From positions 8 to 64,007 of the forward strand of contig CAYUNT010000003.1 in the NCBI GenBank assembly GCA_964446285.1: a DNA stretch of 64,000 nt. The letters are read 5' to 3'. The notes below the pieces were generated by a model. The model worked only from the letters and a program-made list of their open reading frames with translations. It searched no databases and had not been told where the DNA came from. This DNA comes from an uncultured Candidatus Sumerlaeota bacterium (GTDB lineage Bacteria; Sumerlaeota; Sumerlaeia; SLMS01; CAYUNT01). Both the position numbers and the translations under genes were made by a program. This document shows positions 1 to 64,000 of this stretch, piece after piece (position 1 is the first letter of the stretch; the number at the start of each line of letters is the position of its first letter).

Positions 1-135
1 CCTTCAGGCCTTGTGCACAGGCTCACGAGTTGCTGAACTGGAAAGCCCAATGCATTCCCTATAAAAACCCGTGAGAAGCATTTACGGAATTGTCCTGCCA
101 AAGGTCCGCAAATTCTGATACGCAACCGGTGCAAT

Positions 136-1680
136 CTACTTCGCCGCTGCAACGCCTGCCGCAAGTTGCTGGAGAGTCAGCGTGCCGCTCGAACGCCCCT
201 GTTCGACTCCCCGCGAATTGTATAGAATCCACGTGGGTGCGCGGTAAATGCCGAGTTGTTGCACGAGTTGAGGATATTCGCGGACGTCAATCCAGGCGAA
301 GATGGCCTGTTGCGACAAGGCGGCGAATTCCGGTTGTTTGAGGATTTCCACCTGCTGGGCGCATGGGCGCGAGCCTTGGATATTGAAATACAAAAGAAGC
401 GGGCGCGGCGGCGGAGTGCCAAGCGACGAACGGGCCTGATCAAAAGTGACAAATCCCGGAACAGCCCCCGCCGCAAGGCGCGTCTGGGCAAGAAAGGTAT
501 AACTGATCGGCGTGGGCATTCCGGCCACGGCGGGCGTTTGGCTAGGGTCGTCGGCGGCTGTGGTGTCCGCGGCGCCCGTCACGGAAGGAGGGGCGCCCAC
601 ATAAGCCCGGCGGGCCGCTTCGCTGAGGGAAAAATAAAACACGCGATTTTCCAAAGATTTATCATCGATGCGCCCGCCTGGAATGTAGATGCTTCCCCGG
701 CGATAATCGGGCGCTGCGGGAAAATATTTGCACGCGGAAAGTGGCGTGGCCATTTTCTGCCATGCGCCCAGCCCTTTGGCGCCAACCACAGCGAACCAGA
801 CATCATGAGTTGTGCCCCCGCCGGTCAAGCGCGGGCAAAACGACATAAGGTAAGCGCCAGCCGAAGCCCCCGCCGCGCTGTATTGGGGAACGGGCAACTC
901 GACTTGCTCTCGATCCCAGTCGCCCAGGTGTCCGTTGCTCTGAATTGGGGCTGAATAGATTCTGTTGGAAGTGGATGTATTCAATTTGCCCGTGAGTCCG
1001 CCCCAGACCCAAACTCGCCCGCTGATGGCGACGGCGTTGTGAAACCAGAGCGCCTGGGGAAGAGAAGGACTCATTTCCCAGCGGGCGATGCTTCCGTCCG
1101 AGGCCACTACGCCTGAGATGACGGAGTTGCTTGGCTCATCGTCGTCGCGCTGGCCGCCAATCACGTGAAGATACCCCGGAGCGCTCACCACCGTCAGGCA
1201 GTCCAGGCCCGTGTTCAGAAACGGCGCCGATTCATTCCACGGAGCCAAGTGGCCTTCATACATGGGTTTGGTCCAATAAACCGTCCTCTTGTTCTCGTTG
1301 GTTGTGCCGTTGAAACCGCCCACCACGTAAAGGACGTCGTTAAGGGCGATGGTGCTGTTCTCGATGTAGGCTCGCGGTTCGGGCAGCGCGGTTGTTTCCT
1401 CCCACGGCCCAAGGGTTTTGTCCGGCAGAATCCGGGCCTTAATAACGCTCGGAACCCAGCCGACGACCTCCTGCGCCCCGCCAATGACATACAAATAATC
1501 GCCCAGCACAGCCGCCCCGTGCATTTGACGCGCGGCGGGCAAGGCGGTTGCCTCGCGAAGCGAGACCGCGCCGCCTTCGCTCTGGGCAAAAACCGGCAGG
1601 ACAAGGCCCGCCATAACAAGAACACGGAATCCCAACCCCAATCGTTTCCATCTATTGTTTAGTTGTCTTCTCAAATTCAT
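136..1680 (-). CDS. Secreted Kelch-repeat beta-propeller protein with C-terminal thioredoxin-like domain (SxxC)
   Basis: Hydrophobic N-terminus, repeated Kelch-like motifs (LYVIGG, LYVVGG, LHVIGG, VWVWGG, IYIPGG), and a C-terminal Trx fold (LLLYF...SRPC...GIYRAPT). Start moved to ATG 1680, which has a G-rich RBS-like stretch upstream. Confidence 0.75.
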   Translation of the reverse strand: MNLRRQLNNRWKRLGLGFRVLVMAGLVLPVFAQSEGGAVSLREATALPAARQMHGAAVLGDYLYVIGGAQEVVGWVPSVIKARILPDKTLGPWEETTALPEPRAYIENSTIALNDVLYVVGGFNGTTNENKRTVYWTKPMYEGHLAPWNESAPFLNTGLDCLTVVSAPGYLHVIGGQRDDDEPSNSVISGVVASDGSIARWEMSPSLPQALWFHNAVAISGRVWVWGGLTGKLNTSTSNRIYSAPIQSNGHLGDWDREQVELPVPQYSAAGASAGAYLMSFCPRLTGGGTTHDVWFAVVGAKGLGAWQKMATPLSACKYFPAAPDYRRGSIYIPGGRIDDKSLENRVFYFSLSEAARRAYVGAPPSVTGAADTTAADDPSQTPAVAGMPTPISYTFLAQTRLAAGAVPGFVTFDQARSSLGTPPPRPLLLYFNIQGSRPCAQQVEILKQPEFAALSQQAIFAWIDVREYPQLVQQLGIYRAPTWILYNSRGVEQGRSSGTLTLQQLAAGVAAAK

Positions 1681-1815
1681 GGCTGCACCCCCTTGCGACC
1701 CTCCGGCCGCCGCATCTTTTGCGAATTTATGCGAGTTTATGTAAGCGAAACGCAATGGAAACATAAGACACGCCCCCGCAAGCCGATCTCAGGCGTTCGG
1801 GCTTCATGGAGGAGG

Positions 1816-3009
1816 TCAGATTCGGTTGGCTTTGAGAAGTTCCAGCGGGTAACGGGTTCCGCGCCATTCGATGCCGCCGCGCGCCAGCGTCAAAATCATC
1901 GAGCGCCAGAAAATATAGCCGAGCAAAGCCAAACCCACCGGATAGGCGAATCCCATCCAGGGGCTGAGACCGTAGCGAGGCGCGTTGTCGGCGTAGAGGA
2001 GAAGAAGCAGCGCCAGAGTTGCGCCATACATAATTCGCGCCGCCGCCGGGCCTAAAATCAACCCAAGCGGCGGCAGCAGGAAAAAGTAAGCCAGCAGCGC
2101 CGTCCCGATTACAACGCGCGCAATGCTGTAATCCGCCCCGGCAAAGGTGTTTTTCATAAGGCCGCGGATATATTCACGCGTCGAGGAATACCACTCGACC
2201 TCGATGGCCCCCGCGCCAAACAGGAAATCCTGGCGATGGCCGTTTTTCTTGAACAATTTGCCGAGTTTCAGATCGTCGTCGGGGCGCAACGCGATGGGCT
2301 GGAGTCCGCCCAGGGCGCGCAACGGCTCGGCGCGCACAAGGTTGAACGCGCCAATGCCCACATGAATGGCGCTTTTGGCAATGCGGCATCGCCAGGGCCG
2401 CCAGGTCATTCCCCAAAACATAGCCGTTGCGCCGAGCACGGCTTTCAGAAGTCCGCCGCCTGTCTTGCCTGTTAATGCCTTGGGAATGACCACCATATGA
2501 TCCAGGCGCTTCTCCGCCATATAGCGCGCCGCGCGCCGCAGCGTGGCCGGCTCCATTACCACGTCGGCGTCTGTGAACAGGATCAGTTCGCCGGACGCCG
2601 CCGCCGCGCCCGCATGAAGCGCATGATTTTTGCCAAGCCATCCGGGCGGGAGTTCGCGCACGTGAACGACGCGAAGGCGCGGGTCTTCGCGCGACAGGCG
2701 GTCGAGGATTGCGCCGGTCGCGTCCTCGCTGCGGTCGTCGATGGCAATGATTTCGTAGTCGGGATAATCTTGCCGCAGAATGGAGCGCATGGCTGGTTCG
2801 ATGCCTTTTTCCTCATTCCGCGCGGGGATGATGATCGAAATGCGCGGCGCCGGATTGCCCGGGCCGAGCGGCGCAATGTCTTTGAGGAACGCGATCGAAC
2901 GATTCCCGCGGACCAATCCCAGCCCGGCAACGGCTATAACAGCGAGCGTGAGGGCGCTGGAGAAAATCAGGAAGCCATCAAACAGCGAATGGAGAGAGGG
3001 AAGGTCCAT
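1816..3009 (-). CDS. Glycosyltransferase family 2, membrane-bound (HpnB/CrtQ-like)
   Basis: ISIIIPARNEE, DDRSED, GWLGKNHAL, LFTDADV (DxD), DDLKLG motifs; N- and C-terminal TM helices. Confidence 0.85.
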   Translation of the reverse strand: MDLPSLHSLFDGFLIFSSALTLAVIAVAGLGLVRGNRSIAFLKDIAPLGPGNPAPRISIIIPARNEEKGIEPAMRSILRQDYPDYEIIAIDDRSEDATGAILDRLSREDPRLRVVHVRELPPGWLGKNHALHAGAAAASGELILFTDADVVMEPATLRRAARYMAEKRLDHMVVIPKALTGKTGGGLLKAVLGATAMFWGMTWRPWRCRIAKSAIHVGIGAFNLVRAEPLRALGGLQPIALRPDDDLKLGKLFKKNGHRQDFLFGAGAIEVEWYSSTREYIRGLMKNTFAGADYSIARVVIGTALLAYFFLLPPLGLILGPAAARIMYGATLALLLLLYADNAPRYGLSPWMGFAYPVGLALLGYIFWRSMILTLARGGIEWRGTRYPLELLKANRI

Positions 3010-3086
3010 TGGGCAATCCGTCTTGATAATGAATCCAGTTTATGCCGCGAGGGAGGAGGAGGGAAGGCGAAAATGACGCAGCGGCG

Positions 3087-3977
3087 TCAGGCAGAAGAGC
3101 CTCCACCACCGCTGTTGGGCAGGCCAAAACGCGCCGAGCGTATCGCCTGAAACACGCGGAGGAATTTGACCGTGGAAAGAACGTCGTGAACCCTCACAAC
3201 CTCCGCGCCCTCGATGGCGGCACTGGCGACGGCGGCCAGTGTGCCCTCGAGGCGCTCTGTGGGAGGTGCGCTATCGAGCAATTCGCCGATAAACCGTTTT
3301 CGCGATGGGGCGATGAGAAACGGGGCGTCGAGCGCCCGGGACATTGCGCCGCACGCGCGCAACAACGCCAGATTGTGTTCGAGCCGCTTTCCGAATCCGA
3401 TGCCGGGATCGAGAAGTATGCGTTCGCGGCCGATTCCCTGCTCGACGGCGAACTTCATTCGCTCACGCAGAAATTCGGTTACTTCGGCCACAACCTCTTT
3501 ATAGGCTGGATTGTTTTGCATCGTGCGCGGTTCGCCAAGCATGTGCATCAGGCAAACGGCCGCGCCACTCTCGCGCGCCACGGCCGCCATCTCCGGATCG
3601 CCGCGCAAAGCCGTGACGTCATTGACGATGCATGCGCCTTCCGCGAGGCACGCGCGCGCCACAGCGGCCTTGGATGTGTCGATGCTAATCGGCAGCGGAT
3701 AGCCGCCCGCCGCCAAGGCGCGAACCACAGGCAAAACGCGGTCGAGTTCGGCGGCGGCCTCGACGGGTTTCGCGCCTGGGCGCGTGGATTCGCCGCCGAC
3801 ATCGAGAATGTGCGCCCCTTCGCGCGCCAATTGCCATGCATGGTCGATCGCCGCGTTTGTGGCCAGATGCAGGCCGCCGTCGCTAAAAGAATCCGGCGTG
3901 ACGTTGAGAATGCCCATCACCAGGGGCGGTTCCAACTTCGCGGCGGCGGGATGCGGAATGGACCATCGTAGAGGCAT
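3087..3977 (-). CDS. folP: Dihydropteroate synthase
   Basis: MGILNVTPDSFSDGG, DVGGESTRPG, SIDTSK, DPGIGFGK, SRKRF, VRVHDV motifs. Confidence 0.97.
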   Translation of the reverse strand: MPLRWSIPHPAAAKLEPPLVMGILNVTPDSFSDGGLHLATNAAIDHAWQLAREGAHILDVGGESTRPGAKPVEAAAELDRVLPVVRALAAGGYPLPISIDTSKAAVARACLAEGACIVNDVTALRGDPEMAAVARESGAAVCLMHMLGEPRTMQNNPAYKEVVAEVTEFLRERMKFAVEQGIGRERILLDPGIGFGKRLEHNLALLRACGAMSRALDAPFLIAPSRKRFIGELLDSAPPTERLEGTLAAVASAAIEGAEVVRVHDVLSTVKFLRVFQAIRSARFGLPNSGGGGSSA

Positions 3978-4075
3978 GGAAAAAACTCCGGCGGGGGCGG
4001 CGGCTTGGGCATTCCCTGGCAGGGAATACCCCGGGCTGAAATGACTATACAGGATTATATGCCTTCTTTGGCAAT

Positions 4076-4112
4076 TGTCTTATAGGTCCCATAGGTCGTA
4101 TATGTCCCATAA
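4076..4112 (+). repeat. Stand-alone nonamer tract (CATAGGTCN)
   Basis: TATAGGTCCCATAGGTCGTATATGTCCCAT; similar tracts at 18139-18174, 25838-25885 and 39733-39765. Confidence 0.75.
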
Positions 4113-4142
4113 TTCAAAACGCAAAAGGCTTTTTGCAAGGCA

Positions 4143-5924
4143 TCAGTGGGTTTTTTCAACAAGAGCGGGCATTTGTCCCTCAATGATGTTTTCCATCGTT
4201 TCAGGCGTTTCAGCGGAAGTGCGTTCGAGGAGAGAGGCGGCCTCCTCGGGAGGCGTCGGAATGAGGCGCAGGATGCGATACTGGGAAGCATCGAGCGTGG
4301 CGAGTTCAGCGCGGAAAAGCGCCAAGTGGTCGCCCACGGCGGCGCGAGGCCATGCATAGCGCAAATGATTGGGCGGAAGACTTTGCGCCGGAAGCGCGTC
4401 GAATCCGCAGCGCTGCCAATCGCGAGGCGCCACGCGGCCCTGAAAAAGCAGCCGGTGCGGCGCATAAGGAACAAAGCCGCTGAGCCAAAACTGGCGGCGG
4501 GGCGAGGAATTTTCTTTTTGCGAAGGCAACACTGCGCCGTCATCAAGCAATAGCTGCGTGAGGCGTTGGGCCGGGGCTTCGAAATCAAAGGCCGATTCCG
4601 CAGGCCATAGGAAATAAAGTTTAGATGCGGTTTGAGAAAAAGAAGCGCCCGCAACAATGGTGCAGACAGCCACAATTAGAAAGCGGCGCAGCTGCCGTGG
4701 TTGAGACGCAGGGGCATTTTCCACGGAAAGACATGGAGTTGCCTTTGTTACGCTCAGACGCCGCAAAAGCCAGGCCGTCCCAATGCCCGCCGCCGCGCAC
4801 CAAGCGGGGATGCCCATGATCGAACGTAGCGCGTGCGGAATGCCGTCGTTGGTCATGGCGGCGCTGACCGGATAAAGCAGCAGCCAGGCAAGCAGGTGCA
4901 GGTCTGTGCCGCGCCGCCTCCGCGCAAGCCAGATAATTCCAGCCAGAATCATCGGCGCAGCGGCAAAGTGCATCAGTCCCTGAAAAGGCAAATGATGGCG
5001 CGGATTCGCGTCGCCGCTGAAGAACAGGAACATAGGCGAGAAGTGCGCCGCCCAGTTGCGCGTGAAAAGCCCCGTCGCGCCAAGGAGGCCCTGCGATTGG
5101 CCGAATACGGAGATGCGCTGAAACCGCGCGGCTCCGGCGGGCGACATCGCTTCGAGGAAGATCGGAACGGTCAGCGCGGCGGTGAGAATCGCGCCCGGGA
5201 TCGCCGCCCGCCAGCGAGGCTGCCATTGGCGGTAACGCAGGATGAGAAAAGCGAGTCCCCACAAAGGTAAAAACAGCCTGGCCACTTCATAGGCGTAGAG
5301 CGCCAGGACACAAAAGAATCCGGAAGCGGCCCACCACGCGGCGCGGGCGCTCCGCCACGATGTGCCGGTGCGCGAAACGGCAGCGGGCGAGCGGCCTTTC
5401 TCGAAACTCCACATTGCGAGCGCGAGCCATAGCGGTTCGGTGATCCCCTGCTGCGCCCATCGGCTGAAGACGACATGCCACGGGCATACCGCCATCCAAA
5501 ACGCGCCGCAAACGGCCGCGCGCCAGCCCCACACTCGCCGCATCCATGCGAAAAGCGCAAGCACGGCCAGCGTTCCCGCGAGCGCCGCCGGCAGCCGGGT
5601 CGTGGCCGCGCTCAGGCCAAACAACCCAACGCCGGGCGCCGCGAGATACTGGTAAATCGCCGACGTGCGCACGCCATAGACGTCGATGAAGGCGGGCAGG
5701 AATTCCGAAGGACGCACGCGCGCACCGGCCAGCATCGAGAGCCGCCCGTAGCGCCCCGTGTCCCAGAGTTCCCAGGCTGTATAACCCTTTTCGAGTTCAT
5801 CGCGAAACAGCGCCGCCGGAATCGTCCCGAGCGCGGGGAAACGCAGCAATGCCGCCAGCGCCAGAAGGAGCAGAGGCCAGGCGAGGCGCTGTTGAAAGCG
5901 GCGCAGCGAAAAAGCAGGTTTCAT
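4143..5924 (-). CDS. GT-C fold polytopic glycosyltransferase (GT39/ArnT/PMT-like)
   Basis: LRFPALG...RDE motif after TM1, RLPAALAG, W(H)VVFSR, many TM helices and a periplasmic C-terminal domain. Confidence 0.8.
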   Translation of the reverse strand: MKPAFSLRRFQQRLAWPLLLLALAALLRFPALGTIPAALFRDELEKGYTAWELWDTGRYGRLSMLAGARVRPSEFLPAFIDVYGVRTSAIYQYLAAPGVGLFGLSAATTRLPAALAGTLAVLALFAWMRRVWGWRAAVCGAFWMAVCPWHVVFSRWAQQGITEPLWLALAMWSFEKGRSPAAVSRTGTSWRSARAAWWAASGFFCVLALYAYEVARLFLPLWGLAFLILRYRQWQPRWRAAIPGAILTAALTVPIFLEAMSPAGAARFQRISVFGQSQGLLGATGLFTRNWAAHFSPMFLFFSGDANPRHHLPFQGLMHFAAAPMILAGIIWLARRRRGTDLHLLAWLLLYPVSAAMTNDGIPHALRSIMGIPAWCAAAGIGTAWLLRRLSVTKATPCLSVENAPASQPRQLRRFLIVAVCTIVAGASFSQTASKLYFLWPAESAFDFEAPAQRLTQLLLDDGAVLPSQKENSSPRRQFWLSGFVPYAPHRLLFQGRVAPRDWQRCGFDALPAQSLPPNHLRYAWPRAAVGDHLALFRAELATLDASQYRILRLIPTPPEEAASLLERTSAETPETMENIIEGQMPALVEKTH

Positions 5925-5951
5925 CAAGGAATCGGCAAGGTCCTCTTATAA

Positions 5952-6965
5952 TTACACAGTCCGTCCAACGGCCTCGGCCACGGGGCGGATTTCGCGGATG
6001 AGATCCTCGAACTGGTTGAAACGCAGCGACTGAATGCCATCGCTCAGCGCGTGCCCTGGATCCGGGTGGATTTCCACCATCAATCCATCCGCGCCCGCCG
6101 CCACCGAGGCTCGCGCCATCGGAATCACCAGATCGGCATATCCCGTGCCGTGGCTGGGGTCCGCGATGATGGGCAGATGCGATTCCTTTTTGATAACAGG
6201 AATTGCGTTGAGATCGAGTGTGAAGCGCGTGGCGTTCTCGAACGTGCGGATGCCGCGTTCGCAAAGCACCAGGCCGTAGTTGCCCTGGTTGAGCACATAC
6301 TCGGCGGCCTGAAGGTATTCCTTGATGGTGGTAGACATTCCGCGTTTGAAGAGGATGGGCTTTCCGGTCTTTGCCGCGGCGGTGAGCAGGGCGAAATTCT
6401 GGCAATTGCGCGCGCCAATCTGCAAGAGGTCCGCATAACGCGCCAGCAGATCGACATCCGTAACCGACACGACCTCGGTAACCACGCGCAGGCCCGTTTC
6501 CTGGCGCGCCAGATCGAGCAGCTTCAATCCTTCTTCCTCCAGACCCTGGAAGGCATAGGGCGAAGTGCGGGGCTTGAACGCGCCGCCGCGCAGGAATTGC
6601 GCCCCGGCCTTTTTCGCCGCGCGCGCCGAGGCGACAATCTGCTCCTCGGACTCGACCGAGCACGGTCCGGCCATGATGGCCAATTGCTTTCCGCCGATTG
6701 GGAATCCGGCCACATCCACCGTGGAGGGTTCTTTTTTGAAATCGCGCGAGCACAGTTTATAGGGCTTGAGAATCGGGATGACGGCCTCGACGCCATCCAT
6801 TGTTTCGAGCGCCTGGAGAGGGCGTTTGTCCTCGTGCCCGACGCATCCAACTACGGAACGCTCGACGCCCCGGATGGTATGAACACGGTAGCCGAGTTCG
6901 ACCACACGTTTTTCGACAGCCACGAGTTGCTCTTCGGAGGCGCCTTCGCGCATTACGACGATCAT
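5952..6965 (-). CDS. aroF: 3-deoxy-7-phosphoheptulonate (DAHP) synthase, type I-beta with N-terminal regulatory domain
   Basis: [50 protein letters not shown] motifs. Confidence 0.95.
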
Positions 6966-6981
6966 TGGGAGAAGTCCTTTC

Positions 6982-7208
6982 GAGTGTTGTGAGTTGTGGG
7001 TTGTGAGTGGTGAGTGAAGAAGTGGGCAGAGATCAGTGGTCAGTGAGCAGTGAAGAAGTGGGCAGAGATCAGTGGCCAGTGGGCAGTGATCAGTGAACAG
7101 TGAAGAGGTGAATAGCGGGCGGCGGGCCGCTAATAGTGTCCTATATGTCGCATAGGTCCCATAGGTCTCATTCTTCCCATTCGTCTCATAGATCCTATTG
7201 GCCCTATT
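6982..7208 (+). repeat. Composite short tandem repeat: GTTGTG/CAGTG heptamers then CATAGGTCC-type nonamers
   Basis: Includes a 27-nt direct repeat at 7013-7039 and 7049-7075. Confidence 0.85.
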
Positions 7209-7229
7209 ATTCTCCGCGGGGCGCGGCTT

Positions 7230-9608
7230 TCAATGGTTCAAAACCGCCGTTGTCTGGGCGAGGGTCGTGTTGCCGCGTTCGTCCGTGATGCGCACGGTAA
7301 GAAGGGCGCTGTCCTTTTTCTCGAAATCCTCGGCGGGAATTTCAAAGCGGAAGGATTCATTCTTGGAGTCGAACAGGCCATCTTCGGGCGCGAGGAATTG
7401 CCAGTCTCCCGCATTGAGGCGCCACTCGGCGGAGGCAATGCGCGAGGTGGCATCGCTTCCTGAGAAGCTCACTCTGACCGCGCCGCCTTTTCCGCCCGCC
7501 GGGCTTCCGAGCGCCTTTATTTCCGGCGGAGTGTCGTCCACATCAAACGGATCGCTTGTGGCTTCGACCTTGAAACTTTCATCGGGAAGATTGGCGGGGC
7601 GGTCCTCCGCCTCGACTTTTGCCTGATAGCGACCATCGGTCAGCATGGTCGTGTCGATTACATATTCATTCGCTTCGAGGTTCTTTTCCAAGAGCACCCA
7701 AAGCGATTCGCCCTCGCTGCGCAGATAGACCTTGAAGCGCATCGGATCGCTATTTGGATCCGCGGCGTTCCATGAAACGGTCATTTTTTTCGGATTCGAT
7801 TCGGCTTCCGCGCCGATGGCGCCGCTGGGTCCTGAAGACGATCCGCCACGCTGGCCGGAGTTTCGTCCTCCAGCGCGGGAAGAAGACCTTGGCGGACCTC
7901 CCTCATTGTCGCCGCCCGGTCCGCCCATGCGTGGCATTCCGCTGGGTCGTCCCCCCGGCCCGCCGCCCGGCCGCCCGCCGCCGCCTTCCGCCTGGAATTT
8001 TACGGACACATCCTTGACGACAGGCGGCAAATTCGGCAGCACATACGGGATTTCCACGGATTCGACGCGGGGCACCGAGGACACTTCGTTCGAGGCGGCG
8101 CGGATGAGCAGGCGGTATTGAATGCGCCGCGCGGGCTGGCTCTTTATCAGCAATTCCGCGCCGGGAGATACCTGAATGTCTTCCGACCACTCGCTCCAGA
8201 ATTCCTCGGGATCGCTTGTGTTTCCGGTCCGCGTGGCGAACAGCACGCTCGCGCCCGCCGGAATGCTGCCTTCAATTCGCGCGCGCCCCCAGCGGACGGG
8301 CATTTGCGCGTCGAGCGGCTTCGAGAGGTATTCGCCCGCGCTCAGCTGGCCGGGGCGGAAGCGATACACCACGCCAGGCGCGTTAGTGAATGCATACAGT
8401 TCGCCTTTGTCCATGCGGATGAGGCGCAGGATGCCGCTCTCGCGCACGCCGCCGATGAGTTGATGGCGTCCGAGTCGGTCCACGCGGCACAGCGCCCCTT
8501 CCGCCCCGGCGGCGATGTATGCCCAATCGCCTTTGGCGTCCAAAACCAAGTCATGAATAGGCGAATCGTTCGCGGGCCATTCGAGCTGAATGAATCCCTT
8601 GGCATCGAGGCGCAAAACGCGGGCGCCGCCCCTTCCGCGCGGGCCGCTCGGCGGGCGCATCATGCGCGGCGGAGGCGCTTCGCCGCCTTCGTCGTCACTC
8701 GACTGATCCATGCCGGGAGATCCGCCCGGACCCTGATTTCCCGATTTCGATGCATTGATAATCGCCGCCGCCACAGGGCGCGACACACGCTGGGCAATCC
8801 CCTGGCCTTTTGCGTCATTGATCGCAATCCACAACGCGCCATCAGGAGCGACGGCCACGCGGCGGATTTCGTCTTCGTCCGCCTCATAAATCACAAATGG
8901 CGTTCCCTTTGCGTCGAGGCGCACCAGCATCGCTTTGCCTTGCGTCGTGGCGAGCAAGTCGCCGTTGGCGTCCTGAGCGAGGAATAGGACATTCGTCACT
9001 TTTTTCAACGCGGCGAATTCCTTGCCTTTACCGTCCGGGCCGACGCGGAAGATTTTCCCTTTCGTGCCGGTGGCGATGTAGATGTCGCCCGAGGGCGTGG
9101 GCAGGATGCACCACACGTATTTTTCTTTTGTGTCAAAAAAGAGCGTTTTCTCGCCGGTTTTGGAAATTTTCCAGACCTTGCCGCCCGGCGCGCCGCCCGC
9201 AAAGACCGTCCCATCTGCGGCGGGCGCTGCCACGGCCGTCACGTGCAGAAGGTCAGTTTTGGTGAGGAGCGACCCGCTCGAATTCACATCGATTTGCAGG
9301 ACTTTTCCCGACGGCCCCGAGCCGATAATGAGCCGTCCATCCGGGGCCACAGAGGCATCCCAGAGAGCGTCGATTTGCGCGGGCGCGTAGATTTTTTCTT
9401 TCACGGGCGAGACGCTCAGCCATCCATCGCTCGCGAGCGTCGATGTGGTCGTCTGCCCCGCCTGAAAGTCGTCGTAGGATTCATCAAGGAACCTTTGCGT
9501 GTGGGCGGCAAAGACCAGGCACGGGGCAAATGCCAGGCCCGCGAGAATCAGCAAAACGCAGGTCAGAATGGGAAATGCGCCGAGGCGGTGGATTTGGGTA
9601 GGCGTCAT
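7230..9608 (-). CDS. Secreted beta-propeller + fibronectin-III-like protein of unknown function
   Basis: Signal peptide, repeated propeller blades (DG..IG.GP.GKV, G.IYIATG.KGKIFRV), Gly/Pro-rich linkers, and a C-terminal FN3-like region (VSWNAADPNSD..F.VY, DGRYQAKVEA.D). RBS GAGGAG before ATG 9608. Confidence 0.7.
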   Translation of the reverse strand: MTPTQIHRLGAFPILTCVLLILAGLAFAPCLVFAAHTQRFLDESYDDFQAGQTTTSTLASDGWLSVSPVKEKIYAPAQIDALWDASVAPDGRLIIGSGPSGKVLQIDVNSSGSLLTKTDLLHVTAVAAPAADGTVFAGGAPGGKVWKISKTGEKTLFFDTKEKYVWCILPTPSGDIYIATGTKGKIFRVGPDGKGKEFAALKKVTNVLFLAQDANGDLLATTQGKAMLVRLDAKGTPFVIYEADEDEIRRVAVAPDGALWIAINDAKGQGIAQRVSRPVAAAIINASKSGNQGPGGSPGMDQSSDDEGGEAPPPRMMRPPSGPRGRGGARVLRLDAKGFIQLEWPANDSPIHDLVLDAKGDWAYIAAGAEGALCRVDRLGRHQLIGGVRESGILRLIRMDKGELYAFTNAPGVVYRFRPGQLSAGEYLSKPLDAQMPVRWGRARIEGSIPAGASVLFATRTGNTSDPEEFWSEWSEDIQVSPGAELLIKSQPARRIQYRLLIRAASNEVSSVPRVESVEIPYVLPNLPPVVKDVSVKFQAEGGGGRPGGGPGGRPSGMPRMGGPGGDNEGGPPRSSSRAGGRNSGQRGGSSSGPSGAIGAEAESNPKKMTVSWNAADPNSDPMRFKVYLRSEGESLWVLLEKNLEANEYVIDTTMLTDGRYQAKVEAEDRPANLPDESFKVEATSDPFDVDDTPPEIKALGSPAGGKGGAVRVSFSGSDATSRIASAEWRLNAGDWQFLAPEDGLFDSKNESFRFEIPAEDFEKKDSALLTVRITDERGNTTLAQTTAVLNH

Positions 9609-9698
9609 CCGTTGTATTCTCCTCTGCGGGAAATAGATGGAAAAAGATGGAAATTGGGGCGGGGAATTCTCGCGGCCGCCCCGGACATAAGGCATCGG

Positions 9699-11717
9699 TC
9701 AATCGATCCGAAGATGGTCCACATTGAGCGTCAGCGACCTGCCTCCGCCGATTTCGTAAGGGAATTCCTTGTGAATCTCGCGGATAAGCACGGTTTGAAT
9801 TGGCATCGTGGTGTGCGCCCTGGCGGACTGGCTCATCGCGCCAAACACGCTGCCGGGCAGGTCGGGCATGGGCTGGTCGCCCACCGCAAGACCTTGCGTC
9901 GGCCGCATCAGCGTCAAATAAAGCGCGTTGGTCGGATACGCCACCTGGAAGCGGTCGATCAGTTGGTCCAGCGTCATCGGCTGATTCAAATACGGCCGCC
10001 GCTGATATTCCATGCGTTCGCGCGAAGAGCCGTCGTTGATTTGCAGCGAGTAGGATCCGTCGTCGAGATCGCGAGGAACCTCGAAGGGGATGGATAATTC
10101 CGAGATGCCGCCTTGCCACTGCTGAACCCATAGGCGGATGCGGGCCGTTTCGCCCGGGCGATAAGAAGGGCGGTCGAGTTCAGCGTTGATAAGGATTGCA
10201 AGATCGGTCCGCTGGCGCAGGCGGCCTTGCATCTCGATTCGCTCGACTTTGACCGGCGCAAACGGATTGTTGAACAAGGTCCCGAGTTGATCGAGCAGCG
10301 GGTATCCGGCCATCAGCACCGGCGTGGAATCGCCCGAGTAGAAATCGCGCCGAGAAATCACGCGCCCGCCCGCCAGGTGAATATCGAGTTTCGATTCGAG
10401 CGTCACGGGGCCGGACGAGCGGTCGTTTGCTTCGATGGCATCCATCCAGGCGATAATGGCCATGTAAGGGCCGTAAAAACGGTGCGGCCAGATTTCGTAA
10501 TTAAACTCTCGTGTTTCGCGCATCTCTGGCAGTTCGAGGCGCACGCGCATCGGCATAAGCGGGGTGCGGTAGCGCAAACTCGCGCCGATGGCTGCGCGGC
10601 GGTCCTGGCGCACCGAGCCGATTTCCTCGAACATCTCGCCGATCTTGAACGGAAACATAATGGTCGGCATGATTCCCTGGATGACGGCGGAAGTCATGGG
10701 GATGTCCACTTCGCCCTCGCCCATCATGGGATGCCCAAAGGCCATCAGGCGGTCGCCGTGGACGTAAGTGGCCGTTCCGATCGCGCCGATGTTGCAATCG
10801 CCCTGCATGAGCAAAACGCCAATCGCCGAACCGTTTTCAATCGGGGGGCGCTCGCCGTAAATTTCGAGGTTGCGGCTGACCAGGCGTCCGGGCTTGCCAC
10901 CGCCCATTCCACCCGCTCCTCCCCCTGCCGCTCCTCCCGCGGCGACGGAAAACCCAAGCGGAGTGAAAAAACGCGACGCCAGTTCAATTACACGCGGACT
11001 GCCCGACGAGACCATCAGCGGCGTGGCAAGCGGTTCCATCAGCGCGCCCTCGGACGGAAATTCGTCCGCGCCCGGGATGCCGAGCCGGCGGGCTTCGCCT
11101 GCGCCCATGCGGAATGACCGTTCGCGGTTCCATCGCTGCATAATGGCGCGCGCCTCGGGCCAATTGCTCGCCGTCGCGCCCGATTCGCGCGGGTGCGGCT
11201 TATGATCCGTGGCGTTGAGCACGCGAAGCATCTGCTCCGCTGGAGTGATGCCCGCCACCGGATCCTTGAGAAAACGGTATCCGTAAGCCACTGCGCCGAG
11301 GAGTTTGCCGTCGATAAATAGCGGACTGCCGCTCATCCCGGCCACGACGCCCAGCCCTTCGAGGCGCGGGTGTTCGAGACGCGCCCAGATTATATCGAAA
11401 CCCGAAAGCGCGCCGTGTTCGACGCCGAGAATCTCGAAATCGAATTCCTCGGTGCGTGTGCCCTGGAACACCGTGCGACCCTTGCCTCGCATTCCAGGCC
11501 GGACGCGCGAAACGGGGAAAAAGTCGTTCGGGTTCAGGTCATCGGGCCATTGGAGATACTCAGGGAACCCGGCCTCGATTGCGGCTTTCTGGCGCGCATC
11601 CGAAGCGGCGGGCGCGGGAGGAGCGGCCGCATCGCCCACGCTAAAAGCCGGAATTGCCGCCAGTAAAAATACGAGCGCGAAAAAGGACATCATGAGCCTG
11701 GCAATTCGATTTTTCAT
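9699..11717 (-). CDS. SpoIVB peptidase S55 domain protein (secreted)
   Basis: Signal peptide, G.G.TVFQGT..E.F, VAGMSGSP (S55 catalytic Ser), AFGHPM motifs. Start ATG 11717 preferred over GTG 11738. Confidence 0.85.
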   Translation of the reverse strand: MKNRIARLMMSFFALVFLLAAIPAFSVGDAAAPPAPAASDARQKAAIEAGFPEYLQWPDDLNPNDFFPVSRVRPGMRGKGRTVFQGTRTEEFDFEILGVEHGALSGFDIIWARLEHPRLEGLGVVAGMSGSPLFIDGKLLGAVAYGYRFLKDPVAGITPAEQMLRVLNATDHKPHPRESGATASNWPEARAIMQRWNRERSFRMGAGEARRLGIPGADEFPSEGALMEPLATPLMVSSGSPRVIELASRFFTPLGFSVAAGGAAGGGAGGMGGGKPGRLVSRNLEIYGERPPIENGSAIGVLLMQGDCNIGAIGTATYVHGDRLMAFGHPMMGEGEVDIPMTSAVIQGIMPTIMFPFKIGEMFEEIGSVRQDRRAAIGASLRYRTPLMPMRVRLELPEMRETREFNYEIWPHRFYGPYMAIIAWMDAIEANDRSSGPVTLESKLDIHLAGGRVISRRDFYSGDSTPVLMAGYPLLDQLGTLFNNPFAPVKVERIEMQGRLRQRTDLAILINAELDRPSYRPGETARIRLWVQQWQGGISELSIPFEVPRDLDDGSYSLQINDGSSRERMEYQRRPYLNQPMTLDQLIDRFQVAYPTNALYLTLMRPTQGLAVGDQPMPDLPGSVFGAMSQSARAHTTMPIQTVLIREIHKEFPYEIGGGRSLTLNVDHLRID

Positions 11718-11754
11718 GGGGAATTGGCTGCCTGCCACAGTGTAGTTAATTTAT

Positions 11755-11963
11755 ATAGGACTTATAAGACCTATGGGACGAATAGGACCTATGGGACGAA
11801 TGGAACTAAATTTGTAGTTCACTACTTGCCATTCACCTTTTTCACTTGCTGTCCACCACCCGCTGTCAGCTCTTCACTGCCGACTGTCCACTGCTCACTG
11901 CCCACTGTTCGCTGTCCACTTTCTTCATTATTAACTCACAACCCACAACCCACAACTCACAAC
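11755..11963 (-). repeat. Composite short tandem repeat, reverse orientation (nonamers then CACTG/CCACAAC heptamers on + strand)
   Basis: GGACCTATG-type units, then CCACAAC units. Confidence 0.85.
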
Positions 11964-11965
11964 AC

Positions 11966-12886
11966 TCATCCTGGCCCGGCGGCTTTCGCCAGATGCAGCA
12001 GGATGAATATAACCGACGCGCCCCATAGCAGAACCGTTGTCAGAAGCGGGAAGTCCGTAAGCAGGAGGATTTCGGGCGCGCCGCCTTCCTCCCGGCGGAA
12101 AACAAGCCAGATGTATCGGAAGATGCCATAGAGCACAAAGGGTATTGTGTAGATCATGCCAATGCGCCCTCCGGCCAGCGGCGCGGAAAACTGCCCCTGC
12201 GTGGTCCAAAGCGCGTAGGAAAACAATGTTCCGGCCGTGGCCACCATTAGGAGCACATCCAGGAACCCCACCGAGTATTCGCCAAGCACCGGGCGGTGAT
12301 TGGCGGCATCCGCGCCGAGCAAGACGAGTTCGTTGCGGCGTTTGCAAATGGCCAGAAACAGCGCCAGAAACAGCGTGGTCAGAAGGAAGTAACTCGTGAT
12401 GGGGATGTCGGCGCCGGGGATCGAGATGACCTCGATGCCGCCGAGCGCCCGCAACACAAACCCGAGGGCCAGGATCAAAATGTCCAGGACAACCACGTTT
12501 TTGAGGCGGACGGAATAGGCGATAGTGAGGATGATATAGATCAGCGCGGTGTATCCGAACGGCCGCGTGAGGGCGAAGGCGAGCGCCAGGCCGCCCACGC
12601 AGCCCGCCGCGGCCACTGCCCACCCAAGCCAGATCGGCACGCGCCCCGAGGCGATGGGCCGGTTGCGCTTTTTCGGGTGCTGGCGGTCTTGCTCGACGTC
12701 GAAGATGTCGTTAATAATATAGACAACGCTCGACAGGGCGCAAAACACCACAAAACCCAGGATGGCGTTGCGCACCATGAGCGGGTTGCGCCAGTTTTGC
12801 GAGAAAACAAGGCCCGCGAAAATCAGCAGGTTTTTTATCCACTGCCTGGGCCGGCATTCTTTCAACAACCCGCTAAGCAATCCCAT
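11966..12886 (-). CDS. UbiA-family prenyltransferase, decaprenyl-phosphate phosphoribosyltransferase-like
   Basis: RP.QWIKNLLIF, YIINDIFD.E.DR.HP.K..RPIASG, KRRNE motifs; multi-TM; RBS GAGGA before ATG 12886. Confidence 0.88.
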   Translation of the reverse strand: MGLLSGLLKECRPRQWIKNLLIFAGLVFSQNWRNPLMVRNAILGFVVFCALSSVVYIINDIFDVEQDRQHPKKRNRPIASGRVPIWLGWAVAAAGCVGGLALAFALTRPFGYTALIYIILTIAYSVRLKNVVVLDILILALGFVLRALGGIEVISIPGADIPITSYFLLTTLFLALFLAICKRRNELVLLGADAANHRPVLGEYSVGFLDVLLMVATAGTLFSYALWTTQGQFSAPLAGGRIGMIYTIPFVLYGIFRYIWLVFRREEGGAPEILLLTDFPLLTTVLLWGASVIFILLHLAKAAGPG

Positions 12887-13310
12887 TCGATCCTCAAACC
12901 TCGCCTTGTGAACGATGCAAATTCCGCACGCCTGGGACAGCGCGCGCCCTGCCTTTGGCGACCGCACCAGGCAAATGGCGAACGCGCCAGCCGGCGGCAC
13001 ACGCGCCAGCGTGCCGGAAAGCAGTTAATCCATGCCCGATTCGCCTGTCGAGGCTTTGTTCCACGCTGGGTTCGGCGCCGCGAGGCAATTCGTTCTGTGC
13101 AACTCCGCGGCATCCGGCCTTTCTGGCGCCTTTCTCCGCCGAGGAAATCCAATTGCCTTGCGGCGGAAAAACATGGCGAATTGAAAGAGAAGTTAGCCGG
13201 GGCAGGGCGCGTGTGTCCGCGCATGCAGATGGTGAGGCCGGCCCGCGGAAAAAATCGACGTATAGTATTCTATCCCAGATGCTGACATTGCGCACTTTGG
13301 AGGAACGGCC

Positions 13311-14522
13311 ATGAATATCCATAGGAAATGGCAAAAAGGCGTCGCAATCCTAATTCCGGCTCTTGCTATCCTTTTTGTGGGCGCTGGGATTGATGAGGGA
13401 CTCGCCAAAGAAAACGCCCCCGCCGGCCCAATACCTCAGCCGATGAAGGTGATTAAGGGAGACTTGGGCATTGTAATCACAGACGCCCCTCTTTCCGGCG
13501 GCGGCGCTTCGAGCCGGGGAATCATCAAAGGAAGGGCTTCGGGCGTGGACCCGCGCCAAACCCGCGTGGTGATTTACTCTCACACCGATCGCTGGTATGT
13601 TCAGCCCTATGACGTGCGCCCCTACACGACGATTCGCTCCAATGGTGTCTGGGCCAAGACAATTCACCTGGGCGAAACTTACGCCGCTCTGCTGGTGAAG
13701 CGTTCCTATATTCCCCCGCCGACTCTGGATGTTCTTCCGCCAGTGGGGGAGTATGTTCTCGCTGTGACCACGGCCGCTGCGAGCGAACGCAATGTGGTTT
13801 TTTCCGGATACGAATGGGGCGTGAAATCCAGCGATGCGCCCGTGGGGCCTGGGCCAAATCTGTTTTCAAACAGCAGGAAAAATGTATGGACTGATTCGCA
13901 GGGGCGGCTTCATCTACGGATTATCCGCCAAAAAAACCAGTGGTATTGTTCGGAAGCGGTTCTGGCGAATTCTCTCGGATACGGAACCTACCGTTTTTAT
14001 ATCGACCGGCGCTTGGACAATCTCCCGCCAAGCGCGGTCCTTGGGCTTTTTACGTGGAGCGATGCTGCCGAGCAAGCGCACCGCGAAATCGACATCGAGT
14101 TCTCGCGTTGGGGCGATGCGAACAACCAAAGCGCACAATATGTGATTCAGCCTTACGATACGCCGGGCAATATGACGCGTTTCGATATGCCTGCGCGCCT
14201 GAAAACCTCCACGCATAGTTTCCTCTGGGAACCGGGGCGAGTGTCTTTCCTCAGTTTGAAGGGACGTAAAATTCAAGATTACACGGTGGCGGATAAAATT
14301 TTCGAATGGACCACATCGCAGGGCATTCCTCAACCAGGCGACGAAACGGCGCGGATTAATTTGTGGCTCTTCGATGCCAACCGCGACGGAGTTGGCGATC
14401 CGCCTTCAAACCGGCGAAATATCGAAGTTGTCATACGAAAATTCGAGTTTATTCCCTGGACAAGTCCCTGCACAGCAAATGCCGAGCCGGATTCCGGGAA
14501 AATGCCGCGAATCGGCGGATAA
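13311..14522 (+). CDS. Secreted GH16-like (concanavalin-A fold) glycoside hydrolase with extra N-terminal domain
   Basis: Signal peptide, RBS GGAGG, catalytic EIDIEF (ExDxE) motif, GYGTYRF strand. Confidence 0.75.
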   Translation: MNIHRKWQKGVAILIPALAILFVGAGIDEGLAKENAPAGPIPQPMKVIKGDLGIVITDAPLSGGGASSRGIIKGRASGVDPRQTRVVIYSHTDRWYVQPYDVRPYTTIRSNGVWAKTIHLGETYAALLVKRSYIPPPTLDVLPPVGEYVLAVTTAAASERNVVFSGYEWGVKSSDAPVGPGPNLFSNSRKNVWTDSQGRLHLRIIRQKNQWYCSEAVLANSLGYGTYRFYIDRRLDNLPPSAVLGLFTWSDAAEQAHREIDIEFSRWGDANNQSAQYVIQPYDTPGNMTRFDMPARLKTSTHSFLWEPGRVSFLSLKGRKIQDYTVADKIFEWTTSQGIPQPGDETARINLWLFDANRDGVGDPPSNRRNIEVVIRKFEFIPWTSPCTANAEPDSGKMPRIGG

Positions 14523-14604
14523 GGCCCAAAGCGGATCTTGCCAGTTTTCCTCAGATTTCGCGGCGGTTTGCGCCGTCAGAGCGGATTGTTGAGGCGGTAA
14601 TTTA

Positions 14605-17571
14605 TCAGGCGCGCGCTGGCGCTTTTTTAAGCGCAGAATGCTGCGGGTCTTCGCGCAGGAAGCGGCCGGTGTGGCTGCGGGGATTTTGGGCGATGATTTC
14701 GGGAGGGCCTTGCGCGACGATTTCGCCGCCGGCGTCGCCGCCCTCGGGGCCAAGGTCGATCAGCCAGTCGCAGGAACGGATTACGTCGAGGTTGTGCTCG
14801 ATGATGATGACGGTCGATCCGGCGTCCACAAGGCGGTGCAGGACCTCCAAAAGCTTTTTCACATCGGCAAAATGCAGGCCCGTCGTCGGTTCGTCGAGCA
14901 GATACACTGTCCGGCCGGTGTTGCGTTTCGAGAGTTCGCGCGCGAGTTTGATGCGCTGCGCCTCGCCGCCCGAAAGCGTTGTCGCCGATTGCCCAAGCGT
15001 CAAATACCCAAGCCCGACTTCGTTCAGGACGGCGATCTTGCGTTGAATCGCGGGGATTGCGGAAAACACCTCGCCCGCTTCCTCGATGGTCATCGCCAGC
15101 ACCTCGGCGATGTTGCGCCCGCGATAGCGCACATCGAGCGTCTCGCGGTTGAACCGCCGCCCGTGGCACGCCTCGCATTCCACATACACATCGGGCAGAA
15201 ACTGCATCTCCATGCGGATCATGCCGTCGCCCTTGCACGTCTCGCACCGTCCGCCTTTTACGTTGAACGAAAAACGCCCCGGGCGGTAGCCGCGCACTTT
15301 TGCCTCTGGCAGCTGAGCAAATAAATCCCGAATCAGATCAAAGGTTTTCGTGTAGGTTGCCGGATTCGAACGCGGTGTGCGCCCAATGGGCGACTGATCC
15401 ACGTCGATCACCTTGTCGATGTGTTCCAGCCCCTCGATTGCGCCGACCGCTCCGATGGCGCGGTGCGATCCATACACGTGATTGGCGAGCGCGGGCCAAA
15501 GCGTGTCCACCACGAGCGACGATTTACCCGATCCCGACACGCCTGTGATTCCGATCATCAGCCCGAGCGGCAATTCGACGTCGATTTTCTTCAGATTGTG
15601 TTCGGCGCAGCCGCGAAGAATCAGGCTCTCTCCCTCGCGCGGACGCCGCCGTTTGCACTGAAAATCAATCCGTTCTGTCCCGGCCAGATAGCGCCCCGTA
15701 ACCGAGTCCGCGCACGAGGCGATTTCGTCGGGCGTTCCCGCCGCCACCAGCCGCCCGCCCAGCCGCCCGGCCGCCGGACCGAGATCGAGAACGTAATCAG
15801 ACGACCGGATGGTCTGTTCGTCATGCTCGACCACAATCACCGTATTTCCCAGGTCGCGCAAGCCTTTTAGCGAATGGATCAGGCGTTCGTTGTCGCGCTG
15901 GTGCAGGCCGATGGACGGCTCGTCGAGCACATACAGGACGCCGGTGAGTTGCGAGCCGATTTGCGTGGCCAGCCGGATGCGCTGCGCCTCGCCGCCCGAA
16001 AGCGTTCCCGCGCCGCGATTGAGCGTCAGATAGCCCAGACCCACATTCAGCAAAAACCCAAGCCGGTCCGTGATCTGGCGCATCGGCTGCTGGGCGATCA
16101 ACGCTTCGCGATCCGAGAGCGATGCGCCGAGCGACTCGAAAAACTCCGCCGCTTTATCGACAGAAAGCGCGCACACGTCGGAAATTGACCGCCCGCCCAC
16201 CGTTACCGCGCGGCTCTCTGGCTTCAGGCGCGCGCCGGCGCATTCCGGGCACGCACGGTCCGTGATGTATTCCTCGTAATAGTCCACCATGTTCTCGGAA
16301 TTCGTTTCGGCCATGCGGCGCAGCAGCGTGGGAATCACGCCCTCGAACGGACGGTTGTGTTTGTAGCGTGTCTTGCCGTGCACAATTGTGAAGGCTATTT
16401 TTTCGCGTCCGCTGCCTTCAAGCAAAACGCGCCGCTGCCGTTCGGTCAGCGAGGTCCAGGGCGCATCCATGTCCACTTCGAGCCGGTCGCAAACGCCCTC
16501 GATAATCTGGCGTCCCCAGGGCATTTCCGGCTCCTCACTCCGCGTCCGCCCGCTTTCTGTCACAAAATAGTTGCGCCAGGGCACGACGGCTCCCTTGCGG
16601 ATGGAAAGCGACGGGTCGGGAACAATCCGCGCAGGGTCCATTTCGCGGATAACGCCCAGCCCCTCGCAATGCGGGCAGGCTCCATAACGGGAATTGAATG
16701 AAAACGAGCGCGGGGACAATTCGAGGAGTTGCGGGCCATGTTCAGGGCACGCCATCGCTTGCGAAAACACGCGCTCGCCCGTCCACGTTTTTGCGTCGCT
16801 CTCCTGCTTTGCATTGCTATCCTGCGCCGATGGTTTGCGCGCGCCCAGTTCCACGATGTCGATTGCCGCCAGCCCATCCGCTTTTTTCAGCGCCAGCGAC
16901 ACGGCTTCCGTCAGGCGCGCGCGCAGGTCGCCCCCCCCGATCACCAGGCGGTCGATCACGATGGAAATGTCATGTTTGAATTGCTTTTTCAGGCGCATCG
17001 CCGGGTCGATCTCGATGACCTTGCCATCGACCTTGGCCCGGATGAAACCCTCTTTGACGGCGTCCGCGAATATCTTTTGATACTCGCCCTTGCGCCCGCG
17101 AATCACTGGCGCAAGCACGAGCAACCGTGTCCCGGCAGGAAGATTCATTACCGCATCGACGATCCCATGCACTGTCTGGCGTTCGAGCGGACGCCCGCAA
17201 TGCGGGCAGTGCGCCTGCCCGATTCCCGCGTAGAGCACGCGCAGGAAATCGTAGATTTCCGTTACGGTTCCGACGGTCGAACGCGGATTGCGGGCGGTCG
17301 TCTTTTGCTCGATCGAGATCGCGGGCGACAGGCCTTCGATGTGCTCGACGCGCGGCTTGGGCATCTGATCGAGGAACTGGCGCGCATAAGCCGAAAGCGA
17401 TTCGACATAGCGCCGCTGGCCCTCCGCGTAAATTGTGTCGAAGGCCAGCGAGGATTTTCCCGAGCCGGAAATCCCAGTAACCACAGTGAGCGAACCGCGG
17501 GGAATCCGGCAGTTTACGTGCTGAAGATTGTGCTCCGCCGCGCCGATAATTACCAGATCGCGCCTGGACAT
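14605..17571 (-). CDS. uvrA: Excinuclease ABC subunit A
   Basis: Two Walker A motifs ([18 protein letters not shown]), two LSGGEAQRI signatures, Zn fingers. Confidence 0.99.
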
Positions 17572-17625
17572 TCTTTAATCCTTATGCATTGCGGACACCG
17601 CCGCCGCCGCCGCGCAAGGCCGCGC

Positions 17626-18063
17626 TCAATCGGTGGCCGGCGCAAGCGCAGGCGCGTCCAGAGGCAGGGGAGACTCCTCGGGGCGCTCGCCCTCCAGCGC
17701 CACCACGGCCGCCGCCACGCTGTGGCTGTGGCTCAGCGACACATGCGCCGACCATGCGCCGCGTTCCGCCGCCGCCTGAGCCGCGCATCCAGACAGCAGC
17801 AGGTGCGGAGCGCCCAGCGAATCGTTCTCGATCCGTATGTCCGCCCAGCGGATTCCGTGCGTCATGCCGAGTCCGACCGCTTTCGAAAACGCCTCTTTCG
17901 CAGCGAATCGCGCCGCATAGTGAAGAAGAGGGGTTGCCATCCGGTCGCAGTATTCCCTCTCGTTGGGCGCGAAAATCCGCTTTTTGAAACGCTCTCCGTG
18001 GCGCTCCATCGCCGCCTGAATCCGCGATACTTCTATCACGTCGATGCCGAGTCCAAGAATCAT
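17626..18063 (-). CDS. acpS: Holo-[acyl-carrier-protein] synthase
   Basis: GLGIDVIE, ARFAAKEAFSKA.G.G, VSLSHS motifs. Confidence 0.95.
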   Translation of the reverse strand: MILGLGIDVIEVSRIQAAMERHGERFKKRIFAPNEREYCDRMATPLLHYAARFAAKEAFSKAVGLGMTHGIRWADIRIENDSLGAPHLLLSGCAAQAAAERGAWSAHVSLSHSHSVAAAVVALEGERPEESPLPLDAPALAPATD

Positions 18064-18276
18064 AAGATATTCTCCAGAGGCGCCCCTGCCAGCGGAGTGG
18101 CTGCTGGCCGATGCGCCATATATAATGAGACGTTAAAAGACAAAAAGGGACGCAAAGGACATAAGGAACCCAAAGGAAGAAGAGCATTCGCGGGATGGCA
18201 CTTGCCCGCCAGCGCCTTTATTACTCTTCCTCGCCCGGTTCATTCAATCGAGAAGGCGCACGGCCCGGACCGTCAG

Positions 18277-18379
18277 CCAGGAACTGTTCAAAGTGCAGGA
18301 AAAACCTTGGGCGAGACGCTCAAGCCACCGGATTCACGAACAAAATGCCCATGCCGCCAGCAACTGTGAACAGTTGCTG
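18277..18379. mobile_element. 103-bp MITE, copy 1
   Basis: TIRs CCAGGAACTGTTCAAAGT (18277-18294) and ACTGTGAACAGTTGCTG(G). Flanked by the direct repeat GGACCGTCAG at 18267-18276 and 18380-18389. Homologous to 34053-34155. Confidence 0.85.
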
Positions 18380-18410
18380 GGACCGTCAGGCCTGTCGCGG
18401 CCATTCGCCG

Positions 18411-21400
18411 TCAGTGCGCTATCAGGCCCCGCCCCGAGGCATTTCCCAAAACATCCAGAACCGCCCCTTCAGACTCCACGGATGTCAGTGCGTCCGATAC
18501 CACAACGGAATACACGCCGGCGTCGGACAATTGTGCCGCGTCAATGGCGTAGGTGGCCTGCGTGGCGCCCTCGATCGGCGATTCATCCTTATTCCATTGA
18601 AATGACACCTGCCCGAGGCCGCTGCCAGTTTCCACGGAGAACTCCACTCGCGCGCCCACGCTCGCCACTCGATTTTCCGGCGGGCGCGTAATCTGGATTC
18701 CGTTGTAAGGCGCATCGAGGCGCACGTTGTCGATCCAAGCGCCCTCGCGCGCGGTGGGCGATCCCGTGTGGTTCTCGCGAAATCCCACCTGGAACGCGCC
18801 AGCAAGCGGACCGCCTTCCGGCACGTCGCCCGCATATACAATCTGGTTGTTCAGCGCGGCGATCAAACGCCTTGGCGCAGGCGCGCCCGGATTGATCGAG
18901 AGGTAAAATGGCGCCCATGCCCCTTCGGCGGCGCCGAGCGACTGGCGCGTTGCATTGCCAAGCAGCAAGGAGATTTCCGCATCCTGATTGTCGTTTGTGG
19001 CGTAAATAAAATCGAACGCCCCCGGATGATTCGCCTGGCCGTCGTTCATGGTCACGTTCTGATTCATATAAATGAGCCAATAGCCGCCTTCGTGTCCGGA
19101 CCCTGCCGGAGAGGATGTGAAAAATGTGCTGCCTTGGCGTCCGCATATTCCGACGGCCACTGCCTGCGCGGGTTCCGCCGCCGCGGGGAGATAAATGAAC
19201 CCCGAGGCGCTGTAGCCCGAGCCGTCTGCTCCGAGCGATGGCCCGCCCATCATGCCGATCACACCGCCTCCCGCCGTGTCCACGCATCGCCAGGCCTTTC
19301 CCTGTCCTTGCATCGCGGGCACCCCGGCGTCGGCGGGATTCTGGAGGCTGATTGCGCGATAGGTTTGGAGCGCGCCCGCGGGGGGCGTTTCAAAATCGAA
19401 GGACTCGGGCAGTGCGTCCGCGCCTTGGTTCGCCTTGCCCGGCGTGGACGTCATCAGGGCGAAATCCGCGCCGTTGATATAGGAATTCGCGCCGTCGGGG
19501 CTTCGCCCAAACGAATACGTGGCATTCGCCGCGTCATATCCGAGCGCCGCCTCGCCGAGCCAGGACGGGCCGTTGTCTGTGACGATCGGATCGCCCGGAC
19601 CGTCCAGGCCGCCCAGCCCGCCGAAGGTGCGGTAGGCCACGGAATCATAAAGGACTTGCGTAGTGGGATCGAACAACTGAATTGCCGATGGAATGCCCGC
19701 CAGGAGGAAATCCGCCGCGATTGTCAGATTCGCGCCATCCGCCGCCGATTCGGCGATGACAAAATACCCCGCGCCGCCGCCCGCGTCGGCGATGGAATAT
19801 CCGCCCAGGGGAATCGTGCGCGAGATGGTCCCCTCGGCGCCCTCGACGACGCGCGCCTCCAGCCCCGCCGGAAATGCACCCGCCGTGCCTCGAATTTCCA
19901 CAAAGTGCCGGCCTGTTTCGGCATAGCGAAATTCATTGATGAGATATTCCCGCCCGCCCGGATTCGCCTGCGTGTATCGTAATTCGTCCAGATAGACCGA
20001 TCCCGCGCCAGCCGCGCCGCCGCCTTGGATCAGCACGCCAATGAATGCCAGATCGCGCGCGCCCGCGCCTGCCGTGTCGAGCAGTCCATCGCCCGAATTA
20101 TACTGCTTGAATTTTGTCACATAGGCGGTGGCGGACCCTGCCTCATTCAAATCCCACGAGAGCGTGCGCCATCCCGCCGTGGCCAGGCTGTTGGGCGGAC
20201 CCATTTCCAATTGCCCCTTCGCGTCCATCAGAATCATGCGAATCGTCCGGCCTGAATAAGCCGAGGCCGCGTAGCAATCCAGAAGCACCTTGGTGGTGGA
20301 ATCGAAAAAGCCTTTTGCGGACAAGCGATCTGGCGTTGTTGTGTATGTGTTGTGCCCGAGGATTTCGTATCCGAAGAACAGCTGATTGCCCGCCGTGGCC
20401 GTGAAGCTGAAGTTGAGCCTCATGCAATAACTGCTGTTGGCGGGTTTTCCTGCTCCGGATGGCGTGGCCACCACGGCGCGCGACGTGCCCGAGGCCACAA
20501 CCCCCACGCCGTCGGAGCCTTCCGTGGGGCTTCTCCAGCGCGCGTCGAAGTTGGAAGGCTCCTCCCATCGCTCGATTGCATATTCGCGAACGCCCGGCGG
20601 CGCGAAGAGCTCCTGCACCGCCTGATAAATCTGAGGATATGTGCGCGTTTTGCTTACGGATGCGCCCGTTTCAATATCGCGCGACGTAAAACTGCCGAGC
20701 GGATTGCCGGCCATCCACATAAGCGACCAGAATCCCACGCCGCCGAGACGCCGCCCCGTGTTTTCTGCCCCCACCCAATGCTTGGCTGCGTTCATTTTCA
20801 CACGCAGTGAGTCCTCATCGTCATAATTATACATGTTGAATTGCGCGCCATTTGCCACGGCGAACCACACGCTTTCCGACGGCGAATGGTAGAAGCGCTC
20901 GCGCGGCGGATTCAAAAGCACGGTCTGGAATTTCATGTCCACGTATCCGACCGATCCGATGTTGGACGACTTGGTTGCGCCGTAAGCGGCGGTGTCCGCG
21001 ACCATCGCGTATCCATAGGACGGAAGGGCGAGAACGATTTTTTCCGGCGGACAGCCGTTGGCAATGAAGGCATCCACCTGTTCCTGATAACGGTTCTGCG
21101 GGGCAACGGCCTGCGCATAGCTATTCCAACTGCCGGACCACGGATAGCAGCTGAAGTCGATGAAATCCACGCTGGCGGCCACTTGCGCGAGGTCATAGCG
21201 CGAAGAGTAGGTCGGGCCGAGGTAAATCGACACCTCCAGCGGCGCGATGGCCGTCTTGAGTTCGCCAACAAATTGCGTGATTCCAGCGCCCGTGGCGCTT
21301 GCGAATGGCGCTGGCTCGAAGTCGAGATTCACCCCCGCGCAATTGCTGCTTCCCGACTGCGCGATTAGGGCCTTCAGGTTAGTTATTAGCGTTTGGCGGA

Positions 21401-21935
21401 GCGTCGTGCTTTGCATCACTGTGTTGAGCGTCGTGGTGTCAAAGCCGGAATTCATAAGTGTCATAATGACTTTTACGCCATATCGGTCCGCCGCGCCGCC
21501 AGGCTTGAGTTCCGCCGCGCGGCTTGTCCATCCGGAAGTGCTGCTCAGGCCGCCGCTCGAGTTGAACGAAACAAATTCCGCGGCCACGTGCGTCAGGGCG
21601 TGCCAGGGATACTGCGCCGCCGGGTAATCATTTTGCGCGTATCCGAACACAACAAAGCGTTTGGTGTCGATCGAGGGCGACGCCGCGGACCGGACACGTC
21701 CCGCGCTGGAAGGAGCAGCCTCTGGCGCCGCTTCGGATTCCGGAAGGGCAGCCGGCGTTTCGGCGGGGGCAAGCGCCTGGGCGGCCTTTGCCTTTTCCAC
21801 CGCCTCCATCTGCTCGCGATGCTCCGAATAGGAGTCTGGCGGTTGCGCGTATGCCCAACTTGCATAGGCAAGCACTGCCATAAAAATTCCCCATCGAGCG
21901 GCCGCCCAACCGGCCTTGCGGCAAAGTTTTTTCAT
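18411..21935 (-). CDS. Large secreted multidomain protein: GH18-like hydrolase + jelly-roll/lamin-tail-like domains + C-terminal Ig domain
   Basis: Signal peptide, GH18 core (VFGY, GVNLDFE, KIVLALPSYG, GVGFWSL), LINEFRY...FVEIRG lamin-tail-like segment, I-set Ig (FQWNKD...DAGVYSVVVS). RBS GAGGA. Confidence 0.75.
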   Translation of the reverse strand: MKKLCRKAGWAAARWGIFMAVLAYASWAYAQPPDSYSEHREQMEAVEKAKAAQALAPAETPAALPESEAAPEAAPSSAGRVRSAASPSIDTKRFVVFGYAQNDYPAAQYPWHALTHVAAEFVSFNSSGGLSSTSGWTSRAAELKPGGAADRYGVKVIMTLMNSGFDTTTLNTVMQSTTLRQTLITNLKALIAQSGSSNCAGVNLDFEPAPFASATGAGITQFVGELKTAIAPLEVSIYLGPTYSSRYDLAQVAASVDFIDFSCYPWSGSWNSYAQAVAPQNRYQEQVDAFIANGCPPEKIVLALPSYGYAMVADTAAYGATKSSNIGSVGYVDMKFQTVLLNPPRERFYHSPSESVWFAVANGAQFNMYNYDDEDSLRVKMNAAKHWVGAENTGRRLGGVGFWSLMWMAGNPLGSFTSRDIETGASVSKTRTYPQIYQAVQELFAPPGVREYAIERWEEPSNFDARWRSPTEGSDGVGVVASGTSRAVVATPSGAGKPANSSYCMRLNFSFTATAGNQLFFGYEILGHNTYTTTPDRLSAKGFFDSTTKVLLDCYAASAYSGRTIRMILMDAKGQLEMGPPNSLATAGWRTLSWDLNEAGSATAYVTKFKQYNSGDGLLDTAGAGARDLAFIGVLIQGGGAAGAGSVYLDELRYTQANPGGREYLINEFRYAETGRHFVEIRGTAGAFPAGLEARVVEGAEGTISRTIPLGGYSIADAGGGAGYFVIAESAADGANLTIAADFLLAGIPSAIQLFDPTTQVLYDSVAYRTFGGLGGLDGPGDPIVTDNGPSWLGEAALGYDAANATYSFGRSPDGANSYINGADFALMTSTPGKANQGADALPESFDFETPPAGALQTYRAISLQNPADAGVPAMQGQGKAWRCVDTAGGGVIGMMGGPSLGADGSGYSASGFIYLPAAAEPAQAVAVGICGRQGSTFFTSSPAGSGHEGGYWLIYMNQNVTMNDGQANHPGAFDFIYATNDNQDAEISLLLGNATRQSLGAAEGAWAPFYLSINPGAPAPRRLIAALNNQIVYAGDVPEGGPLAGAFQVGFRENHTGSPTAREGAWIDNVRLDAPYNGIQITRPPENRVASVGARVEFSVETGSGLGQVSFQWNKDESPIEGATQATYAIDAAQLSDAGVYSVVVSDALTSVESEGAVLDVLGNASGRGLIAH

Positions 21936-22242
21936 GACATCCTCAAATTATATTTACGGAATATGTTCTGGGGATGCAACGCGGCTCGCCACATCGCCAT
22001 CCTATCAATAATAGAAGGTTCCAATTTCGCGAGGCAACCCAAACCCAATTGGGGAGCGTCCTGGCGCTCCGGATGGCGGAAGGCGCAGTTCCCCTTGCGA
22101 TCCACCGCAAGAGGTCCAACACTTTAGGCCGTGCGGGAATTCGGATACCGGATTCCGCTTTTGTGGCCGCCTGCAATGGAATCGCCGCCCATCGCCAGTT
22201 CCGCCGCGGCCTGATTTTATTTTTCCCCAATTTGCCTCACTT

Positions 22243-23076
22243 ATGCTAGCTAAACGCATTATTCCGTGTCTCGACGTCAAAGAAGGCCGCGTGGTCAAGG
22301 GGATCGAGTTTGTCAATCTCCGCGACGCGGGCGATCCAGTCGAATGCGCCCGCGCCTACGACCGCGCCGGGGCCGATGAACTGGTGTTTCTCGACATCAC
22401 CGCCTCGCACGAACGCCGCAAGATCATGATCGACGTCGTGCGCCGCACGGCCGAGCAGTGCTTTATGCCGCTTACTGTCGGCGGTGGGCTGCGCACAATC
22501 GACGACATTGACGCCATGTTGCGTGCGGGCGCGGATAAGGTGTCCATCAACACGCCGGCCGTGGATCATCCGGATTTTATCAACGAATCATCGCAGCGAT
22601 ACGGCGCGCAGTGCATCGTCGTGGCCATTGATGCCAAGCGGCGCTCGCTTCCCAAAGGTGTGCGCGCGAACCTTAGCCGCGCCGATCTTCGCACGCCCGA
22701 TCCGCTTGGGTGGGAGGTGTTCACGCACGGCGGGCGCACCCCGCGCGGGCTGGACGCGGTCGCATGGGCACGTGAGGCCCAGCAGCGCGGCGCGGGCGAA
22801 ATTCTCCTGACGTCGATGGACGCCGATGGCACGCTCAGCGGCTATGACATCGCCCTCACGCGCGCCATCGCCGAGGCGGTTTCGATTCCCGTTATTGCCA
22901 GCGGCGGAGCGGGGAATCTCGAGCACTTGGCCGAGGCCCTTACCGAAGGCAAAGCAGACGCCGCGCTGGCCGCCTCGATCTTTCACTTCGGCACATATTC
23001 CATTGCCGAAACCAAGGAATTCCTCGCCGCGCGCGGTGTTCCCGTGCGCCGCCTGCCGGAGGCCGTCCCAACATGA
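22243..23076 (+). CDS. hisF: Imidazole glycerol phosphate synthase cyclase subunit
   Basis: [51 protein letters not shown] motifs. Confidence 0.98.
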
Positions 23077-23855
23077 ATCCGGACCTGAGCGCCATGGACC
23101 CGCGAACCCGCCGCCTTATTAATGGCGTCATCTTCGTTATGGTTTTGGCCATTATCGCAGCGATCGCCATCGGCATAATTTCGCGCCGCCCCAAGGGAAT
23201 TACGTTCACCATTGCCTTCAAGGACGCGCGGGGCCTTGCGCTGGGCGCGCCGGTCATGCTTCAGGGATTTCGCGTGGGTGAAGTTACTCGCGTGGCCTTG
23301 GTGAAAGAAGGCAGCGGCGTCGAAGTGGACGCGGCCATCGCTCCCAATTATGTGGATCAGGTTCCTGCGCCGGAGTTTCTGACGGCGCGCATCAAGAAGC
23401 CTCTTCTGCTTCCGGGCGGGGGAGAGGTTGTGCTCATCCGGCTCAAGAACGCCAAAGGACAAATGCCCGATGGCGCGCGCATCGACGGCGTCGAGGGTCT
23501 GACGGGCGAGATGCGTTTCCGCGCGAAGGGCGCCATCAAGCGGGCCTACGCGAAAACCGCCGAGAAAACATCGGATACGATCGACCGATTCCGCACATGG
23601 TGGGCGGAAAAGCGCGACAAAAAACAAGGCGCTGGCAAAGCGCGCAAGGAACTCGATGCGTGGCTCAATGATCTGGAAAATCTCGACTATCCGCCCAAAC
23701 CTACCGAGATTCGCACGCTTCGCGCCCGGGGGGAGTTGCTGCAAAAGTCGTGGGAGGCCCAGAAACTCGATGAGGAAGCCCGCGAAATGGGCAAGATGCT
23801 CCAATCGCTCGAAGAATACGAAAAGGCAGCCGCTGACGAAGAAAAAGGCGGCTAG
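23073..23855 (+). CDS. MlaD/MCE-domain membrane-anchored protein with helical C-terminus
   Basis: N-terminal TM; F.DARGL..GAPV.L.G.RVGEVT MCE signature; ATGA overlap with the hisF stop. Confidence 0.75.
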
Positions 23856-23974
23856 GCATTTCTCGAAAATAATGGCGGATTCCTGGTTGCCCAATGCCAT
23901 GACAATGCCTCCATCCACAAGGGATTGGCGCTCATCAGAAGGCTTGGTTTGTGAGCCTTGAAAACCATGCATCA

Positions 23975-23997
23975 ATATTGGCTTAGGACGCCAATAT
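23975..23997. terminator. Hairpin between convergent genes (possible bidirectional terminator)
   Basis: ATATTGGC-TTAGGAC-GCCAATAT, perfect 8-bp stem. Confidence 0.4.
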
Positions 23998-24037
23998 CAA
24001 GAAACACTATCAAGAGGCCAGTTCAGAACAGGCGGAA

Positions 24038-25258
24038 TCAGGGTTTGGGCGAACTGCGAAAAATCATCGTCTGCATTGGCGGAACGTTTGCGCCGCGCAT
24101 CCAGACTTGCGCCGCGCGATCCAACTGTTCGGCGGGGATTTCCGAGGCCGCCAGGAATACGGGCGGATTCAGATTCAGCGCGGTTTCGTCGTCGAAACCC
24201 AGCGCCTTTTGCATCCAGGGCAGCGGCTCCGGATAGGTCTTGTTGCAGTGGCGCATCAGATCGTCGGCGGCCGTGGCGAATTTCTGAACGGTCTCGGGCG
24301 CGCTCTTGCCCAGCGCGGCGCGCACAACAGTGACTTGCATGGGAAATGGCGAGAAATTCGCGGCGGCCAGCGGCGCGGGATTGAGAACGCGGAAATTGCC
24401 TTTGGGTCCGATGCGGCGTGTGAGGCGGGCGTATTTCCATCCGGCGGCGAAGATCGCCTCCGGGCCGCCCGCTTCGCCTGGTTCCACCTCCATGCCCGCG
24501 GGGAACATGGCGATCTTGGGGGCCTGTGAGCCGCCCGCCGCGGCGCTTGCGGCGGCGCCCGCCGTGGCAAGATGCGCCACCATGACGCCCCAATCATCCC
24601 CCTCGACTCCCAGCGTCTTGTCCTTCAGGTCGTCCAGGGACTTGATGGCCGAATCCGCCCGAACCACAAATCCGCAAAGCGGCTGCGAGGTGGCTTCGGC
24701 GGCGAATTCCACGATCCGGAGCGTTCCGGGCGCGCGCATTTCGGCGGAAATCGCGTCGTGGAGATTGACACCAAACGCGGCTTCGCATTCGCCGCGTCCA
24801 AGCAGGAAAAGCGCCTCGCGCGATATGCGCACGGGATCGAGATACTCGACCTCGACGCCATGATCGCGAAACCATCCGGTCTTTTGATCGACATAGACCG
24901 GCATGGAAGCGATATTGGGAACATACGCGATGCGAATCAACCCGGCGCGGGCCGGAATGATTTTGCGAGGCGTGGGGCCTGTGGGTGAGGCGGCGGCGGC
25001 TGATGCGGCTGCCGCGGCGGCGGCTTCGGCCCGGCTGTTCCGCGGCGCGGCAGAGGCGGGAGTGGGCGTTTTGAGGCCCTGCCTGGCTGGAGGCGAAGTG
25101 GATGCCGGGATGGATTGCATCGAGGGGGTGGCGGTGGCTTCAGATGCAGGCGCGGTTGCCGCCTGCTTTTCTTCCTGGCAGGAGGCTAAAATTCCCAGAA
25201 TCATCAGGCATGCGAGAGTCCATCTAATAGGGCGGCATGGCAAAACGAATGCGGGCAT
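24038..25258 (-). CDS. ABC-type substrate-binding lipoprotein (SsuA/NMT1-like)
   Basis: Lipobox-like ILASC, Ala/Pro linker, IRIAY, G.FRDHGVEVEY, IKSLDDLKDKTLGV motifs. Confidence 0.75.
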   Translation of the reverse strand: MPAFVLPCRPIRWTLACLMILGILASCQEEKQAATAPASEATATPSMQSIPASTSPPARQGLKTPTPASAAPRNSRAEAAAAAAASAAAASPTGPTPRKIIPARAGLIRIAYVPNIASMPVYVDQKTGWFRDHGVEVEYLDPVRISREALFLLGRGECEAAFGVNLHDAISAEMRAPGTLRIVEFAAEATSQPLCGFVVRADSAIKSLDDLKDKTLGVEGDDWGVMVAHLATAGAAASAAAGGSQAPKIAMFPAGMEVEPGEAGGPEAIFAAGWKYARLTRRIGPKGNFRVLNPAPLAAANFSPFPMQVTVVRAALGKSAPETVQKFATAADDLMRHCNKTYPEPLPWMQKALGFDDETALNLNPPVFLAASEIPAEQLDRAAQVWMRGANVPPMQTMIFRSSPKP

Positions 25259-25267
25259 GATCTGCTC

Positions 25268-25846
25268 TCAATTCGGGCGCGGACCAGACGGCGGCGCCGG
25301 AGGAGTGCCGGAGGAATCCGGGGAATGCGTGGAATTCGGCGGGTGCAATTGGCGCGATTGGCCGGGCGCGGAGGATACCGCAGGCAATGGCGAGCTGCCG
25401 GGCGGGGGGGAATCTGCGGGGAATGCCAGGCCTTCGGGCGGCGGTTCAGCGTTGGTGAATTTCATGCGGTCGCCTCGAATCACCACGGTGGCGCGGCGGT
25501 AAAAACCAACTGTAATCAACGAAACCAAGACGTCGCCTGGCGTGGCGTGGACCTCGATCACTACGTTGCCGATCCCGTCCGCTCCTTCGAGGGCGCGCTG
25601 CATTCCCTTTTCCCAATCAGGATGATTGAGGGGAACGGCCCAGAAAATCCAATGTGCCTTCTCACGAATCGTAAAGTGGCTTGTGCGCGAGTTGGGAATG
25701 TATTGGCAGGCCACTCCCGGCGGAAGGCGGTCTTGCGGGGCAAACACCGTGCGCCCTCCCGCGCCAAGGTCCACGGTGATTCGGCTGCATCCGGCGGCGA
25801 TCAAGGCAGCGCCCAGCGCCAGGGCGCACGCGGAAATTGGACTCAT
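25268..25846 (-). CDS. Hypothetical lipoprotein (Bor/TRL-like core, Pro-rich tail)
   Basis: Lipobox LIAAGC; HWIFWAVP and SLITVGFY segments. The extension to 25882 is translated 9-mer repeat. Confidence 0.55.
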   Translation of the reverse strand: MSPISACALALGAALIAAGCSRITVDLGAGGRTVFAPQDRLPPGVACQYIPNSRTSHFTIREKAHWIFWAVPLNHPDWEKGMQRALEGADGIGNVVIEVHATPGDVLVSLITVGFYRRATVVIRGDRMKFTNAEPPPEGLAFPADSPPPGSSPLPAVSSAPGQSRQLHPPNSTHSPDSSGTPPAPPSGPRPN

Positions 25847-26031
25847 GGGACCTATGAGACTTATGGGACGAATAGGACTCATGGGAAGTTGCCTGGGGAG
25901 ACGCGCATTGCCGGGAAATCGGTTTGGCGTGAATTCTCACAAAAAGGTATAAAGGCACGAAGATGTTCCTTGTGCCTTTGCGCCTTTGTGTGAGGAATGC
26001 AATTCGTTCTCATCTGCAATCCACTCATTAT

Positions 26032-27066
26032 TCAACGCTGCATCTGACGGTCGAAACGTTCGATGCGGTTGGCGGCGCGCCGGAGCCAGTCGCCCGCGGA
26101 TACGGGATCGCCTGCCTCGAAATCGCCCGCTGCTCGTCGCAGGAAGAACTGCGCCTCTTTCAGATACTGCCGGCGGCGCGTTTTGCCCGCAAACGCATGA
26201 AGCCGCGTCTGATCGGAGATTTTCAAGCCCGCGGCATCGGGCGCGCAGCGGACAATAACGCGTTCGATGTCGATGGGAAAGTAGAAATGAAAGACCTCGC
26301 GGCGCGGCAGTTCGGCGCGGACAATCGCCGGCGGATCCAGATGAAAATCTGTTCGCGCGCCTTGGCGGTCCACCGCGCTGACCTCATACACAACCACATC
26401 GCCCCCAGTGGCGGAAATCGAGATGGCATTGACGCGTTCGATTGTGGATTTGGGGTTGAATTCGCGATTTCGCGGTTCATCGCCCCGGACGCGCTTGTCG
26501 TCGATGGGCGTCCAGGAATATCCCGCCAGCGTCGAGTGGCGCGAATCGAGAATCCGCATGTAGTCGTGAACCTGCGCGAGGATGCCCGCGATTTCCGAGG
26601 CGGAAGGTCCGGCGGCGGCAGGGTGAGCCTGGCGCGGGGCGGAGATCATCGCGAGAATCCACTGGAGGGCGCGCAGGCAATCTTCCGCGCAAAGAGGAGG
26701 CAAAAACTGGCCGGGTGACGAAGGAACCCGCGCCTCGCCAGGCATTTCCTCCAAAGGCATTTCCTCTGGCGGGATGTCGGCCGGACTGGATGCGCCTGGG
26801 GAGGGGGCTGGATTCGGCCTGGCAGGTATCTCGATGGGCGAGTCCTGAAGCGTGGCGGTTCCGGGCTTGTCCGGCATGTGAACCCCGGCCGCAATGGCAG
26901 GCATCGGGCTGGGCGATTCGGATGGAATTTGGCTTTGCGCGGCGATTTTAGATGCCGCCACAGCGAAAAACGCCACCAGGCAAAACGCTATCGCCGGGAA
27001 GGCGCACGCTTTTGGCATCAAGGAAGCAGGCACAGAATGAGACACGGCGGGAGAAGTCTTTTTCAT
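26032..27066 (-). CDS. Hypothetical exported protein
   Basis: Hydrophobic segment, Pro-rich linker, globular beta-rich C-terminal half. The upstream part of the 611-aa track ORF runs through REP repeats and the fprA gene, so it was trimmed. Confidence 0.55.
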   Translation of the reverse strand: MKKTSPAVSHSVPASLMPKACAFPAIAFCLVAFFAVAASKIAAQSQIPSESPSPMPAIAAGVHMPDKPGTATLQDSPIEIPARPNPAPSPGASSPADIPPEEMPLEEMPGEARVPSSPGQFLPPLCAEDCLRALQWILAMISAPRQAHPAAAGPSASEIAGILAQVHDYMRILDSRHSTLAGYSWTPIDDKRVRGDEPRNREFNPKSTIERVNAISISATGGDVVVYEVSAVDRQGARTDFHLDPPAIVRAELPRREVFHFYFPIDIERVIVRCAPDAAGLKISDQTRLHAFAGKTRRRQYLKEAQFFLRRAAGDFEAGDPVSAGDWLRRAANRIERFDRQMQR

Positions 27067-27270
27067 GGATTCTGGCAATTCAGGCTTTTCCGGCCCTGGA
27101 AAGATTCGCTTGGACAGCCGCGCCTGGATTTGAACGCAACGTCCCTGCGCAATCCGGCGTGTATCATGTCGAAGGAATGATCGGAAAGGCAAGCGCGGGT
27201 TGGGTTGTTCTCTGCACATCTGCGCCTTTGCGCCTCGGCGGCGGGTTGGTTCGGCGCTTGTGATAGAAGA

Positions 27271-27350
27271 CGCGAGTGCGGAGCCTCGCGATCCCAGCGT
27301 GCGATCCCAGTGTGCAATCCCGCCGCGGCCCAGCTCAGAACCTCGCGATC
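27271..27350 (+). repeat. REP-like 27-mer CGCGAGTGCGGAGCCTCGCGATCCCAG plus 13-mer sub-repeats
   Basis: 27-mer at 27271-27297 is identical to 28736-28762, 59201-59227 and (inverted) 28853-28879. Confidence 0.9.
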
Positions 27351-27395
27351 CCAGCGTGTGATCACGCGATGCGTGAAGCATCCGATTTCGGCAAT

Positions 27396-28580
27396 CTACG
27401 CGATTCCAATCGACTTGTGGCGGGCCAGAATCTCGTCCGCGAGGTGATCCAAGTGCCCGAAATCGGGATTCTGCGGCGCGCCCTTCACCATGACGGGCGG
27501 GATGACTTCCGCCTGCAATTGCCCGAGCGCGCCGGTCAGCTGTTCGACCGCCTTGCCGCCCCATCCAAACGAGGCAAGCACGGAGATGAATCGAGTTTTG
27601 GGCTTCAGCGCGTTGGCAAGGATGGCCGCATAGAGCGCCAGCGGATGCGCTCCTGTCAATACGGTCGGCGAGGCCACAACCACCGTGGCGGCGTCCACGA
27701 GCGCCATCGCGAGCCGTCCCGCATCCGCGCCCGTGAGTTCGAAAGGTTTCACGGTGATGCCGCGTTTCATCAGGGCGCTGGTGAACGCGCCAACCATGCG
27801 GGCGGTGCTGCCATGCATGGACACGTAAGGGAGCGCGACTTCGTTGCGCACAGTGTCCGACGCCCAATCGCGATAAGCGCCGATAATGTGTTCGGGCGCG
27901 CGGTGCAGGGGGCCGTGGCTTGGGGCGGCAATCGCCACGGGAATCGACTCCAGCTTTTCAAGATTGCGCTGAATCTGTTTGCGAAAGGGCATCATGATTT
28001 CCGCATAGTAGCGTTTTGCGGGTTCATAAACTGCGGAAAAATCGTCGGCGTAGAGGTCTGTGGTCGCCAGGTGCGAACCGAGAAAATCGCACGAGAAAAG
28101 CACGCGGTCCTCGCGCAGATAGGTGAACATCGTCTCGGGCCAGTGAACCCAGGGCGCAAAGATGAATTCGAGCGATTTTCCGCCTAGATCGAGCGTTTCG
28201 CGGTCCTGAATCACTTGAATCCGTTCGGGCGCGACGCCGAGCAGAATCTGAAGTTGCTCCTTGCACTTGGCGTTTGTGACGGCGGTGGCCATTGGGTAGC
28301 GGGCAAGAACGTCTGGCAGCGAACCGGAATGATCCTGCTCAGCGTGGTTCATGACGACATAATCCAGGCGATCGACGCCCGCCGCGGCAAGGTTGTCGAA
28401 AAGCGTCGTTTTGCACTCCGGCTCGACGGTGTCGATGAGCGCCGTTTTCTGCGCCCCGCGAACGAGATACGCATTGTAGCTGGTGCCTTCGGGCGTCGGG
28501 ATGAGCGCATCGAACAAACGGCGTCCGAAGTCGATGGCGCCAACCCATTTCACGCCTGGCACGATTTCCCGCGCGATCAT
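27396..28580 (-). CDS. fprA: Flavodiiron protein (FprA/A-type flavoprotein, beta-lactamase + flavodoxin domains)
   Basis: GTSYNAYL, HAEQDHSG (H-x-E-x-D-H), HWPETM, SCDFLGSH, PSHGP, YVSMHGST motifs. RBS GGGGGA before ATG 28580. Confidence 0.92.
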   Translation of the reverse strand: MIAREIVPGVKWVGAIDFGRRLFDALIPTPEGTSYNAYLVRGAQKTALIDTVEPECKTTLFDNLAAAGVDRLDYVVMNHAEQDHSGSLPDVLARYPMATAVTNAKCKEQLQILLGVAPERIQVIQDRETLDLGGKSLEFIFAPWVHWPETMFTYLREDRVLFSCDFLGSHLATTDLYADDFSAVYEPAKRYYAEIMMPFRKQIQRNLEKLESIPVAIAAPSHGPLHRAPEHIIGAYRDWASDTVRNEVALPYVSMHGSTARMVGAFTSALMKRGITVKPFELTGADAGRLAMALVDAATVVVASPTVLTGAHPLALYAAILANALKPKTRFISVLASFGWGGKAVEQLTGALGQLQAEVIPPVMVKGAPQNPDFGHLDHLADEILARHKSIGIA

Positions 28581-28735
28581 GGCATGTTCCCCCTGCGTTG
28601 TGCGAGTTGCGATAGATAAGAACGCCCGAATGAGCGGGATAAAACGCCGCGCCCCGCCTCTTTCGGCATGGACATGGTGGAAAGAGCGCGCGGCGGCGTC
28701 AATCCCTTGCATGGGCGCGCGGGACAAGGAAAAGA

Positions 28736-28879
28736 CGCGAGTGCGGAGCCTCGCGATCCCAGCGTGCGATCCCAGCGTGCGATCTCAGCGTGCGATCCCA
28801 GCGCGGCCCAATGCGGAGCCTAGCGATCCCAATACGTCCGGCGTGGCAGGCACTGGGATCGCGAGGCTCCGCACTCGCG
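28736..28879. repeat. Composite REP/BIME-like element: perfect 27-bp inverted repeats enclosing 13-bp tandem units
   Basis: Arms at 28736-28762 and 28853-28879; internal CGTGCGATCCCAG-type units x3. Confidence 0.9.
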
Positions 28880-29039
28880 ACTGGAATGCCTTGTTGTGCG
28901 AAAAGGCGTCTGGAAGAATGAAAATGTGCGTGGCCGAAACGAAAAAGGCGGTTGCGCGCGCCGCCGCGCCTTGGGATTGTGCCATCCGTTTGATTGCCAG
29001 GGCGCGCTGGCGAAAGGGCATTGGCCATCCCACCATTGG

Positions 29040-29104
29040 CTTATCCAAAAATTCTGGTGGCTTGGACGTCTCGTCCAAGAATCTCTTCCGAGTTTTTGGA
29101 CAAG
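29040..29104. repeat. Short inverted-repeat-bounded element containing REP hairpin variant
   Basis: CTTATCCAAAAA / TTTTTGGACAAG arms; internal GGTGGCTTGGACGTCTCGTCCAAG (29056-29079). Confidence 0.65.
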
Positions 29105-29139
29105 TTTATAATCCCCAAAAAATCAGGATGTATTGAGAT

Positions 29140-29643
29140 ATGGAGCGAACGCTGGTTTTAGTGAAACCCGACGGTGTGCGCAGGGGTCTTGCGGGCGAAA
29201 TTCTGGCGCGGCTTGAACGGGCCGGATTGAAAATTGTCGCGATGAAGATGGTGCGCGCGACGCGGCCCCAGGCGGAAAAGCATTATACCTACGAGGATAT
29301 TGCTGTGCGCCACGGCGAAGCGGTGCGCAACCAACTGCTCGATTACATCACGGCGGGACCGGTTGTGGCGGCGGTGTTCGAGGGCGATGCGTGCATCGAG
29401 GTGGTGCGCAAACTGGCGGGCGCGACGGAACCTCGCAAGGCTGCGCCCGGGACGATCCGCGGCGATTACTGCCACCACACTTTTGCGCTCGGCAATGCGG
29501 CGGGGAAGCCGGTCCACAATGTGATCCACGCCTCGGCGACCGTCGAAGACGCGGCGCGCGAAATTCCGATTTGGTTTGATGATGCGGAATTTCAAGCCTA
29601 CAAGCGCTCGGACGAAACGGAGCACCAGCTGGAGAAAAGCTAA
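29140..29643 (+). CDS. ndk: Nucleoside diphosphate kinase
   Basis: ERTLVLVKPDGVRRGL.GEI, GPVVA.V.EG, GAT.P..A.PGTIRGD, NVIHAS motifs. Confidence 0.95.
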   Translation: MERTLVLVKPDGVRRGLAGEILARLERAGLKIVAMKMVRATRPQAEKHYTYEDIAVRHGEAVRNQLLDYITAGPVVAAVFEGDACIEVVRKLAGATEPRKAAPGTIRGDYCHHTFALGNAAGKPVHNVIHASATVEDAAREIPIWFDDAEFQAYKRSDETEHQLEKS

Positions 29644-29656
29644 AAAAAGCATCTTG

Positions 29657-29738
29657 CCACAAAGGCACGAAGTCGCAAGGGAAAGAGAATTTCCTGCGAA
29701 GCAGGAAGCATAGGCTTTGTGTCTTTATGCCTTTGTGG
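29657..29738. repeat. Mirrored 8-mer (NCACAAAG/CTTTGTGN) palindrome with internal hairpin; likely bidirectional terminator between ndk and hypD
   Basis: Three 8-mers on each side; internal TTCCTGC-GAA-GCAGGAA at 29691-29707. Confidence 0.7.
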
Positions 29739-29744
29739 TTGTTG

Positions 29745-30842
29745 TTATTCTTTAGTTTTGGCGGCGCGGTATCGGTAATAGGCGGCGCACGCGCCTTCGC
29801 TCGATACCATTGGCGCGCCAAGCGGGCGGTCGGGCGTGCAGCGCGTCCCAAAGGCGGGGCATTCGTGCGGCTTCATCAAGCCGCGCAACACCGCGCCCGC
29901 CTTGCATTCGGGCGATTCCGCCGCGCCGCGCTCGACAAGGCCAAACCGCCTTTCGGCATCGTGCGCGGCGTATTCATCGCGCAGCGCCAGACCGCTCGCC
30001 GGGATGACTCCGATCCCGCGCCAGGCGCGATCTGTGGGGCGAAACACCTCGGCGATCAGGCGGCGCGCCTCGGGATTGCCCTCGCGGCGCACCGAGCGGC
30101 TGTATTGATTTTCAACTTCCGCGCGGCCCGACTCGAGCTGCTCGACCGTCATTGCGATCCCCTGCAAAATATCGACCGGCTCGAACCCGGTGACGACGAT
30201 TGGAACGCGGTAGCGCGCGGCGAGAGGCTCGTATTCTGTCCAGCCCATCACGGTGCAAACGTGTCCGGCGGCGAGGAATCCCTGCACGCGGTTCTCGGGC
30301 GAGGAGAGAATCGCCTCCATCGCCGGGGGAACAAGGACGTGCGAAACGAGCAGAAAGAAATTCCTGAGTCCGCGATGATGGGCTTGGCGCACGGCCATGG
30401 CGTTGGCGGGAGCGGTCGTTTCGAACCCGACGGCGAAGAAAACCACGTCGCGGTCGGGATTTTCGGCGGCGATGCGCACGGCGTCGAGGGGCGAATAGAC
30501 CATGCGCACGCCGCCGCCCGCCGCCTTGACAGAAAGCAGATCGCGCGCGCTTCCGGGCACGCGCATCATGTCGCCGAACGAGCAAAAAATCACGCCCGGG
30601 CGCGAGGCGATCTCGACAGCCTTGTCAATCAACTCGATGGGCGTGACGCATACCGGGCACCCAGGGCCGTGAACGAGCGTCAGGCTGGGCGGTAGAAGCT
30701 CGTCGATGCCATAACGGAGGATTGCGTGCGTCTGCCCGCCGCAGATTTCCATGATCGTCCACGGGCGGGTAATGCGCCGGGCGATGGCGGCCGCATAACG
30801 CCGCGCGGATTGCGCATCGCGATATTCGTCGAGGTATTTCAT
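29745..30842 (-). CDS. hypD: [NiFe]-hydrogenase maturation protein HypD
   Basis: [67 protein letters not shown] motifs. Confidence 0.97.
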
Positions 30843-30847
30843 AAGAA

Positions 30848-31018
30848 AGTGATCAGTGGACAGTGGGCAGAGAAGAGTTGTGAGTTGTGGGTTGTGGGTT
30901 GTGGGTTGTGAGTGAAGAAGTGGGCAGTGGTCAGTGGGCTGAGATGAGGCTTGTGGGGTGTGGGTTGTGAGTTGTGAGTTGTGGGTTGGAGTCCCATTCG
31001 TCCCATAGGTCTCATTGG
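30848..31018 (+). repeat. Composite short tandem repeat: GTTGTGG/CAGTGG heptamers followed by CCCATAGGT-type nonamers
   Basis: Direct reading of the sequence; shares the 20-mer GTGAGTGAAGAAGTGGGCAG with the tract at about 7010-7029. Confidence 0.85.
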
Positions 31019-31022
31019 TTAT

Positions 31023-32201
31023 TTACTTCACAAAATTGGCGTCGAGCCACTGGGCGCTTGGGCCGAGCGCCTCGCGCACCTTTTCCCAATCCACCTCCAG
31101 CGCGGGAGTAGATGCAACAGTTTCCCAACCTGCGGGCGGTTTGAGTCCGGGACGCAGAGGGAATTGCGCCGAACGCCCGCCCGCCAGCGTCTGCTCCACC
31201 TCGGCGGAAAGTAAAAAGTCAATCAAGCGGCGTCCAGCCTCGGGATTTGGGCCGTTGCGAATCAGGCAAACAGTGTTGGGAAGCAGAAGGAGCCGCCCGG
31301 AGGATGCCGCCGCGCTCTCCGCCGATTGCGAAGCGCGGTCCGCCGCCGCCGCGGGTGCAACTTCGGAGAGGAGCATCGGAGCGACGCCCACCGGATGCTT
31401 GTCCATCAATGCGCCCTGCGCATCGTCCGTGTCGGTCAGCCCCCACGGGATTTCACCCCAGGCCACGCGGTCGCGGACGGTGGCGTTGCTCGCGAGAACC
31501 TGAACGCTGTTGGCGCGCAATTTCTCAAATAAATCCTTGGTTATTTCCGGCCCCCACATCGCCCAAAGCACGGCGGCGTGCGTCGATGTGGTGCCAAATA
31601 GCGGATTGGCAATGGCGCAGCGCCCGCGCCATTTCGGATCGGCGAGGTCTTCCATGCGCCGCGGCACATCGGCTTCTTTAATGAGGTTTTTGTTGTAGAT
31701 TACGACTCGCGCGCGCGCCGCGAATCCGGTCCAGTGGCCTTCGGGATCGCGCATCGACGCGGGGAAGGCCGCCGCCTCGGGCGATTGATATGGCGCGGTG
31801 ACGCCGCGGCTTTTCAATAGCAGCGTGCGGACGATTTCGTTGTTCCAAAAGACATCGCAGCGCGGACGCGGCGCTTCGGCGAGAAGGCGGTTCATCAGGC
31901 CGACGGTTTTCGCCGCTTCGGTGTCATAGACGGCGCGGACGCGGATGCCCGTGCGTTCCTCGAATTGCTTGAGGATCGGCTCGCTAAAAATCTGATCGAG
32001 CGCCGCATACACCACCACTTCGCCCGCAGCGGTGTTTTGCGATTTCGCGGCTTTTGCGTTTTCAGTTTTTTCGCCGGAATTTCCGCATCCCGCCACCAGA
32101 AACAGCGAGGCGGCCAGGAACGAAAACAGGAAAGCGCGTAAAAGCCCATTCCTGGACAAAAAATTTTGGAATCGGAGAAAAGATAATGGCTCATCGCGCA
32201 T
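31023..32201 (-). CDS. ABC transporter substrate-binding lipoprotein, Fe3+/AfuA-FutA-like
   Basis: Lipobox LVAGC; VVVYAALD, PR.DVFW, W.GFAARARVVIYN, GLTDTDD motifs. Confidence 0.85.
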   Translation of the reverse strand: MRDEPLSFLRFQNFLSRNGLLRAFLFSFLAASLFLVAGCGNSGEKTENAKAAKSQNTAAGEVVVYAALDQIFSEPILKQFEERTGIRVRAVYDTEAAKTVGLMNRLLAEAPRPRCDVFWNNEIVRTLLLKSRGVTAPYQSPEAAAFPASMRDPEGHWTGFAARARVVIYNKNLIKEADVPRRMEDLADPKWRGRCAIANPLFGTTSTHAAVLWAMWGPEITKDLFEKLRANSVQVLASNATVRDRVAWGEIPWGLTDTDDAQGALMDKHPVGVAPMLLSEVAPAAAADRASQSAESAAASSGRLLLLPNTVCLIRNGPNPEAGRRLIDFLLSAEVEQTLAGGRSAQFPLRPGLKPPAGWETVASTPALEVDWEKVREALGPSAQWLDANFVK

Positions 32202-32322
32202 GGCAAAGCACCTCGCTAGGCAAACAAGGCGGAAAATAATCTTGGACGGGACGTCCATGCCACCTGCAATTTCCGGCCTCAGGTTTTGGGGCGCCAGCGG
32301 ATTGAGCCGCGGGCGTTCCCTT

Positions 32323-33789
32323 TTATTTTGGCGCCGGACCCCAGGCGGGCTGGGTGTTGTTTCCGCCTGTGGTCAATTGCTGCTGATTGGATCCGTCATC
32401 GAGCATCATATAAATCTGCCACGAGCCGGCGCGGTTCGAGGAGAACATGATGTGGCGTCCGTCGGGCGCCCAGGAAGGCGCTTCGTTGTCGCCCTGATTC
32501 ATTGTCAGGCGGCGGTAAGAGTTTGGATCGCCGCTTGCGCTGCAGGTGAAGATGTCAAACCGCCCCTGAATGCGCGAGACAAACGCGAGGCGGTCGCCGC
32601 CGGGCGCCCAGGCGGGCGCGTCGTTCCATGAGCCTCGCTGAGTAAGCCGCCGGGCGCCCGAACCGCTCGAATCCATAATGAAAATCTGCGGGCTGCCGGT
32701 TTCGCGATCCGAAACGAACGCGATTCGCGAGCCTTCAGGCGACCACGCAGGCGAACTCTCGATGGTGCGCGTTGTGGTGAGGCGCTTGAGTCCGCTGCCA
32801 TCGCGTCCGCAGGTGTAGAGCTCAGAGTTGCCGTCTTTTGAAAGCACCATGACGATGCGCTGGAGCGTTTCGGACCAATCGGGAAGCGTGTTGAGGCCGG
32901 AGTATCGCGCGATGGGCCAGAGGCGCAAATCATCGAGCCGGATGCCGTAAAGATCGGGATTATATTGGTGGTATGTGGTGAAATAGATTTCCTTCCCGGC
33001 GGCGCCCCAGCAGGGTGCGGCGCACAGGCGGCCAAATCGCGTTAGGGTGGGCTGGTTTTGTCCGAAGCCGTCATAATCCATGACGGCAAGTTCCTTTACG
33101 CCACGCGAGGAGCGTTCGGTGATGTAAGCGATGCGAGTCTGGCAAATTCCCGGCGTGATGCCCTTGATGTAGCGGATCACTTCGTCGCTGATCTGGTGGG
33201 CCAGCGCGCGATACTCTTTCATCGAGCCGCGGAATTGCTTGCCAAACACACGCTGCTGCGAACGCACATCAAAAAGCATGGTATCCACAGTGAATGTGTC
33301 GGCCCCGCCAGCGGGTTTGCACGATCCCATCAGGTAATGCTCGGCTCCAAGGGCGGACCAGGCCTCCCAATGTATTTTGTCGCCTTCAACGTCGGCGCGG
33401 TTGAGTCCGTTCACCTTGAGCGAGTCGGGAAGCGTGAAATACCCCGAGAGTTCAAGGTCGCGTCGGATGATGCGCGGAATGGATTCGTATTCGAGCGCAA
33501 GGCCGCCTTCGACGTTGAAAAACGGCACGGCGATGCAACTTTTTGAATAGAGTGAAACGGGGCGGACAACGCCTAGGTCTGCCGCCGTGGATGGCGCCGG
33601 CGGCGCAGATGGCGCGGATGCGGCGGCTTTGGAAGAAGCTGAGGAAGCTGCGGGAGAAGAAGGAGAGGCGGTCGTGGGAGCCGGGCTGGCGGATTTATTG
33701 GTCAGCGTTTTCAACGGCTGCGGCGCGGCGGGCACGGCCGCAGCTGCCGCCATGCACAGGGCCATGCACAAAAATATAGGCAGCAACAT
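32323..33789 (-). CDS. tolB: Tol-Pal system beta-propeller protein TolB
   Basis: IAVPFF, I.RDL.LSGYF, AH.ISDEVI, TRIAY, MDYDG, PD40 repeats (SPAWSPEG.RIAF). Start could alternatively be 33843. Confidence 0.85.
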   Translation of the reverse strand: MLLPIFLCMALCMAAAAAVPAAPQPLKTLTNKSASPAPTTASPSSPAASSASSKAAASAPSAPPAPSTAADLGVVRPVSLYSKSCIAVPFFNVEGGLALEYESIPRIIRRDLELSGYFTLPDSLKVNGLNRADVEGDKIHWEAWSALGAEHYLMGSCKPAGGADTFTVDTMLFDVRSQQRVFGKQFRGSMKEYRALAHQISDEVIRYIKGITPGICQTRIAYITERSSRGVKELAVMDYDGFGQNQPTLTRFGRLCAAPCWGAAGKEIYFTTYHQYNPDLYGIRLDDLRLWPIARYSGLNTLPDWSETLQRIVMVLSKDGNSELYTCGRDGSGLKRLTTTRTIESSPAWSPEGSRIAFVSDRETGSPQIFIMDSSGSGARRLTQRGSWNDAPAWAPGGDRLAFVSRIQGRFDIFTCSASGDPNSYRRLTMNQGDNEAPSWAPDGRHIMFSSNRAGSWQIYMMLDDGSNQQQLTTGGNNTQPAWGPAPK

Positions 33790-34052
33790 AAAATTGTGCC
33801 GCGGCGGAGCGCCCGCGCGGGCAGATTCCCGCGCGCGGAGCATGGTGCAATTCTGGGGTTGGATGTCAGAATAATCGTCTGCATTCCGCAGGGTTTCACA
33901 GTTCAACCGATTCACGAGAGCAATCCTCCAGAAGAATGCAATGGGCCTGGATAGAACGAAACGCCGCATCGGCATTTCGCAGGCGCCGAGCCGTTTGCAT
34001 CGCGCCGCAGCCTACAACGGCAATACGAATTTTCTGATCCGAAAAACTTGCC

Positions 34053-34155
34053 CAGGAGCAGTTCAAAGTTACGGGTGGCATGTGCATCTTTCCCGTGATT
34101 TCAGTGCCTTGGGCGTCTCGCCCCAAGATTTTTCCTGCACTTTGAACAGTTCCTG
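34053..34155. mobile_element. 103-bp MITE, copy 2
   Basis: TIRs CAGGAGCAGTTCAAAGT / ACTTTGAACAGTTCCTG. Flanked by the direct repeat AAAACTTGCC at 34043-34052 and 34156-34165. Right end is 30/31 identical to the reverse complement of 18278-18308. Confidence 0.85.
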
Positions 34156-34436
34156 AAAACTTGCCCCCATCGCGAAAGAATGGCATATTCTTCAGTGGCC
34201 GGAATTGAATAAACAGGAATATACAACCTTATTACGTTATGCATCCGCTCATGCAATATGCTTTATTTTCATGGCGCGTGAAAAGTGTCCCTCTTGTGTT
34301 CTTTTTGCTGGTGGCGCTGGCAGTTCGAGCCGAGAATTCCATGCAAGTATAAAGAGAAATCCAAATATCTGCCGGAATTTATGTGTGCGCAATCCTTTGG
34401 ATATGAATTATCGCGGATTGCAGGCGGAGTTGAGCC

Positions 34437-34500
34437 TGTGGATAATCTGTGAATAACCTGTGGATATCTTGTGATCGCACTGTGGAATTTTTGGGGATAA
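34437..34500 (-). promoter_or_regulatory. Array of six helically phased DnaA-box-like 9-mers (candidate oriC core)
   Basis: TGTGGATAA 34437, TGTGAATAA 34448, TGTGGATAT 34459, TGTGATCGC 34470 (weak), TGTGGAATT 34481 (weak), TGGGGATAA 34492: exact 11-bp period. Further boxes at 34605 (TGTGGAAAA) and 34711 (TTGTCCACA). Confidence 0.75.
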
Positions 34501-34683
34501 CTTTCGCGCGGAGATTCCATGTTGTTCGGGCAAAAGCTTGCTTTCGCTTGCTGGAGCCGCGAAATGGACGTGAAATAAGCGTCGATTATGCAATTCGCTC
34601 GTCTTGTGGAAAACTTTGGAAAGAAATACAAGAGATTGACGTTCGCTTTGTGTTCGTTTTTCAGAATATTTATGTTTCTTAAC

Positions 34684-34730
34684 ACTTTATATATACAGCG
34701 TCAAGGCTATTTGTCCACAATATGTAGTAT
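34684..34730. promoter_or_regulatory. Tandem NrdR boxes upstream of nrdJ
   Basis: CCACAATATGTAGTAT (34715-34730) matches acaCwAtATaTwGtgt at 13/16; ACTTTATATATACAGC (34684-34699) at 11/16; offset 31 bp. Confidence 0.65.
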
Positions 34731-35210
34731 TTATATGCAGGAATGTTCATGCATTTTTCTCCAAAATTAGGGTTGCAGATGTAGGGCCTTCTCGATAGGC
34801 TCTCTTTTGCTTTTGCGCTGGTAGAGACGTTTGTCCCAGCGCTTTTCCTGCTGTGAGATTAATTGCACAAGGTTAACGATATAAACCACAGGGATAGGGA
34901 CAAGGATTGATTCGAGGGGCTGGTATTCTATTGCCTGTGATCTGAATATCCAGATTTCCCTGACGTGTTCGTTCGTTTTTCCTGAGATAATTATAGTCCG
35001 CTTTCCCTGATATGTTTTGCCTGCAGAATAGGCGCCAGGTTGGCGCGAAGCCGCCTCAAGCGCCTGCAACATAAGATAAATCAGTCTTCCGGACGTCCGG
35101 GGTGGGTCAAGTTTCCTGGCCCTCAGCAGAACCGTTCCCATTCATTTTCTCCAGCTGCTGTTCCCGCGTCCCAGCTCCCGGCCCACACCTGTCCAAGGAG
35201 GTCCGTTCCC

Positions 35211-38200
35211 ATGTCCCCTTCTCCCGCTCCTCCCGCAGAAACCCGCTCCGGTTCCAGTTCCTGTTCTTGTCCGAAGAACGCGACCGCAAGCGCCCCGTGG
35301 CAGGAAAAGGACCTTTCCCTCCCGGACGCTCCGGAACCCCTTTCTGAGGCGCCTGCTCCCGCCGCAAGCGCCGGATTGCCGATGCAAAGGCATTTCACCC
35401 GCGTTGGCATTCATCCCTTTGACGAAGTTGCGTGGGAACGACGCACGGCCGTCATCGCCAACGAAAAAGGCGAAGAGTTTTTCCGCCAGGAAGACGTTGA
35501 GATTCCCGCTTCATGGTCGATGATGGCCACGAATGTCGTGGTGTCGAAATACTTCCGCGGCGCCCTCGGAACGCCCGCGCGCGAGAATTCGGTGCGGCAG
35601 TTGATCGGGCGCGTGGCGGAAACCCTGGCTTTGTGGGGCAAACAGGGGCAGTATTTCGCCACCCCGGCCGATGCGGAAACCTTCGAGGCGGAGCTGTCTT
35701 ATCTCCTTGTAAATCAATACGCCGCGTTCAATTCACCGGTGTGGTTCAATGTCGGCGTCGAAAAGCATCCCCAATGTTCGGCATGTTTTATCAACTCCGT
35801 CGAAGACACCATGTGGTCGATCATGACCCTGGCCCGGACGGAAGGGATGCTCTTCAAATACGGAAGCGGAACGGGATCGAATTTGTCCACAATCCGTTCT
35901 TCGCGCGAAAAGCTACAGGGTGGCGGAACGGCTTCGGGACCGGTGTCGTTCATGCGCGGGTTTGACGCATTTGCGGGCGTGATCAAGTCTGGCGGCAAGA
36001 CGCGCCGCGCTGCCAAAATGGTGATTCTCAACGCGGATCATCCGGACATTCTGGAGTTTGTGGACAGCAAGGCGCATGAGGAAAAAAAGGCCTGGGCGCT
36101 GATCGACGCCGGATACGACGGCTCGTTCAATGGCGAGGCGTATTCGTCGATTTTCTTTCAGAACTCGAACAATTCCGTGCGCGTAACGGACGAGTTCATG
36201 CAGGCTTATGAAAAAGGCGGCAAATACTGGACCAAATACGTAATTACAGGCAAGCCGTGCGAGGAACTCGATGCGCGCGCGGTGATGCGGCGCATCGCGG
36301 AGGCAGCGTGGGTTTGCGGCGATCCCGGGCTGCAATTCCACACCACAATTAACCGCTGGCACACATGCAAGGCCACGGCGCAGATCAACGCCTCGAATCC
36401 GTGTTCGGAATTCATGTTCCTGGACGATTCAGCCTGCAATCTTGCCTCGCTGAACATGCTCAAATTCCTGCGCGAAGACGGCACATTCGATGTGGAAGGA
36501 TTCCGTCACGCGGTGCGCATAGTGTTCCTCGCGCAGGAAATCATGGTCTCAAACGCCTCGTATCCGTCGGACAAGATCGGCGCCAACTCCGAGAAATTCC
36601 GTCCGCTTGGGCTTGGATACGCGAATCTGGGCGCGCTGCTCATGGCATTGGGCGTTCCTTACGACAGCGAGGAAGGCCGCCAAGTGGCCGCGACTGTGAC
36701 GGCGCTCATGACGGGCGAAGCCTACCGGCTCAGCGCGGCGGTGGCCGCCACAAAAGGCCCGTTTGACGGCTATGCGCCCAATCGCGATTCTATGCTCGAG
36801 ACGATCGAAATGCATCGGGCGGCGGCGCGTCGCATTCCGCGAGCGGCGTGCTTGGGCGAAGATGTGTTGCGCCAGGCGTGCGAGGCTTGGGATGACGCCG
36901 TTCGCCTCGGGCAGCATTACGGATTTCGCAATGCGCAGGCGTCGGTCATCGCGCCGACGGGCACAATCGGCTTCATGATGGATTGTGACACGACGGGGAT
37001 CGAGCCTGACCTGGCGCTCGTGAAATACAAAAAGCTTGTGGGGGGCGGACTGTTGAAAATTGTCAATCAGACCGTTCCGCGCGCCTTGCAGCGTCTTGGG
37101 TATTCGCCGGACCGGATTCAGGCGATTTTGGACCACATTGATAAAGAAGAAACGATCGAGGGCGCGCCGCATCTGGCGCCCGAGCACCTGCCTGTGTTTG
37201 ACTGCGCGTTCCGCCCGGCGAACGGCAAACGGTTCATCCACTACATGGGACATGTGCGCATGATGGCCGCCGTGCAGCCGTTTGTAAGCGGCGCGATCTC
37301 GAAAACGGTCAATATGCCCAACGAGACCACGCCCGAGGAAATCGAGAAGGTGTATGCCGAGGCGTGGCGAATGGGCTTGAAGGCGCTGGCGATTTATCGC
37401 GATGGCTGCAAACGCACGCAGCCGATGAGCGCAAGCCGCGCGAAAGAGAGCGGGGCAAAAGAAGCCAGCCCGGTGGCGCAAACACAGCAGCCATCGGCCC
37501 CCCCGGCCGCTGTTGTCCAATCCAGCGGAGCGCAGCCCGCGGCTTCGCCCAAACCGCAGATTGTCTATAAACCTTTGCGCGAACGCCTGCCCGCCGAGCG
37601 GCGCGCCATCACGCATAAATTCGAAATCGGCAATCATGAAGGCTATCTTACCGTCGGCCTTTATGATGACGGGCGGCCGGGCGAACTCTTCATCCGCATG
37701 GCCAAGGAAGGCTCGACAATCTCGGGCCTCATGGACGCATTCGCGACGGCGATTTCAATTTCACTCCAATACGGCGTTCCGCTCAACGTGCTGGTGAACA
37801 AGTTTGTCCATACGCGATTCGAGCCGTCGGGATTCACGAAAAACCGCGAAATCCCCGTGGCGAAATCCATTATGGATTACATTTTCCGCTGGCTGGCGGC
37901 GAAGTTCCTCTCGAAGGACGAAGCGGCGGCTTATGGAGTTGTGATCCGCCAAAACAACGCGGAAGGAAGCGGGCCTGTGGCTGTTCCCGAGGAACCGCGC
38001 ACGCCGCCGCCTTCGAAGGCACATCCCGCACACCCCGAATCCGATCCGCCGTCAAACCCGGCTTCGACCGCAGCCGCCGGCTCGCCGGGTATAAGCGCGG
38101 CCGAGTCCACCGGCGGAAATGGAAAGGCAAAGGGCAAAAACGGGAACGGGCAGTCGAAAACGGAAACGTCGTCGCAGGAAGCCGTTATGGCAGTTGCGTC

Positions 38201-38429
38201 GGAAGGGCAGGATGCCGTATCGAACGCCAGCAGCATGGCGGCGGCCGGCACGCGCCGTGCGCGAGCCGCTTTGGTCTCGGGCGATCCGGCGGGCGCGCTT
38301 GCGATCGAGATGAGCGCCTTCGCCAATCAGCAGGATGCGCCCTTGTGCAGTGTGTGCGGCGCGATCACGGTCCGAAGCGGCGCGTGCTACAAATGCCTTA
38401 ACTGCGGCACCAGCCTTGGCTGCGGGTAG
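35211..38429 (+). CDS. nrdJ: Adenosylcobalamin-dependent ribonucleotide reductase (class II) with C-terminal TSCPD and Zn-ribbon domains
   Basis: FNSPVWFN, QCSACFI, GGTASGPVSF, RRAAKM, ASNPCSE, CNLASLN, IAPTGTI motifs. RBS AAGGAGG before ATG 35211. Confidence 0.97.
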   Translation: MSPSPAPPAETRSGSSSCSCPKNATASAPWQEKDLSLPDAPEPLSEAPAPAASAGLPMQRHFTRVGIHPFDEVAWERRTAVIANEKGEEFFRQEDVEIPASWSMMATNVVVSKYFRGALGTPARENSVRQLIGRVAETLALWGKQGQYFATPADAETFEAELSYLLVNQYAAFNSPVWFNVGVEKHPQCSACFINSVEDTMWSIMTLARTEGMLFKYGSGTGSNLSTIRSSREKLQGGGTASGPVSFMRGFDAFAGVIKSGGKTRRAAKMVILNADHPDILEFVDSKAHEEKKAWALIDAGYDGSFNGEAYSSIFFQNSNNSVRVTDEFMQAYEKGGKYWTKYVITGKPCEELDARAVMRRIAEAAWVCGDPGLQFHTTINRWHTCKATAQINASNPCSEFMFLDDSACNLASLNMLKFLREDGTFDVEGFRHAVRIVFLAQEIMVSNASYPSDKIGANSEKFRPLGLGYANLGALLMALGVPYDSEEGRQVAATVTALMTGEAYRLSAAVAATKGPFDGYAPNRDSMLETIEMHRAAARRIPRAACLGEDVLRQACEAWDDAVRLGQHYGFRNAQASVIAPTGTIGFMMDCDTTGIEPDLALVKYKKLVGGGLLKIVNQTVPRALQRLGYSPDRIQAILDHIDKEETIEGAPHLAPEHLPVFDCAFRPANGKRFIHYMGHVRMMAAVQPFVSGAISKTVNMPNETTPEEIEKVYAEAWRMGLKALAIYRDGCKRTQPMSASRAKESGAKEASPVAQTQQPSAPPAAVVQSSGAQPAASPKPQIVYKPLRERLPAERRAITHKFEIGNHEGYLTVGLYDDGRPGELFIRMAKEGSTISGLMDAFATAISISLQYGVPLNVLVNKFVHTRFEPSGFTKNREIPVAKSIMDYIFRWLAAKFLSKDEAAAYGVVIRQNNAEGSGPVAVPEEPRTPPPSKAHPAHPESDPPSNPASTAAAGSPGISAAESTGGNGKAKGKNGNGQSKTETSSQEAVMAVASEGQDAVSNASSMAAAGTRRARAALVSGDPAGALAIEMSAFANQQDAPLCSVCGAITVRSGACYKCLNCGTSLGCG

Positions 38430-38725
38430 AATTCGGCGCCTTGCATAGTGGGCGCGCGCGCTTGCCTGTGCAGCGAGCGGAGAACGCGGGCGGATAGTTT
38501 TCGCGCCGCTATTTCCGCTTGTATGGGGCTTGAACGCGACACATAGAAAGACAGGATTGGCGGGCGAAGGGGAGAGGCAACAGGCCGCTCTTCTTAATGC
38601 CGCCAGTCTTGTTTGTTTTATCACGAAAATTGCCAGGCCGGGATTGGATGCCGTAGAAAAAGCAAAGGCGCGGACGCCAGGCGGCGCAGCAACTGCGGCA
38701 TTTGCAGGCAGGAAGGATGACTCGG

Positions 38726-39709
38726 ATGGAAAAGCGGCGGTTGGGAAAAAACGGACCCGAGGTCGGGGCGATTGGCCTGGGGTGTATGGGGATGAGCGAA
38801 TTTTACGGAACGGCCGACGAATCGGAGTCACGAAGGACGATTTTGGCGGCGCTGGAGAACGGCGTCACGATGCTGGATACGTCCGATATGTATGGGATCG
38901 GGCACAACGAACAGCTGATCGCTTCTGTCCTCAAAGAGTGGCGCGGCGAGGTGTTTTTGGCCACCAAGTTTGGCGTTGTGCGCGAAAAAGGCAAATATGA
39001 ACGCAACATCTGCGGACGCCCCGAATACGTCCGCCAGGCGTGCGACGCCAGCCTGAAACGCCTTCAGCGCGACGTAATTGATTTGTATTATATCCACCGC
39101 GTCGATGTCAGTGTGCCGATCGAAGAGACAATGGGCGCGCTGGCAGAACTGGTGGCGCAGGGAAAAGTGCGCTATCTGGGCATTTCCGAGGCCTCGGCCG
39201 CAACGATTCGCAGGGCGCACGCCGTGCATCCGCTGGCGGCCCTGCAGACGGAATACTCGCTTTGCACGCGCGATTTGGAGCGCGAAATCCTGCCCGCCTT
39301 GCGCGAATTGGGCATCGCCCTTGTGGCCTATAGTCCGCTCGGGCGCGGTTTCCTTACGGGCAAACTGGACGCGGGCAATTTGCAGCAAGGCGACTTCCGC
39401 TCGATGGTGCCGCGAATGCAGGGCGAGAATTACGCGCAAAATCAAGCCTTGCTGGAAAAACTCGCGGCGATTGCCCGCGCCAAAGCCATTGCGCTTCCCA
39501 AACTCTCGCTCGCATGGGTTCTGGCAAAGGGCAAGGACATCATCCCTATTCCCGGCACGACGCGTGTGGCACACCTCTTGGACAATCTTAGCGCTCTCGA
39601 TGTCCAGTTGACAGAGGCGGACCTTCGGGAGATCGAGGCGGCTTTCCCCGCGAGCGAGGTGAAAGGCGACCGCTATCCGCCGCAGGGAATGATCAGCCTC
39701 AACGCATAG
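38726..39709 (+). CDS. Aldo/keto reductase
   Basis: [51 protein letters not shown] motifs. Confidence 0.93.
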
Positions 39710-39827
39710 AATGTATCTCTTCATTGGCGAGCGTCCCATAGGTCTCATTCGTCCTACAGGTCCCATTTTCGCAACACGGCGGCAAGTATTCATTCCAGCA
39801 TAAGCAACATCCCAGTTGGATTTCACA

Positions 39828-40760
39828 ATGGCAAATAACTCTGGCAACTTCTCTGAAGGCGCATCCCACAGCGCGAATTCCGATTCCGGCCCGCTGGGAG
39901 CGCGCGAGGCCGCGGCTGCTGCAGCTGAGGCGGCGCCTGCGGCAGGCGCACTGCCTGAGGGCGCATTTGAAACGCTTGAAGAGGCGCTGCGAACCGCTGG
40001 GGGGATTCTGACCGAATACCGCGGACGCATTCGTAAAATTGAATATAAGAGCGAGATCAATCTCGTCACGGATGCGGATCACGCCGCGGAGAAGGCGATT
40101 CTTTCCATTATCCGCGGGCGGTTTCCGGGGCATTCGATTCTGGCGGAGGAATCGGGCGCGCTGGCGGAAAGCGGGGCGAGCGGCGCGACTGGAGCGAAGG
40201 ATGCGGCGAAGTGGCGCTGGGTGATCGATCCGCTCGACGGAACCACGAACTACGCGCACGGACTGGCAATTTTCAGCGTGTCGATTGCGTTGCAGCGCAA
40301 TGAAACCACTGTGGCGGGCGGCGTGTTTGCCCCGGCGCTGGGCGAGATTTTTCTGGCGCGGCGCGGCGGCGGGGCCACGATGAACGGCGCGCCCATCCGG
40401 GTGTCGGACGTGGCATCGCTCGAACGCGCTCTTGTGGTTTCTGGATTTCCTTACGACCGTCGCGAGCGCGTCGAGTATTACATGGAAATTTTCGGGCGGG
40501 TGCTCGCGCGAACGCAGGGCGTCATACGCTGGGGATCGGCGGCGATTGATTTGTGCATGGTGGCCTGCGGTCGCCTGGAAGCGTTTTGGGAACAAAACCT
40601 GCACCCGTGGGATACGGCAGCGGGGGAGTTGATCGTGTGCGAAGCGGGCGGGCGCGTGACGCGGTTTGACGGCTCGCCCTATTCGATTTTCGACAAGCAA
40701 ATCCTCGCCACGAACGGCCGTGTCCACGAGGCCATGCAGGCGCTGATGCCACGGATATAG
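39828..40760 (+). CDS. suhB: Inositol monophosphatase family protein
   Basis: LVTDAD, ILAEES, WVIDPLDGTTNYAHG, GSAAIDLC.VACG, WDTAAG motifs. Confidence 0.93.
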   Translation: MANNSGNFSEGASHSANSDSGPLGAREAAAAAAEAAPAAGALPEGAFETLEEALRTAGGILTEYRGRIRKIEYKSEINLVTDADHAAEKAILSIIRGRFPGHSILAEESGALAESGASGATGAKDAAKWRWVIDPLDGTTNYAHGLAIFSVSIALQRNETTVAGGVFAPALGEIFLARRGGGATMNGAPIRVSDVASLERALVVSGFPYDRRERVEYYMEIFGRVLARTQGVIRWGSAAIDLCMVACGRLEAFWEQNLHPWDTAAGELIVCEAGGRVTRFDGSPYSIFDKQILATNGRVHEAMQALMPRI

Positions 40761-40972
40761 TCTTATTTTCACGGTCTATTGCGGCCACACCACAGCTTCA
40801 ATAGTGTTCTGCTCCAGCATATTATGGCATATGTTTTATCTCTTGCATTAGGGGGACTCCTGCTATAGTTACTTCTCGACGTAGTTGTTAGAAGGTATTT
40901 ATTTTATCTTTTTAGGATTGATCCTTCACAATTCCCCAATTATGCGTATTTTGGGAGCGAATATCACTCACT

Positions 40973-42703
40973 GTGCATGGCTATGTCTCGGAGGCTAAAG
41001 TGAAACATTCTAATAAAGATATTACGGATCTCTTGGTGTCTCTTGATTCCACAGAAGGTATCGATTCTACGAAACTGGATGAGATAATTCATATTCTTGA
41101 GTCAACCATTCCCTCCGAGTTCCAGGAGATCTTTTCGGTCGTGGGGTCCGACGACGCAAAACCGTCATTCTGGGAGCTGCTAAAAAACCGCCTTATTTCA
41201 TCCGGTGTCTCTGACGAGAACTCGCAAAATGCATGCCGCTTGTTTTTTAAGCTATTGGCTCTCTTGCGTGTTGGCGAGGATCGTTATGAATCCATTCGAT
41301 TTGGAGGTATCGAAGTTCCTGACCAACTTGATCCTGAAGATCCTATAGAATATGCTCTTAGGCGTCTTGGCCATAAACATGATCAACAAAGTAGACGTGG
41401 AATGATCGATGAGATTAAGGCGGAGAAAGTTTATAAAATTCTCAGTATTATATGGAGTTCTTCCCCGGAATTCCACGACTGGTTGGTATCGTATCTTGGG
41501 TTAAGGATTGTACGGAATTTGATGCACTTTGACCTGTTCTATGTCATGCATGGCCGTATGCCTCGCTATCGTGAGACAAAGATATTAGCCTATCTGCTGA
41601 TGATCGTCGCCAGGGAGAGATTCCAACCTGCTATGCAGCTAGTTATGCTAGCCCATAGGTTGTACTATAGTATTATACACGACTGTCGCGTGGTGTTTGC
41701 TACAGCTCACAGCGTCGAGGATCTTGAGTCAACAATTAGGAAGACTCTCTATGATAACGCCCGCGCGCTATCTGCAATAGAACAAAGGATACCAGCAAAA
41801 AGCGATAACTACGCAAACGCTACGCTAAGAATCCTATATCGTTTCTTTCGCCAGTATATCGAGGATCTGGCAGAAGCTGGCAAGCTTCATGTCATTATTT
41901 GGAGTTTGCCAATGTTTGAGGAGATTAAAAGTGCTTTTCAATCGATAGAGCACTTTCAGAAGCGAGACTTTAGCGTTCTGATCATTGGCGAAACAGGCAC
42001 AGGTAAGGAGTCTATTGCCAAATTGTTTTTGAAGAGTATTGGAGCACCATATGTGGCCATCAACTGTGCTGGTGCATCGTGGAGCGTGGTTGTTCAAGAC
42101 CTATTTGGATATGGCCAGAATGCGGAGGCTCTCATTCGGAAATTAGGTGCGGTGTTCTTGGACGAAATCGAAAAATCTCATTTGGACACTCAGGGCGGGT
42201 TGCTGCGATTCCTTGATAAGCCTACGGGTGAGTACAGAGCTGCAGGCAAGATAACTCCCTTGCAATGGAACGGTTTGGTGATCGCCAGCGCTACGGAATT
42301 AATATACAATCGAATCATTGATGGGACATTCTTGCCGGACCTCTTCTGGCGTTTTGATATTCGAGTTCGCATCGCCCCTCTGCGGGAACATATGATTCAA
42401 TCGAAAATGGCAGAGAGCCTATTATCTCTCGCGTTAAGCATATCGCAGCGGAAATTCAATTTGCCCGGCAAGTTAATGCTATCTCCGCAGCAGTACGAAG
42501 CACTGCGACATTACACATGGCCAGGAAACCTTCGTGAATTGCTAGAAATGTGCGATGCGCTGACGGCAGAAGCCAAGAAGGATATCCAAAGATATACTGA
42601 TCGCGGAGAAGAGTATATTTTACAGGATGAAGCATTTGAAAAGGTATTCGGCCAATTTCAAGCTATAGCACGAAGATTGGGCATGTCTTTACATTGGGGA
42701 TAG
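40973..42703 (+). CDS. Sigma54-activator-type AAA+ ATPase lacking GAFTGA, with long unknown N-terminal domain
   Basis: GETGTGKE, INCA, DLFG, FLDEIE, PDLFWR, YTWPGNLREL motifs; possible degenerate HTH (AIARRLGMS). AT-rich coding sequence. Confidence 0.8.
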   Translation: MHGYVSEAKVKHSNKDITDLLVSLDSTEGIDSTKLDEIIHILESTIPSEFQEIFSVVGSDDAKPSFWELLKNRLISSGVSDENSQNACRLFFKLLALLRVGEDRYESIRFGGIEVPDQLDPEDPIEYALRRLGHKHDQQSRRGMIDEIKAEKVYKILSIIWSSSPEFHDWLVSYLGLRIVRNLMHFDLFYVMHGRMPRYRETKILAYLLMIVARERFQPAMQLVMLAHRLYYSIIHDCRVVFATAHSVEDLESTIRKTLYDNARALSAIEQRIPAKSDNYANATLRILYRFFRQYIEDLAEAGKLHVIIWSLPMFEEIKSAFQSIEHFQKRDFSVLIIGETGTGKESIAKLFLKSIGAPYVAINCAGASWSVVVQDLFGYGQNAEALIRKLGAVFLDEIEKSHLDTQGGLLRFLDKPTGEYRAAGKITPLQWNGLVIASATELIYNRIIDGTFLPDLFWRFDIRVRIAPLREHMIQSKMAESLLSLALSISQRKFNLPGKLMLSPQQYEALRHYTWPGNLRELLEMCDALTAEAKKDIQRYTDRGEEYILQDEAFEKVFGQFQAIARRLGMSLHWG

Positions 42704-42712
42704 CTGGCGATT

Positions 42713-43447
42713 ATGTCGGGGAAAAGTGGGAGCCCTCATATGAAGGAAGCAAATCCTAGGGACACTCTACTTGTTCGGGCTGCGGAGAGGTTTTCGGAAT
42801 CCAACTGGGCTCCTCTTGTCCCATTGCTTCCCCATATCGGAGGTTCGATCGCCTTTTTTCTTTCGCAAACAGCAAATAAGCACTGGCGGGAACGGATTGA
42901 AAGTCTATTTCATGAGATGGGGCTTCGCATGAAAGAGGTGGATGCTTCAAAGATAGATAAAGAGTATATAAACAGTGAAGAGTTTGAGTCACTAATCGTA
43001 AGAACAATTCGCATGCTTGAATGGCAACACGAGAAAGAAAAAATCCAAATATTTGCTTCCATCCTTAACGGAGTTGCTCTTATACAACATTCTGCAGATA
43101 TTCAGAAGCAGCGATACATCCGCTTGGTTGATCAGATGTCAATAACCCATATTGCCATCCTAAGGACTATGGCAAAAGGAATGCTTGGTTTCGGGCCTTC
43201 CTCGCAACCTACTGGAATAGTGATTCTTACCGCCGACGAAATCGCAAGAGATCTCGACCTTGATCGTGTGACTGTTGAGGCATTTTGTGCCGACCTAATG
43301 GCCAACGGTATCTTATATGACCCTCAACTGGGAATCGCTGACTATAAGCGTGGTAGCTATGCATTACATAGCAGTGCTATGACATTCATACAATTTGTTA
43401 TGGATGCGCTGAAAAATGACAATGAAGGTGAGTCGGGGAGTCTATGA
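42713..43447 (+). CDS. Hypothetical protein, helical N-domain + C-terminal winged-helix (Abi-alpha/DUF4393-like by eye)
   Basis: 244-aa ORF starting 9 nt after the AAA gene, with the same low GC; ADEIARDLDLDRVTVEAFCADL..NGIL looks wHTH-like. Confidence 0.6.
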   Translation: MSGKSGSPHMKEANPRDTLLVRAAERFSESNWAPLVPLLPHIGGSIAFFLSQTANKHWRERIESLFHEMGLRMKEVDASKIDKEYINSEEFESLIVRTIRMLEWQHEKEKIQIFASILNGVALIQHSADIQKQRYIRLVDQMSITHIAILRTMAKGMLGFGPSSQPTGIVILTADEIARDLDLDRVTVEAFCADLMANGILYDPQLGIADYKRGSYALHSSAMTFIQFVMDALKNDNEGESGSL

Positions 43448-43608
43448 GGAACATAGGCTTTCCTTTTCATGTGGGAATATACGTTTCCATTTAGAGACAG
43501 AAAGAGTATCGGAGCAAAATAAGCAATATTGAAAGCAATATGGGCTGAAAAAATCGTAACGTACTACGACATGCGCAAAATCAAGTCCTTGCCAAATTCC
43601 TGACCGGA

Positions 43609-45075
43609 TCATCCGAACAGGCGGCGGAGTTCGTCGCGTTTGGCTTCGCGGAAAAGCAGAAGGAAAATTCCGTAAGCCAGGGCGCCCGCGCCAATAATGC
43701 AAAACAAGTCGATCATGGGCCTGCCAGTGATGCGCACTTTTGCTATGGCAAAAACCAGCGCACCCATCGCCGCCCCAGCGCCGAGCGTTCGCACTAGTGT
43801 GGCGAAGGGGTATTTCCATTTCAGATAATGGCGCGAAATCAGGATGAGCGTGATGGCCAGGAACACGTAGGCGACCAGGCGCGAGGCGATGGCCGCTTCG
43901 TATCCAAAATAGGGAACGGCCAGTATGTTGATGAGGATGTTGATCGCGCCCGCGCCCAAATAGACTACGGCCAGAGTGGATGTTTTTTGCTGGATCAGCA
44001 TCACATATTGATAAATATGCTGTGTGCCGAAAATAACGGCCCCGAGCGCGGCCCAGGGCAGAATGATATAGCCTGAATGATACTCCGGCCCGGTAAGGGC
44101 ATTCGTGACTGGCCGCGCCAGGATGGCCAGTCCGATGGCGGAGGGAATGCAGACGATCAGGAAGATGCGCGTTACATTGCTGAGGAAGTGGCGGGTTTTT
44201 TCCGGGCCATCCATTTCCCATATTCGCAGAACGAGCGGAGCGGAGGCGGCCATCAACAGCGAAGAGAGCATCCGAATCGAGCGCTCGGAAATCCCGGAGC
44301 ACGCCGAGTAGATTCCGACTTCGGCGGAGCCGCGGAAATGCTCGATGATAAAACGGTCGGAAAGGCTCAGCGCCCAGAGTTCCAAGTTTCCCAGGACTAC
44401 GGGGAGGCCGAAAAGAAGAACTTTTCGCGTGAGATCGGGCGGCAGAGAAGAACGCGCCGCGCCGGCGCTGGGCGCAATGTCGCAGCCCCGGAGATTGTTT
44501 AGAGTCATCAAGGGAATCACAAGGGCCAGGGCTGCCATCGCGCCCCACAAAAAGGCATCGATGCCGCTGCGATATGCGTGAATCAGGCCCAGCCCTATAA
44601 CGACAGCGGCGGCGGCGTTCCAGACGACGCAAGCGGAGTAGCGGACAATCTGCCTGCGGGCGCGCATGGTGTTTGTGTTAAGATCAAAGAAGCATTGCAG
44701 AAGAAAAACCGCCATTCCGATCTGCATGAGAAAAATCTGATGGCCATCGTAAAACCGTCTTGCGACCAGCAATCCCAAGCCATAGACGGCGCAAAGGATG
44801 AGAACGGACATGGCCGCCATTCTGAACATCTGCAAGACAAACGCCCGCGCCTTTCCCTCTTTTTCAAAAGCAGGGTAAAAGCGCAAAACGGACATGGGCG
44901 CCCAGCCATTGAGCGTCGCAAAGACGTTCAGCGTCGTCATGGCAAGGATATAATTTCCGTATTCCGCCGGGGGAAAAATCGTCGTAATGATGGGGATGCT
45001 GATAAAGCTGACCAGCGCGGGAGCCAATTGCGCCGGCAGGTATTTGGCCACATCCTTTAGGAATTCGCGCGTCAT
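43609..45075 (-). CDS. Polysaccharide/oligosaccharide flippase (Wzx/MOP family)
   Basis: Many TM helices; EYGNY, SDRFIIEHF.G.AEVGIYS, NILAVPYFG motifs. Confidence 0.88.
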   Translation of the reverse strand: MTREFLKDVAKYLPAQLAPALVSFISIPIITTIFPPAEYGNYILAMTTLNVFATLNGWAPMSVLRFYPAFEKEGKARAFVLQMFRMAAMSVLILCAVYGLGLLVARRFYDGHQIFLMQIGMAVFLLQCFFDLNTNTMRARRQIVRYSACVVWNAAAAVVIGLGLIHAYRSGIDAFLWGAMAALALVIPLMTLNNLRGCDIAPSAGAARSSLPPDLTRKVLLFGLPVVLGNLELWALSLSDRFIIEHFRGSAEVGIYSACSGISERSIRMLSSLLMAASAPLVLRIWEMDGPEKTRHFLSNVTRIFLIVCIPSAIGLAILARPVTNALTGPEYHSGYIILPWAALGAVIFGTQHIYQYVMLIQQKTSTLAVVYLGAGAINILINILAVPYFGYEAAIASRLVAYVFLAITLILISRHYLKWKYPFATLVRTLGAGAAMGALVFAIAKVRITGRPMIDLFCIIGAGALAYGIFLLLFREAKRDELRRLFG

Positions 45076-45215
45076 TCAGCCTCCGATGCGGATCGGCGCG
45101 CCAAGGAGGAATGCTAGAGACACCGGCGGAAGGCCGCCGCCGAATTCCAAGGCGGAATCGCAATCAATTCGCGCGGATAAAGGCGCTGTCAGCGGCGCGG
45201 GCACCAATGGCGCGG

Positions 45216-47189
45216 TTAATCCGTCACAAGTTCCGGATTGAATCGCGGCTTGAGCGAACGGCGCGCGTCGCTCAGATATTCCTGAAGAACAGTCTGGCGG
45301 CGGGCCATCAGGCGCGCCACTTCGAGTTGCTTCATGTCCTCGATGAATTTCTCGCGCGTGGGAGATTCCCTGGCGAGAATTTTGCACACAAAGACGCTCC
45401 GCGGCAGATCGCCGTATTTCACGCCCGAGGCGATGAATGTATCGCCCACGGGGGTGCGCTTGATCCAGGAGGCCAGATCGCGAATCTGATTGTAGGGATA
45501 GCCGGCCTCTTCCATGAGGAACGGCTCAGCCGTCTTGCCGACGCTGGCTTTCATCTCCACGCCGGCGCTCGAAAGCGAATCGCCCGCCTTAACCCGCTGG
45601 ACGAGTTCCTGGGCCATTTTAACGGCTTCCGCCAGTCCTTTGCGATTCTTGATGTCATCCGCCAGGCGCTTCTTCACTTCGTCCATCGGCGGAACATGTT
45701 TCGGGATCAGTGTTTTCATCTGGACAACGGCATATCCCTGGCCTGTGCCGATCACCTGGGTCGGCTCGGAATCCGGCTTCAACTCGGACATGTCGCTCAT
45801 GTAATCGCTAACCGAGCCGATGCCGGGAATAAAGCTCGCGCCCACCTGGACCGGGCTGGTTTCGCGCACATCGCTTTGGACCGTTCGCGCGATGGCATCG
45901 AGCGTCGTTTGGGTTCGGCGCGCTTCCTCGAAGACGGCGCGTTTTTGTTCGAGCAATTCATCCACTTTTGCCTGGCGAAGCAGACGCTCCACTTCCGGGC
46001 GCGCCTGCTCATAAGGCGTGTAGGATTCCGCCTCGCGCGAAACCACTTGCATAATTACCCAGCCGCGCGGGGTCAGGATGGGCTTGCTCACTTCGTCAAC
46101 CGGCAGCGAGAAGGCCGCCTGGACATATTCCTTGCCCCAGGCTTCTTCCATGTCCTTGGTGATCGGATTGGAAAGCAGTCCGCCCAGTTTGACGGGGGGC
46201 GCGTCTTTTTCCTCGGTGAATTTGGCGTTCTGCGGGTCTTCCGAGAATTCATCAGCCAGGGCTGAAAGCGGAGTTCCCTGCTGGGATTTTGCATAGATGT
46301 CGTCGATCTGCTTGCGCTTGGCTTCGGCCTCTTCCGCCGTGGCCGCGATCAATACTTGGCGGATGCGGGCGCCCTCGGGTTTGCGGTATTTTTCGCCTTT
46401 GATCTTTTCATACTCCGCCTTTACCGCGTCTTCAGGAACCTGCGCCTGGCGGAGGAAATCCGAACGGTTGAGAGAAACATAACGATACACGGCGCGATCA
46501 GGCACTTCGAGTTCCTGTTGGCGCGCCTCGTATTCCTTCACAATTTCCTGATCCGAAGCGGTTGCTTTTTCGGCGTAGGTCTGAGCGTCCAGGCGGGCGT
46601 ATTCCATTCCGATCTTGGACTTTTCCAAAGAATACTCCGACCACAGCTCATTCAACGTCACGTGCGCGGGCGCTTCTACGAGCATCCGCGCCTTGGCGAT
46701 TTTGTAAGAGTCGCGTTGTTGCGCGATCCAGGTGCGGAAATCCATCTGCGACGAAACCGCTTTTACGATCTGCTGGGCCGAATAGCCCGGGAACATTTGC
46801 GAGATGTATTGCGTCAATTCATCCTTGGTGACTTCGATTCCGCGATCCTTTGCCAGCTGGCGCAGGACTTCAAGGTTCACCGCTTCTTCGGCCACCTGGC
46901 GGTTCGAGAAGGCATTTTCCAGGCGCGAGACGTCTTGTCCGCCCAGTTGACGGGCGATGTCCATCATGAGTTCGCGTTTGGCCCGCTGCATCTCATGCAC
47001 ACCGATTTTGGTGGTCCCGAATCCCGAGGGCGACTTCACCTCGACGAACGTCAGGCTGCTTTGCATATCCTCCTGCGCCCTTCGGTTGGAACTGCTGCCC
47101 CATCCGTAAAAAAGGACGAAAGAGGGAATGACCAAGATCAGCGTGATCTTTAGAACGTTTCGCATCTGCGAGCGCATTACCTTCATCAT
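45216..47189 (-). CDS. PpiD/SurA-like membrane-anchored chaperone with parvulin-type PPIase domain
   Basis: N-terminal TM (ILVIPSFVLFYG), SurA_N-like helices, LADEFSED..., GGLL, VSKPILTPRGW.IMQV. Confidence 0.8.
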   Translation of the reverse strand: MMKVMRSQMRNVLKITLILVIPSFVLFYGWGSSSNRRAQEDMQSSLTFVEVKSPSGFGTTKIGVHEMQRAKRELMMDIARQLGGQDVSRLENAFSNRQVAEEAVNLEVLRQLAKDRGIEVTKDELTQYISQMFPGYSAQQIVKAVSSQMDFRTWIAQQRDSYKIAKARMLVEAPAHVTLNELWSEYSLEKSKIGMEYARLDAQTYAEKATASDQEIVKEYEARQQELEVPDRAVYRYVSLNRSDFLRQAQVPEDAVKAEYEKIKGEKYRKPEGARIRQVLIAATAEEAEAKRKQIDDIYAKSQQGTPLSALADEFSEDPQNAKFTEEKDAPPVKLGGLLSNPITKDMEEAWGKEYVQAAFSLPVDEVSKPILTPRGWVIMQVVSREAESYTPYEQARPEVERLLRQAKVDELLEQKRAVFEEARRTQTTLDAIARTVQSDVRETSPVQVGASFIPGIGSVSDYMSDMSELKPDSEPTQVIGTGQGYAVVQMKTLIPKHVPPMDEVKKRLADDIKNRKGLAEAVKMAQELVQRVKAGDSLSSAGVEMKASVGKTAEPFLMEEAGYPYNQIRDLASWIKRTPVGDTFIASGVKYGDLPRSVFVCKILARESPTREKFIEDMKQLEVARLMARRQTVLQEYLSDARRSLKPRFNPELVTD

Positions 47190-47459
47190 GGCCGTAACTT
47201 GCTCCTGAAAATCCCGCGCGGGGATGCGGAATAGGGAAAAACCGCGAAGAGTTTATTCCATGGAAAAAAACAGGCGGAACGGATGAGTGCGAACAGAATC
47301 CACCCGCCAAATAGGCAAGGCTGATGCCAATGGCCGCCGCCTTGCAAGCCAAATTGCCAGAATGGAGCGATTGTTCGATTTTGCTTTCTTCCTTTCAGTC
47401 GGAAACTGCCGCAAACGCGCTGCGCTCCCTTTCTGCATGTATCTTAATAATCTGTTTCC

Positions 47460-47488
47460 TTGACAGCCAGGGGGGGTATCGCGACACT
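47460..47488 (+). promoter_or_regulatory. Possible sigma70 promoter for fusA
   Basis: TTGACA (47460-47465), 17-nt spacer, weak -10 GACACT. Confidence 0.35.
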
Positions 47489-47740
47489 CCGCGAGCTTGG
47501 GCGGGGGTATGAATGCCTTTTACCGCCCGAATCCTGCCTGATCCAGACGGTCTTATGGGAAAGTTCACATCCGTTTTAGCGGGAATCTTCCCCCTCGCCC
47601 CCGACGGGAGCGAAGGCCAGGGCCGTATTTCCGGGGCTTTTCTCGACTGACAGGCTGACGGATTCTATTCCGCGCGGGCGCGCTCAACCTGCCCCGAGAG
47701 GGGATTGCGCGCGCCGCCAGCGCAAAGGACAACGTGCGTC

Positions 47741-49828
47741 ATGGCTCGCAAAGTCTCTCTCGACCGCATCCGAAACATCGGCATCATGGCCCATATCGAT
47801 GCCGGTAAAACCACCACAACGGAACGCATTCTGTATTACAGCGGCGTTACCTACAAAATGGGCGAGGTCCATGATGGCGCGGCGGAAATGGACTGGATGG
47901 AACAGGAGCGCGAACGCGGAATCACAATCACTTCCGCCGCCACGCGTTGCGAATGGAATAAACACATCATCAATATCATAGACACGCCCGGGCACGTTGA
48001 CTTCACCGTCGAAGTCGAGCGTTCGATCCGCGTTCTCGACGGCGCGGTGGCGCTGTTTTGCGCGGTGGGCGGCGTCGAACCGCAATCGGAGACAGTATGG
48101 CGCCAGGCGGACCGCTACGGTGTTCCACGCATGGCCTTCGTGAACAAAATGGACCGCATCGGCGCGGATTTCTTCTCGTGCGTTCAGATGATGCGCGACC
48201 GCCTCAATGCCCATCCCGTTCCGCTCCAGATTCCCATCGGCGCCGAGGATAAATTCCGAGGCATCATCGACCTCGTGGCAATGGAAGCTCGCATCTGGCC
48301 CGAGACGGAGGATGACAAAGACAAGGGGGCGAAATTCGAGCATGGCCCGGTTCCCGAGGCGCTTATGCCCTTGGCGCGTGAATGGCGCGAGAAGATGCTC
48401 GAATCGCTGGCCGAATATGACGATGCCTTCGCGGAGAAGTTCCTTGAGGAAAGCGAGTTCTCGACCGCGGAACTCAAGGAACAAATCCGCCGCTCGACGC
48501 TTTCGGCGAAAATCTGCCCCGTGCTGTGCGGCTCGGCGTTCAAGAACAAAGGCGTTCAACTTCTGCTCGATGCGGTTGTGGACTATCTGCCTTCGCCGCT
48601 TGATACGAAGTCGATTATGGGCGAGGACCCCGACTCGGGCGAGCCGGTCGAGCGCCGCGTGGACGATGACGAGAAGTTTTCCGCCCTTTGCTTCAAGGTG
48701 CAGAAAGACCCCAAAGGCGTGGATAAACTGTTTTACATCCGCGTCTATTCGGGCGTGGCGAAGGCCGGCAGCTACATCATGAACGTGAACAAGGACCGCA
48801 ACGAGCGGCTCTCGCGCGTATTTCACATGCACGCCATGCACCGCGAAGCGACGGACGATATCCGCACGGGTGACATCGTGGCGGCCGTCGGCCTGAAGGA
48901 AACGCGGACGGGCGACACGCTCTGCGACCCGGACTACCCGATCTATCTCGAACCGCCGACCTTCCCCGAGCCGGTTGTCTCGATCGCCATCGAACCGAAA
49001 ACCAAGCAGGATCAAGACAAACTGAGCCTTTCGCTCCAGCGCCTGGCCGAAGAAGACCCAACCTTCCGCGTAGCGAGCGATGAGGAAACCGGACAGACGA
49101 TTATTTCGGGCATGGGCGAATTGCACCTCGAGATCATCGTGGACCGTCTGCGGCGCGAGTTCAACGTCGAGGCGAACATCGGGCGCCCGCAAGTGGCTTA
49201 CCGCGAGACGATCACGAAGAAAGTCGAGCAGCAGGGCCGTTTTGTGCGCCAGAGCGGCGGGCGCGGACAGTTCGGCGATTGCTATTTGCGCATCGAACCG
49301 AACGATCCGGGCTACGGATTCACGTTCAAAAACGAAATTGTGGGCGGCACTATCCCGCGCGAATACATTCCAGCCATCGAGCAGGGCATCATCGAAGCCA
49401 TGCGCAACGGCGTCCTCGCCGGATTCCCCGTTGTCGATATTCGCGCCACGGTGTATGATGGATCGTTCCACCCGGTGGACTCCTCGGAAATGGCCTTCAA
49501 GATCGCGGCCTCCATCGGATTCAAAGAGGCCTGCCGCAAGGCGGACCCGATTCTCCTCGAACCGATCATGGAGCTTGAGGTCACCACCCCGGCGGAGTAT
49601 CTGGGCGACGTGATGGGCAACTTGCAGCAGCGCCGCGCCAAGGTGTCGGAAATCCGCACGCGCGCCGGACTCCAAATCATCGCGGCTCAGGTGCCTTTGT
49701 CCGACATGTTTGGTTATGCAAACTCGTTGCGTTCACTTTCGCAGGGGCGCGCCAATTACTCGATGGAGTTCTCACACTACGAAGCGGTTCCAGCGAGCGT
49801 GGCGGAAAAAATCCTCGGCGGGAAATAA
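47741..49828 (+). CDS. fusA: Elongation factor G (stand-alone copy)
   Basis: [37 protein letters not shown] motifs. RBS AAGGA before ATG 47741. Confidence 0.98.
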
Positions 49829-49831
49829 GGC

Positions 49832-49856
49832 GGCGCATTGCGCCCGTTTCTTTTTT
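49832..49856 (+). terminator. Possible rho-independent terminator after fusA
   Basis: GGCGC-ATT-GCGCC followed by a T-rich run. Confidence 0.4.
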
Positions 49857-49939
49857 ACCTTCGCCGGTCCTCTCTTCTTTTTATGTTCCTTTCGCATTTT
49901 TCGCGGTAAATTCTTCTATTTTCCGGGGGAAATTTGCCC

Positions 49940-50974
49940 ATGTCCCAGCGTCTGCGCGTTGGAATCCTCGGCGCCAAAGCCTATACGGCGCGCGAACTCG
50001 CCGTCATCCTGACACGCCACCCGCACGCCGAAATCACGGCGTTGCAGGGGCGCGATAAAGAGCCGCTCGCCTTCGAGGCGTTTCACGGTCAATTCCGCGG
50101 ACGCGGACTGCCGCCGATTGTCCCCGCTGACCTCGATGCGCTGGCGGCCAACTGCGATGTGGTTTTTCTCGCGCTGCCGCACATGGCAAGCATCGCCTAT
50201 GTGCCGCGGCTGCTGGAGGCAGGCGTTCGCGTGATCGACCTCTCCGCCGATTTCCGTTTCCGCGATCCGGCAGTGTATGAGGCAACCTATGGCATCCGCC
50301 ACGAAGCGCCCGCGCTTTGCGCTGAGGCGGTCTATGGCCTGCCCGAACTCCACCGCGCGCGCATCGCCGGGGCGAAACTCGTCGGCAATCCGGGCTGCTA
50401 CCCGACGTCTGTGATTCTGGCGCTGGCGCCGCTCGTGAAAAACGGCCTCGTCCAGCCCGGAACGCTCATCGCCGACTGCAAATCCGGCGTTTCGGGCGCA
50501 GGGCGGGGACTCAGCGACACGGTGCATTACTGCGAGGCGAACGAGTCGATGAAAGCCTACAAAGTGGCCTCGCACCGCCATGCGCCGGAAATCGAGGACC
50601 AACTGAGCTGGCTGGCAGGCGAACCGCGGCTGCTGACCTTTGTTCCGCACCTGACGCCGATGGACCGGGGGATATGCACCACTTGCTATGCTTCGCTGCG
50701 GGATGCCGGCGCGGATGAAGCCACGATTCAAAAACTGTATGAGGATTTTTATCGCGGCGAGCCGTTTGTGCGCGTCTTGCCCGCGGGCGAATTCCCCAAT
50801 ACGAAAAACGTATCGTTCACCAATTTCTGCGATGTGGCCGTCCGGGTGGAAAAGCGGCTCGGACGTGTCATCGCAATGTCTGCCATCGACAATCTAATAA
50901 AAGGGGCTAGCGGCCAGGCCGTGCAGTGCCTTAACGTGGCCTGTGGATGGTCCGAGACCGCCGGGCTGCTCTAG
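49940..50974 (+). CDS. argC: N-acetyl-gamma-glutamyl-phosphate reductase
   Basis: VFLALPH, IDLSADFR, YGLPE, GNPGCYPTS, SGVSGAG, H.H.PEI, IDNLIKGASGQAVQ motifs. Confidence 0.97.
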   Translation: MSQRLRVGILGAKAYTARELAVILTRHPHAEITALQGRDKEPLAFEAFHGQFRGRGLPPIVPADLDALAANCDVVFLALPHMASIAYVPRLLEAGVRVIDLSADFRFRDPAVYEATYGIRHEAPALCAEAVYGLPELHRARIAGAKLVGNPGCYPTSVILALAPLVKNGLVQPGTLIADCKSGVSGAGRGLSDTVHYCEANESMKAYKVASHRHAPEIEDQLSWLAGEPRLLTFVPHLTPMDRGICTTCYASLRDAGADEATIQKLYEDFYRGEPFVRVLPAGEFPNTKNVSFTNFCDVAVRVEKRLGRVIAMSAIDNLIKGASGQAVQCLNVACGWSETAGLL

Positions 50975-51051
50975 GCCCCTTGCGGAATGCCGTCACCCGC
51001 GCGGTTTGTTGCAGGAGCATCGAATTTCCTTTTTCATTCGGCGCATTGCTG

Positions 51052-51333
51052 ATGAAATCGCCGCCATTCCGCCGCCGCTCGCGCCTGATCCTTCGCATTT
51101 TGCAAAGGGCGGCGCTTGCCGCGGCGATTTTGCTTTTGGCCGCAGGAGCCTATTACCGGCGAAAATCTTATGAACCCGACGCGGATGAATTCGGCGTCGT
51201 CACCTTTTCGCGAGTCCGCGACATCGAAATCACATCCGACTCCACCTTTGGCGGCGTGGTCCGCAAGGGCGCGCGCCTCTATTCTACCTACGACCGCAAC
51301 GCCGAGCACGGCAAACGCGCCTGCCCCACTTGA
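51052..51333 (+). CDS. Small membrane-anchored protein ending ACPT-TGA (possible CxxU selenoprotein, then Q-TAA at 51339)
   Basis: Basic N-terminus + TM helix; ends TGC CCC ACT TGA CAA TAA; immediately precedes the polyferredoxin gene. Confidence 0.6.
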   Translation: MKSPPFRRRSRLILRILQRAALAAAILLLAAGAYYRRKSYEPDADEFGVVTFSRVRDIEITSDSTFGGVVRKGARLYSTYDRNAEHGKRACPT

Positions 51334-51365
51334 CAATAAAATCCGCGAGAGGTCATGGCGGCCTC

Positions 51366-52205
51366 GTGAACAAACTCTTGATATATAAAAGAAGGATTAT
51401 TCAGTCCCTGTCGCTGGTTCTGCTGCACAGCTCGTGGGGGCCGGAAGCCAAATGGCTGTGCCTGCCCGTCCTGAGCTGCCACTCGTGCCGCCTGTCGTGG
51501 TTTGCGTGCCCGGTGGGCGTATTGGTGCAATATGCGGGAAATCACCTGTTTCCCTTTTTCGCGCTCGGAACACTGCTGCTGGCGGGCGTGCTGTTTGGGC
51601 GGCTGTTTTGCGGATGGGTTTGCCCGTTCGGGTTTTTGCAGGATTTGCTTTTCAAACTGCCGACGCGGAAATTCCTGCTGCCGCGCTGGACGCGATGGCT
51701 GAAATACGGCGTTCTCGGCGCGATGGCGCTGGCGATTCCGTATGTGCTGGGCGGAGAAACGCTATATTCATTCTGCCGAGTCTGCCCGGCATCAGCGCTG
51801 CAGGTTTCGATCCCCAACCTGATCGCGGGAAGTGCGCTTAGCGGACCGACGCTGATGAAGCTGGGATTTCTCGCGGGAATTTTGGTGATGGTTGTTGCCA
51901 CGAGCCGCGCGTTTTGCAAAATTCTGTGTCCGCTGGGCGCCCTTTTCGCTCCGCTCAACCACCTGAGCTTCTGGACGGTCGGAAAGGTCCCCGAGGAAGG
52001 CGATTGCCTGAAATGCGGCAAGTGCGACCGCGTGTGCATGATGGACGGCGCGCCTTCGGAACGCATCGCGTCGGGCGTCGCGCCCAATCGCATGGCGGAA
52101 TGCATCGTCTGCCATGAATGCGGAAAGGCGTGCCCGGTGACAGTGCGCGAACTGCGCAGCGCAGGCGGCTCGTCATCGGCCGATTCCAAACCGCCCGCGG
52201 ATTAA
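51366..52205 (+). CDS. Membrane-bound polyferredoxin (NapH/MauN/YccM-like 4Fe-4S binding protein)
   Basis: CHSC..ACPVG, FCGWVCPFG, FCRVCP, FCKILCPLG, CxxCxxCxxxC x2; TM helices. Start GTG 51366 (track TTG 51330). Confidence 0.88.
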   Translation: MNKLLIYKRRIIQSLSLVLLHSSWGPEAKWLCLPVLSCHSCRLSWFACPVGVLVQYAGNHLFPFFALGTLLLAGVLFGRLFCGWVCPFGFLQDLLFKLPTRKFLLPRWTRWLKYGVLGAMALAIPYVLGGETLYSFCRVCPASALQVSIPNLIAGSALSGPTLMKLGFLAGILVMVVATSRAFCKILCPLGALFAPLNHLSFWTVGKVPEEGDCLKCGKCDRVCMMDGAPSERIASGVAPNRMAECIVCHECGKACPVTVRELRSAGGSSSADSKPPAD

Positions 52206-52210
52206 GCGCC

Positions 52211-52465
52211 ATGAGTTCTGTTCAACCAGCTGCTTATTCCAGCAACGATCTCGCCGAGCGCCTGCGGCGTCATTCCGACCGGATTTGTTCGCTGATTCTT
52301 TACAGCGATTTGCCGTGGATCGACGTCGAACTGGAAATCAACGCGATGCGCAACGTCGTCGAGGACGAAGCGCCCGAGCAGGCGGACCTTTTCGAGCGCC
52401 TGTATGCCGCGCGTTTCCGCCGCATCCGCGATCAATGGCGCGAGGCGGAGGATTATTCCTGGTAA
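52211..52465 (+). CDS. Small helical hypothetical protein (84 aa)
   Basis: ATG 5 nt after the polyferredoxin stop; amphipathic sequence with LFERLYAARFRRIRDQW. Confidence 0.65.
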   Translation: MSSVQPAAYSSNDLAERLRRHSDRICSLILYSDLPWIDVELEINAMRNVVEDEAPEQADLFERLYAARFRRIRDQWREAEDYSW

Positions 52466-52557
52466 TGAGCGGCGGGCCGGATTCCACCGAGGCGCGCGGG
52501 GCAAAGGCGCTTGATTTCCAGGCGGATTGCGGAGATTGTCCCGGTGCGAAGGATACT

Positions 52558-52581
52558 GGTGGCTTGGGCGTCTCGCCCAAG
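52558..52581 (+). repeat. REP-like hairpin GGTGGCTTGGGCGTCTCGCCCAAG
   Basis: Perfect 8-bp stem CTTGGGCG-TCT-CGCCCAAG; related copies at 18306-18329 (minus), 29056-29079 and 34102-34127. Confidence 0.8.
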
Positions 52582-52624
52582 GTTCTTTGCAGGCTATTCA
52601 GATAAGTTTGTAGAAAGGCGCGGC

Positions 52625-53935
52625 GTGAATCAGGACATCACTCCCGGGCAAATTCAGGCGAACGGCATCGTCGGCGCGGGCGGTGCGGGGTTCCCCACGC
52701 ATGTGAAAATGGGAGCGAAGGCGGAGTTTTTCCTCCTCAACGCGGCCGAGTGCGAACCGCTGCTCCATAAGGACAAGGAACTCCTCGCGCATTATCCCGA
52801 GGAAATTGTCGCGGGGATGCTCGCGGCGCGGCGGCTTGTCGGGGCGGCGAAATGCGTAATCGGCATCAAGGAAAAATACCACGCGGTGATCGAGGCGCTC
52901 GAACGCCGTCTGCCGCCGGAAATCACGCTGAAGGGCCTGACGGACACATATCCGTCGGGCGATGAATTTCTGCTCGTCTATGATGTGGCGGGCCGCGTGA
53001 TTCCGCCGGGCGGGCTGCCGATTCATGTGGGATGCGTGGTGAACAACGTCGAGACGATGTTGAACGTCGGGCGCAACCGCCCCGTAACGCGCAAGTATCT
53101 TACGGTAGTGGGCGCGGCGAAAACACCCGTCACGCTGTGTGTTCCGCTGGGGATTTCCGTGAGCGAAGTGATTGCAGCGGCAGGCGGAGCGGCCATTGAC
53201 CGCTACGAAATCCTTCTCAACGGCGCGATGATGGGCCGCTATTGCGCGGACCCGGGCGCGACGCCCGTAACGAAAACCACTGGCGGCATCTATATTTTGC
53301 CGCCCGATCATGTTCTGATCCGGCGCCACACGCGGACGTTCGAGACAGTGAACCGCATCGGGCGCGCGGCGTGCGATCAGTGTTCGTTTTGCACGGAAAT
53401 GTGTCCGCGTTACCTGCTCGGGCATCCAATCGAACCGCACAAAGCCATGCGGGCGCTTGGTTTTACGCGCGACAAGGCGGCGCATATTGTCGGGACGACG
53501 TTCTGCTGCGAGTGCAATATCTGCACGATGATTGCCTGCCCCGAAGACCTCGATCCGCGCAATGTCTGCATCCAGGACAAACGGCTCGTAAAGGAAATGG
53601 GCCTCAAATGGGAGCGCGGCGGACGCGAAATCAAGGCGCACCCGATGTATCCGCACCGCCGCACGCCTGTGAAGCGACTTATGGCGCGGCTCGGGCTGCT
53701 GGGATTCTCGAACACCGGGCCGTTACGCGAAGGCGTTGTGGCGGCCGAACGCGTGCGATTGCCTCTGCGCCAGCATGTGGGCGCGGCGTGCGAACCCACG
53801 GTGCAACCCGGCCAGCGCGTCAAGGAGGGCGACGTGGTGGCAGCGCCTCCGACTGGGCAACTGGGCGTTCCGCTCCATGCCAGCATCAGCGGCACAGTAA
53901 CCGCCATCGCGCCCGAAATCGAAATCCGCGCCTAA
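52625..53935 (+). CDS. PduS-like (RnfC-homologous) FMN/[4Fe-4S] oxidoreductase, cobalamin-reductase family
   Basis: GIVGAGGAGFPTHVK, NAAECEPLL, SLBB domain, two CxxCxxCxxxCP, C-terminal barrel-sandwich domain (QHVGA...GVPLHASISG), which is the PduS domain order. Confidence 0.85.
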   Translation: MNQDITPGQIQANGIVGAGGAGFPTHVKMGAKAEFFLLNAAECEPLLHKDKELLAHYPEEIVAGMLAARRLVGAAKCVIGIKEKYHAVIEALERRLPPEITLKGLTDTYPSGDEFLLVYDVAGRVIPPGGLPIHVGCVVNNVETMLNVGRNRPVTRKYLTVVGAAKTPVTLCVPLGISVSEVIAAAGGAAIDRYEILLNGAMMGRYCADPGATPVTKTTGGIYILPPDHVLIRRHTRTFETVNRIGRAACDQCSFCTEMCPRYLLGHPIEPHKAMRALGFTRDKAAHIVGTTFCCECNICTMIACPEDLDPRNVCIQDKRLVKEMGLKWERGGREIKAHPMYPHRRTPVKRLMARLGLLGFSNTGPLREGVVAAERVRLPLRQHVGAACEPTVQPGQRVKEGDVVAAPPTGQLGVPLHASISGTVTAIAPEIEIRA

Positions 53936-53979
53936 AACTCTCATGCCGAACAGAATACTTTTGGGTGTGTCGTAAAAAT

Positions 53980-54082
53980 GAGACCTATAGGACCAATGGG
54001 ACGAAGGGGACAATTTCCGACAAAGATACACACAGTTTGGTTTTCAATTCGGTATCAACCCACAACCCACAACCCACAACTC
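53980..54082 (-). repeat. Composite short tandem repeat, reverse orientation, between pduS-like and pduT-like genes
   Basis: GACCTATAG/GACCAATGG units, then CCACAAC x3. Confidence 0.8.
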
Positions 54083-54101
54083 TTAAGGAGCCTCCTCCCC
54101 A

Positions 54102-54656
54102 ATGTCCAACGCGATAGGTTTGATTGAAGTCTCGTCGATCGCGATGGGATACGCGCTCGAAGATCGAATGCTGAAAACGGCGAGTGTCGAATTGCTCGTG
54201 GCTCGCACGATCTGTTCGGGGAAATTCCTTGTGGCGATTGGGGGAGATGTCGCCGGCGTGGAGAGCAGCGTGCGCGCGGCGGTGGCCGATGCGGGCGAGG
54301 GGCTGATCAGCCAGGTTGTGATTCCGAACGTGTCGCCCGCGATCTTTCCGGCCATCAGCGGGACGGTCGAGTTGCATCCGGAGGACACCGGCGCGCTGGG
54401 GATTATCGAGACGTTTTCAGCGGTTTCGGCGGTTGAGGCGGCGGACGCGGCGGTGAAGGCGGCGAGCGTGACGCTCTTCCGGCTGCACCTGGCAATGGCG
54501 GTCGGCGGCAAGGGATTCGCGCTCGTAGCGGGCGACGTGGCGGCGTGCCGGGCGGCCGTCGAGGCGGGGGCGCAGGCGGCGAGCCAACTCGGATTGCTCG
54601 TGAACCGCCTCGTCATCACCGGCCCCCGCCGAGAGATTTTCCGAGAATGGATATAG
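54102..54656 (+). CDS. Tandem BMC-domain shell protein, PduT-like
   Basis: AIGLIE.SSIA.G...D.MLK.A.V, TICSGKF (Cys at the PduT Fe-S ligand position), second BMC repeat ALGIIET...AADAAVKAA. RBS AAGGAG. Confidence 0.9.
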   Translation: MSNAIGLIEVSSIAMGYALEDRMLKTASVELLVARTICSGKFLVAIGGDVAGVESSVRAAVADAGEGLISQVVIPNVSPAIFPAISGTVELHPEDTGALGIIETFSAVSAVEAADAAVKAASVTLFRLHLAMAVGGKGFALVAGDVAACRAAVEAGAQAASQLGLLVNRLVITGPRREIFREWI

Positions 54657-54674
54657 GAAGAAAAATGACCTCAG

Positions 54675-54729
54675 ACCACAAAGACACAAAGGCACAAAGC
54701 GCTTCTTTGTGTCTTTGCGCCTTTGTGGT
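54675..54729. repeat. Mirrored 8-mer palindrome (CACAAAG x3 / CTTTGYG x3)
   Basis: ACCACAAAGACACAAAGGCACAAAG...CTTTGTGTCTTTGCGCCTTTGTGGT. Confidence 0.8.
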
Positions 54730-54740
54730 AAAATAATCCC

Positions 54741-57227
54741 ATGCGAATTGGCGTTCTGAGTTTTTTCCCGGCGTTCACGCCGCCCAAATCCGGCGGGGAA
54801 TTGCGCCTGTATCATTTGTATTCGCGCATCGCCCGCCGCCACGACGTCGAGATTCTTTCCACCACCTATTCGCATCACCAGCGCGAGCGAATCGAGCACG
54901 CGCCGCGCCTCGTCGAGCATCGCATCCCGAAAACGTCGCGCTATGACTGGTGGCATCGGTTTCTGGATCGCGCGGGAGGATTTCGCGAGTGTTCGGCGTT
55001 TGTGGTGCAGCGATGCGCGCGGGGTCACGCGGAATTGGCCGCCGAGGCCGCGCGCCTTGTGGCGGAATGCGACGTCATTGCTCACGAATCGCCGTTTTTA
55101 TTTCCATTGGCGCCGCGTCCGCGCCCGGGGCAGTTGCTAGTCTATAACTCCTACAATGTGGAAGGGCGGCTGGCGCGCGAGATGTTCCCGCGCTCGCTGC
55201 TGGGGCGATGGGCGGCGCGGCGCGTGCGCGCGATGGAACGCCGGTGCGCGCGCGCGGCCGATCTGGTGCTCGCGTGCTCGGAAGAGGATGCTGCGCAGTT
55301 TGCGGATGAATATGGCATCGATCCGCTGAAGGTGCGCCTCGCGCCAAACGGCGTCGATACGGAAACGCTCCGCCCCGCCACGCCGTCCGAGCGCGAAGCC
55401 GCGCGCCGCAAGTTGGGTCTTGGGGATTCCGCGCGCCCTGCCGTGCTGTTTTTGGGCAGTTTTCATCCGCCCAATATCGAGGCGATTGAGTTTATTCTAG
55501 CGCAACTTGCTTCCGCGCTGCCGCAGGCGGATTTCCTTGTGGCCGGCCGCGCATGCAAGGCATTCGATGGGCGCTCTGCGGATGCGATTCCGCCCAACGT
55601 CCGCCTTCTTGGCGAGGTATCGGAACAGACGCGGCTCGATTTGCTTCGCGCCTGCGACGCCGCCGTGAATCCGATGTTCACGGGATCGGGAACGAACCTG
55701 AAAATGCTCGATTATCTGGCGTCGGGCCTGCCTGTGGCCGCCACTCCGCGTGGGGCACGGGGGCTGGGCCTTGCGCCGGATCGCCACGCGCTGGTGTGCG
55801 AACCCCAACTGATGGCTGAAGGGCTGGCGCGGCTGCTTGGCGACCGGCCGCGCGCCGCCGCGATGGCCCGCGAGGCGCGCGCCTTCATCGAGCGACGCTA
55901 CACGTGGGATGCCATCGCCGCCGATGTGGAAAACCTGATTGAAATCAAATCGCGGCGGCGTGTCGTCATCCTCAACGATTTTCCCGTGACGCCGGTGATT
56001 GGCGGCGGACAGGCGCGTCTGCTGGCGCTTGGGCGCGAACTGGCGCGCGGCGGACATGGGGTAACGTTCCTGACGCTTTCCGCGGAGGAGAATGCGAAAC
56101 GCGGGGCAAATGGCGAATCTAAAAATGGTTCGAGCGCCGCGGGCGGCGCGCGGATTCTTGGCCCAGGACTTGAGGAATTGAGGGTTCCTCGTTCGCGCGT
56201 GCAGCGCTGGGTTGACTTGTGGCTGGCGCACCGCTTGGGGGGCATAAGCGCGGACGACGCTTCGATGTGCGCGTTCGGCGGCTGGCTGACTCCGCGATTT
56301 GGGCGCGTGATGCGCCGCGAGGCCCGCCTTGCCCGCGCCGCTGTATTTTGCCACTGTTATTTGATCGCCGCGCGGCGGTTTTTGCCGGCGGGCACGCCGG
56401 TTGTGCATGAGGCGTTCAATGTCGAAACAGATCTCAAGCGCCAGCTCTATGGCGAATCAGCGATGGGGCGCTTTCTGGCGGGGCGCGTGCGCGGCGCGGA
56501 AACGGAGGCATTGCGGCGCGCGGCGTTCACGTCGTGCGTATCCGAAGACGATGCGCAGGGATTCCGCCGCGCATTTCCCAATGTCCAGGCCGAAATTATC
56601 GTTTCTCCCAACGGCGTCGATTGCGCGGGGCTGCGCTGCCTTGCGCCCGAAGAACGCTTCGCAATCCGCCGCGCGCTGGGGTTGGGCGGGGAGCCGTTCG
56701 CGATCTTTCTCGCCAGCGGACATCCACCCAATCGCGACGCCGCGCAGTTCATTCTCGAACACGTGGCGCCCGCGCTGCCCGAGGTCACGTTCCTCATCGT
56801 CGGCCAGGTGTGCGGATGGTTTGTTTCGTATCCGTGCCCGAACAACGTCCTCATGCTCGGGATCGTGCCCGATACGGCGAAAGACGTGCTGCTGCAAATC
56901 TCCGACGTGGCGCTCAACCCAATGTTCAGCGGTTCGGGGACGAATCTGAAAATCCCCGATTCACTGGCGGCGGGGCTGCCGGTGATTTCAACGCCTGTCG
57001 GGGCGCGGGGATTCGCGCAGCTGACGGATGGCGCAGTGACCGTCTGCGAAGCGGAGCAATTCGCCGAGGCGCTGCGGAAACTGCTGGCATCGCCCGAGGA
57101 ATTGCGCCAGCGTGGACTTCGCGCGCGCGAGATTGCGCTGCGGCACTTCGACTGGGGCGTGACGTTGCGCGATTTTTCCGCGCGTATGGCCCTCCTGGCC
57201 GACAGGGAAAAGATACAGGGCGAATGA
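54741..57227 (+). CDS. Double GT4 (GT-B) glycosyltransferase fusion
   Basis: Two repeats of GG..R...L / PNGVD / F.(G/A)S.HPPN / NPMF(T/S)GSGTNLK..D.LA.GLPV. Confidence 0.85.
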   Translation: MRIGVLSFFPAFTPPKSGGELRLYHLYSRIARRHDVEILSTTYSHHQRERIEHAPRLVEHRIPKTSRYDWWHRFLDRAGGFRECSAFVVQRCARGHAELAAEAARLVAECDVIAHESPFLFPLAPRPRPGQLLVYNSYNVEGRLAREMFPRSLLGRWAARRVRAMERRCARAADLVLACSEEDAAQFADEYGIDPLKVRLAPNGVDTETLRPATPSEREAARRKLGLGDSARPAVLFLGSFHPPNIEAIEFILAQLASALPQADFLVAGRACKAFDGRSADAIPPNVRLLGEVSEQTRLDLLRACDAAVNPMFTGSGTNLKMLDYLASGLPVAATPRGARGLGLAPDRHALVCEPQLMAEGLARLLGDRPRAAAMAREARAFIERRYTWDAIAADVENLIEIKSRRRVVILNDFPVTPVIGGGQARLLALGRELARGGHGVTFLTLSAEENAKRGANGESKNGSSAAGGARILGPGLEELRVPRSRVQRWVDLWLAHRLGGISADDASMCAFGGWLTPRFGRVMRREARLARAAVFCHCYLIAARRFLPAGTPVVHEAFNVETDLKRQLYGESAMGRFLAGRVRGAETEALRRAAFTSCVSEDDAQGFRRAFPNVQAEIIVSPNGVDCAGLRCLAPEERFAIRRALGLGGEPFAIFLASGHPPNRDAAQFILEHVAPALPEVTFLIVGQVCGWFVSYPCPNNVLMLGIVPDTAKDVLLQISDVALNPMFSGSGTNLKIPDSLAAGLPVISTPVGARGFAQLTDGAVTVCEAEQFAEALRKLLASPEELRQRGLRAREIALRHFDWGVTLRDFSARMALLADREKIQGE

Positions 57228-57260
57228 AAGATAGCGATGATTTCAAAGAAGGAATTATTT

Positions 57261-57386
57261 ACCACGAAAAACACGAAAATGACGAAAAGAAAGAGAGTTT
57301 CCATTCGGTTCCTGTTTCACCCTTCGGGCAAAACAGGAACCGAATGGGAATCCGCTTGTTTCGTTCCTTATCGGATTTTTCGTGGT
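57261..57386. repeat. Nested palindrome: outer ACCACGAAAA/TTTTCGTGGT arms with 9-mer repeats, inner perfect 17-bp stem capped by cUUCGg
   Basis: CCATTCGGTTCCTGTTT (57301-57317) / AAACAGGAACCGAATGG (57331-57347). Confidence 0.8.
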
Positions 57387-57434
57387 TATATCTATCCCTG
57401 ACATGCCAATTCCAGTGAGCGGAGAATGTGAATT

Positions 57435-58424
57435 GTGATTAGCGCGCTTATTACCGGCGGGGCGGGATTCATCGGTTCGCATCTGGCGGAATTCCTCCAC
57501 GGGCGCGGCTGGGAGGTGTCGATCCTCGACGACCTCTCGACCGGCTCGATTCGCAATATCGAGCACCTGAAGGGCCGCGCGCGGTTCCGATACACCATCG
57601 GTTCAATTATGGACTCGGGACTGCTGGCCGAGGAAATCGACCGCGCGGAGGTGGTTTTCCACTTGGCGGCGGCCGTCGGCGTGCGGCTCATCGTCGAAGA
57701 CCCGGTGCGCACGATCGAAACGAACATCCGCGGAACGGAAAACGTGCTCGAGTTCGCGGGCCGCAAGCAAAAGCGCCTCCTCATCACCTCGACGAGCGAA
57801 GTCTATGGCAAAAGCGCGCATGTGCCATTCCGCGAAGAAGACGACCTGGTTTTCGGGGCTACCACACGCCCGCGCTGGGCCTATGCGTGCTCGAAGGCAA
57901 TCGACGAATTTCTTGCTCTGGCCTATCATAAACAGCTGGGTCTGCCAGTGACGATCGCGCGGTTGTTCAATACGGTCGGGCCGCGCCAGACGGGCCGATA
58001 CGGCATGGTGATTCCGCGGTTTGTCGAGCAGGCGCTGGCGGGCAAGCCGATTTCCGTTTATGGCGACGGGTCGCAGACGCGGGCGTTTTGCCACGTGGCG
58101 GATGTGGTTGGCGCGCTGACCGCGCTCGTCGAAGAACCCCGCTCGATCGGCGCTATTTTCAACGTCGGATCCGGGCACGAGATTAGTGTTCTTGAACTGG
58201 CGCGCACCATCATCCGCATTACCGGCTCGAAGTCGGAAATCCGCCTGATCCCCTTCGAGGAAGCCTACGGGCCGGATTTCGAAGACATGCAGCGGCGCGT
58301 GCCGGACACCTCGCGCATCCGCGACCTGATCGGGTTCACGCCGAAGAAAACGCTCGAAGACATCATTCGCGATGTGGCGGAGCAGCAACAGCGAGGCGCC
58401 AGGGAAAGTGGCGGCAATAATTAG
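57435..58424 (+). CDS. NAD-dependent epimerase/dehydratase (extended SDR)
   Basis: TGGAGFIGSHL, FHLAAAVG, STSEVYG, YACSK (YxxxK), RLFNTVGPRQ motifs. Confidence 0.93.
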   Translation: MISALITGGAGFIGSHLAEFLHGRGWEVSILDDLSTGSIRNIEHLKGRARFRYTIGSIMDSGLLAEEIDRAEVVFHLAAAVGVRLIVEDPVRTIETNIRGTENVLEFAGRKQKRLLITSTSEVYGKSAHVPFREEDDLVFGATTRPRWAYACSKAIDEFLALAYHKQLGLPVTIARLFNTVGPRQTGRYGMVIPRFVEQALAGKPISVYGDGSQTRAFCHVADVVGALTALVEEPRSIGAIFNVGSGHEISVLELARTIIRITGSKSEIRLIPFEEAYGPDFEDMQRRVPDTSRIRDLIGFTPKKTLEDIIRDVAEQQQRGARESGGNN

Positions 58425-58447
58425 GCGCGGCAAAGGAAACTGAGGAA

Positions 58448-59077
58448 ATGCCCAAACCGGACGCGAAAAAAATCGCCGAATTGCAGATGGCTTATGTGGA
58501 ACGCTGGCATGTGCGCCCCGATTCCGGGCGGCCCGATGCCAATCTCCCAAATGAGGAAGAGGGATTTGCGGGCATCGTGCTCGATCAGAGCCGGTTCAAT
58601 TACCTTCTTTGGCATGAGGAAGATGAGGCGCGGCGCACGGATGTGGACGACGCGGTGATTGCGCGGGTGAAGCGCGCCATCGACCGCTATAACCAGCAGC
58701 GCAATGACGCGATCGAACGCATCGACGAGGCGCTTTTGGAAATGCTTTCCGCGGAAGGTGCTGCTCCCGCCGCCTCGAATGCTTTGCTCAATACGGAAAC
58801 CCCGGGAAGCGCGTTCGACCGCCTTTCAATTGCCGCGCTGAAGATTTATCATGTGCGCGAACAGGTCATGCGCAGCGACGCGGACGAGGCCCACCGCCAG
58901 CGCGCGCGCGAACGACTGGCCCGTCTCGAAGAGCAGCGCGCCGACCTTATCGCCGCGCTCGATCAGTTGCTTGCAGACATCTTTGCCGGGCGAAAGCGCC
59001 TGAAGGTCTATCGGCAATTCAAGATGTATAACGATCCCAAATGGAATCCGGCTTTGTATAAATCCCAAAGCCGATAG
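58448..59077 (+). CDS. DUF4254 domain protein
   Basis: FNYLLWHEED.AR, KR.ID..NQQRND.IERID, ETPGS..DRLSI.ALKIYH motifs. Confidence 0.8.
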   Translation: MPKPDAKKIAELQMAYVERWHVRPDSGRPDANLPNEEEGFAGIVLDQSRFNYLLWHEEDEARRTDVDDAVIARVKRAIDRYNQQRNDAIERIDEALLEMLSAEGAAPAASNALLNTETPGSAFDRLSIAALKIYHVREQVMRSDADEAHRQRARERLARLEEQRADLIAALDQLLADIFAGRKRLKVYRQFKMYNDPKWNPALYKSQSR

Positions 59078-59200
59078 TGGCTGCAGGGAGCCGCCAGCAG
59101 GCGCGGGGGACGAGGTTCATTTATGTCGCGATCCAATGCAGCCTTAAGGAGCCGCCCGCAGGCGTGGGGGACGAGGGCAAGCGCGGAGAAAGAGAAAAGG

Positions 59201-59227
59201 CGCGAGTGCGGAGCCTCGCGATCCCAG
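59201..59227 (+). repeat. REP-like 27-mer, isolated copy
   Basis: Identical to 27271-27297. Confidence 0.9.
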
Positions 59228-59367
59228 CGAGTTTCCTGCCGGATAAAAGCAAACGGCTGGCGCAATCCTGATTGGATGGAATGAATTGCGCCAGCCGCAA
59301 TGATCTTGGCTGGGTTATTTGAAAGAGAAGCGAGATTGCCTCGCGCCCGCTGCGCGAAATCAGGAGC

Positions 59368-59790
59368 CTATTCCTTCTTAGCTTCCTTGGAATCGTCCTT
59401 TTTTACTTCTTTCTGTTCTTCTTTTTTCATTTCCGGCTTTGCTTCGGCCGTAGATTCCTCTTTCGCAGGTTCGACCTTGGCTGGGGCGGCTTCCGAAGTG
59501 CGTCCCGGTTTGCCATTGCCGTGGACATACTCAAAATAAACATCGCTGGCGCCAGCTTCGTGTCCGCAAAGCACATCCAGCTTCGGCTGGGATACCACAT
59601 AGTGGATCGGGCGCATGACGACATATTCCAGCGCCATGCCGACGGGATGCACAATATAAGCCACGATCCGCAGGGGATGATCCGTGGAAGTGCCGCGTCT
59701 GTAGTCATGCGCGCGCGCCTGGGGAGCAAACGCGCAGAACGCAACTGCCAGAAGGAGAATTCCTATCGCCGCGAACGTTTTGTTTTTCAT
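59368..59790 (-). CDS. Small secreted hypothetical protein with Lys/Glu-rich tail
   Basis: Signal peptide (AxA), HPLRIVAY..HPVG..LEY...RP core, RBS AGGAG. Confidence 0.7.
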   Translation of the reverse strand: MKNKTFAAIGILLLAVAFCAFAPQARAHDYRRGTSTDHPLRIVAYIVHPVGMALEYVVMRPIHYVVSQPKLDVLCGHEAGASDVYFEYVHGNGKPGRTSEAAPAKVEPAKEESTAEAKPEMKKEEQKEVKKDDSKEAKKE

Positions 59791-59855
59791 TGTGCCTGCT
59801 CCTAAAAAATCAAATCGGGGTTAGCTTCAACATGAGCCGCATTGGGAGTCAACGC

Positions 59856-61040
59856 CTAATTCTTGCGCGGCGGCTGGGCGACCGGCGGCGGGAAGAAGGG
59901 AATGCGCAGCGCGCGTTCGCGTTCAGCCACCCATTGCGCGCTGCTTCCCAGCCCCGCGGCGCTTGCGGGCGGCCATTCGGCGGCTCGCGAAGGCTCTTCG
60001 GACAGATAGCGCGAATAGCAGCGCCCGGCCGATTCAGGATCGCCCTGGATTTCATATAACACGCCCAGCGCCGGAAGGGCCTGATGCGACTCAGGGGTAT
60101 CTGGATGCTGGCGCGTGAGGCGTTCGAACGACTCAGTCGCAATGCCCAGGCGCCGGGCTTCCAGGGCGCAACGGCCCCGGAGCAGCAACCACGACGCTCC
60201 GAGCGCGAGCGGCGGGGCGGATGGCTGAGGGGGCTGAGATGCCTCGGGCGCACGGGGGGAGGTCTTGGATGGGGCTTCCTGTCCTGCTTCTTTTTCCGCC
60301 GCCAGCATGGCATCGAGAGCGCGTGCGGATTGCCCGGCGTCCAGCCACAGCGCGGCGCGCGCCTCGGCGAAGGCCAGTTTCAGCCCTGGTTCGGCGGCAA
60401 GGCGCAGGAAGGGCGACATCCGCCCAATAAGGCGTTCGCCATCGGCCAGGCGTTTTTGCGCCCGCGCCCGCCCGGCGCGTTCGAGGATCAGGGTGCAAGC
60501 CTCGCGGGCCATAGCGGCGTCTGGCGCGCCGGAATCCGCCAGGCGCTGGAGGGCCACTTCCGCCTCGCGGTCGTCTGGGGCGATGGCGGCGAGCATCAAG
60601 AGGGCGCGCGCCGCCTCGGGATCGCCCGCCGGACGGCGCGATACCACATCACGCAAAATGGCGCGTGACTCTTCGGCGTTGCCGCGCTCGCGCGCCTGGG
60701 CGGCATCGAGCAAGAGCATTCGCGCCCCAGCGGCGCTGAGCGGACGGCTCGAACCGCTCGATGGCGATGCGGCGGCGGAAGAGGCAGGGTCTGCGGAGGC
60801 CGGCGGCATGGAAGCGCGATTTTCCTGCGGCGCGCCGGACGAAGGTGCCAGCAATGGCACGGCGCTCGTAAAAAGGTCGTCGATGGAAACGGCTGAAACT
60901 GCCTGCGTTCGCGCCGACGGAGTTTGGGCAGATTGATTTTGCCCCGCCGCCCATCCAAGGCTCTCCGGGGCCGCCAGCAGGCAGGCCAGCGCCGCGATCC
61001 ATATCATCCTTCTCATCATCTTCATCTTTGCCATACTCAT
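59856..61040 (-). CDS. Secreted TPR-like helical repeat protein
   Basis: Signal peptide; TPR-like segments (GRC.L..., F..L...HPDTP....AL..LG..Y). Confidence 0.65.
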   Translation of the reverse strand: MSMAKMKMMRRMIWIAALACLLAAPESLGWAAGQNQSAQTPSARTQAVSAVSIDDLFTSAVPLLAPSSGAPQENRASMPPASADPASSAAASPSSGSSRPLSAAGARMLLLDAAQARERGNAEESRAILRDVVSRRPAGDPEAARALLMLAAIAPDDREAEVALQRLADSGAPDAAMAREACTLILERAGRARAQKRLADGERLIGRMSPFLRLAAEPGLKLAFAEARAALWLDAGQSARALDAMLAAEKEAGQEAPSKTSPRAPEASQPPQPSAPPLALGASWLLLRGRCALEARRLGIATESFERLTRQHPDTPESHQALPALGVLYEIQGDPESAGRCYSRYLSEEPSRAAEWPPASAAGLGSSAQWVAERERALRIPFFPPPVAQPPRKN

Positions 61041-61052
61041 CCCCGCAACGCG

Positions 61053-61484
61053 TTATTGCCTTGGCTTGAGGTCATCGGGCGGCAGGCCGAGCATGGCGCG
61101 CCAGCCCGCGCAAAAATCGGCGATTTCCGGCGCGCGCCAGGAATAAGGAAAATCGCGGCATTGGCGCGGTTTGGCCTCGTGGGCGCGGCAGCGGAGACCG
61201 GCATCCAGGAAAATGCACGATTTGGCCGCGTCGCGCTGGTCTTTCAGAACGCGGTATCCGGCGTCGTCAAGGGTGGCGTATTCCTCAATGAACTGCGCCT
61301 CATCGAGTCCGAAAAACGCCGCCAGCCGCCGGATGTCTTCCGGATCGAGCCAGACATGGCCATCGCCCTGGCAGCAATGCCCGCACCCAAGGCAGGTGAA
61401 TCGCCTGCGGATTTCATCGCGCGAGGGAATCACGGGGGGCTTCGGAGAAGAAGATGCAGGCGGGGGAGAAGTTGTTTTTTGCAT
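61053..61484 (-). CDS. YkgJ-family cysteine-cluster protein
   Basis: F.CLGCGHCC, C.FLD, C.AHEAKP.QCRDFP motifs. Confidence 0.85.
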   Translation of the reverse strand: MQKTTSPPPASSSPKPPVIPSRDEIRRRFTCLGCGHCCQGDGHVWLDPEDIRRLAAFFGLDEAQFIEEYATLDDAGYRVLKDQRDAAKSCIFLDAGLRCRAHEAKPRQCRDFPYSWRAPEIADFCAGWRAMLGLPPDDLKPRQ

Positions 61485-61515
61485 AAGAGGGGCTGATGGG
61501 AAAAAGTATTTTCAG

Positions 61516-62727
61516 TCATCGGGCAGCGGCGGGGCGAAGCGGCGGGGGTTCCTGCTGCATCAATCTCATGCCCATTCGGATCGTGCGCGCCACGCGAATG
61601 GCTCCGATTTCCACGTCGAGCCACGACGCCTCGCCAAGGAATGCGCGCGAAACCTCACTGGCGCTGTGCCATGTGGTGAAAAGATGCCCGAGCATCCGGG
61701 GCGAGGCGTCGCGCTGGCTGCAGGCGATCAAGGCGCGCGTGGCGCTGGCATCTTTCCAGCTCGATGGCCAGACGCGGAATCCCTTTTGCTGGAAAAAGGC
61801 CACCGACGGGTAATCGCGCGCGAGGCCATAGTGCCAGTCGCACATAATAATGTCTTTTGGGATGAGGTCGATAGCGGGCGCGGTGCCGTTGTCCGAGGCT
61901 TCCCATTCGCTGTATCCCATCGCGCGCGCATCGAGCAGCCGGTCGCCCCACATCAGCATCGTCAGGCCGCGCTTCTCGACCAAGTGCTTGTGATAGTCGT
62001 TCACTGCGGCTGCGAAAATCTCCGCCGGATTTGCGCCCCGGCAGCGCGGGCATTGCTCGTTGGCGATCAGGAAGACTTCGTCCATGCCGGCGTGAAACGC
62101 ATCGGCCTGGAAGGCGTCGATCAGCTCGTCCATCAGGGCGAACACGACCTTGTTCACGCGTGGATGGCGCGGACACCAGCTGCGGCAATAAATGCCCGGA
62201 TTGTCGAGCGGGATGTTTGGGGTTTCGTCGAACTGGCGGTATTTCGTGAGGAGCGGGAAGGTGGACTTGGCCCACGACTGGTGTCCGAGGCAGTTGAACA
62301 TCGGGATGAGGCGGATATTGTGCGCGCGGCAAACGGCGGTGAGTTCGCGCGCGTCTTCGATGGTCAGCGGATCGCCGCCGCGCAGTTCCGGATGCGAGCG
62401 AAACTCGAATCCATAATTGACTTCATAGACGATCACATTGACGCCCATTGGGGCGAGTTGCTCCTCGATGGCGCGGCGGACGAATGGGAGTCCGGTATGG
62501 CCTGGCGAAAGAAAATGCACGCCAAGCCAGGGCGGTGGTGTGGTGGCCTGATCGCTGGCGGCGGCGGTTGGAGCGGGCGGCGCGGGACGGAGCGCGCTTC
62601 CCTGTGTCCACGAGGCGCAACCCGCCAGAAACGCGATGGGGAGAAATAGCAGAAGAGCGTAAAAAGAGTGCGGCAATCCACTCCCTGTTCGCTGACGATT
62701 TGGGCGCGAAGGAAATTCTTTGTTCAT
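61516..62727 (-). CDS. GH20-like glycoside hydrolase (N-acetylhexosaminidase-like lipoprotein)
   Basis: Lipobox FLAGC; IPMFNCLGH, FHAGMDE (catalytic DE pair), MWGDRL, DWHY motifs. Start trimmed from the track ORF. Confidence 0.78.
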   Translation of the reverse strand: MNKEFPSRPNRQRTGSGLPHSFYALLLFLPIAFLAGCASWTQGSALRPAPPAPTAAASDQATTPPPWLGVHFLSPGHTGLPFVRRAIEEQLAPMGVNVIVYEVNYGFEFRSHPELRGGDPLTIEDARELTAVCRAHNIRLIPMFNCLGHQSWAKSTFPLLTKYRQFDETPNIPLDNPGIYCRSWCPRHPRVNKVVFALMDELIDAFQADAFHAGMDEVFLIANEQCPRCRGANPAEIFAAAVNDYHKHLVEKRGLTMLMWGDRLLDARAMGYSEWEASDNGTAPAIDLIPKDIIMCDWHYGLARDYPSVAFFQQKGFRVWPSSWKDASATRALIACSQRDASPRMLGHLFTTWHSASEVSRAFLGEASWLDVEIGAIRVARTIRMGMRLMQQEPPPLRPAAAR

Positions 62728-62885
62728 GCGATTGTCCAACTTTTCACGTGCGCTTGCGGACACGGCCATCCGTGGAAAAGGAATTTGCCGGTCGCGCGAC
62801 CCGGCGCTCAAGGCGAAAACGTGCCGGGCCGTTTGGGGGGAGGAGCGTCTGCATAGGTGCGGATCGCAATACAATTGGTTTTGTT

Positions 62886-63968
62886 TCAGCGTCTTGGCGG
62901 ACCGGAACGGCGCTGGGAATTCGATTCGCGTGGCATGAGCGCGCGCCGGGGCTGCGCACGGCTCGCCTGGCGCTGTTCGTATTCGGCCCAGATGTCGAGC
63001 GTGCGCACGCCGGGCGGCTCGTCGGATGCTTGCCGGACCGCATTGCCCGCCCAAACGGAAGGGGGCGATGGAACTCCCGGGCGCGAACGCCGCCAGGGAC
63101 GCCGGGGATCCGGTTCTTCCACTCCGCAGAGTGTGCGCAGGTCCTCGGCCAGTTCGCATAGCGGCGCGAGCGAAATAAGCCAGGCCGCGGCGATCGTGCC
63201 CCCGATGCGCACGACCGGTTTCAGGGGGCCTACGCTCAATGTCGGCTCGCCAATCAATGCCATAAAGGCGAGCATCACCACCTCCATGAGCGATTGAACA
63301 ATCTGGCCAATTCCAACCAGGCCCAGAGGCGTTAGAAGTAAAAACCCAATCACTCCAAAGGAAAAAACACGGACGGCCATTTTATGATGCGCGGCGCGGC
63401 TGAACCCGAACACAACGCCAAGCGCCGCCAGCAGGAACCCATTCAGCAGCATTTCGAGAGGCGTGATGTTCCACACGGCCGCGAGCAGATCGCTCAATTC
63501 CCACTGCGACGAAAACATCGAGGGCAAGTCCGGCGATCCTCCCCAACCCCAGACCAGCACAGCCGGCAAAAGGAGAAGCGCCAGGGCCGCGAAGGGAAGC
63601 AGCGTCCCGAGGAGTTTGCCGGACAAGATGTCCAGATTGGATAGATGGCTCATGAGGAGCGGCTCGAGCGTGCGGTGCTCGCGTTCGTTTTGCAGTGTCC
63701 GCGCCCCCGCCACAAATCCAAGCAGCGCGAGAACTGGCATGGAAAAAAATAAAATGAACCTCAGGAGACTGCGGGCGGGAAAGGCTCCGGCAATTCCGCC
63801 GCCGCCGATGCGCTGGAAAAGTTCCGCGCAGATAAAAATAGAATAAAACGCAGCCAGAAATACAATGCCCGGCGTGAACCAAGACTTCCACCACCGCACA
63901 CGCAGGCGGCGCCAGGCTTGCGCCAGGATCGGATTGTCGCGCCGGGATCGAATCAGCGATATCCACAT
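62886..63968 (-). CDS. ABC-2 type transporter permease subunit
   Basis: NPIL...R, ERE.RTLE.LL.S.LS..DI..GKL motif; multiple TM helices. Confidence 0.8.
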   Translation of the reverse strand: MWISLIRSRRDNPILAQAWRRLRVRWWKSWFTPGIVFLAAFYSIFICAELFQRIGGGGIAGAFPARSLLRFILFFSMPVLALLGFVAGARTLQNEREHRTLEPLLMSHLSNLDILSGKLLGTLLPFAALALLLLPAVLVWGWGGSPDLPSMFSSQWELSDLLAAVWNITPLEMLLNGFLLAALGVVFGFSRAAHHKMAVRVFSFGVIGFLLLTPLGLVGIGQIVQSLMEVVMLAFMALIGEPTLSVGPLKPVVRIGGTIAAAWLISLAPLCELAEDLRTLCGVEEPDPRRPWRRSRPGVPSPPSVWAGNAVRQASDEPPGVRTLDIWAEYEQRQASRAQPRRALMPRESNSQRRSGPPRR

Positions 63969-64000
63969 AATGCTAGAAATGCAGCGGGGAGAGGCAGTGA

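Follow-up and report, generated by a model that had tools for sequence, protein, structure and literature searches.

The segment analysed here (40761-43608, 2848 bp) lies in a window of 64,000 nucleotides from an uncultured Candidatus Sumerlaeota bacterium, between the stop codon of suhB and that of a flippase gene, and it contains two genes alone, ORF1 (40973..42703) and ORF2 (42713..43447), both on the + strand and co-oriented as originally predicted. It forms a low-GC island (44.3% GC): the sharp fall in GC claimed to follow the suhB stop (40760) is indeed found there, from ~0.62 to ~0.45, with recovery at the flippase stop (43609), and the earlier hand counts of G and C (21 of 60 at 41041-41100, 21 of 60 at 42961-43020 and 45 of 60 at 40321-40380) were exact. 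With the genome averaging 0.597 GC (sd 0.026), the 0.443 of the segment corresponds to z = -6.0, and in a scan of the 4.67-Mb assembly none of the 5451 windows of 2.8 kb was equally low. GC3 is 0.46 in ORF1 and 0.42 in ORF2, and 0.69-0.71 in suhB and the genes encoding the flippase, PpiD and an aldo-keto reductase. The segment is a horizontally acquired unit, and its composition supports the original prediction, which had proposed acquisition with no mobility genes visible: an integrase and a convincing flanking direct repeat are absent, direct and inverted repeats are short matches at chance level, and neither a tRNA nor an Rfam RNA is present at the segment.

An assembly artefact can be excluded, since the segment recurs, identical in every base and with the same neighbours, on three JGI contigs assembled from metagenomes of other samples. 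All contigs with an identical flippase also carry an identical cassette. The 24 nearest genomes are order-level relatives only, in which suhB and ppiD lie on separate contigs and the flippase is present in one of the 24. In the window the neighbours of the cassette are housekeeping genes and not a defence island. Six other low-GC islands were found in the same genome, two of which match PADLOC models, one as a SIR2 fusion and one as a DitA match at 3.7e-68.

ORF1 encodes 576 amino acids from GTG 40973 or 567 from GTG 41000; a GGAGG Shine-Dalgarno sequence (40990-40994) stands ahead of the latter, which appears to be the more likely start. ORF2 encodes 244 amino acids from ATG 42713 or 235 from ATG 42740. 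The predicted intergenic gap of 9 nt holds with the first of these starts and not with the second, which is the start in database gene calls, has GGGAG 7 nt upstream and leaves 36 nt between the genes. Upstream of ORF1 there is an AT-rich leader (40761..40999, + strand, 39% GC) with a putative promoter and Shine-Dalgarno sequence, including a sigma-70-like site (40925-40952, TTCACA-16-TATTTT); promoter-like matches are no more frequent there than chance predicts. A terminator-like hairpin of 12 pairs followed by a T-run (43435..43473, + strand) overlaps the ORF2 stop and is likely to be the end of a two-gene transcript. Scanning for TGGCAC-N5-TTGCW identified no sigma-54 -24/-12 promoter ahead of the cassette or of the genes next to it, and the whole 64-kb window holds 16 matches to this pattern vs. 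32 expected.

On sequence criteria, ORF1 is an AAA+ ATPase of the enhancer-binding-protein type lacking both the GAFTGA motif and a helix-turn-helix (HTH) domain. Its AAA+ module (aa 313-540; 41909..42592, + strand) comprises a Sigma54_activat core and an AAA lid: PF00158 matches aa 317-462 (3.4e-21, 76 bits vs. a cut-off of 20.2), the Pfam model AAA_lid_14 matches aa 502-537, and a Foldseek search with the ORF1 model matched NtrC1, PspF and FleQ (E 3e-10; TMt as high as 0.73). Several motifs of the module, all encoded on the + strand, are conserved in the family: Walker A (GETGTGKE, aa 339-346; 41987..42010) is invariant in the ORF1 family and in canonical bacterial enhancer-binding proteins (bEBPs), Walker B (L-D-E, aa 396-398; 42158..42166) and the arginine R460 of DLFWRFD, at the putative R-finger position (42350..42352), are invariant as well, and R521 of WPGNLRE, at the sensor II position (42533..42535), is nearly so. 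FWRFD constitutes a signature of the family. With Walker A, Walker B, R460 and sensor II in place, ATPase competence has apparently been kept.

For the L1 loop, the ORF1 family was aligned to three canonical sigma-54 activators. At the L1 position (aa 379-393, YGQNAEALIRKLGAV; 42107..42151, + strand) GAFTGA is absent and the segment is about 10 residues shorter, and this is the case in all eight family members as well as in a remnant at locus L061. The family also terminates about 35 aa past the lid, where the aligned canonical bEBPs run on into an HTH, and no PF02954 match for a C-terminal HTH was detected in ORF1. The C-terminus of ORF1 (IARRLGMS...) was considered as a truncated Fis HTH, an idea that was rejected because all ORF1 homologues share this end point and none continues into an HTH. 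NCBIfam equivalog models score ORF1 at most at 103 bits vs. cut-offs of 440-1400. These comparisons indicate that ORF1 is derived from bEBPs, with the sigma-54 contact loop and the DNA-binding domain lost.

The N-terminal domain of ORF1 (aa 1-312; 40973..41908, + strand) is predicted to be all-helical with one small beta-hairpin, with an AF2 pLDDT of ~75-90 across most of its length. Its invariant polar residues include E126, H134 and H136 (LGHxH), E147, R178, E201, K203, R214 and H306. The domain gave no sequence match in Pfam, NCBIfam, PHROG or PDB, nor among plasmids, and Foldseek with the whole ORF1 model returned AAA+ domains only. We propose it as a candidate sensor or regulatory domain.

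ORF2 has a C-terminal winged helix and is assigned to the Abi_alpha (PF14337) superfamily as an outlier. PF14337 matches ORF2 itself at aa 74-156 with E 0.033 and 14.6 bits, below the gathering threshold of 29, and the assignment is made because intermediate relatives match PF14337, one of them above threshold. A profile search with ORF2 retrieved 2039 representatives, many of which match the helical domain alone, with proteins recovered at E 1e-16 to 1e-23; among the 65 top relatives, 22 show PF14337 matches (best E 5.6e-9), and the relative P0159 reaches 32.3 bits, above the gathering threshold. Thus, of the protein assignments made originally, the AAA+ call stands for ORF1 and the Abi-alpha/winged-HTH (wHTH) call stands for ORF2, but the Abi_alpha link runs through relatives alone. 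The helical domain of ORF2 (aa ~30-160; 42800..43192, + strand), which is the part common to Abi_alpha relatives, is modelled with AF2 pLDDT > 90, and P40, G43, E90 and K110 are near-invariant among the 65 relatives. Fold matches place a MarR/PadR-like wHTH at aa ~170-237 (43220..43423, + strand): Foldseek aligned the C-terminus with MarR, MepR, CodY-C and SmtB (E 7e-3 to 5e-2, TMt 0.5-0.65), a BFVD fold search returned wHTH matches alone, and a PDB sequence search gave only weak PadR-like matches (E ~0.4). This winged helix probably binds nucleic acid.

The ORF1 family consists of 8 protein clusters among 5.8 billion. In five diverged lineages, that of the 64-kb window and four others from unrelated microbes, an ORF1-family gene is followed by an ORF2-family gene in the same order and on the same strand, with gaps of -8 to 66 nt and, where compared, ORF2 identities of 34-44% between lineages. 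One of these pairs (L010/L011/L031; 66-nt gap) is 43% identical in ORF1 and 41% in ORF2 to the pair of the 64-kb window, and another (L020/L032/L047-49; 8-nt overlap) is 38% and 34% identical. At L061 an IS66-interrupted AAA+ remnant of the ORF1 family lies 10 nt upstream of the protein P0127, and at L060 an ORF1-type C-terminus of 35 aa lies 22 nt upstream of P0125, its score (z 5-6) being reached in none of 500 shuffles. Chance adjacency is negligible because both families are very rare. The co-occurrence of homologue pairs is therefore seen in five lineages; as an obligate association it does not stand, since each family is also found alone. In a homologue sample that is small (~ten lineages), roughly every second ORF1 homologue lies beside genes other than ORF2: ORF1 occurs without ORF2 in L012, L016 and L018/L019, ORF2-like genes occur without ORF1 in L021 and L033-L046, and many relatives of ORF2 are stand-alone genes. 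Where ORF2 is missing, ORF1 homologues have small partners of other kinds, including a two-TM protein in L018/L019, and in L016 a HARE-HTH protein adjoins the ORF1 homologue in divergent orientation. The proteins L018_226, L019_221 and L012_280 and those of L016 were considered as hidden Abi_alpha relatives and rejected (hmmsearch E > 0.5).

The family signature FLxDLFWRFD was matched 9 times across 185,579 species genomes, in no case with tblastn similarity to ORF1 or ORF2. Viral contigs scanned with the family alignments (A5, A2) yielded nothing, PHROG and viral contigs gave no ORF2 match, and phage and plasmid collections gave weak partial ORF2 matches only, one of them in phage genomes.

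As to the defence context, the expectation that homologues would lie near defence genes was borne out, with PDC-S11, PDC-S54, restriction-modification (R-M) and AbiEi genes beside loci of ORF1 or ORF2 relatives. L047 has two PDC-S11 genes (PADLOC models, 1e-118 and 1e-82) and a tyrosine integrase nearby, and the neighbours of the L012 homologue include PDC-S54 (1e-146), an SMC-like ATPase and a transposase; PDC-S11 and PDC-S54 are PADLOC defence candidates, not established systems, and we found no paper mentioning PDC-S54. A 235-aa neighbour in L012 shows, by eye, an HNH-like motif. A Fic gene adjoins the L061 locus, and stand-alone ORF2 relatives adjoin a Type ISP R-M enzyme, a methylase with ResIII, a DpnII restriction endonuclease and AbiEi. 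The original statement that the pair matches no named system agrees with the PADLOC run, in which ORF2 had no match at E <= 1 and ORF1 matched the AAA+ part of RtcR/PspF models alone.

Taking these results together, an anti-phage module that is rare and undescribed is the most likely identity of the pair, and we lean, by a modest degree, towards a self-contained, horizontally acquired module of the abortive-infection (Abi) type, in which a sigma-54-independent AAA+ protein would be the switch and an Abi-alpha-like protein the effector. This anti-phage reading is favoured because the island is foreign and compact, with its own AT-rich leader and terminator-like hairpin, because the ORF1-ORF2 adjacency recurs in five diverged lineages, because ORF2 belongs to the Abi_alpha superfamily and because homologous loci have defence-type neighbourhoods. 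The variable partners of ORF1, a pattern of constant NTPase and variable effector, and the PADLOC matches in other low-GC islands of the genome (two of six) also argue for it. ORF1 would act as a nucleotide-driven ring or switch, possibly oligomeric, whose N-terminal domain may sense an infection cue and which would control its operon partner ORF2, perhaps through direct interaction; ORF2 would be the effector that, by analogy with Abi-alpha of Enterococcus faecalis, stops phage production with loss of the infected cell. Against this reading, the validated system models of PADLOC match neither of the two proteins, the PF14337 match of ORF2 is sub-threshold, the neighbours are housekeeping genes, pairing is facultative and about ten lineages are known; a wHTH partner with a bEBP-derived ATPase also fits a split transcription regulator. 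A broader version, which we put forward tentatively and with less than even confidence, is that the ORF1 family may be the first AAA+ proteins of the enhancer-binding-protein clade working outside transcription, a switch with a new sensor that arms interchangeable effectors and thereby a new, rare anti-phage class. The interchangeable effectors, in an equally tentative sense, would be an Abi-alpha-like protein with a winged helix in five lineages, its place being taken elsewhere by a two-TM protein or other small proteins.

The main rival, though an unlikely one, is a sigma-54-independent split transcription regulator on mobile DNA, in which the ORF2 winged helix would supply DNA binding in trans and both proteins together would repress or activate promoters. 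It arises because the ATPase is of bEBP type without GAFTGA and HTH. The bEBP relatives TyrR, HupR and Rhodobacter capsulatus NtrC, which lack GAFTGA, act with sigma-70. Transcription activators are the nearest relatives of ORF1 by sequence and fold, the C-terminus of ORF2 is MarR/PadR-like, the two genes are tightly linked, and the divergent HARE-HTH protein of L016 would suit such a role. However, since the island carries the two genes alone, there is no cargo, and so no further gene, for ORF1 and ORF2 to regulate in the transferred unit; moreover, the ORF1 family never has an HTH of its own, its partners include a membrane protein without a DNA-binding domain, and the wider ORF2 family resides in R-M and Abi islands, not beside metabolic operons.

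Still less probable is a toxin-antitoxin-like addiction or selfish maintenance module with no anti-phage role, in which ORF2 would be toxic, ORF1 would restrain it and the carrier DNA would be stabilised. The compact two-gene operon of foreign origin, the occurrence of an integrase, IS elements and a Fic gene near homologues, and the cell killing by Abi-alpha (PMC6356687) are consistent with this, but ORF1, with 567 aa, is far above the usual antitoxin size and the cassette is chromosomal, with no mobile element remaining to stabilise. This explanation overlaps the anti-phage one, as many toxin-antitoxin-like modules are in practice Abi systems.

That ORF1 and ORF2 are unrelated and functionally uncoupled genes, neighbours only because both lie in a variable or defence region, seems very improbable: each family does occur alone, but, very rare as both families are, five lineages keep the order, the strand and the short gaps, and the ORF1/ORF2 identities co-diverge, from 43%/41% to 38%/34%. 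An ordinary sigma-54-dependent activator, as suggested by the PF00158 match (3.4e-21), by the presence of rpoN in the genome and by the NCBI and JGI names of homologues ('sigma-54 factor interaction domain-containing protein'), is effectively refuted by the absence of GAFTGA in every member, and the missing HTH, the lack of a nearby -24/-12 promoter and NCBIfam equivalog scores far under cut-off count against it as well.

If the two genes are a defence pair, they extend the 'NTPase plus effector' repertoire by a new architecture. The anti-phage reading, if true, would mean that a sigma-54-activator AAA+ engine, stripped of its sigma-54 and DNA contacts, has been reused in immunity, that a first regulatory partner is known for the Abi-alpha superfamily, which is poorly understood and counts at least 2000 cluster representatives, and that a 310-aa domain without known relative is a candidate infection sensor. 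Because the cassette is extremely rare, with about ten lineages among billions of proteins, its ecological importance is limited. The hypothesis is cheap to test because the cassette is 2.85 kb long and self-contained and has clear point-mutant controls (K345A and E398Q).

Compared with bEBPs such as NtrC1, PspF and FleQ, ORF1 has the same AAA+ core, GETGTGKE, DE Walker B and lid, together with the conserved arginine of DLxxRxx and the sensor II of WPGNxRE. The bEBPs, in contrast, have a GAFTGA L1 loop and a Fis-type HTH, both lacking in ORF1, which in place of a receiver, GAF, PAS, V4R or CARF domain has the 310-aa helical domain, and whose gene has no sigma-54 promoter nearby and lies on a foreign island beside an Abi-like partner. 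The best PADLOC matches of ORF1 (3.8e-27) are RtcR/PspF-like CARF-AAA-HTH regulators (PDLC01993-01995), which resemble ORF1 in being AAA+ proteins of bEBP type and are listed in a catalogue related to defence. The RtcR models align to the AAA+ module of ORF1 alone (PADLOC profile positions 174-396, and NCBIfam likewise), no CARF domain or HTH was detected in ORF1, and the 64-kb window has no RtcAB or CRISPR neighbours. No defence system with an AAA+ protein of the enhancer-binding-protein clade was found in PADLOC or in the searched literature, nor did we find a paper tying GAFTGA-less AAA+ proteins to phage defence.

Abi-alpha (EF2833, from prophage 6 of E. faecalis V583) has been shown experimentally to be a single-gene Abi system that kills cells (PMC6356687). 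With 235-244 aa, ORF2 is similar in size to this protein of 272 aa, to which it is homologous via intermediates, and like it is mobile and has relatives tied to defence islands; Abi-alpha is, however, prophage-borne, with premature lysis as its abortive-infection phenotype, and acts as a single gene, whereas ORF2 is not on a prophage and has an AAA+ partner encoded alongside. No sequence relationship was found between ORF1 or ORF2 and IetAS or other AAA+/effector pairs. Two-gene defence modules of an NTPase and an effector do exist, IetAS and other AAA+/effector pairs being examples, and the cassette shares with them its layout, an operon in which the gene of a small partner follows that of a larger ATPase, as well as horizontal transfer, patchy distribution and variable partners.

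The drop in GC from about 0.62 to about 0.45 that underlay the original prediction of an AT-rich two-gene cassette, a candidate defence or regulatory module, is confined exactly to positions 40761-43608, and the three GC hand counts given with it were reproduced exactly on recounting. This segment (2848 bp, GC 0.443) ranks last in GC among 5451 windows of the 4.67-Mb assembly (mean 0.597, sd 0.026; z = -6.0), and its two co-oriented genes, ORF1 (40973-42703, 576 aa) and ORF2 (42713-43447, 244 aa), have GC3 values of 0.46 and 0.42, compared with 0.69-0.71 in the neighbouring genes. On the 5' side lies suhB (39816-40760; Inositol_P, 2.5e-66), and on the other side a convergent gene for a Wzx-type flippase (43609-45075, minus strand); the cassette has no integrase, tRNA or Rfam RNA, and no repeats of note flank it. 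The junctions are real, since the segment is identical base for base, and in the same place, in three JGI contigs from other samples. In other contigs the GC of the pair equals that of its surroundings, and because it is anomalous only in the window, the copy found here has arrived recently, from a donor of about 45% GC. The flippase gene is itself slightly low in GC (0.564), and among 24 order-level relatives a homologue was detected in one alone (33% identity); the cassette may thus sit at the border of a variable surface-polysaccharide region. A second low-GC stretch of the window (34001-35000, GC 0.44) falls within the long intergenic region upstream of a class II ribonucleotide reductase gene.

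Translation of ORF1 likely starts at GTG 41000, with GGAGG at 40990-40994, and that of ORF2 perhaps at ATG 42740, both being the starts used by database gene calls; at the 3' end of ORF2, a 12-pair hairpin followed by a T-run overlaps with the stop codon. Residues 317-462 of ORF1 match Sigma54_activat (3.4e-21), an AAA lid comes next, and the predicted structure (pLDDT 78) superposes on the AAA+ domains of NtrC1, PspF, FleQ and NifA (E down to 3e-10, TMt up to 0.73). Alignment with three canonical activators indicated that ORF1 retains Walker A (GETGTGKE), Walker B (LDE), R460 (DLFWRFD) and sensor II (WPGNLRE), that it lacks the sigma-54 contact motif GAFTGA, with an LFG-to-FLDE segment about 10 residues shorter than theirs, and that it ends about 35 residues past the lid without a Fis-type HTH. 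All ORF1 scores against NCBIfam equivalogs were far under cut-off. The genome encodes rpoN, and no -24/-12 promoter was found near the cassette; as a canonical sigma-54 activator, ORF1 fails on three defining features.

The first 312 residues of ORF1 are predicted to be all-helical except for one beta-hairpin, and no Pfam, NCBIfam, PHROGs or PDB-sequence match was obtained, even when all seven N-domains of the family were scanned at E <= 1. Among its invariant polar residues, which could belong to a ligand-binding or catalytic site, there are E126, H134/H136 (LGHxH), E147, R178, E201, K203, R214 and H306. At 41346-41413 (aa 126-147), an invariant E-x5-L-G-H-x-H-x6-G-x3-E motif on a helix/beta-hairpin/helix element could be a site for a metal or a ligand, one for which no counterpart is known. 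The family comprises 8 clusters among 5.8 billion, by single-sequence and profile query alike; it is absent from 40 relatives of the genome and was not found in viral contigs or plasmids.

ORF1 lies directly before ORF2 in five lineages, with order and strand unchanged. The gap is 9 or 36 nt in the window and 66 nt in loci L010/L011/L031 (ORF1 43% and ORF2 41% identical), and in L020/L032/L047-49 (38% and 34%) the genes overlap by 8 nt. In L061 (GCA_015233015.1), a 245-aa AAA+ remnant of the ORF1 family (45-58% identical, GAFTGA-less, DLFWRFD kept), whose 5' end is cut by an IS66 transposase, ends 10 nt before the gene for the ORF2-like protein P0127. In L060, a 35-aa gene end lies 22 nt before that for the ORF2-like P0125 and aligns with the C-terminal VPxxVFxxVxxxxxYF of the ORF1 family (z 5-6), a score reached by none of 500 shuffles for four family members. 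Within the close ORF2 clade, ORF1 is missing only in L021 among loci with enough upstream sequence (L014 is too short). At L061:1-1324 (JADFYO010000007.1), the IS66-family transposase gene stops immediately 5' of the AAA+ part; the N-domain is lost and the ORF2-like gene intact, a natural "N-domain deletion" allele.

The two genes do not always occur together. Next to the ORF1 homologues of L012, L016 and L018/L019 there are instead a 280-aa helical protein, a HARE-HTH protein encoded divergently and a 221-226-aa protein with two TM segments, all of them unrelated to ORF2, and a bEBP-type AAA+ gene is absent from all 14 more distant ORF2-like loci. The ATPase is therefore the constant element, which has taken on an Abi_alpha-like partner in one clade and different small proteins elsewhere. 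The 221-226-aa protein (L018:3747-4427, L019:2810-3475; 50% identical between loci), encoded directly upstream of ORF1 homologues and next to miaA, carries two transmembrane helices at its N-terminus, is rich in beta structure towards the C-terminus, and is possibly an alternative effector.

ORF2 alone gave sub-threshold matches to Abi_alpha (E 0.033, 14.6 bits, cut-off 29) and DUF4007 (0.047), and none in PADLOC or PHROG. A profile of ORF2 and three close homologues retrieved 2039 cluster representatives at E <= 1e-3 (479 at <= 1e-10). ORF2 thus belongs to the Abi_alpha superfamily as an outlier, since 22 of the 65 top relatives match PF14337 (best E 5.6e-9), one of them, P0159, above the gathering score (32.3 bits). 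Abi-alpha itself (EF2833, from prophage 6 of E. faecalis V583) acts as a single gene in abortive infection and brings about premature lysis, in a way not yet known (PMC6356687). The AF2 model of ORF2 (65 sequences; pLDDT 87, pTM 0.78) comprises a helical domain (aa ~43-158) and a helix-helix-wing-helix unit (aa 174-237), which resembles, with modest scores, the winged helices of MarR, MepR, CodY-C, SmtB and PadR (E 7e-3 to 5e-2, TMt 0.5-0.65).

In the window the flanks are housekeeping genes; elsewhere, the homologues have the kind of neighbours that is usual in defence islands and mobile DNA. Strong full-length PADLOC matches lie beside ORF1 homologues: two PDC-S11 genes in L047, a 433-kb contig (1767-2870 and 3659-4762; 4.5e-118 and 1.7e-82), and PDC-S54 in L012 (3933-5174; 1.4e-146). 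L047 also encodes a NucS_C-like nuclease domain, DUF5677, an 818-aa AAA_16 protein with a MerR-type HTH and, within 8 kb, a tyrosine integrase; L012 encodes an SMC-like ATPase, a DDE transposase, methyltransferases and a 235-aa neighbour in which visual inspection picked out an HNH-like motif; in L061 there are a Fic protein and IS66. Stand-alone ORF2 relatives neighbour a Type ISP R-M enzyme (1.4e-82), an N6_N4 methylase with a ResIII helicase and an AbiEi-like gene, a DpnII REase, DUF3644/EC042_2821 and an SMC-like ATPase. Because PDC models are candidates and not validated systems, this argument is one of guilt by association; PDC-S54, for which no mention was found in the literature, is uncharacterised, as is PDC-S11.

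PADLOC model matches were also found in two of six other low-GC islands of the same genome. One (C40:22874-26692, GC 0.49) encodes a 1272-aa SIR2 fusion, with a SIR2-like domain (TTNFD...KLHGG) and then a long helical or TPR-like region (Aga_SIR2, pAgo and PDC-S65 at ~1e-12), which is probably a defence gene; the other (C107:8714-10186, GC 0.45) encodes a 490-aa protein that matches DitA along almost its entire length (3.7e-68). The islands at C81:14610-18140 (a 1176-aa protein) and C227:2466-5497 (a 544- and 408-aa pair), of GC 0.46-0.50, gave no PADLOC match and are foreign cargo.

The best-supported reading, which we consider somewhat probable, is that the cassette is a self-contained module of the abortive-infection type. 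It is possible that it is instead a split, sigma-54-independent regulator, with the AAA+ protein and the winged helix acting in trans, but it is a transferred unit without anything else to regulate, and R-M and Abi genes surround the ORF2 relatives. As an abortive-infection-type module, it would rely on the novel N-domain of ORF1 to sense a cue, on ORF1 as an ATP-driven switch and on ORF2 as an Abi-alpha-like effector or nucleic-acid-binding partner; we infer this division of labour because ORF1 stays constant as its companions vary, and because ORF2-like proteins also occur by themselves.

In PADLOC and the literature, we found no precedent for a bEBP-clade AAA+ protein without GAFTGA or HTH, for the 310-aa N-domain of ORF1, or for the pairing of such an AAA+ protein with an Abi_alpha-like protein, and the weight of the finding is tempered by the extreme rarity of the family. 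Both proteins come from known superfamilies, and the logic of an NTPase plus an effector is familiar.
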